Below, one piece after another: positions 1 through 64,000 of a DNA stretch of 64,000 nt. The stretch is taken from assembly GCA_040954595.2 (NCBI GenBank), contig CM082587.2, positions 9,491,403 to 9,555,402 on the forward strand. The letters run 5' to 3'. The DNA comes from Balanoglossus misakiensis. Its lineage: Eukaryota > Animalia > Hemichordata. Below the pieces are notes generated by a model that was not told the DNA's origin, did no database searches, and saw nothing but the letters and a program-made list of their open reading frames with translations. The translations under genes and the position numbers were made by a program. Position 1 is the first letter of the stretch. Every line of letters begins with the position of its first letter.

Positions 1-1031
1 TTTGGGTAATTTTTGTTGTTGTCATCCACAGTTCATTTCATAACTCTGAAGAAGAAAAATGTAAATCAAGTGACACTGAAGACCAAGATTTGGTTAGGTC
101 GAGGCGGGGAAGCTTCACAGTAACAAGGTCAAGCTCACTGTGAGTAAATATTATTTCTTCTGATGATCCCTTATATGAAAGTTGCCAGATTATGACACAC
201 TTTTGTTTTCTTTGTGCCAAAATCTGGCTTCAAATCTTGTCTCAACCTGGCCCAACAATCTTGTTAATAAGGATTAAATGAACTTGTTTGAAGAATGCAA
301 CGAAGTAGAGCGTTTCAAGGTTGAATGACACCCTATACATGCAACATTTTCATTTCATCAACTTCTGCAGATGTATAAAAGCCCAAATAATGCTAACTCT
401 GGACCATTTTAACTGTAAATATTGACCTTTTTTTCTCTCCATACATTAATAGTGGAATGTAGTTCAATGAAAGAAGTAAAATTCTACTGCTGTAGCATCA
501 TACAAGCGATAATTAATGTCCGTCTGGTCATATGACATATTGATAAATGGGTTCAATATAATTAAAACATATTTGAGCAGAGTGCAAAACAAAGGCAAAT
601 GTTCTAATAGCATTTGCATTGTTTTCGGGTATTTTATCTTATGACAGAAATTAGTTTAAAGGCCGACGAGCCTTTTACGCCCATTTGCGTAATTTTGTGT
701 GAACAAATATTACGTAGAATCCATGTAATGCAAAGTTTGCATTCAACGCAGTCAAATAGTGGACTGCCTTTGTTTCCTACCATATTTCATTTGCACAGTA
801 TAAGTAGATGTCCCTTCTTTTCACCAAATTTGCTGTCTTTTCCCGATCTCCAACACAGACTATGGCCGCCCCGCAATCTTGTCTGTTGTTAGTACAGCAA
901 ACTGCCTTATGGCATTGACTATACAATTTTTTAACACGAGTCTCTGGTTCAGCATGTGCACATTAACCTAATTGTGTTTGTTTGAAATTGATACCTCATT
1001 TTTCTTTCATTTCAATTTTGCATGTGTACAG

Positions 1032-1148
1032 AGAAAATCTGATGACTCCGCCAGGCTCACCACCTTCAAGGCGCCGTTTTATAGATGAGAAAAATGTTTT
1101 CTCAAGGCTGTCACAGACAAACTCACCAAGTGTTATTTATGCTGACAG
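1032..1148 (+). CDS. KIF21: KIF21-like kinesin, internal exon (linker before the WD40 tail)
   Basis: cag|...AG|gtaag; encodes ENLMTPPGSPPSRRRFIDEKNVFSRLSQ..., resembling the KIF21 TPPSSPP...NVFxRL motif; phase matches the next exon. Confidence 0.85.
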
Positions 1149-1229
1149 GTAAGAATGTGAACATTTATTGTATCTAATGGCATAATAACAAGCTTAGCTT
1201 TTTTGTCAGACCTGGTTGCTAAGCATTAA

Positions 1230-2335
1230 GCTGACTGCCCTTCATTGCCCGTCTATCTCAATTCAAGCTCAAATCACCAGAATACAGTTATACAGTCAAC
1301 AGAACACTTAATCATTGCACCACTGGTCTCATGCCATGAAATATGTAATGTGCCAGATTATGGCAGATGCAGGCCCTGGAGACAGTTATTTCTCCAAATG
1401 TTGATGCTGGTGTCCACATTCCGGTGATAAGCCCTTGGTGATGATACACACTTACTCCAGGACAAGGTGCAAACTTGGGACTTCATTCATGGGAACATCA
1501 CATTGTCCTGCCAGAGAAATCCAGAGCAGATCATTAGTGGTGGATTCATCAGTCTCAGTTGCACAACGGTCAACCACTCCATCCTCTTCCGCCAGATCTG
1601 ACCAATCAGGCAGATGCCTCCCTCATTGGGTGGGGCGCTGTGTGCAGTCACCTATCAACTCAAGGCCGCTGGACACTACAGGAGAGATCTCTTCACATCA
1701 ATGCCTTGGAATTAAAGGCTGCGTTTGTGACTGTCCAGTCATTTGTTCAGGACAAGTCGAATCTGTTGGTGGCTCTTCAGTTAGACAACAAGTCAGCGGC
1801 GGCATATTTGAATCACCAGGGGGAGGGAAGTCTCTACAGCTGTGAAGTCTCCATAGCTCTCCAGGTGTGACAGTTTTTCGAGTCTCGGAACATATTAACT
1901 CTATCCGATATGTATTTGCCAGGGGTGTCAAATTTTCTGGCAGGTCACCAGTCCAGGTCATTTATCAATCAGCACAACTACAAGTTTGACATTTTTAGGC
2001 AAGTTTGCAACAATTTTCATAACCCTCAGTTAGACCTTTTGCAAGCTGCAATACCACTCACCTTCCCCTGTATGTTTCTTGGAAGCCAGACCCCAGAGCT
2101 TTTGTTGTAGACGCATTAAATATCTTGTGGACAGTTATCTTGCTGTTCAGGTTTATTTCCATTTGCATCTCCTGCATTATCTGACTGTTTCTACAGTCCT
2201 CAGATATTTGAAGACACTTCATCCAGCCCGGTATCTCAGCCTGAAGCAACTTACGCTTACGCTTAAGACTTGTATGTTAATTGCATTAACCTCCTTGGAC
2301 AGAGGACAGACTTTGAGTCTGTTGGAAAGTGGCTA
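1230..2335 (+). pseudogene. Degenerate DIRS-type retrotransposon fragment (RNase H + tyrosine recombinase pieces)
   Basis: Frameshifted motifs DASLIGWGA...TQGRW...HINALELKAA...DNKSAAAYLNHQG, YLPGVSN, and VLRYL...LSLKQLT..KTCMLIALTS..RGQ. Confidence 0.8.
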
Positions 2336-2339
2336 AGAA

Positions 2340-3110
2340 AACTGTGAGCCATGATTTTGATGAACTGAAAGCCAGCTTTCTTCAAAGAATCAAGTCAGCA
2401 GTAACAGAAAACAACATTCCACCTCAACTAGCTATTAATTGGGACCAGACAGGTATTTCGATAGTTCCGGCCAGTGAGTGGACGATGGGAGTTGGAAGGG
2501 GCAAATAAAGTTCTGATCTCTGGTCTGGACAACAAGTGCTAGATCACGACTGTGTTTGCATGTTTGGCTGATGGTCACTTCCTACCATCACAGCTGCTTT
2601 ATCAGGGCAAAACAGATCGTTGTCACCCTTCATTCACATTTCCTGTCAGTTGGGACATCACACACACACAGAGCCATTGGTCTACAGAAGCGTCAATGCT
2701 GCGATACATTGAAGAGGTCATTGCTTCGTACGTACAAGAGACATGAGCAAGCCTGCAACTACCCGCTTATCAGCAGTGGCCATATTCCACTTGTATAAAG
2801 CTCATCGTACTGACTCGTTATCACAGAAACTTCGTGGTCTCAACATTTCTGCGGTATTTGTTCCGCATCGTTGACAGATAGGCTTCAGCCGCTAGATCTC
2901 TCCGTTAACAAGGTTTTCAAGGATCTGCTCAAGAGCGAGTTTCAGAAGTGGTACATCGACCGAGTGTGTGCATCTTTGACAGAGGAAAGTGATGCCCTTA
3001 TGTTCGATATGAAACTCTCGTATCTGAAGCCATTCCATGCCAAATGGGTAGTATCAGCACTTGTCTTGTCGCAGAGAACGACTGTAGTTGTTTCGGAGAG
3101 TCATGGAATT
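2340..3110 (+). pseudogene. Degenerate pogo/Tigger-like DDE transposase
   Basis: IPPQLAINWDQTG, FLPSQLLYQGKTDRCHP..FPVSWDITHTQSHWST, LQPLDLSVNKVFK; stops and frameshifts present. Confidence 0.85.
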
Positions 3111-3233
3111 CTGCCCTGTTTATTGTGAGAGAACTGTAACACTCAGTACATGTACTAGTATACCATGTTTATCACTGATTAGTGCATTGATGCTGAACTT
3201 GTGTCCTTATTGCTTAGTTTGTTTTGATATTAA

Positions 3234-4386
3234 AGTGGAACGACACCCCACAATTTTGGGCTTCAAAGTACAAACCGGGTGTCAAAAACGGCAACGTTCC
3301 GATGGGTTAATTCACTTTCACTTCCTGCGCAAGCAGAAGACACGAGTTGAAAATACTACAGTGACGTCAGCAACTTGCGTTGCAGTCGAAGCGCAGTGCT
3401 CTTACACGTTCGACGTGTCATTTCCAATAAACAGACACATTTTGCGCGGATCTGACATTGCGAAATGTCAAGTTCATGATTTTAAAAACATATTCGGAAA
3501 ATCGACGGGGATAAGTTTCTTTCAAAGGCAATGCTCTACGTGTATTGTAAATGTCGATGCGTGCAGACATAGACCCTGCAATGTCCACGATGCCATGCAT
3601 GTCGACGTTTATGAACAAACCATAAGGCCTATACAAAGTTGTTCTAACTGCCGCTGATAATAATAAACGTACCGTTTTAAATCCTTCCTGCACGTTTTTT
3701 GATACACGTATTTGGGTTTAATTTCCATTTATTGACGATCGCATAGTTATCAAATGAAAGCAACTAAAAAGGGCAGTTTTAATACATTTCAAGAGACGAA
3801 ACATGCATAGAATAACTATGGTATTTGGTTCCATTATACTACGGACGTACTACACCTGGAGAGCAGGACGATGCACCTGCGTTCTTTTCAACTCCATAAA
3901 AGGTGACAAAGTATTTTTGTAAGAAAAGTGGTTCGAAAAGGTGACAACGAGGGAGCATTGTCTGTTTCACCATAGACCCTAGGGTCTATGGTTTCACTGA
4001 AACCACACCAAGTGTAAGCCTTGACAAACGGGACACATCGGAGATCAGAACTGCATGAACTTTTGTCCTCTGTAAAATTCAGTCGCTTGGTCGTAGAAGG
4101 GAATCTCTGGTTCAAAATTGTAGCCTACTACCCGAGAATATGTTGCCATGCTAACGTCGTCGGTCACGTGAGTGCAGGCGTGTATAAGCATAAGCTCGCT
4201 CCAACGCGTCGGCAGCGGACAACGGTACCACAAGTTGCTGACGTCACTCACTTCCGGGTTCGCGCAGTTTTTGGCTGGCTGTAGCTCTGTTATGCGTAAG
4301 TGAAAGTGAATGAAACCAACGTTTTTCATAGTACTTTTTAATCGCATTTCGCAGAATGGCTCAAAAACGGATCACAACGTTCCACT
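3234..4386. mobile_element. Non-autonomous Kolobok-type DNA transposon, copy 1
   Basis: TTAA flanks (3230-3233, 4387-4390); termini AGTGGAACG...CGTTCCACT; near-identical inverted copy at 25165-26309. Confidence 0.85.
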
Positions 4387-4923
4387 TTAATATATTTTTT
4401 GCTTTTATTTGAACTCATTTTTCATCATTTGTATTAGTATGTATGCATGCATGTTTGTTCTAAAAGAGCTGTACTTGTCTATTGTAATGATGGTTGATTA
4501 AAACATACATCGCATAAATCAGTACAAATACTTGTGTCCACTGCCATCATTTCCCCATATGCATGATTGTGTAAATGCTTATGCATGTTGCTTGTATGTT
4601 TGCGAAAGTATGAAGAAACAACAAGGATGTTTCAAAATTACCATTTATTTCCAATACAACACTATTTCTTCGGTTAGTGCAAAGAGTGCACACATGTGCA
4701 ATATTTCCATGAGATGACGCAAGATGACCCTTACCCTCTAACCCACTGGAATGGGCTTTGTTGTCAACGCGGGTTTAACTTTGCGACTTTGTGGTACTTG
4801 CATAACTCGCTTAATTAAATACACTCCTATAATTAGCGTGCTTAGAGTACTTTGAAACAGTTTGTGCATGGAATTCAGCTTTGTGTACATTTGTGATGCT
4901 ATTTTTGTCTTTTTTTTACTTAG

Positions 4924-5060
4924 AGGGTGTATCACACCATGTACTGGTAAACAGAACACAAGTAAATCTCCCTTAATATGTAGTCACACAGCTGAAGGTC
5001 ATACAAAGGCTGTCCTGACTGTTGAAGCAACAGAACATCTCTTATTCAGTGGTTCCAAGG
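4924..5060 (+). CDS. KIF21: KIF21-like exon (first WD40 repeat)
   Basis: tag|...G|gtaag; GCITPCTG...PLICSHTAEGHTKAVLTVEATEHLLFSGSK. Confidence 0.93.
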
Positions 5061-5899
5061 GTAAGTTTCATAGATTAATTACATCATTATACAGCTTCAT
5101 GTGGGCTATGTATGGGAAAGAAAATAGTGAAGTGCTTCTGATTGATTACTTTGGAAACTTGAACTGTTGGTTCCTCTTTGCACTGCAGACATATAACTTT
5201 AGAAAGCTTTCTGTGTCCAGGTCATCATTTGTAATGTTAATGGCTTGCTCCTTCAATTTCTTGCGAAGCATCTTTTCATCGGTTTAATTTTAATGAGCAT
5301 GGCATACATATGAAAGGTGGGAATATATCCCCATCTTCAATAAGGACATCTATGTTCAATGTTCTCTTTATTGTGATAGAAAGGGCTTCTTTCTTTTATT
5401 GCTCTTTCATTACCGCACAACTACACAAACACCTAAGGTTAGCTTTGTGATGTTCCATATTGCATACGCTACATGCAAAACTGTTCCCCTTAAGTTAAGA
5501 TATGAATTTTCGGGTTGGATGGCATGGGATGCCTGGTATTCACCATTGTAATTCCCAGTGCAGAGACATTCAGCTCAGCAGTTTGGTCCAGTTGGTTGTG
5601 AAAATCATCTCTCAAATAGCAATTTTGTCATATATTATTTATGATAATAAAAGCATGAATGCTTCTGCTTGCTCTGTGATTAGAAGCTGACAATAGTAAT
5701 CACCGTAAGGTCAGATTGGAGGTAACAATACCTGCGGGCAATACGACAATAGACAACAATGGATATTGACAGTTTGGATAGTTTCTCCTTTCATCATCCA
5801 TATTTCTCCGAAGTACTTCAGTGCCACCAGGGCCTGTTATAACTGATAACGTAGCACAAATTTACCAATAATATATCAATCAATTAAAACTGATAACGT

Positions 5900-6060
5900 T
5901 TCTATCTATCTATCTATCTATCCATCCATCCATCAATCCATTGATTGATTGATCGATCAATAGTGCAATATCTAGATAGATCTATCCATTGATTGATTGA
6001 TCGATCAATAGTGCAATATCTACATAGATCTATGTATTGACAGACAGACAGATAGATAGC
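5900..6060. repeat. Compound tetranucleotide microsatellite (TCTA/TCCA/TTGA/GACA/GATA) with a short tandem duplication
   Basis: Directly visible. Confidence 0.8.
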
Positions 6061-6225
6061 CCTGCATATTGCCAATACGTAGCCAGATGTATAATAATGC
6101 TTATAGTTAATACATTTAGAATGTATTTGCCTTCTGTCTACTACTTTAACAGTATACCAGTAGTTGAATTTGAAAAAAATTATGAATACATATATTAGTG
6201 ATATAATATCTATGATATTTTTCAG

Positions 6226-6409
6226 ATCGTACTGTGAAAGTGTGGAATTTAGAGACTGGTCAGGAGATTATCTCATTGGTTGGACATCCAAATAACGTTA
6301 TAAGTGTGAAATACTCTGAAAGATTGGGGCTGCTGTTTAGTGTTTCAACATCTTATGTCAAAGTATGGGATATCAGAGACAGTCAAGCACCTTGTATTAA
6401 AACTTTAAG
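6226..6409 (+). CDS. KIF21: KIF21-like exon (WD40)
   Basis: ttcag|...AG|gtgag; [30 protein letters not shown]...[14 protein letters not shown]...CIKTL. Confidence 0.95.
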
Positions 6410-8199
6410 GTGAGTCTCTCTACATTAATAAGGAAAATATTGTATCATCAGTTGTGCTCATTTACTTGTGCAATTAAATGGGGGGGGGGGTGTAGCTTAT
6501 TATTAGGTCCCATTTGGTTATGTAATATACCATGGGACCTTATGGAATCAGTTGCGTCTGTATGTATGGATGGATGTATGTCAGTATGTCCGTCCACATC
6601 AAAAACTTGAAAACCGTTGCGTGTATATATATTTGGCGTGTAGATGCATGCTGGGCTGTAGATGGGAGTTTAATTTGTTCAAACAAAGTTGTCATTGCCA
6701 AAATATGCAAATTAGCTTGAAAAATGTGTACCTTATGTCAACCTTAAACAGTCATGTATGTTTTGAGCTAATATTATCGATTTTCAATTTTTTATGCATA
6801 TTTTTTTGTCTTTTTTCACATCTTTGATAAAAAATCTTCTTTTCTGGAATTGATCAGCTGACTTCTTTGACATTTAGTATGAAGCTTCATATATGTGATC
6901 TGAGTTACCATAGTTTAAATATTTGCAAAATTTGCATATTTACAATTTTTATCTTTTTGGATAAATTTTTCCCCCTCTAAAACCGCTTGTCAGATTGCAT
7001 TGAAATTTGGTAGGCATGTTCCTAGGGGTACCCAAGTAAGATTTGCATGTATGTTTTTCAAATCAACTTGAAGAATTCAATACTATATTTTTGGGTGATA
7101 TTTGGTCAAAACTCTTTCTCAGAACCCTCAACCCCATTGCTTTGAAATTTGATAGAACTTCCTGTGGTTGTGACACTAATCACACAGTCTTGCTAATTCT
7201 GTAAACGCCCTCAAGTGGTAATACTAGATTTTGGTAAGTAGCAGAGAACATTCGAACCTCTAGGCGGCTGCACTTTTGAAATAAAGGGCCTTACCCCCCC
7301 AAAATTGCAACAAGAGGTTTCTCAACGGTTTTCTGTAGTATTTAATTTCCTTAATAACATATAAAAAATCTACCCAAAATCCAATGGCCGGAAATGTGTA
7401 ATTTTTAAGGTTTTACCCAAGATGGCCGCCGTATACGTAATTTTCCATATTTTAGTATATTTTAGTTTTCTTGTTTTTGAAATATATTGTATATCAATGA
7501 CTTTTTAATACAATTATAGAGAAAAATTGGGTGTTCCTATACAACTTTTTTCAATAAGATGGTATAAAACTTTGTGAACAATGCTGAGTCAGCACTTTTC
7601 TGGCACACCTCATGCTACAGTTTTCCTATGCTGAAAATATCTGAACAGATATCTCAAAATGAAGCATGATGACATACTATGTTCTTTTCATCATTTAAAT
7701 AACACTTCAAAAAGAAAATGACAATATTAAAACGCTGTTTTCTCAAAATTGTACATCTTATAAGGCAATGGAATATGAAAATCATGCACTATATTTGAGT
7801 ATTCCCCTGCCTTAAATACTTAATTGTTCATCCTAGATCAGTTGATTAATCATAAAGGAATATGATACAGTTAGTATATGACTCTGCATTGTAATAATTG
7901 CCAACACTTTTCCATGGCAAGCAATAAAACGGGACCACCGTCAATGACATTGTGATCACTTGGTAGGATAGAATCTATGGCACACTTGTTTGATTCTTTT
8001 TTGAAAATTCAGCTTCTGCATTTGTTAATTGGGGCTTGTTGGTTTTCCAAAATATTTCTTTTACTTTAAATAGAGCTGTGGAGCATATACTGACCTCATA
8101 AATCAGTAAATTTTAGAAAGAAGGGTTTCCAGTTATCGACAAAACTGGAGCAGATTCTATGGTTTGGTCATGGGCTAATATGACAGAACTCCATGACCT

Positions 8200-8581
8200 T
8201 AGTCTAGAATCTATCCGTTCGTAGTCGCATTCACCCTACTACCGTCTAGGAACGCATAACCAAAATCTAGTAAGGCCATAAAAATGGTAATTTGAATGTG
8301 AATAGTCTCCAACTGAGCAGTCTGACGTCAGAGAAGTCAATCACTTACGTTGACCGACTACTGATTGGCCAATTAGGTGATGACGTTGAATGTTAATTAT
8401 GTTTACAATGTAGCTCCGCCCCGAATGATACATAATCATGATCACGCGCTTGATGTCAGACTGCTCAGTTGGAGACTATTCACATTCAAATTACCATTTT
8501 TATGGCCTTACTAGATTTTGGTTATGCGTTCCTAGACGGTAGTAGGGTGAATGCGACTACGAACGGATAGATTCTAGACTA
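8200..8581. mobile_element. hAT-like MITE with ~125-bp TIRs
   Basis: TAGTCTAGAATCTATCCG...CGGATAGATTCTAGACTA; 8-bp TSD CATGACCT at 8192-8199 and 8582-8589. Confidence 0.9.
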
Positions 8582-9114
8582 CATGACCTCAGCCCTCGAG
8601 CTGTGCCGTCCATATGTTATTTTCATGAGTGATGCGGTTGTATCCTGCGGCCGTACTTTCGCGAGCGCAGCGAGCGAAAGTACAGCAGGATACAACCGTA
8701 TCACGAGTGAAAATAACATATGGACGGCACAGCTCGAGGGCTGAGGTCATGGAGTTCTGTTATTATTACATATGTTCTAAAAATCACCACATTTTGAACG
8801 TAACTGGAGAGCCATTTCACTGCGGATTGATATCTTATTACTAAGATTATTATAATTAGCTACCATCTTTTGAGCTCTGTGATTGGTTTAAGTTTTTGAC
8901 TCTATTCATATGCAAATTACACCATCGCTTACCTAAGAACGCCACTCATTCATAGATAGCACTCACACAAACATGTATAATACTCAAAACAAACGATTTA
9001 ATCAATTCAACACACTAAAACTTGTAAATACGATAACATTAAAACGTTTTTTTGAAGCTGAAAAATTGAAAGTCAAATAGTAGGATCGGAAAGATGCACG
9101 AAATTCGCGGAAGT

Positions 9115-10671
9115 TTAGTCAGAATCAGAGTCCGAGTATAACATGGTTGGTCGTCGGCGTTTTGCTGAAGGAGTAGAACTGCCTCCAGCTCCGATGTTGA
9201 ACGTGAAGTTGAAAACCCCACCGGTGATTTGGGTGTTGGAAAATAACCCTGGCAATTGATTTTGGACTTGCTGGCTACACAATTGCAAGGAGCGCGATGA
9301 GGATGATGCGGAACTAACAAGGTCGCGGTTTTCAGGAGCCGGTGGTCGATCGCTCGCGTTGGTGGCTGAGAACGGTACGAGGGTTTTGGATGTGCTCGGT
9401 CGTGGATCGAATGTGTTGTCAATTCCACTCAGGATGTTACTCATTTTTCGTTGTTGATCTTCGTTTGCGACAGCATATCTATTCAAGCTGGCTGGATTTT
9501 TATGGCAGCTGAGCTGGGCTGCTGTATTAGGTGGTACACCGGCATCTAATAAACGTTGAACACATGCTTTCCGAGCACTGTGATTGCTGAGCTTGTCGGA
9601 GATACCAGCGGCTGTTGCCATCGATTTCATTATGGTGTTTAATTTATTTACACCCATAGGCTGCCTGCGAAACCATATGCCCTTACTGAGAGTGGCCGAC
9701 ACATACTCTATTCCCAGGTAGAATGGAGCATCGTTGGTTTTCATGTCTTCCGGCCTCCGTTCAGCGTAGGCCTTGTAAACACGCACCGGACAGGTCGAAT
9801 CTTTCGACGGAGTTGCATAGGCCTTTGGGGAGAATTTTCGTGTGTTGCCGGGTTCCCCACGTCTGGTTTTTGTTAGACGCTCATTGTAGATGAGATATTC
9901 CCCATTTTCGTCTGTCGCTGTTGTTACATCTCCCCATTTCATTTGTCTATGTTCATTGCTTCCTCTAAGGCCGAACAACTTGGTGTTATTAAGCCAGATC
10001 GTGTTAAGGATCGCGTTGGGTGTATGGGTGCCGAGCTGTCCGGCTTTAATCAGCGTCGCTTCATGGTCTTCCGTGATGGCATTTGATTTTTTGGGCAGAT
10101 TACCCTTCCCTCCAGCTTTCAATTGCTTTCTTTTGGCAGCCAGGGCTTCACGGCTTCTTTGAAATTGGTCATCGCGAATTATACTCACGCCGTAGTTGGC
10201 ATCACGCAAGTACCGGTCGATTGACTTCTGGTAACTTGATACGGAATCAGGCTCATATTCATCGCCGTTCTGTTTTCTCACGCTCAGGAAAAATCTGGCG
10301 AGCAAGGGGTCAAGTTCGGCAGGTGGAATAAGCTCCAGCTTACGAGTTTCTGTTGTCATCGTCTGTTGCCAGTGTTCAAAAATACCAACTTCCCGACGCG
10401 TTTTCATGGCGGTTTTCTTGTTTTTTTGCAACCCGATTAGAGCGCTGACGTCTTCGGTCGAGACCGCAGCAAATCTCCCGGACGCTGGCCGAGAAGTAGA
10501 CGGTTCTACGGGCGTAGAGCTCGCCGGCATCGCTTCCATCGCAGTCGCTATTTCTCGCTCTACCGGTGCCGAAACATCGCTTTCACTCGGATAATAAAAT
10601 TCAGAATCCAAATGTTCAAAATAAATACAGTTCCGCCGATCGTAATAGTTGTTTTCCTCCATAAAATACAC
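9115..10671 (-). CDS. Crypton-type tyrosine recombinase (DUF3504-like, ZMYM/KCTD1/QRICH1-related), 518 aa, uninterrupted
   Basis: RK.NG.EYEPDS, FGLRGSNEH (catalytic R), KTRRG (K), CPV, PFYL, WF.RQPMG.NKL, NHSAR (HxxR), CHKN (H), NRYA (Y). Confidence 0.9.
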   Translation of the reverse strand: MYFMEENNYYDRRNCIYFEHLDSEFYYPSESDVSAPVEREIATAMEAMPASSTPVEPSTSRPASGRFAAVSTEDVSALIGLQKNKKTAMKTRREVGIFEHWQQTMTTETRKLELIPPAELDPLLARFFLSVRKQNGDEYEPDSVSSYQKSIDRYLRDANYGVSIIRDDQFQRSREALAAKRKQLKAGGKGNLPKKSNAITEDHEATLIKAGQLGTHTPNAILNTIWLNNTKLFGLRGSNEHRQMKWGDVTTATDENGEYLIYNERLTKTRRGEPGNTRKFSPKAYATPSKDSTCPVRVYKAYAERRPEDMKTNDAPFYLGIEYVSATLSKGIWFRRQPMGVNKLNTIMKSMATAAGISDKLSNHSARKACVQRLLDAGVPPNTAAQLSCHKNPASLNRYAVANEDQQRKMSNILSGIDNTFDPRPSTSKTLVPFSATNASDRPPAPENRDLVSSASSSSRSLQLCSQQVQNQLPGLFSNTQITGGVFNFTFNIGAGGSSTPSAKRRRPTMLYSDSDSD

Positions 10672-11265
10672 CGTATCAAGTTCGAGCTGTTACTAATCAC
10701 CAGCAGACGACAATATTTACAAACAGAAAATAGTACCAGACTTATTTGCATAATTTTGCGTGAAATAATTTCTTAACAATGGTTTTCTATGTAAACATTA
10801 TTTCATGGCACGTGACCTTCACGTGACATGTTTTGAAATATATCTTCATTCTAAATACACCATAAAACACGTATATGGTTGTAAAAAATAGTGAAATGTT
10901 TGACATACAGTTAGAACAGCTGAATCCAGATCGATTTGCTTGGAATGGTCTCACATCTGACATGATGTTTTAAAGAAAATGCAAAATAAAATGGGGACTA
11001 TTTTATTTCATTAGTATTTAACATCTGTGAGAATACCAACTTTATTTCGCTGCTGTCAGATAGGTAATCTGTAATACATATGTAATAATTTGATAGTAAA
11101 CCCATCTGTAATAAGTTTTTGCAGGCCTTTTCCTTCGAATGCGATCCTAAAAAATAGGTTTTCCAACCACTCTTTTAGTGATCTCACTCCCAACAATGAT
11201 CTGTGCGAGCAGACGATGGGTTATCATATTCCATACCATTGTATGAATATCCATATTTCTATATG

Positions 11266-12792
11266 CAGTCGGCCCGATCGCCAAAAAAGGAAATCTCATG
11301 AATATTTAAATTTGGTGTCAGAGGTAACTTTTCGGCCAATCAGATCGCTCGAGACAATCAGTTCCAGAGAAAATTCGCATGCCCTCGGTTTTAGTTCTGT
11401 TAAATGAAGTCAAATTCGCCTAAATACTCAAATTTTTGCCTGAGGATTCCTTGAAAGGTGCTCTAGCGATCTACCGATGCGTTTTGAAATCGACCGTTGC
11501 GTTTTTTAGCGACAGATGATAATTTCTGCCATGCCCAAGTCCCCACTGTCAACAACGGCGATGATGGCTATTCTTGTATGCTTCCGGGTTTTAGTCCGGA
11601 GTTTTACAAATGAAGTTCAATTAAATAAAATCTACGTCGCCTAAATGCCCAGGATTTTGTCCGAGGATACATTGATACACGCTCTAGCTATCTACCGATG
11701 TGTTTTGAAATCGACCGTTGCGTTTTTTAGCGATAGCTGATAATTTCTGCCATGCCTACGTTCTCGATCTCACTGTCGACAACGGCGATGATGGCTATTC
11801 TTGTATGCTTCTGAAGTTTTAGTGCGGGGTCTTAGTTCAATTAAATAAAATCTAGGTCGCCTAAACGCTCAGGATTTTGTCCGAGGACACATTGATACAC
11901 GCTCTAGCGATCTACCGTTGCGTTTTGCAATCGACCGTTGCGTTTTGTAGCGACAACTGATAATTTCTGCCATGCCCTCACTATATACACAAGGAGCTAT
12001 ATACACAACGGCAATGATAACAATCTTGTGCGTGAGCTAGGCCGTGGCTCAGTCACTCGCGATCCGAAAGTTTCATGATTTTTTTTATTCACAATCACCA
12101 ATTACCGTAAATGATAGAAAGGGTCGAATTCACAAAATATGACGATTACCTCATGAATGTGCGGTGTCAACTTGGAAACTGTTAGCAACTTTGCCAAACG
12201 TAAATTACAACATACGCGCCGCGCAATAGCTCACAACACCGCTCATGCACGCTCACAGTCACCGTACAGAGTATACTACGAGTATCGCTGTTGCCCCTGT
12301 ATCAGTTGCGTCTTTATACCATACATGTAGCTGATATAGTCCGACTAGCACAAGTATGGATCGTTATACTGCCCTGCTCTTCACTTTAAATCAACTTGGG
12401 TTTTAAATACGGCCGCACTGACACTGGATAGTGAGGCCCAAAGTTTACTGGAAGCATTTACCGAGTCATCGTCGGCTCGCACGGGTTGTTGGATCAACCA
12501 AAGTTTCCCTAACGAACCCATGCGGGAACCGCTATATAAAAAACATCGTCCACGGTCAAAGGATTTGTTCTGCCAAGGTCTATTTTTCGGATACCAAGAG
12601 CTTGGCGGGCGGAGAGGTTACCTAGTATAAATGCAAGACAGCCTCAGGATGTCAGTGTTAGCAAAAGGCACTGGCCTTGTTGACATTCCTTCGCGCGTGT
12701 CATTTGTGCATATTTCTGATTGGGCGAAACGTTACCTTTGACACAAATTTAAATATTCATGAGATTTCCTTTTTTGGCGATCGGGCCGACTG
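11266..12792. mobile_element. Non-autonomous TIR DNA transposon with 5-bp TSD, superfamily unassigned
   Basis: ~60-bp TIR CAGTCGGCCCGATCGCCAAAAAAGGAAATCTCATG...; TSD ATATG (11261-11265, 12793-12797); three internal ~220-bp tandem units at ~11400-11980. Confidence 0.85.
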
Positions 12793-12913
12793 ATATGGTA
12801 AGATCATATCTGCTCGCAATGTCACCTGTAATTTTTATTCTGGTGTATCCTTATTTCTGCGTAATCCTCAGATAGGACCACAGTGTCCTTGATGCTATTT
12901 TTTATGTTTTCAG

Positions 12914-13075
12914 TTCCTCAGGTCATACTCTGGGTGGAGGTGTAGCACTTACCGGTAGCAGAACATTAGCAGTACCAGCTGGTGAAATAAGTATTAATGC
13001 CATCACAGTCAATCAGTCTGGTACCACGCTCTATTCTGCTGCAGGCAGTACTGTCAGATTCTGGGACCTGAGAAG
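12914..13075 (+). CDS. KIF21: KIF21-like exon (WD40)
   Basis: cag|...AG|gtaag; SSGHTLGG...SRTLAVPAGEISINAITVNQSGTTLYSAAGSTVRFWDLR. Confidence 0.93.
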
Positions 13076-13439
13076 GTAAGCATTCATTTACCTTGTACCC
13101 AGCCTTTTTAGCTCTACTATCATCCACCGTCCGGGTCTGGTGTCCATCTTTTTTTAACACTTGTCTTCATCTCTGAAGCCGATTTGTTGAAATTGTGGTG
13201 AGATTTGTATATATGTATCGTTTGATCAGGTTTTGCCTTTTTGAAACTAACCCACATGGTTTCATTCACAATTAACTTTATCAAATTGTATGCTTTAATT
13301 TAATTTGACAAAAATAACAAAGTTGATCAGTGTGTATAGGGATATTATTACTGTAAAAACATTTAATATCTTATTCATTTGGTGTCAATAACGTGCTTAT
13401 ATGGCACAGGAATGAAACTGTTATAATTTAATTTTGTAG

Positions 13440-13560
13440 TTTTCAGGCAATGGGAAAACTGGTAGGTGGACACAGTGCAGCAGTAATGGCATTAGCTGTA
13501 GAACGTGGTAATCATGACATGGATGTTGTAATCACAGGCTCTAAGGACCATTACATCAAG
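13440..13560 (+). CDS. KIF21: KIF21-like exon (WD40)
   Basis: tgtag|...AAG|gtaat; FQAMGKLVGGHSAAVMALAV...VVITGSKDHYIK. Confidence 0.93.
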
Positions 13561-14032
13561 GTAATATTTTTATCTCCAGTGCAGAGCTTTGGGATGGTAG
13601 CTGTATTGTCATGCAATCAGTATAAAATTCAGGTGAACCAGGTGTAGGAACAATGCTTTCTGTCAATGGTCTGACGTAATTTCCCACCCAGAATAAATTA
13701 ACTTATAATGGATTTCATTCATTCATAACTCAACTACGTCATTATGTTCACTATGTATGACATAAACTACACACTGATACACTTACTGAAGTTAGCGACG
13801 TTTTTCTGTACCCTCTGCCAACAGTATTGCTGACACAGCGTTCTAAGTGTTAGCTCTCATTTGGTATATTTACACACATGTGTACTAGTGGCAGGTCAGT
13901 GAGTGATGTCTCTTTCTGTCTGTCTCAGGGCTGATTGAATTAAGTTGCTTGTCATATTTGTGTTTGTATCGATTTCTCTAAAAGTGCTTTGCAGATTGCT
14001 GTGACACTGGATAGGCATGCTCTAAGTTTATA

Positions 14033-14894
14033 TTTAGCTCTGCTGTCACTTGTGTCAGCCGAGCTGTAGCGGTAGGTTGATAAGTGTCCATCCGTCGTCC
14101 GTCAACTTTTGGTGTTTCAATCTTCTTCTTTAAAACTACTTTGCAGATTTAGCTGAAATTTGGTTGGAATGTGTGTTATGGTGCCCTTACCTGATTTTGT
14201 TAATTTGGATTTGATGGGGTCATGAATATGCAAATTAGATCTAAAAATAAAAGTTTTGGTAAAAATCTTCTTCTCCACAACTACATGTACGATGGAGCTG
14301 AAATTTGGTAAGAATGTGTGTTATGGTGCCCCTTCCTGATTTTGTTAATTTGGATATGATGGGGTCATAAATATGCAAATTAGATCTAAAAATAGAATTT
14401 TTGGTAAAAAATCTTCTTCTCCCTAACTACATGTACGATGGAGCTGAAATTTGGTAGGAATGTGTGTTATGGTGTCCTTACCTGATTTTGTTAATTTGGA
14501 TTTGATCGGGTCTTGAATATGCAAATTAGATCTAAAAATATAATTTTTGGTCAAAAATCTTCTTCTCCATAACTACATGTACGATGGAGCTGAAATTTGG
14601 TAGGAATGTGTGTTATGGTGCCCCTACCTGATTTTGTTAATTTGGATATGATGGGGTCATAAATATGCAAATTAGAACCTTGGTGCTTCCTTTTGATGTT
14701 GTTCTTAGGATTCAATTCTTTCTTTCTTTAGCACAATGAATCAAGCTGTATTTGGATAAATACTTATGATGTCTATGTTTGGTTTTGTTCAATAGAATAC
14801 GATTGTTATGAATTAAACCCTATGGTATTCATATCATCGCCCAGGTTACACTGTTAAAGTCAGCAGAGCTCTTTTGACCGATAGGTCACTTGTT
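14033..14894 (+). mobile_element. Helentron-type non-autonomous element with an internal ~146-bp tandem repeat (~3.6 units)
   Basis: 5' tttAGCTCTGCTG and 3' CAGCAGAGCT + GACC..GGTC hairpin; repeat units start near 14150, 14295, 14441 and 14587. Confidence 0.7.
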
Positions 14895-15032
14895 GTTTTA
14901 CCTATTTATGTGTAATCCCCAAATGGGATCAAAGTGTCCTTGACGCTATGTTTTTCATAATATGCCTAATGCATGTATATCTTATTATATGAAATGGTGT
15001 ATTTATATTTTGTATGTTACCGATGTTGCTAG

Positions 15033-15203
15033 GTATTTGAAGTGCCCGAAGAAGCCGGGGGTGTTGTAAGTGCAAAAGCAAAACTGGAACCACCTCATTA
15101 TGATGGTATACAGAGTCTTGCTGTAAGTGGTACAGTCCTGTTCAGTGGATCCCGGGATATGTGCATTAAAAAATGGAATCTCAACAGTCAAACACCAGTA
15201 AAG
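15033..15203 (+). CDS. KIF21: KIF21-like exon (WD40)
   Basis: ctag|...AAG|gtagg; VFEV...[33 protein letters not shown] (EPPHYDGI is characteristic of KIF21). Confidence 0.95.
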
Positions 15204-15329
15204 GTAGGAATTGCTTGGTAATCCAGCAAAATCGAACATTTTAAATAATCAGTCATAATCTTTATTTCTTATGTGGGGTTCACACAGGGACTTTTAAGAT
15301 GTTTCTGAAATGTCTCAGGTGGTCCTTAA

Positions 15330-16545
15330 AGGGGCAATTTTCAATCCCTGGTTCTCGCATTAGTAGGTGCTCCTCCTAGTCATACATTCAGATACACACA
15401 CAAATCGCAGCAGTTTACCACCTTAGCTAATCCTATAAACAGATCGTCAATTTGTGCTACCGGTAGTAGGCCTATAGCCAGATAAACGAGAACGATCGTC
15501 CAGCCCAGCTACATATGAGCACTGTTGTTACAGAGAGCTCGATCGCTCTGACGGCTTCGGCGCTCGATTCGGGACTGTGTGTTATTTATATTGACTGTGC
15601 CTTCAACCGCGTGTGATTGGACTCGCCAATAGCAACACAGCCGTAACACGCGGCCGACCTGGCTAGCTTGTGACCGGGTACAATGTCTCTACCCAACTTG
15701 AGAAGGGTTCCGCTGCCCGAAATATACGTAGATCAAACTTTAGCCCGTCGGTCATCGGGTTTACTGATCGACAGAAATACACATAGAGAAATTTTGTAAC
15801 AAGGCGCAAAGTTGTGCGTTACTTCCATCTTTGTATCTTGCCCCGGTTACTGTATGTCGGACATCGGTGGGCATAATCACCGTGAATATAAAACAATTCT
15901 TTTTTTGGGAAGACGGGTCAAACTACTCTTTTCAGGCCCAAAGAATCTTTGGTCAGAGAATCCTGTGAAATTGTATGACAAATGTGTTTTTTTTTCGTGA
16001 TAGTAGTAGTTGAAAAGGTTTGCATTTTTACGTCGATTTGATCAACTCATGTATTATACAGCCATGACCTCGAAAAGTGAGCAGTCAATTGCACATCTAC
16101 GATCTCGTGAAAACACATTCCAGTTTACAGAACGCAGATAAGGAGATGGCAGGGCAATTAGCAGTGTTTACTGCTTATAGAGAATCAACACAGATGGAGA
16201 TTACATATACATGCGTCCGATTAGCGACTCAGTTTACACAAGCATTTGATTGACAGCGCGTTTGAATTCTCAACGGCTGAAATTGTGAGCTTGACTCTCC
16301 ACCGTCGACGCCAAGAAATGCTGAAAATCGCCCCTGATTTGCGTCTTTCTGGGGAATTTACGCCATAAATTGGTAGGATACATATTCATGGTGGAATTTG
16401 TATGCATTGTGAAGGATTTTGCGGTCGAAAACTTCGGAAAATCATGCATTCTTGGGAGCGTGTGTCCGCGTGTTGCCTCCTTCAGAGTCAATTACACAAT
16501 GAACGCCGCCATTTGGCTACCCCTATTTATAGGGACGCTCCGCCT
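15330..16545. mobile_element. Kolobok-like non-autonomous element or composite
   Basis: TTAA flanks with AGG...CCT termini, although the TIR match is poor; a related interrupted copy lies at ~27013-27065 + 28580-28970. Confidence 0.55.
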
Positions 16546-17603
16546 TTAAACATTTCAGATTTGAGACAGCCTGCCAGTTAGACCGGAGCCAATGTTAGGA
16601 TTAACACCTCTCTGCAAGCCATTGTCTACTGGGCCAAGCCTCAGTGCCTGTACATAAACTTTGTTTGTGTGGACACAAGGTGACTCAAAGGATTAATGCT
16701 CTGTGTTACAGCATAGTCAAATAGTGTCTCAAATTTTCCCTGTCTGAACCAGGTATGATTATACCCAGTGTGAACCTGGTATTATATTAGCGCATGGCAT
16801 AATAAATTAAATAAATCTCATTGTACTTTACAATAATTAAGGCATAGATGCACATTCATTGGCGCTGGAAGTAAAAACATTGTTTTAATCTTTTAAAGCA
16901 ATATTGAAAATTACAAAGACAGTCTTGGCTTGATACTTTTAAAAAATTGGACTCTGGCACAAGGAGTAAGTACTCGAAAATGATTTAAATTAAGTGACAG
17001 ATGCATAAATGGTGTTGCTCTAAAAACTTTTTCAGGATTGACAATTTTGTACACAAATAACTTAAAACATTTTGGTAAACAAACATGCGTGGGGCTCAGG
17101 GGCACCAATTCCTTTGAATAAATATGGATGTGAGCTAAAGGGGGAAAATATGAAAAATTAAGCTGTAAAAATCTTCTCCAAATGACACTTGTAATTATTT
17201 AGTGATAATATAGTTTAGGGATTTGTCCAAGTTGTCTTCCTGCCAAATTTCAGGAAAAGTTTCTGAAGTATTCTTGATGTATTGTCCATGGATGTAATTA
17301 TTCAAATTAGCCTTAATTATACGAGTCACACCTACAATTACGTGTACATTGCATTTTGCAATAGGCAAATGAGAAAACTCAACTTCAGTATAAAATCCTA
17401 AAATGACACTTGCAACGATTCAATCGAAAATTCCTAATAGCATTCAGGAGGGATTGACCAAAGTCTTTATCCTACCAAATTTCAGCGTTTTCAAATGCTG
17501 GGTTTCTATGGTTCATGGCAAACGGCAACTACCAAATTTCAGCAAAAGTTACTGCAGCATTTTAAAACGCTGGATGTCTAGGGCATTCTCAATACTGCAT
17601 ACA

Positions 17604-19702
17604 TATGGAAAGCCACAGCTGTCTTAAGTCCATTGTTACCATTATACGCTGCCCATACATCATTATACGACGCTGATGCATCATTATACGCTGCTCGTAC
17701 ATCATTATACAATGCGCATACATTAGTATACAATGTGTATACAACATTATACATTGGTCGTACTTCATTATACGACGCTCATACATCATTATACGCTGCT
17801 CGTACATCATTATACAATGTGCATACATCATTATACGATGTGCATACAACATTATATGCTGGTCGTACATCGTTATACAACTCTCATACATCACTATACA
17901 ATGTGCGATCATTATACGCTGTGCATACATCATAATACGCTGCCCATACATCATTATACGACGCTTATACATCATTATACGCTGCCTGTGCATCATTATA
18001 CGCTGTTTGTGCATCTTTATACGCTGCTTGTGCATCTTTATACGCTGCTTGTGCATCGTTATACGCTGTGCATACATCATTATACGTCGCTCATTCACCA
18101 TGATAGTATGCCTGTTCAACATACGGCGCGCGTTCGGCTTTATACTATGCAGACATGTCATTATACTATGCTATTACTAACCGCAATTCCGTCAAAGAGG
18201 GCGTAACATACACATGACGATACTGAAGTAAGACTCGGATTCGGTTTCGGTCTCGGTCTCGGATTCGGATTCGGTTTCAGGAGACTGAAAGTAGTTAAGC
18301 ATTTTCGGGCGACCATCGCGGTTTGGCATCTGCAGTACGAGTATGAAAATAAGTTTTTATAACTCTGTAAAAATATGAATATATTTGATCAAACTCTCTC
18401 GACATGTTATGTATGATATCTTTGGCACCAAATCACTGTTTTTTCACATCGGAAATTGTTAAATACATATTTTATCATCGAAAAACGTACTTCGATGATA
18501 AAAAGATAATATTTTGTTATTTTCGGCTTGAATAAACATTTTTTTGGTGAGAAAAATGTCATCCATAACAAGTACAGATTAAATTAAAGCTGCAAGCAGC
18601 CTTTGCGGGGCACAAGCGGTTCCCATGGTAACCAGCATATGCCAAGGCTGTATCTGCTGTGGATACCAAGATATGGGAAAGTAAGTCAAAGGTCACCTGA
18701 GGTCACCCCATATTTGGGCTAAAATATTGGACCTCATACTAGTCTGGGTCCAACAAAAACCAGACCCTATTGGTTCGCCTATAATTAGGTATGCACATAA
18801 ATAATGAGTTAAGCACATGTCACAGGTGACCCAAAACGTTGGCTTTTCATTATGGCACCATACCTCCAAACGTCAAGGCTGTATCTGCTTTGGATACCGA
18901 GATATGCAAAAGTAGGTCAAAGGTCATCTGAGGTCAGCCAAAATTTGGGCGAAAATTGTGGCCCCATACTAATCCATGTCCAAAACCTTTAGCTCTATTA
19001 ATTCACCTGTAATTAGGTATGCGCATATTTAATGTGGTCAGCAGAGGTCAAGGGGTCCTGAAAAGTAGCAAAATATTTTGATCACATACAAATTCACCTG
19101 CATCAAAAACCAAACTTCTAGCCCTATAAGTTAGCCTGGAATTGGATATGCAGAAAAAAAAACGATGTGTCAAAAGTAGGTCAAAGGTCATTGCCAAAAT
19201 TACCAAAATATTTGGGGTAGGTCCTGGCAGGGAGAATACCCATGTGCACAAAAATCAGAACTCCGGTACATTTAGAACATGTAGTATAAGCTATATATGC
19301 ATACATCATGTATATGCAGGTTCTTAAAAAAGTAGGTCAAAGGTCATCACACGCCCTCTTTGACGGAATTGCGGTTAGTAATAGCATAGTATAATGACAT
19401 GTCTGCATAGTATAAAGCCAAACGCGCGTCGTATGTTGAACGGGCATAGTATCATGGTGAATGAGCGACGTATAATGATGTATGCACAGCGTATAATGAT
19501 GTATGCACATTGTATAAAGATGTATGAGCGTCGTATAATGATGTATGGGCAATGTATAATGATGTATTCACAGCGTATAACGATGCACAAGCAGCGTATA
19601 ATGATGTATACACATTGTATAAAGATGTATGAGCGTCGTATAATGATGTATGGGCATCATATAATGGTAACAATGGACTTAAGACAGCTGTGGCTTTCCA
19701 TA
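17604..19702. mobile_element. IS3EU-like fold-back element whose long TIRs contain a ~21-bp minisatellite
   Basis: Termini TATGGAAAGCC...GGCTTTCCATA; 6-bp TSD CATACA (17598-17603, 19703-19708); arms 17604-18204 and 19350-19702 are inverted copies. Confidence 0.8.
18581..19345 (-). mobile_element. Truncated Helentron-type element (family B) inside the IS3EU-like element
   Basis: Reverse complement of the family-B 3' end GCTGCTTGCAGCTTTAATTT at 18581; body similar to 32180-32850. Confidence 0.6.
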
Positions 19703-20065
19703 CATACACCATACAGCACACGCGGAGGGATCACATTAGTCCATTGGACCCATTTTTCAAAGGACAAAAAAATACAGAATGTCTATAACCTTGTACTACA
19801 CAAAACATTTTACAAAATCTTAACAGATTGACTTCTGCGAGAGTTATAGTCACGTAGAGTGCGACCTGTACTGCATCTTGTCAACATTTTGTCCAGTTAA
19901 GCTGTGCAAGACTGCATAGAATTTTCAAAGTGAATTGGATTCACTGAACAGGTTGAGAAGAATCAGCGTGATGTATAGTCACATCAGCTCAGACCAGCTC
20001 AGGCGTTAGTTTGTTTACTCGATTGCTGCAATACAATACATGGACGGGAAGTCAAAACAGGTTTT

Positions 20066-21186
20066 TAGGTCCCATTGGTATAGGCCTATATACCATGGGA
20101 CCTTATGGGATGGGTTGTGTCTGTATGTATGTATGTATGGATGTATGTATGGATGTATGGATGTATGTCTGTATGTCCGTCCACATCAAAAACTTGAAAA
20201 CCGCTGCGCGTATCACCTCAATATTTGGTGTGTAGGTGCAGGCAGGGCTGTAGATGGGAGTTTGTCCAAACGAAGTTGCCAGGCCCAAAAATATGCAAAT
20301 TAGCTGGAAAAATGCGAAATTGATCAAAACTCTGTAAGTCAACAACTACTGGTCAGATTGCTTTGAAAATTGGTATGCATGTACCTTATGTCAACCTCAC
20401 TATGACCTGTAAGTGTTGAGTTGATATCATGGATGTTTTGTTTTTTATGAATTTTTTAGTCTTTTCATTAAATTTATACCTTTACTTATACCTCTATGGT
20501 TAAGCTATGTCCACGTCTTATTGTGGAATTCTGGTCTGTGCAATAGTCCTGTACAGTGACTGTCTATTGGTCAGTGAGCACAATGGGGCCAAAATAAAAG
20601 GCAAATTTTTGGGCTCACCTGTAACACCTGCTTAACACATTAATTATGTGCATACCTAATTCCGGGCTAACTAATAGGGCTAGAGGTTTCGTTCTTGTGG
20701 GACATGGACCAGTATAGGGTCAAAATTTCTTGCCCAAATTTTGCATGACCTCAGGTGACCTTTGACCTACTTTCAGATATCTCGGCATCCAGAGCAGGTA
20801 CAGACTTGGCGTTTGGAGGGTTGGGACTAAAATTGAAAAGCCAAAATTGGGGGTCACCTGTGACACCTGCATATCTCATTAATTATGTGCATACCTAATT
20901 CCAGGCTAACCAATAGGGCTATAGGTTTGCTTTTTGTTGAACATGGACCAGTATAGGGTCAAAATTTCTTGCCCAAATTTTGCATAACCTCAGGTGACCT
21001 TTGACCTACTTTTGCATATCTTGGCATCCAGAGCAGATATGCTTATTGCTATGTTGCTATGTTGGCTTGGGCCCGATATTGCTGCTTGCAGATCTGCTTG
21101 CAATGTCACCTGTAATTTTTATTCTGGTGTGTCACTGTTTCCGCATAATCCTCAAATGGGACCACAGTGTCCTTGACGCTATTTTT
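20066..21186 (+). mobile_element. Helentron-type family A element carrying a family B segment
   Basis: Family A 5' and 3' ends; ~20480-21090 resembles 32100-32852. Confidence 0.65.
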
Positions 21187-21448
21187 CATGTAACTTATGT
21201 TTCATAACAAAAGAAACTACTTTGCACCTTGTCTTTCCAATTGTAGACTAAGCTTGCACACTAGTCCCTTTGTGATTTTTTGTATAAAGGTTCTCAATAC
21301 TGTTTGTGTGTTTGCTTGCATTGGGCATGTTTCTGGTACTGATCTGATTTTCGAATTTTGGGCTGAGCTTCTGGTTTCTGTTACCAAGCGACTATCGACC
21401 AATGCGATCCCATGACTTATGAGCTCACACTCGACACGTTTACTCCAC

Positions 21449-22480
21449 CATAGACAGTAGAGGGGGGAAGACAGACGCGTCTCTCCTGCAGAGAACAAAA
21501 GAAATCATGTGGTCGCGCTTTTTAACCTCTGTTGCTAACGGTTCAACACCTCGCCTCATTAACATAATCCCCTTATGGAGTGTAGCCTAGTTTGGAGACA
21601 CACTTGTGTGACGTGCACTGACAAAATTTACCGAAAATCGTACCATTTTTTAAATACATGTATGAAGAAAAAACATTACAGCGATCAAAGACTTTATATA
21701 TCAGGGAAGGCGAATATAAGTTTTTAATCGAATAGGATATTTTTCACTCGTCTTATTGTGCCTAGAAAAATGTGGTAAGCCAATGAATGGCAAATACGAT
21801 GTGTACAAAATTGGGGACCCGATTATACGGCCATATTGCCCCCCAAAAAGTTAGATTATATCAGTTTAGTCTGGTTTAGGTATTTAGAGTACATCGGTAT
21901 ACATGTAGTTGTCAACAAATCTTGTGGTCACTCACAAGTTTTTGCAGTGGAAGTGTGTAATGCATGTGTAAAATGGCTGTCGATTGTTTACGTTTTACAA
22001 TCATGTCCTTGCTAATTTGGGGACCCGATATTTGCGTCAAAACTTCAATAAATTGATCTGAATCGGTGTTTATGCCAATATTTGGAGTATAAAGAGGACA
22101 TCTAACCAAAAGTTTCCAAGGTGGGTTAACGAAGTATAAAACAGTGCCCTTTTCAAGCAGTGCGTCTGTAGTCTTCAGTACTGAAAACCGTGGCGTCCAT
22201 TTTGTAAACAATGTTGACCAGAAGTTTGCTGATTTGCATACTCAAATCACGCGATATGCGTGAAATAACGATATACTGAACCCAGTAGTTGAAATTTGCA
22301 TAATCGCGTCACGCGATACACGTGAAATACCGATATATTAAGTGAGATAGGAAACCCTAAAAGTCTGAACTTCCCAGACGTTAATCCAATTACCGGCGCC
22401 CGGATTAAAGGCTTACAACTGACGTTGCACAAAGGAATTGCCGCAGAGACGCGTCTGTCTTCCCCCCTCTACTGTCTATG
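21449..22480. mobile_element. P-like non-autonomous DNA transposon
   Basis: 36-bp TIR CATAGACAGTAGAGGGGGGAAGACAGACGCGTCTCT; 7-bp TSD ACTCCAC. Confidence 0.88.
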
Positions 22481-22919
22481 ACTCCACACATGCTATATAG
22501 AGAGATTCATACCAAAACTTTCTGAAATATATGTATTTATTGTGAAATTATGAAGCCCATAGACTTGATGAATGAAAAGTCACCAAGAATCGGTAATGAA
22601 TCATGCAAATGCCCATTAAATCTCCATCCTATTTTAAACTGAAGTAACACAGGTGAACACAAAATTTTAAAGACGCTGTGAAGAAATTGTTTACTAATAT
22701 GCCCATTTACAGTAATCCGAAATAGGGACCCGCATCATGGCACGTGAGAAACTGGCCATGGCTAAAGTTTTTTGATAAAGTCTGTAAAGGCAAGAAAGCT
22801 GACTGAGAATATTTAGTGGTAGATGCTCACCTTCAACCTTTAATAAAGGACATTTATTATGCACCTAATCTCAAATTGAGCTCTTGGCGTAAGGCTAAAA
22901 AAGAAATCTCTTTATAGGG

Positions 22920-23075
22920 ATGGGATTTCAAAAGGTCTGTTTTGAGAGTAGAACAAAAGGAGACCAAAAATTGTGTGTGATGGAGATTATCAGGTAGACT
23001 ATTCCAAGCCATAAGTCCTGTAATGGAAAAAGATCGTTCACCAAATTTTTTGGTGACAGCACCTTTTGCGTTATC
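22920..23075 (-). pseudogene. 3' fragment of an L2/CR1-type LINE ORF2
   Basis: KKFGERSFSITGLMAWNSLPDNL...SFCSTLKTDL matches the typical C-terminal GxRxF...WNxLP...FKxxLKT motif. Confidence 0.65.
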
Positions 23076-23202
23076 ACACCAAATACAAACTATGATTTTG
23101 CATGCTGTTTGTCTAGGCATGACATGAAATACTTTGTTTGCTCAGTAAGAAGAATTGACCATTCGTATTTATATAAATGTCCATGTTCCTGTCTTTTTGT
23201 AG

Positions 23203-23402
23203 TCAATCAACTCTGCCCATAAAGATTGGGTCTGTGCCCTGCAGTTACTACCAGAACGTGATTACCTACTGAGTGGATGCCGTGGTGGACTTGTTAAACT
23301 ATGGAGTGTCACTGATTGTCATTCAATGGGTGAAATCAAAGCTCACACCAGCCCTATCAATGCCATTGCCAGCAATTCAAATGTTATATTTACTGCATCA
23401 AG
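23203..23402 (+). CDS. KIF21: KIF21-like exon (WD40)
   Basis: tgtag|...AG|gtaag; [13 protein letters not shown]...[15 protein letters not shown]...[24 protein letters not shown]. Confidence 0.95.
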
Positions 23403-24561
23403 GTAAGTATGCTATCACACTTCTACTATGAGAATTTGCTCATGGGGACTGCGCCTTGGGTGAAGCTTGTTAGGTGCACAATTGGTGTTATCCATTTTTT
23501 CACATATCTTATTTTAGGCATACCAGAAAGGTTAGAAATGCAGTTTTGGGTCCCCTTTTGTGTATGTATATAGACCATGGGACCTTATGGAATCAGTTAT
23601 GGATGGATGTATGAATGGATGTATATGTCTGTATGTCCGTCCACATCAAAAACTTGAAAACTGCTGCACATATCACCTTGATATTTGGTGTGCAGATGCA
23701 GACAGGGCTGTAGATGGGAGTTTGTTCAAATCAAGTTGTCATTGCCAGAAATAGTGCCAACATACTATCGTTTCCATTTTTTGAAAATCCCCCCCCCCCC
23801 AAATCTATAAAAGAATGGGTGCGACTTATGATATAGCTGCGACTTCTAAAATGACTTAACGGTAGTGCTTTTGCTGCAATATTGGATTTCCCCAACATCT
23901 CATGAAAATTTTAAAAATCTTTTCCACAACTGCCAATGACCGAGTTGTGGGATTATCACCTTAGTGTATTTGTTCACCTAACTTTAATACATCTATTAAG
24001 TTTGAGAAGGGCGTTTTGATTGGTTATGTTAAAGGTTGGCCAAATTGGATTTTTTGAAATATGAGGAAAACTCCTCCATGACCAATTGGCTGTTTCAGAG
24101 GAAACTTCACACACAATATCTATTCAATGACAACTATAAAAGTTTGAGAATATGACTGCCTAGTGAGATTTTACTTTAACTTGTAATTTTGCACATATCA
24201 AGTAATCTACTGGGCCCAGGCAATCTTAATACTATAAACTTACAGGTTGTCCCAGATGTTCATTGCTGTGTACATACTAGATAACATTGAGAAAACTACA
24301 CAGAACTATAATGTGTATTTTGACATGACAGTAACCCTCTGATAAGAAAAGGGAGGAAATATTTGCGATTATACCCAACAATTTTCTACTGTTTGTGTTA
24401 ACCAGTAAGGCAAGAGTCTGCTTTTTTGGATTTGGAGCAGTATTGAACTATCCCACACTGTATCAATGCTATAAATATGACCTTTGCACACTGGGCCCCA
24501 CGTATGCTCCTTGAAGTGTATCTTTGCTTAACACACTGCTGTTATTTTTTGTTGTTTACAG

Positions 24562-24646
24562 TGATAGGACCATAAGCATTTGGCGACTGAATGCCAACTT
24601 GGAATCTACTGACAGAAGAGACAACCAGCACCCAGTTGCACAGTGA
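24562..24646 (+). CDS. KIF21: KIF21-like terminal coding exon
   Basis: acag|T GAT AGG ACC...; (S)DRTISIWRLNANLESTDRRDNQHPVAQ* completes the last WD40 repeat. Confidence 0.92.
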
Positions 24647-24881
24647 TAATGTTCATCATTCCAAGATATTTTGATCATGCCACAAGATTTTATGACGGTT
24701 GAAATGAATATTTATTCGATAATGTATTTGTTCATTAAATTTGGTCAAGATGATGCTATTCAAACTTAACCTCAACATTGTGAATTATGACAATGTTAGT
24801 TTTGTCTTAAAATATGAAGATTGGGGAACTTATTGATGTTTCATCCTATCCATTTATGTATAAGATTGCCTGTTATCATCC

Positions 24882-25161
24882 ATTATATTATACCAGTATA
24901 TTTGATTGTTCGAGACACGACACGTGACCGTGATATATTAGCCATATACCACAGTCACATATCATAGTCAAAGAAAATGCCTTTTTAAAATGTTTTATGC
25001 AAAGTTTCAATATACTGGCATAATATAATAGCAATAAAACACCCCCAGCCATGGTATACCACTCGATTTTGACCAGTTCAACTCCATATACGCACTCGCT
25101 ATCGCTCGTGTGTATATGTCGTAATCTTGTGGTATACCATGGCTGGGGGTGTTTTATTGCT
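24882..25161 (+). mobile_element. Small non-autonomous Crypton-like hairpin element in the KIF21 3' UTR
   Basis: IR 24882-24902 / 25009-25029 followed directly by hairpin 25030-25161 with central motif CTCGCTATCGCTCG. Confidence 0.6.
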
Positions 25162-25164
25162 TAA

Positions 25165-26309
25165 AGTGGAACGTTGTGATCCGTTTTTGAGCCGAAATGC
25201 GATTAAAAAGTACTATGAAAAACGTTGGTTTCATTCACTTTCACTTACGCATAACAGAGCTACAGCCAGCCAAAAACTGCGCGAACCCGGAAGTGAGTGA
25301 CGTCAGCAACTTGTGGTACCGTTGTCCGCTGCCGACGCGTTGGAGCGAGCTTATGCTTATACACGCCTGCACTCACGAGACCGACGACGTTAGCATGGCA
25401 ACATATTCTCGGGTAGTAGGCTACAATTTTGAACCAGAGATTCCCTTCTACGACCAAGCGACTGAATTTTACAGAGGACAAAAGTTCATGCAGTTCTGAT
25501 CTCCGATGTGTCCCGTTTGTCAAGGCTTACACTTGGTGTAGTTTCAGTGAAACCATAGACCCTAGGGTCTATGGTGAAACAGACAATGCTCCCTCGTTGT
25601 CACCTTTTCGAACCATTTTTCTTACAAAAATACTTTGTCACCTTTTATGGAGTTGAAAAGAACGCAGGTGCATCGTCCTGCTCTCCAGGTGTAGTACGTC
25701 CGTAGTATAATGGAACCAAATACCATAGTTATTCTATGCATGTTTCGTCTCTTGAAATGTATTAAAACTGCCCTTTTCAGTTGCTTTCATTTGATAACTA
25801 TGCGATCGTCAATAAATGGAAATTAAACCCAAATACGTGTACCAAAAAACGTGCAGGAAGGATTTAAAACGGTACGTTTATTATTATCAGCGGCAGTTAG
25901 AACAACTTTGTATAGGCCTTACGGTTTGTTCATAAACGTCGACATGCATGGCATCGTGGACATTGCAGGCTCTATGTCTGCACGCATCGACAAATACAAT
26001 ACACGAAGAGCATTGCCTTTGAAAGAAACTTATCCCCGTCGATTTTCCGAATATGTTTTTAAAATCATGAACTTGACATTTCGCCATGTCAGATCCGCGT
26101 AAAATGTGTCTGTTTATTGGAAATGACACGTCAAACGTGTAAGAGCGCTGCGCGTCGACTGCAACGCAAGTTGCTGACGTCACTGTAGTATTTTCAACTA
26201 GTGTCTTCTGCTTGCGCAGGAAGTGAAAGTGAATTAACCCATCGGAACGTTCACGTTTTTGACACCCGGTTTGTACTTTGAAGCCCAAAATTGTGGGTGT
26301 CGTTCCACT
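25165..26309. mobile_element. Non-autonomous Kolobok-type DNA transposon, copy 2 (inverted relative to 3234-4386)
   Basis: TTAA flanks (25161-25164, 26310-26313); mirror-image ORF track. Confidence 0.85.
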
Positions 26310-26795
26310 TTAATTAACTCGTGACATCTGATCATAAAGTGTTAACATTCAGTAAACCTAAGGTTAAGGGTTTGTCTGAAAAGAATATTATGAATATATT
26401 TGTTTTAATGAACTACATGGGTTTCTCAGCTTAGCTGAGCAGCAACTTGGGTGGAGGAAACATTTTATAATAGGATAAATTTCTTGTACAAGATCTTGCA
26501 AAACAGAAATTTTGAGACAATATTTCATTGTATTGTATTATGTGCGGCACATGGGCATTGACTTTTGACAAGATATTGCATATTTCCAACATTCTGAGGT
26601 ATTTTGAAACGTACGTGATATATGTAATACTTGTAGAATCATTGTTTATGTTTCTCTGAAGTTGTATCGTCCAAATATTGGTGAGAGAGTCCCAATGTTA
26701 CTCACTGTCATTTATATCTGTTTTTCAAGACAGTGCTCGCAGTGAGGTGAGGAAATTTAACTTAACCTGTAATTCTTTAATGATTTCTTGTTAAC

Positions 26796-26801
26796 AATAA
26801 A
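26796..26801 (+). promoter_or_regulatory. Candidate polyadenylation signal of the KIF21-like gene
   Basis: AATAAA at the end of an AT-rich stretch ~2.1 kb after the stop codon; another AATAAA at 25033 lies inside a repeat. Confidence 0.4.
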
Positions 26802-27087
26802 GTCAAGTAAATTTATTTCGTATAGTACATTTCATTACGCCACAAGCCATGTTACATATGCCTAGGGAGACATATAGAGTGGGTTGGGTAGTTGGGTTTC
26901 AGAGAGCTGGTAGATTATGTGAGTCTGTCAACAGTAAAACCTTGAAAATGGTAGCATGATAGTTGATGTTTAGATGCCATGTGGTGGTAGGACAACATGA
27001 ACATACATTAAACAGGCAATTTTCAATCCCTGGTTCTCGCATTAGGTGCTCCTCCTAGTCATACACTGGGCTATTTGCGATGTTTAA

Positions 27088-27479
27088 GGATGTACGTTCA
27101 GTAAAATTGAAAGTATTGTCATTTTTTTTAATTGTGGATTTTTGGATTCTCCTTTGTATGTATAATGAAAATCACCGCGCTTGTTTTTGAAATACAGAGC
27201 CATGAATTTAGTCGATAATAGAAGAAAACTGCTGACTCAGCATTTTTCACCAATGGTTTGTCTATGGGCAAAATTTTTGACGCAATTTATCTCAAAATAG
27301 AGCGCGGTGACCCCTATATTTTATTTGACCAATGAATTTATATTGCTGGACTGAGCTATGTGTAAAATTTCTTGAAAATGACAATAGTAGAAGTTTGTTT
27401 TCTGGCGATTATCAATGTAATCCTATGGGAAAAAGACTGGGCGCGCACTGTTTCCGGTTTATGTTCTGCGCGTACATCC
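27088..27479. mobile_element. Kolobok-type MITE
   Basis: TTAA|GGATGTACG...CGTACATCC|TTAA. Confidence 0.8.
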
Positions 27480-27483
27480 TTAA

Positions 27484-28561
27484 AGGCGGAACGCTCGGTA
27501 GGGCCCTACCGAGCAAAAATCAATAAAATGTGGGCGTGGCTAAAGCTCTGACGCCACAATATATTGTTACAACAATTGACCTCAAATGGGCATCCCGCGC
27601 CCGCCAAAAGCAAACACATTTCTATACCCACGCGATCCAGCTAGTTCTTACGTACCCGCGGAACGCGTTGTCAGCTGAATCTATCATGTCGACCCGAATT
27701 ATCAAGATAGCGGTCACTGAAGAGCAGGAGAAAGCACTGGCAATTTTCTCTGCCGAGCTTTCGGTCATCAACCGGCGGGGGCACATAAGTTCACCTGCTG
27801 CGACCGCGGGGGTTAGTACCGTGCGTGGTATCGGCTACCGGCGAGTTTGATGCGGGGGACACTGCCGGTTTATCGGAAGCAGCAGCTGTCGAAGTAAACA
27901 CCGTGTCCATGAGCACATCGGCTTCCGGAGATTCGGTCAACTCCTGTGAATTTTGTTTTTGTTCGCAATGTGTTACCACACATAGGCAGTCTTGGCTAGT
28001 CCGTGGTCTCTACCCGAATTTACCCGGTGTTTCTTACGTTGGGCATAAATGGCACTGATGAGGCTTTCCCCTCTTCACTTTGTACGGTTGGTACACAAAT
28101 ACAAACGGTCCTTTTCAGGACCAACACAATTTCCAAGAAGAGAACTACCGATTTTATGGATGTGTGCATGTTCATGTGTGATAAATTTGGTATGATTATA
28201 TCCCCATTTTTAGGTCTCGCACAATTTGCAATCAACGCCACAATTTTGATTTGCATAATACGTCAATCACGCAGATTCAAACTGAACATCGTACCGATAT
28301 ACCGGTCATATCTCGGGGACAAAATGATTTCATCTTCGGTTTTCGAAAGTATTTTCAAACTGTATTGCACCAGAAACCGCGGATGTCGTGCCAAATAAAC
28401 TCATGCACTCCTTTTTGAATTTAGAGACAAAAAAAATCATCGGTAGAACTAAATTTACTGTCTATTATGGACAGCGTCCGTTCTGTTGTTAGTGAGTTTG
28501 AATCTCCCACCATTATGCCAACTCTCGCATGCTCTCGCGCTTTTATACGGGAGTTCCGCCT
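27484..28561 (+). mobile_element. Internally deleted Kolobok element with an accessory-ORF remnant
   Basis: TTAA|AGGCGGAAC...GTTCCGCCT|TTAA; remnant CEFCFCSQCVT..QSWL|VRGLYPNLPGVSYVGHKW at ~27685-28058. Confidence 0.7.
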
Positions 28562-30389
28562 TTAACTTACAGTATGTTAGTTACACACACGAATCGCAAG
28601 GGTTCACCACATTTAGCTAATCCTAGAAACATACACAATTTGTGTTGGGTATTTACAGATGAATAATCGTCTAGCCAGCTAACTACATACGAGTTCTGTT
28701 GTTACAGTGAACTAGTAAGTGTAGAGGACAGTGAGAGGCTGATCACTCTGACGGCTTCGACGCTCGATTCCGGACTGTGTTATTTATACAGACTGCCTTC
28801 AACCGTGTGTGATGGCGGAAAAATCGCGATAGCAACACAGCCGTAACACGCGGCCGACTTGGCTAGCTCGTGACGGGCGGTACAATTTTCCTACCCAACT
28901 TGAGAGGGGTTCTTCTGCCCAAAATATATGTACATCAAACTTGAGCCCGCCGGTCATCAGGTTTACTGATCACAGAGTCACAGTGTTTGCTGTTGAAGTA
29001 GTAATGACAAGTAGATGAGTTGAATTCTGGGTAGATCATTCCATTAACTTATGTAAAAATTGGCAACATCACTAAAAAATGCATGGATATTTAACATATG
29101 TCAAATACAGACATGAGTGGACATTGAAAAATGAAATTCCTATAATCTTTCCAGGTTTTGTAATATTAAGCTTGTATGTAAACATTACATTGCTATTCAT
29201 AAACAAAATATGAGGCCCAGTGCATCTCACATCGTTGACTCGGTGATCGGCGCGACGGTTCGCTGCGCGCGAGAGCGACATACGGGGCATAGGACTCTAG
29301 TGGAGAAGGGTGATGTAAAATTCGGTAATTAGAAGCTGTAATGAAGTTTTCAAAGCTTGCGGTTTTGTCATGTTGAATGTATCATTTTTACTTCTTCGAA
29401 ATTCTCAATGCAAAATAATTGTAAATATGATATTTTGAAAGAGAACGTTGACAATTTTATTTAGAATGCGGATGTGCCCATCGTAATGAAAGCTGCCACC
29501 CCCCTTAGAATAGTACTAGGGCCTACACGTTGATCACCTGATCGCATCGCCCTGTCTCACTTGGCTATGGGCTATATTGCCGTGATCCCAAACAGCCTGG
29601 TTCAAATTTCTAGCCGTAAATTGTTGTTGTTTTTTCGGCGCATTTTCGCAAATCGTACTGTTTATAGGTAGGCATTATGATAAAGGGGTTATTACACGAC
29701 GTTTGGTCGATAACGCGACGCATTCTCGAATATGACGCGTTATCGACCAAACTTCGTGTAATAACCCCTAAATATCTGTGATATGACGTGATGTGATAAA
29801 ATATATAAATACCGGGAAACTTTTCCAGATCATTATTTGGGCGATACCATTTTGTGGTAGGTTTCACCATAGACCCTAGAGAAAGAGGACGCGCAACTGC
29901 AGCAAAGATCAAAGGGTTTGGGGATTATCAGTATGACAATGTTCTTTTGCATATAATTAACACCTAGGACGGTGGCATGCGTGAATCTCTGCCCGACAGT
30001 AACCAAAACTGGCACTCCTATATTTCAGCAGCCACTGCGTTTTTTTCTAAAATTCAAAAAGTATTACGTTTTCTGTGCTATTTATTATGGTTTGGTGTTC
30101 GTCTGTCGGTTGAACGGTCATTTCTAGTGCCACAGGCTTCATTTAAAAATTGTAAACAAATCATCCATGTTTTTTGCATGTCCGACTGGGCACTCATACT
30201 TCTTGGTAATGCTGACACTTTTCGTAATAATTTTATGTTTGCGTGAAGCATTGAAACAAAAATTGTGGTTTAGGGGTATTTTATTTCGCAGTGCGTGAAC
30301 AATGAAACAGATTTCACGAAAACAATTTGTAAACAAATTAAACTTTATGGATTTTCACGTGTGCGCTATGGCCGCCATCTTGGTTTCTC

Positions 30390-33300
30390 CATGGAGGTAC
30401 TAGAGAGAAGGAGCGAGGACGGATTTAAGCGGATTAAATCCCTTTCTTCTGAAGTGTGATAAGCTTATTAAGTCTTTGTGTTTCTGTGTCGATAGCGTCC
30501 TTAGAACCCACTGTGCGTTACCGTCGATTTTACAGTTAGGTTTGCAAGATCTACGAGGTAATATTTCTATGATATTAAAAACACTATGCGCACATCGTGG
30601 ACGAGCGTACTACATACGCGCGGTGACTTTTATTTACATCTAGGAGTCCAGTTTACGCGTCACCACTACCGGAAATGTGTCAGGCGGACGTCTTGGAAGA
30701 TTTGTGGCGTCATTTTTCTTCTTTGTACAGCCAGAAAGTATGATTTTGAAATGAATAGTTTGAGTTTTTCGCAAACTTCCGCAAAAAACAATAAGTTCCT
30801 CGGTTTTCTTTGAAAACCAATCTTCCCGATGCAAGTATTTGTGTTTGCGTGGGATAGTGTGGGATGCCCGATATTCACCATGGTAATTGCCAGCGCGGAG
30901 ACGTTCGGCACAGCAGTTTGCAGTCAGATCGCACGGTGCTCATTTGCATATGAAAGTTCGTCAAGCCAGCGACCATTAATTTTCAAACAGACGGCAATAG
31001 GCCAGTTTTCAAGGTGATTTTCAACTTGATTTTTACACTCCGTGGTACAATAAAATACCATGCTAGCTCGATAAATTTCGAAAGTGATTCCTATTTTGCA
31101 CTGCAGACGTAAATTTTATGAGAATCTGTCGGTAATAGTAGTAGTTTTTAGCGTGTTTTCGGTGGTATGTTGGTGACCTCGGAAAAGACGTCCACAAACG
31201 TGCCAAAAATCATTTGAAGACGACCTCGGAAGTTAACCAAGTGTTCGTGACAGATAGGTCTAATATCGGTCCCAACATCCGTGAAAAGAAATTAACTCGA
31301 AATGCTTGTGTAACGGTCAGCTTAAAAATAATCGATGTAGTTCGACGATATGACCCGGAAGTATAGGCCCTACGTTGACCTCTCAATGTTCGGCTTGTAA
31401 ATACGGAAGTGTTGCGTTGCTCGTGAAACGACACGTTTATCGTGGGGAAAACAGTTTCTAAAAGACACTTGTCAACTAAAAATTACTGGATAGTGTATAA
31501 CACTCTAAGGTAACATATCAGCCAAGTTTTAACTTAATTACTGGCCTGATTTCGACACAACATCGATCAATCGCACGAGTGCCGCGCCCGGGTGCTCCAC
31601 GCCGTACGCCTACATTGGGCTACAAACAAATATTTGATTACCCATGCACAGAATGCCAGGTTTACCGTACGTGAGGAGCTCAGCTGACGTATTTTTAGGG
31701 CACAAGCCAAGCAGGCTTGTGCCCTATTGGTATTACTGGGGTTTTTCATCTTTTTTTTTTTCTTGTGTAGTTTTTTTGCTCAGGTAAATCTTGAAAACGG
31801 CTGAACCTACAAATCTCAAACTTGGCACAATGGTGCAGGTCTATGAGAGCTCGTGCAGTACCCTCGTGAATGTGTAATTAGTCACATGACCTGATGACCA
31901 TATATGGGCAAAGTTTTCAAATGGGCCTAATTTGCATATGAATGACGATATCAAAATTCTGTGCAATCATTTTGCGGACCATATGGTCAGTGTCCTACAT
32001 GCTAAATTTCAAGGCTCTGGGCCAAGTCAATTTTGAGAAGAAGATTTTTAAATATTATATTTCATATTTTTTGGACCCAGCCATAGGCCTATACTTTCTA
32101 TAGTTAAGCTATGATGCTATGTCCACATCTGTGCAATGGTCCTGTACTGTGACTCTCTATTGGCCCGTGAGCGAAATGGGACCAAAATAAAAGGCAAAAT
32201 TTTGGGCTCACCTGTAACACCTGCTTAACTCATTAATTATGTGCATACCTAATTCTGGGCTAACTAATAGGGCTAGAGGTTTTGTGCTTGTGGGACATGG
32301 ACCAGTATAGGGTAAAAAAAAATTGCCCAAATTTTGGGTGACCTCAGGTGACCTTTGACCTACTTTCCTATATCTCGGCATCCAGAGCAGGTACAGACTT
32401 GGCGTTTGGAGGGTTGGGACTAAAATTTAAAAGCCAAAATTGAGGGTCACCTGTGACACCTGCTTATCTCATTAATTATGTGCATACCTAATTCCAGGCC
32501 AACCAATAGGACTAGAGGTTTGATTTTTGCTGAACATGAACCAGTATGGGGTCAAAATTTCTTGCCCAAATTTTGGGTGACCTCAGGTGACCTTTGACCT
32601 ACTTTACCATATCTCGGCATGCACAGCAGCTACAGCCTTGGCATTTGGAGGGATGGAACTCCTGATGGAGCCTTACACTTTACCTCATTAATTATGCACA
32701 TACATAATTGTAGGCGAACCAATAGGGCTAGAGATTTTGTTCTTGTGGGACACGGACCAGTATGGGGTCAAAATTTCTTGCCCAAATTTTGGGTGACCAC
32801 TTATGACCTTTAACCTTCGGCTTAAGCTTGGGCCCGTCATCGCTGCTTGCAGCTATATTGTTTATATATATTTTTCTCCGCATCGTGGGATATAAGTAGA
32901 CTTTTCGAAAATGCCAAGTGTAACTTCGAAACCACTTCCCTTTATTCGCCGATGATATTATGCAATAAATACAACATTTGTGTCTGAAGGCGAGCGATTT
33001 GTCATCATTGCATTGGGTCGATAAATAATAATAATAATAGTAATTTATTTATTAAACAATGATCAAAATACTACTACAAAATACAGGATAAAGAGTTAAA
33101 AATACAACAAAATACAGAATAAATTGTCAACTCAGACAGCTAAAATAAAACAGTCAACTGCAACACCACCACCACAAAAATCAGTCTTCATCAATCTGAA
33201 AGAACAATAAAATTAAAAAAAGTGAGTTTCCTTGACGGGCAAACCTTCATAAAATAATTGTTAGGGTTTAGTAAAACTCGGGATTACATATCAGCAATCA

Positions 33301-34119
33301 AAATTTCTTCGCAAGAGAGAGGAGGGTAAACTACGCAGCTGGTACAACCCAGGATCAAGCCTGCGCCAGCGTATATACGTACACATGCATGCTGTCTTCT
33401 CCCGCCATTTTGCAGAAGAAGTGGCGCTCACGGGTTGAAAAGTAAACAAAATGGCGCTCACAGGTTGAAAGGTAAACAAAATTGAACTGGTCATATCGTC
33501 ACTATCAAAGCTTGGAAGTGAATGAAAACTCAAAGAGAGGGAGTTTGATGTCTATATTTTGATAAAAGTTTGAAATTTTGTGGTAAAATCCATGTGTAAC
33601 GGTCAGCTTAAAAATAATCGAGAGGATGTCAACGCTATGTGTTTTTTCACAGTCGTCAGAAATTTCGTGATTACAAAGAAACTACTCGACAGAAGTTGCC
33701 AAAAAACCATTCAGTAACAATCCAGTATACCTACCTTCAAGTGAATCCACGGTTTTGTCTTAAAATAATCCACATCGCCTGAAAACAGCTCTATAATATC
33801 GAGTAAAAAAATGGCCTATTTCGCGACCCGTCAGCGGGGCCCACTCTAACGGCTACATAGTTTGAAGTACTTTCCTCATTTACATATGTTAATGAATACC
33901 GTGCGATCTGACTGTTTGGTCTGGTTGTTTATGCTTTGCAAATCATGGAGACGCGATGCCAGCTATAATTTGTTTATCCACGCAAGCGCACAGCTTTTAT
34001 GAACGCCTATCAGGTGATAAAAGGATGAGAGCCTAATGTTATCTGCAAACAGATTAAGACGCACATGGGGTTCATTGGAAACAATACCGTCCTCGCTCCT
34101 TCTCTCTAGTACCTCCATG
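30390..34119. mobile_element. P-like non-autonomous element nested in the previous one
   Basis: 33-bp TIR CATGGAGGTACTAGAGAGAAGGAGCGAGGACGG; 7-bp TSD GTTTCTC (30383-30389, 34120-34126). Confidence 0.88.
31692..32859 (+). mobile_element. Helentron-type non-autonomous element (family B)
   Basis: 5' ttttAGGGCACAAGC..GCTTGTGCCCT hairpin; 3' GCTTGGGCCC + GCTGCTTGCAGC hairpin + tatatt; internal ~240-bp repeats. Confidence 0.75.
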
Positions 34120-34708
34120 GTTTCTCATGGTTGACGACGACAGGAAGCCCTAGGTACGGTAGCTCACAGCCTTGTCAAATACCGGGACTGTTAGACAAAA
34201 GATGCTTGTTTTGGACGCTGTCAGACTCAGAAGTGCCAAATTCGTGTTTAACTTGTCCAGATGTGTTCCATAAATGATCGCTGCAGTTCAACCACGTTGC
34301 AGTTTTCTCGTCTTTTCTCGCAAAAGTTTATTTGCAAATTGGATTATTGGGGATTATCCCGAAATAATGTATGCAAAAGAACATCGTTTCAAGAAAAACC
34401 TGGAGTTGCGCGTCCTTCTTTCTCTAGGATCTATGGTTTCACTGCACGCCAGTCATGCAAACATGCACTGGCTGGCCTTCCGATTACTACTACGGTCTCA
34501 CTTGTTGCAAAAATCGAACGGTTTTGGCCGGTAAACACAGATGGATTAACTCTTAAATCCATCCTGCGCCCAAACGCACTCGAGACGGTTTGGTCATTGT
34601 TTATGCAAATGGATATGCAAAATGTGGCAGAAGCTTCATATACATGTAACATAATATAGAATACACAAACAGACAAGCAAATAAACAAGCCGAAACAAAC
34701 AAAAGTTA

Positions 34709-34951
34709 GGGACTGTTCAGATTTTACTTCAAGGGTAGGGCCGGAGGATTTTCCTGGTGATTTTTTTCCATGGACCCCCAGTAAATTGTGGAGGAAATCT
34801 GTGGTACCCCTTAAATTTCCTTGGGTTTTTCCATGGTCCCCCCCGAAAGGATTGTGATTTTTATGTCTATTCCTCCCTAATTGTTCTTAGAGAAAATGGG
34901 CGGTCCCTCCCGAAAATCCTCCGCCCCCGGAAGTAAATCCTGAACAGTCCC
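34709..34951. mobile_element. PIF/Harbinger-like MITE
   Basis: GGGACTGTTCAG...CTGAACAGTCCC; left flank TTA, right TSD not conserved. Confidence 0.55.
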
Positions 34952-35981
34952 AGCTAGCACCCTGGCTTCTCTGCCAGAGGAGCGACAACATCAACAAAAT
35001 GCAGATACACAAGAAATAAGCAGTATACATGTATTCCACAAGTGAAGAATCCCAGTTACAGACGTTACGAACAAACAAACTACCAACAACAAAGCTGGTC
35101 TCTGTTACCCAGTCGCCTTTGCAAAGGCATCTGGGTAACCAAGACTACAACAAAGCAAGAAAAGGGTCAAGCGTCGTCAAAGAAAACGTAAAAATTCCAG
35201 CATGGGTGGTAAAAGTTATTGGTATAAAACGAATAGGGCCTTCTACAAATGACGTCTCAGACCCGCAAACGCCACCAGAACACAAAACACATGTACAGAA
35301 CAGTATAAGCCGGTTGTTGTATGTAGCAGCAATAATCTGCGGTTGGGCCGTCGTAGATTTTCGCTGGTGGTGAAAATAAAAAAAAACGCGATCAAGGCTC
35401 AATTTTATTCCGGATCACATGCGGTTACGGCCAGAAGAGAGCGTCAAAGTCATCAAATTACCATGTGGTGGCGCACTTTTTTCGATTGGCTGTATTTCAA
35501 TTTGTCCGTGGTAAATTTAATTTTTGCAGGTGACTGGCACGGAAACTCTTAGCAAGGTTGAGGTAGGATGGAAAAATGCCTCATTGAATCCTTTTGGCTA
35601 TTTTAAAATATGCAGTTTCATGGGGATGGACTACTCGACTATCCCAGAGGGGTCTGGAAAATCGAGACTAGGGTGGACTTTTTACCAGGTGTCTCCGTAA
35701 AATAGATTTTTATTTCATATCCCAAAAATGAGGTGATGTTCTCACCTGCTTTTCCCCCGACGATTTTTTCATGTCTTCTTGAGATCAAAACACTACATGA
35801 AACACTACATATACATTTTGTGAGTTGTCTTTTTCGTTTTATTTTTGCATTAATTCAATCAGAATTTTTAATTCCTGTATTGTAAAAAGCTTGGGTTTTA
35901 TTTTTCAGGATGCTCGACTTGCGTGGCAATTCTGCAAATATATTTGAATTATTCTTTGGGATCCCTATCTATATTGTTTAA

Positions 35982-36484
35982 AGGCACGTAAGCTGTAACT
36001 TTTGGGATAATTTTCATAATTTTTGTTTCAAACTGCACTACCATTAGTCCATGCAGATGAAGGCAGTGAACTATGAACAAGCATTATAAACCCTAAATAT
36101 GAGTGCATATGCAAGTTTTAACCAGATAAATAATAAAGCTTTGCCGCAAGCGATTATGGCCGCCACCGTGGGAAAATGCAAGAAACAATGAAAATGTTGC
36201 ATTTCCGGTTATGAAACTTCATAAACAAAACATGACCTCATCCACTTGAGCTCATGGAAGTAAATGTACACCACTGAGACATCAGATTTTCACTTTTCAT
36301 TGCAAATTGCACTTTTTTAAAAATTTCAGGAATTTTCGTTTTTCTTTAATTTTTGGCCATTTTGTCATAAATAAGTGTTGAGCTTGATATATTATCATGA
36401 AATAGCATTTAATAGATATAATTAAAAGCATATATGAGATTATTTAAAACATTGATTTTTTATCCAGTTGCAGCTTACGTGCCT
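35982..36484. mobile_element. Kolobok-type MITE
   Basis: TTAA|AGGCACGTAAGCTG...CAGCTTACGTGCCT|TTAA. Confidence 0.85.
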
Positions 36485-37180
36485 TTAATGCAATGAGTTG
36501 CGACCGTCATTGGTTTGGATATGAGTTTGTTGTTTGCTTTTTGGTTGGTCATGGAGCAACAGTCATGGAGCAACACGTAACATTGCCTGTGGTGTTCAAT
36601 TCTGTAAATGGCATGAGATAGTTGCATGTACCCGAGTCTAGTGAAACATCGTTTTTGGCGATGTGGATTTCATTATTGCGTGACTGTGCGGTGGGTCTCG
36701 ATTCGTTCCTGTCAGACAGCCCAACAAGGACATACGCTTGACGTGCCTTAAAGGTATACGGTAACCTATGCAAATTTAGCTACAGTTACCATGGCAAATT
36801 GAGATACAGCCAATCACAGATATTCAGGAGGTGGCACACGCGACAATAAGAGCGCCACCATTTGTTCTTTAGAACACTAGGATACGCAAGTTTAGCCATT
36901 TATGGACATATGCAAATTGGAGGTGATCGTGTATTAAGTTGTAGACTTTGTCCGACATCGTCCGGTCATCACGGCTGAAATACTCCCTTTGCGCATTGCT
37001 AATAGATATTTTAGCTCGACCCCGGTGTAGTCTACTCCAATAGAAATGAAGAAAGTAAATATAAGATTACCGCCCGAAGTCTCAAACGTGAAAGCCATTT
37101 CAGTGGCACTACAGTGGATAAACATTTAATCCGTGTATACTTTATGAAACTGTCAGATAACTTTTATTCAAACCAGATAA

Positions 37181-38313
37181 GGGACCGTTCAGTTTTTACG
37201 GCCGGGGGGGGGGGGGGCGGCAAAATCCAAGGGGGGGGGGGGGTCACTTAAACTTTGAAGTCCACAGGGGGGGGGTCATCTGGTTTTTTTTAAACGTTTA
37301 GGGGGGGGGGTCACATACTTTTGCCACCGAACTTTTGCTTTTGAGTCCACAAAATTGCAGTTTCGCACCATTTATTTTACAAAATTTTCACCCACCCCCT
37401 ACATTCTCCGCCACATTTCATTTTTTGCTGGTTTGTCTAGTGTACCAGGGCAGAGTGCTTGCCACCCCAACCCCACCGATGATAATATTTAACAAAGTGA
37501 ATACATAAAGAAGAATAATTGTTTACACCATTTTGCATAACTGATAGTTTCGCGCTGCATCTTCTATATACTAGACGTTTTATAAATGATGTCATGACAA
37601 GATGACGCCAAATCTTCTAACTTTGAGTGGAGTGGCAAAAAGTAAAATTGGTCCTCCCAAACATTGAGATAATTTGCTTTTGAGTTCATTAAAATGCAAC
37701 TTTGCGCTACATATTTTACACACCCACCCCCTCCATTCTTCGCCACATTGCATTTATTCACTGTTTGCCTACTGTACCAGGGAAGACTTCTTGCCACCCC
37801 ACCCCCCGATGCTTACTTTGACTGGAGTGGCAAAATTAAAATTTGTCCTCCCTAACATTGAGTTAATTTGCTTTTGAGTTCATTAAATTGCAACTTTGAA
37901 CACCGTATTTTACAAAATTTTCTTATGTGGGAGGGGGACACCCCCTCCCACGCACACACCCGCTACTTTTCTTGTTTTACCGATTCTAGCAACTATTGTA
38001 TTGACTTGTCATTTTAATTTGTTCATAGATTTCTTTATTGCAACGATATACTATTATATACTTCAATAATACTTTAAGAAATATATAATTGAGGAGTGAG
38101 GAGCCTCATTCCCTTTATTGCATACAGTGTACATAGGATCAGGACGGCGAATGTTTTGGGCGTGGGGGGGGGGGTCATCATATTTTTGGGTCTGTCAAAG
38201 GGGGGTCATCATGTTTTGGTCCTGGCTGAAGGGGGGGGGGGTCGGCCTGATTTTGAGAACCGATGACACAAACTTGCAGCCCCCCCCCCCTGCCATAAAA
38301 ACTGAACGGTCCC
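37181..38313. mobile_element. PIF/Harbinger-like non-autonomous element with G-tracts
   Basis: TIR GGGACCGTTCAGTTTTTA; TSD TAA; right end plus flank tandemly duplicated (~38266-38431). Confidence 0.8.
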
Positions 38314-39801
38314 TAAATGAAACATATGAAGAGAGGCCTATCTTGATTTGACACAAACTTGCAGCCCCCCCCCCTGCCATAAAAACTGAACGGTCCCTAA
38401 ATGAAACATATGAAGAGAGGCCTATCTTGATTAAACACATAAATCTGATATTTTATCATATTATGTAACTCAATATTTTACACTTGACGTATTTTACCAA
38501 TAACGCAATGTTTCCGCGAACCCGTCAGGAGCAACTTTAGCAGAATACATTTCCATGATTTACGTTACATGGTCTTAATTCGGGAGACATTTCTCAATAA
38601 AATCAAAAGTCACAGTTCATATTTTTATAGAACGGTCCAATTTGTCGAGTGCGCAGTGACAAGCCATGCATCGTGCATAGACCACTAAGCGGATAGGGTA
38701 TCTGCAATGCATGATTGTATAATTTGCGTTCAACAGTGCATGGCTAACGCACGCGCTCAGAACGCAAACTGTCCCACAACACCCTGCGTTATGCTATCCG
38801 CGAAGTGGTCCATGGCAGTGACAACAATTCCTATAGAGCAGTTAAGAAATAAACCGGCCGGCCGTAAATTCATTGGCTGTATTTTTTGTATTTATTTGAT
38901 TTGAAAGGTCGCGTTTTCCCTGTTGCATGCTATTAGTGCAGGGCCAGTTTCAGCAGTGCTCTATTGAGTACTTTCGTATCGATGGATTGAGCTCTCGTCC
39001 AATCAGAATGGCGGATGGTAGCATGATCTGACATATTGCGTATTGCAATAGGCCTTCCCCAGATAGGTCAGAACGGAGAGGTCATTCCCCTCAGCTTCTT
39101 TGTCTTTTCTATTATTTTTTGACAAATGCGGATTGACGTTCCATTTCTACATGGCCAGGACTGATATTTATTTACGTTTCATAGCGTAAGCGCTTGCTAT
39201 TCGTTTCGCAATTGGTTTCGTAGTACAAACAAATTGAAGAAGACGAAATATATTATCTATGTCCCTAATGAGATAATCGGTTACATAATCGCACTTCCAA
39301 AGAACGCCGTGACAGAATTCATCAGTTGGCGAGGCGCATTCTCCACCCGCACACAAACGTTGCACTGCATACTTTGACTAATTAGTATGCGAAAGCAAGA
39401 TTCTGATTGAGTAGTAACTAATTTGCATAATTAACGAGCAGGTGCTGCCTCGTTCTCGTACCACTGACCGTTGCATTTGAAAAATCATTGCAGCTTCGAC
39501 GTTCATCAAGCATGGAGGTCCCGGTCGCCTCCATGCTTGATGATATCGTTTCTCTGGTAAGCATGGCATTTACTGTAATTTTACAAGTACATGTACACTC
39601 CTTCTTGCAAAAACTGGTAGTGGTAGGGCGACAGTGTCTTCCCAACATCGAAATTCTGACTTTGGGAAGCGTTACAGCGCCGAACAGTAAACTCACAGTC
39701 GCATGGAATTTATGCGTTGTTTTACACCGTGCGAGTAAATTGTACGTCGTTCGTTGGCTGGAGTCAGCTTTGTCATTGTGGGGCAGGTGGTACCGTTACA
39801 C

Positions 39802-40220
39802 CACAGGGGGCTCTCCCTCCGCGATTTTATTGTTTGTTTGTTTGTTTGTTGTTGTTGTTGATTGGCATAATAAACAAATACATATTTCTTTGTCAATAAA
39901 TATGGTTTGTTGACATGTAAGGGTTAGGTTATTAGGGTATATTTGACAGGTTATGGTATATTCAACGGTTAGGATGAGTGTTGGCATTTTTGTGATCCAC
40001 GGCCAGCATCACCCTCTCTTTGTGGCTTAGTGATGCCCCGGGCCGTGGATGGAAAAAAGTGCCAACACTAATGCTAACCGTTGAATATTCCCTAACACTT
40101 ACATGTCAACAAACCATATTTATTAAAAAAGAAATATGTATTTGTTTATAATGCCAATCATCATCAACAACAACAAACAAACAAACAAACAATAAAATCG
40201 CGGAGGGAGAGCCCCCTGTG
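39802..40220. mobile_element. Fold-back (almost fully palindromic) P-like MITE
   Basis: CACAGGGGGCTCTCCCTCCGCG...CGCGGAGGGAGAGCCCCCTGTG with ~200-bp arms; imperfect 7-bp TSD GTTACAC/GTAACAC. Confidence 0.75.
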
Positions 40221-43200
40221 GTAACACACTACAGTATAACTTTTAAGGCAAAGCGATAGCGAATAAACTGACCAGAATTAGTTTTGTTGTTGGGGAGATT
40301 TTTGGCACCATCGAGACTGTTATAAGCTACCAGTGTCAGCTATGACATAGCTGTTAACACGCAGCCCTGCCAGGCAGAGCTACTATGACTGGTTACTAAC
40401 TTCTTATGTCTATTTGATTCACAGATGCTGCCTGAAACTGTCTGCGTTTCAACTCGAGATTCTCTTCCTCGTCCGAGGCGAGTTTAAGACCGCTCAATGG
40501 TAAGCATGACTTGCTATATATTTGCTTTTATCACGCGTTGCAAACGGTACAATAGGAAGCAGTGTATGTCTACGAACTAATTTACACATTCCAGCTTTTA
40601 ATACTTGTTTTTTCCCCTTCGAATTCTAGCCTTGATTGCCTGTGATATGGTAGTGATGACATGAATTAAATGGACAACTCACATGTTCAAATCTTCACAT
40701 GGAGCATAAAATAAATTTGGATGCATTTCCTTAACCATATAGCTAAAATTACTCCCATACCAATACACAGGGAGATACTGTAGCTTTGGCTGAACATGCG
40801 CTAGTCCAACACCATGCTTAATCAAACTGGCTAAGAGATCTATTATCATATTAGACGCATGAAGGACAGTAATGTTGTTTAAAGTGACATAAAACAATAA
40901 TTTAGGCCAGAAAGAAAAATGTAAATTATGACACAAACAGGCTGGATATTTTTTCTGACCCTATATTATACCATGTTTTGCATATTTTCACTATTAAGTA
41001 TTGCCCACATAATTCTAAAGCATGGTTGATTGGTTACTTATTAATATACATATATTTGATTCACAGTCTTAAACACAGCATTTCAACGTATGCCGGAGGA
41101 GGGAGAGAATACCTAGGCCTGATCCAAGACCGCTTTCCGGTAAGCGCAACTTGCTGTATACATGCTCCATAGCTTGTTTGTAAAGGCTACCTTTTCCCAT
41201 CAAACAGTGAAGTCGCCCTTTCAAAATTATGGTGGTGGCAAGCCACAACTGGTTATCATGGAGAGTTGGACACCACTAATATTCATTTGAATATTCTCCA
41301 CTTGGTAACCTTTATGTACCACTATCCTCAACAATTTCAGTCAACAAGATTTATATTTCGCTGTATAGCAAGGCCGAACAAATATGACTGATTGATAGGG
41401 ATTTATCTGAAAATATGACAAAATCAACAAATACAAATACAGAATAATAAGTCACCAAACATGTATCATGTTTTATTCTAGGGAACCTGAGCAGGGTCCC
41501 CTAAACCTGCCAACCCATGCTAGCCATGACTTTACAAATGTTTCCGTCATACTATGCAGAAAATTCTGGCGGCCAATAGGTTTTCACTTTGCCCTAGGGG
41601 GTCAAATCTCATTGCATTCTGGGCGAAAAGTTCACAACCAACTGTAGTAAGAGATAGAAGAAATGATATGTTTACTGTATTTCATGACTTCCTTTGGTCA
41701 AACATGTCTGTCTCTGTAGTCAGCATATTAAACCCATTAAACTGTTTTTCACATTTTGTTATTTTTTTCTGTTAAAAAGTTCCAGAATGACCTATCATCA
41801 CTTTAGCTTATTAACTCCCATTTCTTTAACATGGCAAAAATCGGCCATCTTGAAATTGTCGACCATATAAGATTTTCATCACTCACTTAGGGTAGCTTAA
41901 AACGTATTTCAGGGGAGAATTGTATAGGCATGACTTGGGCTATAAATTTGATGAAATAGCTACATGGCTATTGTTCACAAGCAGCTGACTGTACTGAAAC
42001 ACTGGAAGTGTTGTGTACTTATTTTACATATTCAATATTTGTAATTAGACCATGTCATGTATACATGTATCTTGGGGATTGCTCGATCGCAATGTCTCTG
42101 CTGGTACAATGTCCTTTTATCATGTAATATGGAAGTAATTGTAAGTGTGTGTGGCATTTGTAAATTATTTACAATTTATAAATTATTTCTAAGTTTCTTC
42201 ATTCTCAAATTGCTTGCCCAACTGCATTAAAATTTTGGTATGATTTTGAGTAAGCTTTCTGTTTCAAAATTATTTTCTACACTTTTTGAAATTTTTTGGT
42301 AAAATGATTTTCCATGGAAAATCTGATTTCCCTGTAATTCGGTTGACAGGATTTTCACCAGATCTCTAAATCATGAAGTACATGTATCAGAATTGCATCG
42401 CCCCCCCCCCAAAAAAAAGAAACAAATTTTAGTCACCCTTGGCATGTAATATTAGCCATTGATCTGGGAAAGTTACAAAAATGTGTTGTCCAAGCACGTT
42501 GAAGGTACAAGTGGTTTTTACACTAGCTATGAAGGCATTTTATTAAAATTATTAGGTCCCGTTTGGTATATGTATTTATACCATGGGACCTTACAGGATC
42601 AGTTGCACCTGTATGTATGGATGTCTGTATGGATGTTTGTCTGTATGTCCATCAACATCAAACATTTGGAAACTACTGGCGTGTGACCTTGATATTTAGT
42701 GTGGAGATGCAGGCAGGGCAGTAGGTGGGAGTTTGTCTAAATGAAGTTGTCATTGCCAAAATATGCAAATGAGCTGGGAAAGTGTCAAATTTGTCAAAAC
42801 TCAGGAACTCAAAAACTACTGGGTAAATTGCTTTAAAAATTGAAATTTGATATGCATGTACCTTATGGTAACCTCACACAGCCCTATATGTTGTCAGCTT
42901 ATGTGAATTTCCAATGTTTATGCATTTTTTGTCTCCACATTATCGGTAAAAAATCTACTTTTCTGGAATTGATCAGCTGACTTGTTTGAAATTTAGTATG
43001 AAGCTTCGCAGGTGATCTGAGTTACCATAGTTTTGATTAAAGTGTTAAATTTGTGTATTTTAATTTTGTAGCAATTTTTAGGTCCCATGGCATTTGGTTT
43101 GTGTATATATATATGTACGATTGGGACCTTATGGAATGACTTGCATCTGTATGTATGGATGAACGGATGAAAACTGCTGCGCATATCACTTCCATATTTA

Positions 43201-46200
43201 GTGTGTAGATGAAGGCGGGGCTGTTGATGGGATTTTGTTCACATGAGGTTGCCATTGCCAAAAGTATTACCTGTGAAAATGTGAAATTGGTCAAAAGTCA
43301 GAAACTCAACAACCACTGGTAAGATTGATCTGAAAACTGGTATCTCAATGAACCCCATACAGTCCTGTATGCTTTGAGCTAATATTATGAATTTTCTAAT
43401 GTTTATTAATTTTTTGTCTTTTTCGACATTGGTAAAAAATCTGCACTTCTGAAAGCGATAGTCCGACTCCTTTGAAATTAAGTATGAAGCTTCCTATAGG
43501 TGGTCCAAGTTTCCATAGTTTTTGCTCAGATTGTTGAAAAATAGGCATATTTATAATTTTGAGCAATTATGCCAATTTTGGTCAGAATGCTTTGTAATTT
43601 GGTAGGCAGATTCCCAGGGATAACCCAAGTAAGATGTCTTAAAAATGGTTAAAACTTCATCTTTGTCGTATTTGGGGATATTTTTTGCAATCTTTGTCAA
43701 AAACTGTTTTCTCTGAAAATGTTCAAACCGTTGTCTGCTTGCTTTGAACTTTGGCAGGAATGTTCCTTGTAGTGATTGAAGTAAGATGGTGTAAAATTAT
43801 AGTGATTTTTGCATATTTGTGTTTTTGCCACTTTTGAACAAATGTGTTTTTCTTTGAAACTGCTTTTTTGATGGCTTTGAAATATGGTAGGAAAATTCCT
43901 AGGGGTAACCCAAATTTTTTTTCTGATTGCTTTAGAAGTTGGTTTACAATTTCATAACACATGTACCTGTATGTGCGACTTTTATTAAAGTCTGGTTTTT
44001 AATATTTAGGTAGTTTTGTTGTAAATTCTTTGTTTTTGGATAGCAAATCTTCTCTTGAACCAATTGCCCAGTTTCTTTGAAAGTTACTGTTAACAAGGTG
44101 AGTTGGTACACCCAACTTAGACTTTTACATCCAACTTAGAGCTACTATGACTGGTTACTAACTTCTAGGTCTATTTGATTCTCAGATGCTGCCTGAGATT
44201 GCCTGCATTTCAACTCAGGATTCTCTTCCTCGTCTGGGGCGAGTTTAAGACCGCTCAATGGTAAGCATGACTTGCTATATATATTTGCTTTTATCGGGCG
44301 TTGCAACCGAAGCAATAGGAAGCAATTTGTATGTCTACGAACTAATTTACACATTCCAGTTATCAATACTTTTTCCCCTTCGAATTCTGGCCTCGATTGC
44401 CTGTGATATGATCATGATGACATGAATTAAATGGTCAAGTTCAAATCTTCATGTGAAGCATAAATTAAATTTGGATGCATTTCCTTAACCATATAGCTAG
44501 AAATTACTCCCATACCAATACACAGGGAGATACCGTAACTTTGGCTGAAAGTGTGCTAGTCCAACACCATGCTTAATCAAACTGGCTAAGAGATCTATTA
44601 TTATGTATAGACACATGAAGGAAAGTAATGTTGTTTAGAGTGAAATAAAACAATACCTTAGGCCGCAAAGAAAAATATAAATCATGACACAAACAGGCTG
44701 GATTTTTTCTTCAACCAGATATTAACTGAATATGCTCACGTGCAGTACTGTGATTGGTTGACAGAATAACAAGATTAGAAAAAACAGTGTTAAACCAATT
44801 TGGTTTATAGTGTATATGGTGTAAGGGTTGTGTGTTGCACCATTGTGAAATGTAAACATGTTTGTGGAATTGTTGCCTTGTCAATTTTTGTAAGGGGTTA
44901 TGAGTCATGTACCCCATCCTGAACTGCATAAAAAGATAAGTCTATGGAATTCTAAAACTCGTTGATCAAAAATGGCAAGAAATATACCAAAAAGTATGAA
45001 TATTTCACCAGATTTCAACAAATCTGATTTCTGTTCATGCCTAAGAACCTCTTTAACAAGTTTCAATAAGGAAGACATTTTGGCAAACAACAGGTAATTC
45101 AGACAAATCTGACTGATATCACATATATGAATTCCCATTCAAAGTTTCCAATCAATTGGACTTGTGGTTTTACTGAAGACTATTTGGCCAAACCCTGCAG
45201 AATTCCCAAAAAATACAATTATGCACATTTCTTTACAATTTGATCATATCTGACTGAGATCACCCCTAGAAACCCAAATACAAAGTATCAAAACAATTGC
45301 ACTTACAGTTTCACGGGATTTGATTTTTTGACAAAAACAGGAAATATTGCCCAAAAATGCATTTTTGCAAATTTCACCACCGTTTGCACAAATGTGATTC
45401 AGGTAAGCCCTATGAACCTCCATACCAAGTTTCCAATCAATTGGACATGTAATATCAGAGAAGAAATTTGTTTAACAAAACTGCAGAAAATTCCCCCAAA
45501 AATTCATAAAAAATAGCAAACGCCAGATACTGACTCCACCTGAACAAAATCATACGAGGTCTTCCCATAGTACTTGCACACCAATGCACGCCAATTTTTA
45601 ACTGAATCTGATCCGCTGTTATTAAGTTTTTCAATTTTGACTATTTGAACATTTTTCCAGTTAATACCAGTATGCATTTTTTTGCAATAACAATTTCTAT
45701 GTACACACTAAATATCAGTAGTTTCAAGTTTTTGATGTTGATGGACATACACATACATACATCAATACATTTAGACGAATCTGATCCATTCGCAAAATAC
45801 ATAATTCTGTATGAGGCACACATACAGACATACATAGACGACGGACACCAACTTATGCTATAAGCTGACATTGATATACATGTTAGCCAAAAACCAAAAT
45901 CAACCTCAAAATAGACATTAAAATATATTGCACCACCATGAGAAGACAAATTCATTCTTCGACAAATTTTCTGGGGCGTCATTGATATAGCATGGCATAT
46001 TGTCAAAGTACGTAGTCTCTGTGATAAGATTCCATACACACAAAATGGTAACCTTGGAAGTCCAGCTGACGTAGTTATGCAATGGCGTCTCGTGTATTCC
46101 GTCGCCAAAAAATCATCGTAAAATTGATAATCGGGGTCACAATTCAAGACGACTTTCTCTAAATTCTTTATGAATGGATTAAATCGAAATCGAAATGTTG

Positions 46201-46980
46201 ACGTATGACGTACGGAATGAGATCTTAACAGACATTCAATGTTATCATTCTCGCTCGATCACATATTGGGTAGGCCATCTAGCAATCGCTATATAGTATT
46301 GGCAATAACAGACTGTCTATAAATTCACAAAACGGATTTTACTGTTGAGTGTGATCAACCGCCACGTTATTTTTCTCTGAACAATAGACAAATAGAAAGC
46401 CTGGTGACATTTTGAGATTGACTGCGTGAGGACCAAAATATGCGTGAATCATTTACGGTTTGTCTTGATGAATGGGTCACGTCATAGTCATAACGCGGAT
46501 TCGGCTGCACGCCAACTATCCGCCATATTGTCTCCACTAACTTACTCGTAAGTAGTTTCAAAATTCATTTGAAAAGAGTATTCGTCTGACGGTCCTGTAG
46601 ATTAACAATTTACGCTCTATGAAGCAACTAAACAACGTTAGCTTCCTTGTGGATTCACGTAGGGAAGTTATTCGTAACGACGGGTACAGCTTCTGAGCAT
46701 GGACAGAACAACGGCAATATCGCCAGGAATGTCTCATTTCACAGCGCCCTCAAACAGTCGATCTCCTCAAACTATCGTTTCCACTGGTCATATATGCGGC
46801 ATTAACGAAAGCTCACATAGACAACCATGTAATAGAAAAATTAAAACTTAAATAACTTCATTAATATCAAAGCCACACCCACCAAAACCTTTTCAGTTCT
46901 TGCCATATGATATCTAAACCTGTGTACTAAATTTGGTTGAAATCGGTTCAGCGGTTCTTGAGATATCGGGTATACAGACA

Positions 46981-46993
46981 GACACACACACAC

Positions 46994-47035
<42 letters not shown>
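46981..47035. repeat. (CA)n microsatellite within a small Helentron-type element (~46805-47080, -)
   Basis: Visible CA run next to the hairpin AGCTCACGTG..CACGTGAGCT+AAAA. Confidence 0.75.
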
Positions 47036-47038
<3 letters not shown>

Positions 47039-50000
47039 TCGCTAAACCATAAGCTCACGTGATTTTCACGTGAGCTAAAAATGTGTGCTTAAGATCACAT
47101 TGGCTGATGGTAACCAAAGCCAGAGAAGCGCAGTTCTGAATTCAAAAAACTCTGATCAGTACCAGAAACTTGCTCAAAGCTACCAAATGCACAAAAAGTT
47201 TTGAGAATCTTTAATTATAAAGATAAAAAATCACCAAGCGACTATTGGGCTTGTCTGTGTTCAATATGTCTTCCCTGGTAACAACATCTACTTCCGCCAC
47301 CATGGCATGAGATATACTGACAGCTTTGTTTGAAACATTTTAGTATACTGATATTCAAAGTTTAAATTTTAAGGCTGATTTTTCTACACTTAAATAAATG
47401 TTTTATAATTGCCAACAATGTACATTCTTATGCTAATCAGTTGTATGAAAAGTGAGATAGATCAAATGCAAGTTTCATTTTCACAACAAACAAAGAAATC
47501 ATTGTACAGTGTTACGTAGATGTCAAAGTGCGTGTACACCTTCTGTCATTTACAGAATCTGATATCATGTCAGTTTCAGTTGTCACCTAATTGCAATGTT
47601 TGGGGTATATACCCATGTGGACCACTTTACTGCAGTACTGATGTAAATGGAGTGTTAAGATCGCTGTTACAGATTTCTTTGATACGTATTCCACTGTTGT
47701 ACATTATCGCAGCACAGTCTGACCGTACATTATACCATGTTTTGCATATTTTCACTAATTAGTATGGCCCACATAATTCTAAAACAAAGTTGATTAGTTA
47801 CTAATTAATATTTGCATATATTTGATTCACAGTCTTAAACACAGCATTTCAACGTATGCCGGAGGAGGAAGAGAATACCTAGGCCTGATCCAAGACCGCT
47901 TTCCGGTAAGCACAACTTGCTGTATACATGCTCCATAGCTTGTTTGTAAATGCTACCTTTTCCCATCAAATAGTGAAGTCGCCCTTTCAAAATTATGGTG
48001 GTGGCAAGCCACAATCGGTTATCATGGAAAGTCCCATAAACTTACCAGCCCACGCTAGCCATGACTTTACAAATGTTTCCTGTCATACTGTGCAGAAAAT
48101 TCTGGCTGCCTTAAATAGGTTTTCACTTTGCACTAGAGGTCAAATCACATTGCATTCTGGGTGAAAAGTCCACAACCCACTGTAGTAAGAGATAGAAGAA
48201 ATGATACATTTTTTGTATTTCATGCTTTGGTCAAACATGTCGTTCTCTTTAGTTAGCATATTAAACTCATTAAACTTTTTCACATTTTGTTATTTTTTCT
48301 GTTAAAAAGTTCAAGAATGACCCATTATCACTTTAGCTTATGAACTCCCATTTCTTTAACATGGCAAAAATCGGCCATCTTGAAATTGTCGACAATATGA
48401 GATTTTCATCACTCACTTAGGGTAGCTTAAAACGTATTTCAGGGGAGAATTGTAGAGGCATGACTTGGGCTGTAAATTTGATGAAATAGCTACATGCCTA
48501 TTGTTCACAAGCAGCTGACTGTACTGAAAGACTGGAAGTGTTGTGTACTTATTTTACATATTCAATATTTGTAATTAGACCATGTCATGTATATCTTGGG
48601 GATTGCTCGATCGCAATGTCTCTGCTGGTACCATGTCCTTTTAACATGTACAGTAATATGGTAGTAATTGTAAGTTTGTGTGCGGCATTTGTAAATTATT
48701 TATAAATTATTTTGTAAATTTCCTCATTCTCAAATTGCTTGCCCAACTGCATTAAACTTTAAATTTTGGTATGATTTTGAGTAGACTTTTTGTTTCAAAA
48801 TTATTTTCGACACTTTTGACATTTTTGGGTGATATGATTTTACATGGAAAATCAGATTTCCCTGTAATTCGGTTGACAGGATTATCACCATATCTCTAAA
48901 TCATGAAGTACATGTATCAGAATTTGCATCAGCCCCCCCCCCCCAATTTTAGTCGCCTTTGGAAAGTAATATTAGCCATTGATCTTGGGAAGTTACACAA
49001 ATGTGTTGTCCAAGGGCGTTGAAGGTACAAGTGTTTTTACACTAGCTATGTAGGCATTTTATCAGAATTGTTAGGTCCCATTTGGTATTTGTATTTATAC
49101 CATGGGACCTTATTGGATCAGTTGCACCTGATGTATGGATGTTTCTTTGTATGTCCGTCAACATCAAACACTTGGAAACCTTGATATTTAGTGTGGAGAT
49201 GCATGCACAGGGGTAGGTAGGAGTTTGTCTAAATGAAGTTGTCATTGCTAAAATATGCAAATTGACTGGAAAAGTGTCTAATTCGTCAACTCTGAAATTC
49301 GACAACTACTGGGCACATTGCTTTCAAAATTGAAAATTGGTATGCATGTACCTTACGTTAACCTCACACAATTCTATATATATCCCTATTGCTACCGGGT
49401 GTCATAACCCGTTAGAGTCTCAAGTCCATATAGATACGTATCATCACTGGAATACGTATTTAGACAGTGTTGGTTTCTTTGATTAGCTGCCATGTGTGTA
49501 TTTAGACAGGGTCGTTTGCCTCAATCTAGCTGTATCCACTGTTTATGATCATCTTGGCCTGATCAAATTACCCAGCAGAGGCGGTTTAGTATGTACTCAG
49601 CTGTTCAAATATTTGACTTTACACAGTCTGATACCAATTCATTTCTCCACAGTCAAGTATGCCCGGGATTCTAGGGGGGTAGGAAAATAACTACGTTTCC
49701 TACTGACTTGGCACTGTTAGGGTTAAGTTGTGAGCTAATAATGTGATTTTTTTTTATGCATTTTTTGTTTCTTTCCACATTAGCGGTAAAAAATCTACTT
49801 TTCTGGAATTGATCAGCTGACTTGTTTGATAATTAGTATGAAGCTTCATAGGTGATCTGTGTTACAAACCTTAGTTTTGTTTAAAATGTTGCCAAAATTT
49901 GGGTATTTATAATTTTGGAGCAATTTTTAGGTCCCATTTGGTTTATGTGCATGTATAGGATTGGGACCCGAGGAATCAGTTGCATTTGTATGTATGAGTG

Positions 50001-51029
50001 AATGGATGAAAACCGCTGCACGTATCACTTCCATTTTTAGTGTGTAGATGCAGGCGGGGCTGTAGATGGGATTTTGTTCAAATGTAGTTGTCATTGTTGA
50101 AAGTATTACCTGTGAAAATGTGAAATTGGTCAAAAGTCAGAAACAAGACAACTACTGGTCAGATTGATCTGAAAACTGGTATGACAATGAACCCATACAG
50201 TCCTGTATGTTTTGAGCTAATATTATGAATTTTCTAATGTTTATTAATTTTTTTTCTTTTTCCACATTATTGGTAAAAAAAAATCTTCACTTCTGAGAGC
50301 GATAGTCTGAATCCTTCGAAATTTAGTATGAGGTTATTATTATATATGCCGGAGTATGATAAGCTGTTGTACATTCATTTGGCGGCCATATTGGATTTAT
50401 TCAAAATATAAAGTGCAAATGTAAACAATTTTTTTTCAAAATTGTTCCAAATGTCATAGAGATAGTTTTGAATAAAAACACTAAAATAGCTTGTCTAATA
50501 CCCAATATACAGCCCAAATATGGGTTTCTATGAATACTGTTCAGCATATTGAATTTATGAAAATTATGAAATCTGCCCATGTCAAATATTATTTCAAGAT
50601 GGTTCTTCATGTACATGAAATATTTTTATACTTTAAAATCATAGAAAAAGTCGTGTTTATTTCTTGATATTTGGCCCCCAAATTTTCAATAGTAAATTTA
50701 TGCAAATTAGAAATATCTCCACAAGGTGGATTTGGGTTCAATTAATCTAGACACCTCTCCAAAAAATATTCTGAAGAAAAAAATTATGTTGCAATTTATG
50801 GTGGGTTAGGTGCCCAAATCTCGTAGATTGACTAGACTAGAAACCGTTGTCAGATTGCTTTAAACTTTGGCAGAAATGTTCCTTGTAGTGATTGAAGTAA
50901 GATGGTGTACAATTATAGTGATTTTTGCATATTTGTGTCTTTGCAACTTTTGAACAAATGTGTTTTTCTTTGAAACTGCTTTTTTGATGGCTTTGAAATT
51001 TGGTAGGAATATTCCTAGGGGTATAACTA

Positions 51030-53046
51030 TTTTTAGGGGACCAAGCGCCCACAGGCGCTTGGTCCCCTTCTGTTATTGCTGGAGTTTTTCTTCTTTCTTC
51101 TTGAGTCGTTTTTTTTGCTCCCGTTTTCCTCTGAAATTCCGGCACCTGCGCCTATGAAGTTTGGCACAGTGATTGGGGCCCATGAGTACTGGTGCACCTG
51201 CCCTTTGAATTTGTAATTATTCACGTGACTTGGTGGCTATAATCGAGCGAAATTTTCAAATTGACCTAATTTGCACGTTAATGGGGGAATGTACATTCTT
51301 TTCGCGATTTTTGTAGACCATTTGGCCAAAATCCCCTGTGCCAAATTTCAAGGTCCTAGGCCACGTCGATTTTGAGAAGAAGATTTTTGTAATATTTTTC
51401 GCATTTTTGGGGGGCTTCGGACTTTGACCGTCATTACGTAATGTTGTGGAGATCTCATTAGCAGGCTACTCACTTCTGGCGGGTTGCAGTAGTCCTTGGA
51501 AAATCGGCTGAAATACGTAAACAGACCAGTGATTATTTTCCACGGAATGAATTTTGGGATAACACATTATCGGAGTTCAGGCTGTGTTAGGGCGTTTTAT
51601 TGAATTACGCTGAGTTTGTTAGCTGTTGCCGTTCAAATGTTTCTATCCAGACCCGCCTACACTGGTTAACATTCAACGTAATGCGGCAGCGGACTTTGAC
51701 CCTCAGTCGCTAATGTGGCCGAAATACGTCAGCAGACCAATGATTTTCTTGCACGAAGGGAGTATGGTACAAGCAATAATCAGAGATCAGGCTTCTTTGC
51801 CGTTCAACAGTTCCTACTTCAGTCGTGACGTTGCAACTGAACGTTCAGTATGGGGGTTGGCCCGCAGGTGGCCGTGGGGGTTATCAGGTCGCCCGTAATG
51901 ACACGCAGCTTCATGCAGCTGTATGGGACCAAAATAATACGCCCGATTCGGGGGTCACCTGTGACACCTGCGTAACTCAATTATGTGCATGCGTAATTGT
52001 GGGGTCAATGAAAGGGATACTAGTGTGGTATTTGTTGCAAATGGATCAATATGAAGTCCGATTTTCCTGTCAAGTTATGGGTGATCTTATGTGACATTTC
52101 ACCTACTTTTGCTTAGTGAGCATCCACAGCAGATGCATGCATCTTTGGTGTGGGGGGGGGGCATACACGGATGGGACCATAAAGATATACCAAAGGCGGG
52201 GTCACCTGTTGCACCTGCCTAAGTCATTGATTTTGTACATTTAATTGGACACTAACCAACAGGGCAATAGGTGTGGTTTTCGTTCCACAGGGACGAATGT
52301 AAGTGTCAGTTTGTTTTTGCCCAAATGTATAAGTTGATTTGGATGACCTCTGTTGAACAGTGCCATATCTCAGCCCGTTGTACAAGTGCAGCTTTGGTAT
52401 TCGGAGCGAAACTATCATGAAATGCCATATACAGGGGATACCTGCGACACCTGCTTGATTCATGTATTACGTGCGTACCTAATGGTAGGCAAAGTGAAAG
52501 GGCTGCAAATGTAGGATTTGTTGCACATGACATAAACAGGAATGAAAATTTTTTGTCAAATTTTTGGGTGACCTCAGGTGTCCATTGACCTGCTTTCCAT
52601 ATGTTAGCATGCACATCATATATAGCCAGGTGTTTGGAGGGGTAGGGTAGGACCCTCTGCGTCATGAAATGCTAAATTCCTGGGGCCACCTGTAACTTAC
52701 TTGCGTAACTCATTATTATGGCCATATCTAATTTGACAAACCCAAACAGCGAGGATTTTCCGTTGTCTTGAATATGAACCAAATAAGAATCCTAATTTTT
52801 GGCCCAATTTTTGGGTACCCTCAGCTGACCTTTGAAGTAACTGAAGTACTTACAACGTAGAAGTTCACCTTTGGTTGTTGTGTTTGTACTTGTAAGACAT
52901 CTATTTCGGGTGGTTGCCTACTTCCCCATATCTCCACATCCAGAGCAAATACAGCCTACGCATTTGAATGGTACAACCCTGAATGGAGTCTAATGGTTAT
53001 TAACTCTATGCTTGGGCCCCTTCAACGCTGCTTGTAGCTTTAATTT
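51030..53046 (+). mobile_element. Helentron-type non-autonomous element (family B-related) with an empty paralogous site
   Basis: 5' GGGGACCAAGCGCC..GGCGCTTGGTCCCC; 3' GCTTGGGCCCC..GCTGCTTGTAGC tttaattt; absent from the paralogous T run at 43915-43922. Confidence 0.85.
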
Positions 53047-56000
53047 CTGATTGCTTTGGAAGTTAGTTTACAATTTCATTACACATGTACCTGTATGTGC
53101 GACTTTTATTAAAGTCTGGTTTTTAATATTTAGGTAGTTTTGTTATAAATTCTTTGTTTTTGGATAGCAAATCTTCTCTTGAACCAATTGCCCAGTTTCT
53201 TTGAAAGTTACTGTTAACAAGGTGATGGTATACCCAACTTAGACTGTATTCACCACATGTTTACGTAACTTTAATATGCCAGCTGTTACACAGACCACCA
53301 GCTATTCTATTTTGAATTACCCAGTGGCAGGTCACTCAAAATTTTTGAGCAGGTATTCCATGGTTTCTTGATATCACAAAATCGTCTCGAACTTGTCTCC
53401 CATTAGACACTTTTAGCCCCTTGATTAGCCAATGTCCAAAAACATTTAGGCATTTCAGATATCATTAGTCAGTTCGTCAGTCCACTTGTTATGTTAGGTT
53501 GAAAAACACACACTTAAATTACTTGCTATTTACAGTCCTACAAGCTGCTTAAAACTTGTGTGGACACTGATTTTATCATGTTGGGTATCTTCAAACTTTG
53601 ATACCACCCCTAGCATTTTTTTATACTGACATGGTTTCTCTCCAGCGATTTCAACATCCTACTAGGAATACAACCCCTCCTCAACTACATAATATAGGGC
53701 ATGAAATTGCAGGTTTTTGAGAACACTATTTAAAATCATCCCCATCAAGTCTGTAAATGTCTTTGGACAGATTTCTCTCCAGAGTAAAACGAAACTTGCA
53801 ATAAAGAGTCTTTATGCAATAAAAACATGTTGATCATAACTCTAAACAATAATTTGCTATGTACAACATGTCAATCGCTAATAGTAGGTATGGCCATAAG
53901 CATAAACCTGTTTGTTTTGCTATCTTCACTATTCATGTTATCTGACTATATTAATACATTTGCAAGCATACTGTTTCAGACGTAGTGAAGTTGATAAACA
54001 TTTACGGGTATATTTTTACCTGTTGAAACTTACGGAAGTTGATAAAAAAAACTGGACACTTCACATGGGATTTATCATCCCCTCTGTAGATTGGTAGTCT
54101 AACATAGCAGGCAATCTTTCTTTCAAAACTGCAGAGGCCTTCATAAAATGTTGTTGGCAAGAATGAAAGCTTGGGGGGGGGGGGGTGTAGGATTTCCTAC
54201 TTTTTAGGTTAATTTTTTCTATGCCCCCCAAAAGTTATGACAATAAATTGATGACACCCTCAGAATTTATACTCCCTCCCCCATCATACGCTATCCATAT
54301 TCATATAAATATGTCAATAAACGCCATACTGTCCTGTAGGTTTGAGCTAATATTATGAATTTTCTATTTTTTATCGTTTTGTCTTTTTCTGCATTATTGG
54401 TAAAAACATCTTCATTTCTGAAAGCGATAGACTGACTCCTTCAAAATATAGTATGAAGCTGCCTATACGTTGTCTGAGTAACCATGGTTTTGTTCAAATT
54501 ATTGCAAAAAATGACATATTTATAATTTTGATGATAATTTTTTTGTTATTTTTCCCCTCTGAAACCGCTTGTCAGATTGCTTCGATTGATTCGCTTTTTG
54601 GCAGGCATGTTCCTTGTGGTGATTGAAGTTAGGATTTTGAACAATTTTGGTGATATTTGCTTGTATGTGTTTTTGCCACTTTTGAACAAATATTTAGCGA
54701 GTTTTTTTGCAAATTATTGATTTTGGTTAGCAAATCTTCTAAACTCATGTCCAGTTGCATTGAAAGTTACTGTTTACAAGGTATTGGTACCCCGAGACTG
54801 TTTACACTACATGTTTACATAACTTAAAAGACCAGCTGTTACAGAGACCACTAGCTATTAAATGTCTGTCAGTCTGTCCAAGGGTAAGAAGTTGCTTGTC
54901 ATGTGTGTTTCTACACACAATTTTTGGTCAAACATAAATTTTTCTTGCATCACTTGTAAGACTGCCATGACACATGACAGTCTATTGGGCATGGTCCTTG
55001 TTAATTTTTTTACATTTTCATATTTATATATGGTTAGGTCATATCTGCTTGCCAGTGTCGCATGTGATTTTTATTCTTGTCTATAACTAATTCCGTGTAA
55101 TCCTCAAATGGGACCACAGTGTCCTTGACGCTATTTTTTCATAGCCATCCCTAAAAGTCTGGTGTTATGTGCCCCCCCCCCCAATTTCTCATGTAAAAAA
55201 ATCGATGGCCCCCTGGAAATCCTACAGCCACCTCAATTCCTGGGGAAGTATATTCTCAACACTCCCTTATATCACATCCCATATATTGCAACATACAGGT
55301 TTATGATTTGTTACTAACTGCTATGCATATTTCATTCACAGATGGAAGCCATGATTGTCGCAATTTCAACTGGTCCAGGGTTTCTCGTTCTCCTGTGCGC
55401 TGAAGCTTGGTTAAGACTACTTTCTGGTAAGCATGAGTTCATCTATATTTGCTTTTTTAGGGCATTATTGATTTCCTGTAATGTGATTATGATGAGGTGA
55501 ATGAACTGGACATAAATTCAGTTTGGACACATTTAGAATTGGCAGAATTACCCATAGCTATAATTGTATATAGGCGCCTTGAATTTAATTATTTGTTTGC
55601 CGTCCATGGGTGGGTATGTTTTAGGTACAGTGTTATTAAGTCTGTGTGCATGTTTCTGTTGTTTACACATAAATATCATTTGTCACCTGATTGCCATGTA
55701 AGAGTATACCCATATGGACCTTCTATACTCTGCAGTACTATTACTTAGTCAGATGTAAATGGAGTTTCAAAATTGCTGTTTCACAGATTTATCTGCTAAG
55801 TATTCTATTGTTATGCGTTGTCACAACACAGCCTTGACCCTACATTATACCATGTTCTGCATATTTTGACTTATTAGTATGACATAATGCAAGTTTGTGA
55901 TTGGTTACTTATAAACATGCACATATATTTGATTCACAGGTGGACTGTCTTAAATGGTCATCATTAGGCTGTGCAGGAGGGGGAGAAGACCTTGGACCCT

Positions 56001-59000
56001 ATGTTAAAGACCCTTGCGGCATGATTGCTGTATACATGCTGTATACATAGCATTTCAACATGAAGTTCCAGGCCCCGTCAAGTACCTTTTTCTGGTAACC
56101 ACAACTTTGTTGTATACATGCTACATAGCCAGTTTATATGTTACTGTTTTTAATCAAATAGTTAATTCACCCTCTCAATTTTATTGGGGCAGCAATCCAC
56201 TGTTGGTTTATTATGCACACCTCTAATAATCACTTGTCGGATGAATATTCTCCACTTGGTAACCTTTATGTAGTGCTATCCTCCACGATCAAGAAGTGGG
56301 TTGATTATGACTATTTGAATAGGGTACCTAATTGTATTAAGGGTATAGGGGAAGTATTTCACAAATGTTTGTGTACATGGATTTCTCATTTCAACTCATT
56401 GGAGATTTTTTTCCTTCATTTTGTGATCTTAGTTAGTTTGGCGCAAATTGTTGCCAGTTTTGCATATATGTAATGTTTGGTCAATTTTTGCCATTCCGAG
56501 TCGAAAATCGTTTTTCTGAAACTTTTTGTCAGATAGCTTTGAAATTTGGAAGGCATGTTCCTACTCAGACGAGGGGTGTAAACCTAAGTAAACTGTTGGT
56601 GTGAAATTTGGTGAAACTTTTGGGAAATTTTGCAACTTTTCATCAAAAATTGTTTGAAACTACTTGTCAGATTGATTGTAAATTTAGTCAATCTTTGTAG
56701 GCCCCATTCAATATATGTGTATACAACTGGGACCTTATGCGATTCAGCTGCTTCTGTATCTATGTCCATCCACAACAAAAACTTATAGCCTCAATATTTG
56801 GAGTGTAAAGGCTGTTTTGTAGATATAATTTTGTTTAAGTTGTCATGGCCAAAAATGTGCAAATGAGCTTGAAAAATGTTAAATTGGTCTAAACTCATCA
56901 ACTACTGGGCAAATTGCTTTATACATTTGTATGCATGACGACTTCAAAGTCCTGCATGTTTTGAGCTCATATCATGAGTTTTCTATTTTTTATGCTTGTT
57001 TGGACTTTTCCATATTTTTTGTAAATAAACAATTTATGGAAATGATAGCGAATTTCTTTAAAATTTAGCATGAAGCTTCCTATATTTGATCTAAGGTGGT
57101 TTTTGTAAATTGTTACAAAAATTGCCTATTTGTAAGTTTGGGAGATTTTTACCAATTTTGCTCAAAAATCATTTTCTCTGAAATCCCTCGTCAGATTGCT
57201 TTTAAATTTGGTTGGAACGTTCCATGGGGTTACCCAAGTAAGATGTTGTAAAATGTTAGTGAAATTTGTGTTCTTGGGGCAATTTTTGCAATTTTCCATC
57301 AAAAATCGTATCCTTTAAACTATTTGTTGATAATAGCTGGTAGCCGATCAAAACTCTGGTTGTACTCAGCTTGTGACTGTCGATAAAACTATTATTTTCA
57401 ATAAAAATCTGCCGAGAAAATACAGACTGATTCCAAAGGATTCTTATCTTAAATAGTATAGGCTGAAACTATTTCCGTCATAACAGAAGGGTTCAAAACG
57501 TAATAATCTAATGCTGTAAGTCGCAATCTCGCCTTCCTATCTCCAGTGAAAAATGATAAGACAACACCAATGGTATGAGTAATGATATAACCCATATTTA
57601 TTTCAAGTTAACTAAACTCTGATAAAAGCAGTGATAAAACTGGTTTCAATTTAGAAGGTATTGCTTGGACCACGAAAAAAGACAATTAATACTGACAGTA
57701 ATGAAACGCATCCCATCCATGCATTCATCAAAAGTGATTTCTCCATGCTTTTTGAGCAACTTGGCCTATGTATAGTACCCTATTGTCTCTCAATGCAAGC
57801 CACTTGCTTTCACAAAACAATCCCATTTTGCCACTTTGTACTGTTCTTTATATTTTGATCTGAATCTAAAAATAACATCGAATCATCCAGTGTGAGTTAG
57901 CACTGTAATTAGCCAAAGTTATAAATCCACAGTTACCCAGCAAATTTGATATAATGCTTCCCAAAGGTATTGGTTTTGAACTCTCTTCAGAAATAGGTAT
58001 GAAAATTTTAAAATTTCTACTGTTTCAACCCAGACTAGTTTATTTCTGAATAAATAGAGAAATGACAACCGGATAGATTATTCCTCTGTAATAAAGACAT
58101 ATGCAGACACAAGAAAAAGTCTGAACATAATCAGTACATTACTAAAACAGTGTAGGTACATTGTACTTTAAACTCAGGAAGATTAGTGACTATTGTTTGC
58201 CAAAAATGGTCCCAAGTCATTTCTTAAGCAGAGCAGAATAGTAGTTTTGAGAAGCAAAGTGTGATGATTTAAAATGTGAAAAGACAACACCAATCTCTAG
58301 CTCTGCTCTTAGCACTGCAAATGTTATCAGACAGGTAGATAGATGTTCAGTCATCCTATGTCTGTCAACACTTTTTCTTTTCTGAAATCACTGGTGCAAG
58401 TGCTTTCAAATTTGGTATGCAGGTTTCTGGGGGTAGCGAAGTAATGCGTGTTCAAATTGTGTTGAATTCTGCATATTTGTAGTTTGAAACGAGTTTTTGC
58501 TGTTTTTGGAAGAAGAAATAAGCTTGTAGGATTTCTTTGACAATGCAAGTTTCTAGGGATGACGCAAGTTGTTTCTTCAAAATGTGGTGAAATTTGCATA
58601 TTTTTTTTTTTGGGGGGGGGAATTTTCTCTGAAATTTAGTATGTATCTCCATGAGGTTTGTGACATAACCTGCAATTTTGTATTTTGGGGGCAGTTGCCT
58701 TTTTATTTGGACTAAAAATCATATTAGAATATGCATATTTGATTGTCATGTCCACAGGGGTGATATTACTTGTTTACATTATGACCGAATCTGTAAAGTT
58801 TTCATAATGATCTTTAAAATTGGTACGTCTAATTGTTTCGATCTTTGTTGTGAATTGTCCCTGAGTGATCTTAGTCATTTTTTTTAAAATTCTGCTGAAT
58901 ATTGCATTATTATTTTATGTCCGAGTCTGAAGAGTAGTCCTCTTCTCTGAAACTCCTTGACCTAAAGTCAGGTGTCAAATAGTATAATTTGCATATTTGT

Positions 59001-60534
59001 TGCATATGGGATATTGTTGCAGTTTTTTGAAATTCAAGATGGCTGCCAATCTTTGTTTTAACTCTTTGGAAAAACATTTATTTAAATACTTTTCTGAAAA
59101 CAAGGTGGTGAACATCACATTTTTTCAAACAGTAATTGATATAGCTATCATTGCTTCTGAAAATCTTCTTTTTTAATCTCTAGCATCTGCAAAGACCACT
59201 AAAACAGCAACTCTATAAAAAGTCTTATTGCTAGGTACTGACACAAGGTGGTAAAAAGATGTGCAGCTTTTGACTTCTTACAGGCTTACATTTTGTTAGT
59301 AATATCAGTCCCTTATTGGTATTGTGCTGTTTTTTTTTCAGGAGCTTGCGCCCCATTCCCTGGATTTTTTTTGCACACCTGGCTCTGAAAAGCTGCCACA
59401 CCTAGGCTTCTCAAATTGGTCACAGCTGTCCTTGCCAACGAGTGTGCACCTTGAAATTCAAATCAGTTATTTGACCTGGCAGCCATATTCAGTTAAACTT
59501 TTTGAATTAATGCAAATTAGCTGGGACAATTTGAAATTGATCAAAACTCAGAAACTCAACAACCACTGGTCAGATTGATTTGACAATTGGTATGCAAGTA
59601 CCTTATGTCAACCACATATAGTCCTATATTTTTTTTGAACAAATAGTTTGAATATTCTATTTTTATGCATTTTTTCATCATTTTTGGCAAAAAGTCTACT
59701 TTTCTAGAATTGATGAGTCGACTTCTTTGGGTGACGGCAAAGGCTAGGGGGGAATTTAAACTTTAAAATCCAAAAGGGACGGGGGTCATCTTCTTTTTTA
59801 AACCTTTAAGGGGGGATCCCATTCTTTTTGCCCCACAAAATTACAGTTCCGAGGTCTTTTTTTTACAAAATGTACTAATCACACCCACCCCTTCATTCTT
59901 CACCACATTTCATTTATTGGCTGGTTTGTCTATTGTACCAGGACAGGCTACTTGCCATCCCACCCCACCGATGCAAACTTTGAGTGGCATAAGTAAAATT
60001 GTCGTAACATTGAGCTAATTTGCTTTTGGGCTCACTAAAATGCAACTTTGAGCTCTGTATTTGTACAAAATGTTCATTAATTGGCTGGTTTGTCTATTGT
60101 ACCCGGCCGGCATACATAAGATCAAGGACAACGAATGTTTTCGGGGGGAGGGGGGGGGGGTCATATTTTATTGCCTCTCTGTGTGTGTCTGTCTGTCTGT
60201 ACTCCTGTGTAGACTTCTTTTAGTGTAATCACTAAATGAGACCACAGTGTCCCTGACGCGATTTTCAGTGACCCCGGGGTAACCTTTGACCAGCTTTCCT
60301 ATATCTTAGTATTCACAGCAGAATACAGCCTTGGCATACTAACCCTGGTAACCATGGGAACTGTTTGGGCCCCACCAATGGTGCTGGCAGCTTTAATTTT
60401 TAAATGATTTCTTCTTATCATTGTTTTTTTATCAATGATGATGACTTGATCTAATCAGTTTTTAAAAATAATTTCATTCTTTTTTTACATTAGGTTCATT
60501 GGTAACACTGCTGCTAGAGGGAGTGTAATATTTG

Positions 60535-60944
60535 TAATGACGCCGCCACCTAATACTGTACTGGAGAGATGAACTTAATACTTGTAACGACGCCGCCACC
60601 TAATACTGTACTGGAGGGATGAACTTAATACTTGTACCGACGCCGCCACCTAATACTGTACTGGAGGGATGAACTTAATACTTGTACCGACGCCGCCACC
60701 TAATACTGTACTGGAGGGATGAACTTAATACTTGTACCGACGCCGCCACCTAATACTGTACTGGAGGGATGAACTTAATACTTGTAACGCCGCCGCCACC
60801 TAATACTGTACTGGAGGGATGAACTTAATACTTGTAACGACGCCGCCACCTAATACTGTACTGGATGGATGAACTTAATACTTGTAACGACGCCGCCACC
60901 TAATACTCTACTGGATGGATGAACTTAAACTTGTAACGACGCCA
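60535..60944. repeat. Minisatellite, 50-bp unit, ~8 copies
   Basis: CGCCGCCACCTAATACTGTACTGGAGGGATGAACTTAATACTTGTAACGA recurs every 50 bp. Confidence 0.95.
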
Positions 60945-61125
60945 GATAATGCTTCTGTGACCAGAGGGACGAACAACGCCATGATTTGTTGATCTGATCT
61001 AATTAATAATATTCATTCTTTTTTTCCCAATAGGTTCATTGGTAATATCATCGCCGGAGGGAGTCTAATCAATATCTACAACAACGCCGCGCTAGATAAC
61101 AATATCATAACCAGAGGGATGCTGT

Positions 61126-61316
61126 CAATAGGTTAGGTTAATAAAAATGGTTTAATCTGAGGGAATGGTAAAGGGTTGGTGTATGAATATGTTAGGGTAA
61201 TAAAAAATGGTATAATCTAACGGAATGGTGAAGGGTTGATGTATGAATAGGTTAGGCTAATAAAAAATGGTATAATGTAATGGAATGGTGAAGGGTTGGT
61301 GTATGATGACTAATAA
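61126..61316. repeat. Tandem repeat, ~60-bp unit, 3 copies
   Basis: AATAGGTTAGG.TAATAAAAAATGGTATAATC...GGAATGGTGAAGGGTTGGTGTATG. Confidence 0.85.
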
Positions 61317-61724
61317 AACAGTGTGCACAAGGGTACTGTAACAAAACTGTCTGCATGGGTATAATATTATGGTTTCAAGGGTATGATAAGTAATTAAAAT
61401 ACTATAAAAACAAGGGTAATGCCACGTGGTAAATAAAAACTGTACATGTACAGAGGGTAAATACCGGTATAATATATAAGGGTGTAAACGTCAATGGTGT
61501 AATAATAAAAAATGGGTAACACAAGGTTTTGGTGGTATAATAATAATAAAATGGTATTAACTTGATGGTATAAACATTATGGGATGTGTATAAATGGTGT
61601 TAATATTACAAAGGTATGATGATTAATTGGGGTGTAATAATAAGAAATTTAAAATCATTGGGTAATTTATTAGTGTCAGGTTGGGTAAAATAATTTTTGC
61701 TATGCATTCGTGTAATTTGTCTGC

Positions 61725-61922
61725 CGATTTTTTGCAGCGTTACCCGCGTTCGCGTTCTTCATTGCAGGTCGCTCGTCGTGTAATGTAATTTCGCCGTGTG
61801 CCCGTCTGATTCACCGATGGATTTTTTACAACGTTACCCGCGTTCGCGTTCTTCATCGCAGTTCGCTCGTCGTGTAATGGAATTTCGCCGTGTGCCCGTT
61901 TGATTCGCCGATGGATTTTTTG
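61725..61922. repeat. Tandem duplication, ~95-bp unit, 2 copies
   Basis: CGTTACCCGCGTTCGCGTTCTTCAT...GTGCCCGT occurs twice. Confidence 0.8.
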
Positions 61923-62814
61923 CTTTCGTCATCGTAATACCCGCTTCAACACGAATCCTCAATCTCACGTAACAACAATACATCAAAATGTACACAGAAA
62001 AATACGAGTCGGCAAGACAATTCTCGTTAGTGTGAGCCCCAACCTTTTAAAATTCACAACGGGGGAGGGGGCAGTTTTTCCTCATTTTATATTTGGCTCG
62101 AGGTTTTTAACTGTCCCCAGGCGCGTAAAGTTAGTTAGTTAATCACACAGAATGTAATTATCTTGCTTGATTTAAAAAAACACTAAAATTGTATGGGGGA
62201 GCTTCTTGCGATTTGCACTTAAGAAACTGATGGTTTTTACCCATAGATAATATTTAGTATTAAGCACATAATTGCCTAGAAATAAAAATTAACTCAAGGG
62301 TAGAATGCAACAGTTAATTTTGTGCAATATCAACAGGAGCTATTTTGGCACATTATTTCAGTTTGATAAACACTGTTTTTGCTCATTGTTTCATTTCGAC
62401 CACTTTTGTCACCTTGTTTGAAATTGAATGCAAGCATTGTTTCTGTTTGACCACTACTTGGGGTAATTGTTCCAAATTGGTATGCAAGATATTTTACATC
62501 AGCAGTTAGCCATCTAGCCACACTTTAGCTGCACAGCATATGAAAAATAATGAAATTCATGCAAAAAGCAAAAAAGTATTATGGGTATAATGCCATTGCA
62601 GCATTGGCGGTTCGACTCCGTCGATACTTACTTTGAAGCATAAGTCTTCATTATTTTTCATATGTTATAAATAAAACTATTCCAAATTCATATCTTTGTT
62701 TTCAGTTTGTGCTTTTGCTTCACTTAGGGGGCCCACACTTACCAAACCTGTCTTGCCATCTTTTCACATTTCTTCAAATATGCAGCGCCAGCAGTAGGCA
62801 GTATTTGATCAAAT

Positions 62815-64000
62815 TGACCCACAAATCACTCAAAATTAATAGGCAGGATCATGTCCACTCTGGCCTGGTTACTGTCTGGCCTGGTTAATGTTGACGCGAA
62901 GGTTGACCCCACCAAACACTCAAAATTAATGGGCAGGATACTGGCCACTCTGGCCTGGTTAATGTTGACGCAAAGGTTGACCCCACCAAACACTCGAAAT
63001 TAATGGGCAGAATACTGTCCACTCTGGCCTGGTTACTGTCTGGCCTGGTTAATGTTGACGCAAAGGTTGACCCCACCAAACACTCGAAATTAATGGGCAG
63101 AATACTGTCCACTCTGGCCTGGTTACTGTCTGGCCTGGTTAATGTTGACGCAAAGGTTGACCCCACCAGACACTCAAAATTAATGGGCAGCATACTGTCC
63201 ACTCTGGTCTGGTTACTGTGTGCTCTGGTTAATGTTGACGCAAAGGTTGACCCCACCAAACCTCAAAATTAATGGGTAGCATACTGTCCACTCTGGCCTG
63301 GTTACTGTGTGCTCTGGTTAATGTTGACGCAAAGGTTGACCCCACCAAACACTCAAAATTAATGGGTAGCATACTGTCCACTCTGGCCTGGTTACTGTGT
63401 GCTCTGGTTAATGTTGACGCAAAGGTTGACCCCACCAAACACTCAAAATTAATGGGCAGCATACTGTCCACTCTGGCCTGGTTACTGTGTGCTCTGGTTA
63501 ATGTTGACGCAAAGGTTGACCCCACCAAACAATCAAAATTAATGGGCAGCATACTGTCCACTCTGGCCTGGTTACTGTACGTGTGCTCTGGTTAATGTTG
63601 ACACACAGGTTGACCGCACCAAACACTCAAAATTAATGGGCAGCATACTGTCCACTCTGGCCTGGTTACTGTGTGCTCTGGTTAATGTTGACGCAAAGGT
63701 TGACCCCACCAAACACTCAAAATTAATGGGCAGCATACTGTACACTCTGGCCTGATTACTGTCTGGCCTGGTTGATGTTGACGCAAAGGTTGACCCCACC
63801 AAACACTCAAAATTAATGGGCAGCATACTGTCTACTCTGGCCTGGTTACTGTCTGGCCTGGTTAATGTTGATGCAAAGGTTGACCCCACCAAACACTCAA
63901 AATTAATGAGCAGCATACTGTCCACTCTGGCCTGATTACTGTCTGGCCTGGTTGATGTTGACGCAAAGGTTGACCCCACCAAACACTCAAAATTAATGGG
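62815..64000. repeat. Satellite/minisatellite array, 90-bp unit, about 13 copies, running off the window end
   Basis: AATGTTGACGCAAAGGTTGACCCCACCAAACACTCAAAATTAATGGGCAGCATACTGTCCACTCTGGCCTGGTTACTGT... with period 90. Confidence 0.97.

Follow-up and report, generated by a model that had tools for sequence, protein, structure and literature searches.

The movement of Cryptons has been described by a model by analogy since 2003, and, to our knowledge, the folded single-strand route has been shown for bacterial integrons and not for Cryptons. Kojima and Jurka (2011) reported animal Cryptons without terminal repeats, all eight CryptonA rows being marked "n.d." in the available text (PMC3212892), and the repeats of fungal Glomhoppers are described in the available text as undetectable or poorly conserved (PMC13465315). 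In the accessible parts of the literature on Crypton termini, inverted repeats, hairpins and circular intermediates, no end layout such as that described below was found for CryptonA. The systems that come closest in layout belong elsewhere. DIRS elements, which integrate by a tyrosine recombinase, are described as carrying, within one end, inverted copies of both outer ends next to each other (PMC7192593), and the integron attC sites used by IntI and the CTX phage attP used by XerC, which provide the precedent for folded-strand sites, are described as imperfect palindromes able to fold in this way, with unpaired bases near the core and a target requirement of 3–4 nt (PMC5027507, PMC4792948). 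Helitron2/Helentron elements, as described, have one terminal repeat and a subterminal partner directly upstream of the 3' hairpin (PMC3627910). The element reported here shares these features with each of the three.

The window, which is the whole 64,000-nucleotide stretch of Balanoglossus misakiensis DNA that was analysed, contains an element of 2.9 kb (8176/8180–11085/11089), the features of which are collected in Table 1. Its minus-strand reading frame is open from stop to stop over 9115–10689 (524 aa) and encodes 515 aa from the first ATG at 10662; the uninterrupted frame of the original prediction was thus correct, whereas its length of 518 aa was not. The profile search that had been proposed for it yielded DUF3504 (E 5e-27) and Phage_integrase (1e-10), and the three Pfam families in the ORF were all within the tyrosine recombinase part, with no GCR1_C or CryptonS C-terminal domain. 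ORFs for other enzymes (RT, DDE, HUH) and any other ORF of more than 120 aa were not found in the element, and no relatives were found in viral contigs. The protein fold is Cre-like, with a TM of 0.69–0.76 of the target to Cre vs 0.55 to the integron integrase 2a3v. On the basis of DUF3504 and the domain layout, the element is classified as a CryptonA-type DNA transposon, with which it has in common a single DUF3504-type tyrosine recombinase with R-H-R-Y, the lack of a C-terminal GCR1 domain, a size of approximately 2.5 kb (without a nested MITE), marine-invertebrate relatives and gene-less derivatives. Support for the Crypton identity predicted for it comes from an empty site and from the conservation seen in distant relatives.

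Alignment to homologues identified the complete catalytic set, as predicted; however, the otherwise near-invariant Gly386 is replaced by Cys (codon at 9505–9507), Gly being present in 33 of 33 aligned homologues and, among 71 loci, in 67, with Glu in 4. Because the other copies read Gly at this position, the label "intact" needs a caveat, and the suggestion of a potentially active recombinase is weakened for this copy by Gly386Cys and by the MITE in the terminal stem. The copy in the window may be crippled and may need a sister copy in trans.

Table 1. Features of the CryptonA-type element and of the second element in the window
Feature	Positions	Strand	Remarks
4-bp core TAAT, hairpin end	8176–8179	+	one copy in empty site
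Element end downstream of ORF (outer arm of terminal hairpin)	8180–8199	+	left MITE TSD copy 8192–8199 inside
Nested MITE, 382 bp	8200–8581	.	127-bp exact TIR, 8-bp TSD; very high depth in runs
Remainder of long hairpin	8582–8763	+	arms 8578–8648 / 8685–8755; right TSD copy 8582–8589
Apex mini-hairpin GCGCAGC (GCGNAGC type)	8665–8671	+	non-coding strand
Internal mirror copy of end-to-end junction	8744–8788	-	40/45 aligned letters agree, one 2-nt gap; includes 8762–8775
ORF, 515 aa, DUF3504 / tyrosine recombinase	9115–10662	-	R233, K265, H361, R364, H387, Y396; Cys386
Element end upstream of ORF	11063–11085	+	inverted partner of 8762–8788
Second TAAT core copy, 4 bp	11086–11089	+	
Second gene-less element, same design, unrelated sequence	24882–25164	+	5' end at 24882, ATTA core as in first

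The limits of the element were fixed by one empty site, found in one contig from public runs, in which a single TAAT (4 bp) replaces the two copies that flank the filled element and from which the ORF and the hairpin are absent together. According to this one site, the termini carry a short direct repeat of the 4–6 bp Crypton kind and not a variable TSD. Filled and empty sites and several copies, divergent ones included, indicate that the element is mobile, the copies being taken from contigs of one sample only. The empty site, together with conservation in distant relatives, backs the defined cis ends of the original prediction, whereas the start claimed at 8175 is the last flank base and lies outside. 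A search of Rfam returned no matches in 8000–11500.

The terminal hairpin is approximately 190 nt long with a stem of approximately 87 bp (84 Watson–Crick pairs in 188 nt, the MITE left out). The hairpin had thus been predicted correctly, the 200 bp of stem had not, and the claim that it is apparent only after removal of the MITE does not hold, since 71-bp arms are visible with the MITE in place and removal adds just the outer 20 bp. The plus strand of the hairpin contains tandem G-A mismatches, and its apex is of the GNA/GCGNAGC type, a mini-hairpin motif described as stable when the single strand is folded (PMC13037366). The MITE nested in the hairpin, with the TIR and TSD listed in Table 1, was called as predicted and appears hAT-like by TSD length. 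The possibility that the hairpin is itself an independent MITE was not borne out, as it has no TSD of its own and stops at the element boundary.

The 14-bp repeat at 11076–11089 is, as predicted, the exact reverse complement of 8762–8775, and the match extends to 27 nt at 81%. Furthermore, 8744–8788 is the reverse complement of the joined ends of the element, the junction being longer by 2 nt, which the internal copy lacks and which lie in the outer arm. Read from the sequence, the 14-bp repeat belongs with the hairpin to a single feature that mirrors the junction of both ends, and the empty site, like the conservation in distant relatives, supports the view of them as one recombination-related structure. 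That the two jointly mirror the junction had been missed in the original prediction.

The second element has an internal mirror copy immediately before its hairpin (25030–25160), and a TIR element with TTAA flanks interrupts its end. A copy at 3234–4386 was considered as a hairpin-less derivative and rejected, as it is a TTAA-flanked TIR element. For another hairpin in the window (29684–29769), no inverted partner was found within 1.5 kb on either side.

What sets the element apart from CryptonA and Glomhoppers as described is its 4-bp core, together with the long hairpin at one terminus and the internal copy that mirrors the junction; its asymmetric inverted repeat and hairpin depart from the report of CryptonA without terminal repeats, which is a negative report and not a diagnostic trait. 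The region complementary to both outer ends that characterizes DIRS is present at 40 of 45 letters with one 2-nt gap, and hence as an inexact copy, whereas the gag, RT and RNase H ORFs of DIRS are absent and the arms close into one hairpin instead of forming LTR-like repeats. In contrast to attC/IntI, the element is eukaryotic and self-encoding, its site is built from both ends and the internal copy, and its recombinase is nearer in fold to Cre than to IntI. It differs from Helitron2/Helentron in having a tyrosine recombinase and no RepHel, and in a hairpin of 110–190 nt that reaches the last base, compared with one described as lying within 20–30 bp (PMC3627910).

Relatives at 30–52% protein identity keep the end layout with unrelated stem sequence, and the suspicion that other copies of the ORF lack such ends was not confirmed. 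A hairpin was present downstream of the ORF in 20 of the 29 related loci long enough to test, compared with 3/60 and 2/15 control segments, and absent from the other 9. An inverted match between the far end and the hairpin-proximal segment was obtained at p<0.01 for the window and for 9 of 21 loci but not for the other 12, with no matches in direct orientation (0/22) or with distal segments (0/18); shuffles served as the control, the swapped-upstream control being confounded by related elements. The loci are not all independent, as 28 sequences fall into 15 groups at 90% identity. Of 22 hairpins, 13 have NTA at offset +2 and one has it at offset 0, although there are AT-rich side peaks (+1: 6, +4: 7 and -2: 9 of 22) and 2 of the 13 rest on a wrongly picked internal site. 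Read by eye, the flanks of the relatives have a fixed TTA at the 5' end and a variable NTA after the 3' end (TTA, ATA, GTA). Locus L039 contains a real head-to-tail junction, and its form is as predicted.

The stems share sequence with that of the window at the apex only (best local score ≤13 in 19 comparisons), and 161 of their 260 mismatches are of the A-G/C-T class, with 61 transitions. The GNA mini-hairpin was found at the apex of 15 of 24 hairpins, 9 of which have it on the non-coding strand and 6 on the coding strand. As both orientations occur and close relatives can differ in this respect by a flip, the idea that the apex marks one fixed strand was dropped. Folding energy favoured neither strand consistently (the non-coding one was the more stable in 13/24), and there was no G-T vs A-C strand bias in the stems (27 vs 34, p=0.44).

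By analogy with integron attC, we consider it about an even chance (probability of roughly 0.5) that the CryptonA-type recombinase exchanges one strand on a folded single-strand site in which the mirror copy pairs both ends. During a single-stranded phase, such as on a replication template, the hairpin would fold and the far end anneal beside it, bringing both ends together; the mirror copy would pair with both at once, and a short duplex recombination site would arise, with a bulge of 2 nt beside the TAAT core. A single strand exchange at the core would release a single-strand circle, and replication would restore the donor duplex, i.e., copy-out. The folded junction of the circle could then undergo one exchange with a duplex target in which only NTA beside the cut is required, the bulge would block a second exchange, and replication would resolve the junction. 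The TTA and NTA flank patterns agree with cleavage of the non-coding strand directly 3' of TAA. What we observe is the pair of ends with the core, the mirror copy with its offset, and the recurrence of these in relatives; the strand steps are what we infer from them. For this folded-strand reading we count the empty site, the 40/45 junction match, the recurrence of hairpin and inverted ends, the +2 offset, the unrelated stems, the A-G/C-T mismatches, the GNA apex, L039 and the second family; against it, we count the lack of strand bias, the variable apex, the 12/21 and 9/29 failures, the side peaks of the offset tally, the partial dependence among loci and a fold nearer to Cre. The wider proposal is more tentative and somewhat less probable: animal CryptonA might be copy-out single-strand transposons, in which a Cre-like recombinase exchanges one strand at a site made from both ends and the mirror copy, and the G-A-studded apex acts as a single-strand signal for priming or protection.

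Of the alternatives, the one to be taken most seriously, even though we regard it as rather unlikely, is a classical Crypton, in which a double exchange across the 4-bp core excises a double-stranded circle and the internal copy and hairpin either provide accessory binding sites or aid synapsis as a cruciform. The Cre-like fold and the free orientation of the apex would suit it, a 4-bp direct core agrees with the model of Goodwin et al. (cited in PMC3212892), and the circle of Starships is described as integrating recombinase-dependently (bioRxiv 10.64898/2026.09.21.753150). However, it gives no reason for the internal copy to follow both ends, at a constant 2-nt offset, in elements of unrelated sequence, and the variable core after the 3' end fits a homology-dependent double exchange poorly. 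Less probable still is a DIRS-like splint, in which the internal copy restores and ligates the ends of a linear single-strand intermediate that becomes double-stranded before its integration by the recombinase. The layout equals the internal complementary region of DIRS, with both outer ends repeated adjacently, which is described as essential for DIRS-1 and also as exactly complementary there (PMC7192593), whereas here the 2-nt gap and nearby mismatches persist, which argues against a splint because templated repair would erase them. The element is also without a reverse transcriptase ORF.

FLP on the yeast 2-micron plasmid drives amplification by inversion between its sites, and it is quite improbable that the junction and the internal copy act likewise, as two inverted sites on a double-stranded circle. 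On a circle, both copies would indeed lie inverted, and hairpin interiors occur in both orientations; nevertheless, inversion at the core would shift the 2 extra nt inward, whereas they stay on the terminal arm in the flipped loci L005, L080 and L063, and an origin of replication was not identified. We give hardly any weight to the last alternative, that the hairpin is an independent MITE or a Helentron end or that the ORF represents a KIAA1958-like gene domesticated by the host. The best database matches of the ORF do carry the name "KIAA1958-like", and the asymmetric inverted repeats of Helitron2 are described as sitting upstream of the 3' hairpin (PMC3627910), but this explanation is already contradicted by the empty site, which lacks ORF and hairpin together, and by the recurrence of the hairpin layout with the recombinase ORF in distant relatives. 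The hairpin also lacks a TSD, there is no RepHel ORF, and the catalytic loss and fixed locus of domesticated DUF3504 genes (KIAA1958, ZMYM, QRICH1, KCTD1) were not found.

The ends of animal Cryptons were previously reported as undefined, and a coding copy together with an empty site now gives exact ends, a core and a candidate substrate, so that oligonucleotides and a single protein suffice to test the mechanism. From the layout also follows a rule by which gene-less hairpin repeats of animal genomes can be classified, and a eukaryotic recombinase that is structure-specific and needs only 3–4 nt of target would be an interesting tool. If the copy-out reading is true, eukaryotes would have their first case of integron-like recombination, Cryptons would be linked structurally to the internal complementary region of DIRS, and the folded site would be the substrate ancestral to the domesticated DUF3504 proteins.

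An empty site, which the original prediction had proposed to look for, was found in contigs from two runs of one sample that contain the stretch, as a 458-bp contig joins position 8175 to 11086, skipping 2910 bases, with four letters that fit either side. The empty site has one TAAT and the filled site two. Because the flanks of this contig differ from the window at 21 of 286 and 12 of about 160 letters, it represents another allele or a paralogous place; it gives no date for the insertion. Depth was about 3.5 times higher over the ORF than over the filled-junction contig (178 versus 53 and 586 versus 150), a rough hint, from depth, which is no copy number, that the element exists in a few copies; two contigs leave the element with other flanks after 11089, and two carry left-end–like sequence without the MITE.

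The profile search suggested for the ORF bore out its identity, with matches to DUF3504 (E 5e-27) and Phage_integrase (1e-10) and QRICH1 below the cut-off. The predicted structure (mean pLDDT 76.6) had its best fold matches in QRICH1 and Cre, and the closest named proteins were those of acorn worms (69% and 74% identity), so that the host is probably such a worm. By its DUF3504 match and domain layout, the element is of CryptonA type, a known kind. Of the 52 homologues obtained, 33 were aligned with the ORF; K265, R364, H387, and Y396 were invariant, and R233 and H361 were present in 31 of 33. The catalytic positions are retained in the ORF, but residue 386, which adjoins H387, is Cys in this element; each of the 33 aligned homologues has Gly there, as do 67 of 71 loci. 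The Gly codon (9507) was read in covering contigs of both runs, and a stop at codon 403 was present in one contig type.

When the element's ends are placed next to each other across the core, they form a junction of 47 nt. Segment 8744-8788 mirrors this junction in reverse complement: 40 of 45 aligned letters agree, and a single 2-nt gap falls on that side of the core where the hairpin lies. What had been described as a subterminal repeat is therefore one half of a mirror copy, of which the outer hairpin stem is the other half. The 14-bp repeat and the hairpin were present, as was the 382-bp MITE with its 8-bp TSD, though some details needed correction. The MITE (8200-8581) interrupts the terminal stem 12 bp in from the end of the element, and its depth in the runs was in the tens of thousands, the unique junction having about 150. 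Hairpins are mentioned in database notes for some Eulor repeats. Kojima (2018) described salmon Cryptons and human Eulor5/6 as similar at their termini, in a text from which the words "hairpin" and "palindrom" are absent. Kojima and Jurka (2011; PMC3212892) found no terminal repeats in animal Cryptons, with n.d. in all eight CryptonA rows, and the Glomhopper paper of 2026 (PMC13465315, in excerpt) reported repeats as variable, poorly conserved, or undetectable. The end architecture was not found in print in the literature searched, which excludes Repbase Reports, Dfam, and subscription reviews.

The window contains a second, gene-less element of identical design, unrelated to the first, with an ATTA core and an inverted match (p=0.003), which is likely mobilised in trans. 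One CACGTG box is also present near its 5' end.

Features of the window with their positions
Feature	Position	Remarks
Recombinase ORF	10689 to 9115, minus strand	no interruption; 515 aa from first ATG (10662)
CACGTG boxes, two	10820-10825; 10809-10814	upstream of ORF
Tandem unit, 220-227 bp	11393-12020	three copies, right of main element
Gene-less element, ~285 bp	24882-25164	internal mirror copy; hairpin, apex a mini-hairpin with four-base loop
TIR element, 1.15 kb, TTAA-flanked	3234-4386; 25165-26309	98% identical; presumably Kolobok- or piggyBac-like; second copy inserted in very end of gene-less element
Long palindrome	29684-29769	no inverted partner found within 1.5 kb
Long palindrome	39800-40222	looks like an ordinary MITE
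Long palindrome	18402-18573	

We compared 84 loci with related recombinases, to which the first search contributed the best 80 of 178. Among the 29 examined for a downstream hairpin, the 55 others being too short downstream, 20 had a long inverted repeat 150-1300 nt past the catalytic core; among controls, the tally was 3 of 60 for segments drawn at random from the window and 2 of 15 for distal flanks. L002 and L072, both counted in the 20, may represent repeats of another kind. In a further comparison, with hairpin coordinates set by hand, one member per near-identical pair, and 300 shuffles as reference, the segment just inside the hairpin was an inverted match to sequence upstream of the ORF both in the window and at 9 of 21 loci (p<0.01), and the controls gave 0 of 22 in direct orientation and 0 of 18 distally. 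Judged from stem register, 13 of 22 hairpins had the NTA of the terminal arm 2 nt farther out than their internal TTA, two of these 13 having been counted with the wrong internal site, and one of 22 had it in register; side peaks were at +1 (6), +4 (7), and -2 (9). Read by eye, +2 fits 18 of 22, the exceptions being L008, L018, L028, and L015, which has lost its internal arm. These relatives are partly kin, 28 sequences forming 15 groups at 90% identity, and the window stem has the apex alone in common with 19 other stems. Within one such ORF group, two different hairpin modules occur (L007, L024, L033, L057, and L063 versus L059, L015, and L028), and the 3' module thus appears to be exchanged between families. 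At L039, a gene-less derivative (2252-2724) stands head to tail with the coding copy, immediately beyond its 3' end, an arrangement that therefore displays a junction of the predicted form and suggests that element ends themselves serve as targets. Three CryptonA-type loci (L081, L082, and L083) come from contigs catalogued as metagenome-derived bacterial genomes; these are probably animal DNA that was wrongly binned.

The mirror copy would act as a pairing partner of the ends, building a recombination site on one strand; judged from sequence, we give this reading a probability of about one half. It is the simplest one because the mirror copy has kept pace with both ends even where their sequence has turned over completely, and yet keeps the 2-nt offset beside the core. 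Exchange through a classical duplex circle is less likely, and a repair splint as in DIRS is less likely still; the internal complementary region of DIRS (PMC7192593, in excerpt) has the same layout as the mirror copy. Tandem G-A pairs stabilise folded DNA. Mismatches in the 24 stems totalled 260: transitions made up 61, and 161 were A-G when read on one strand and C-T when read on its complement. For the most part, the A-G mismatches were tandem pairs lying on one strand per hairpin. A GNA mini-hairpin, an unusually stable fold present at some phage single-strand origins (PMC13037366, in excerpt), stood at the apex in 15 of 24 hairpins. The relatives' apex motif also occurs, as an exact match, near 2501-2523 in three unrelated viral-collection contigs (L085, L086, and L087), with the rest of the element absent. 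Alternatively, these mismatches and apex motifs could belong to quasi-palindromic sites that are bound as duplex DNA.

A fixed strand is disfavoured, because 9 of the apex mini-hairpins were on the non-coding strand and 6 on the coding one, the apex was flipped between related loci (L021 versus L080 and L059 versus L005), and no strand bias was found in the folding energies and G-T counts of the 24 stems. At attC sites, unpaired bases determine which strand is used and prevent a second exchange, the junction being resolved by replication; CTX phage follows a similar route with XerC, which has no special domain (PMC5027507, PMC4792948, in excerpt). The end architecture described here makes the transposition mechanism of this element directly testable.
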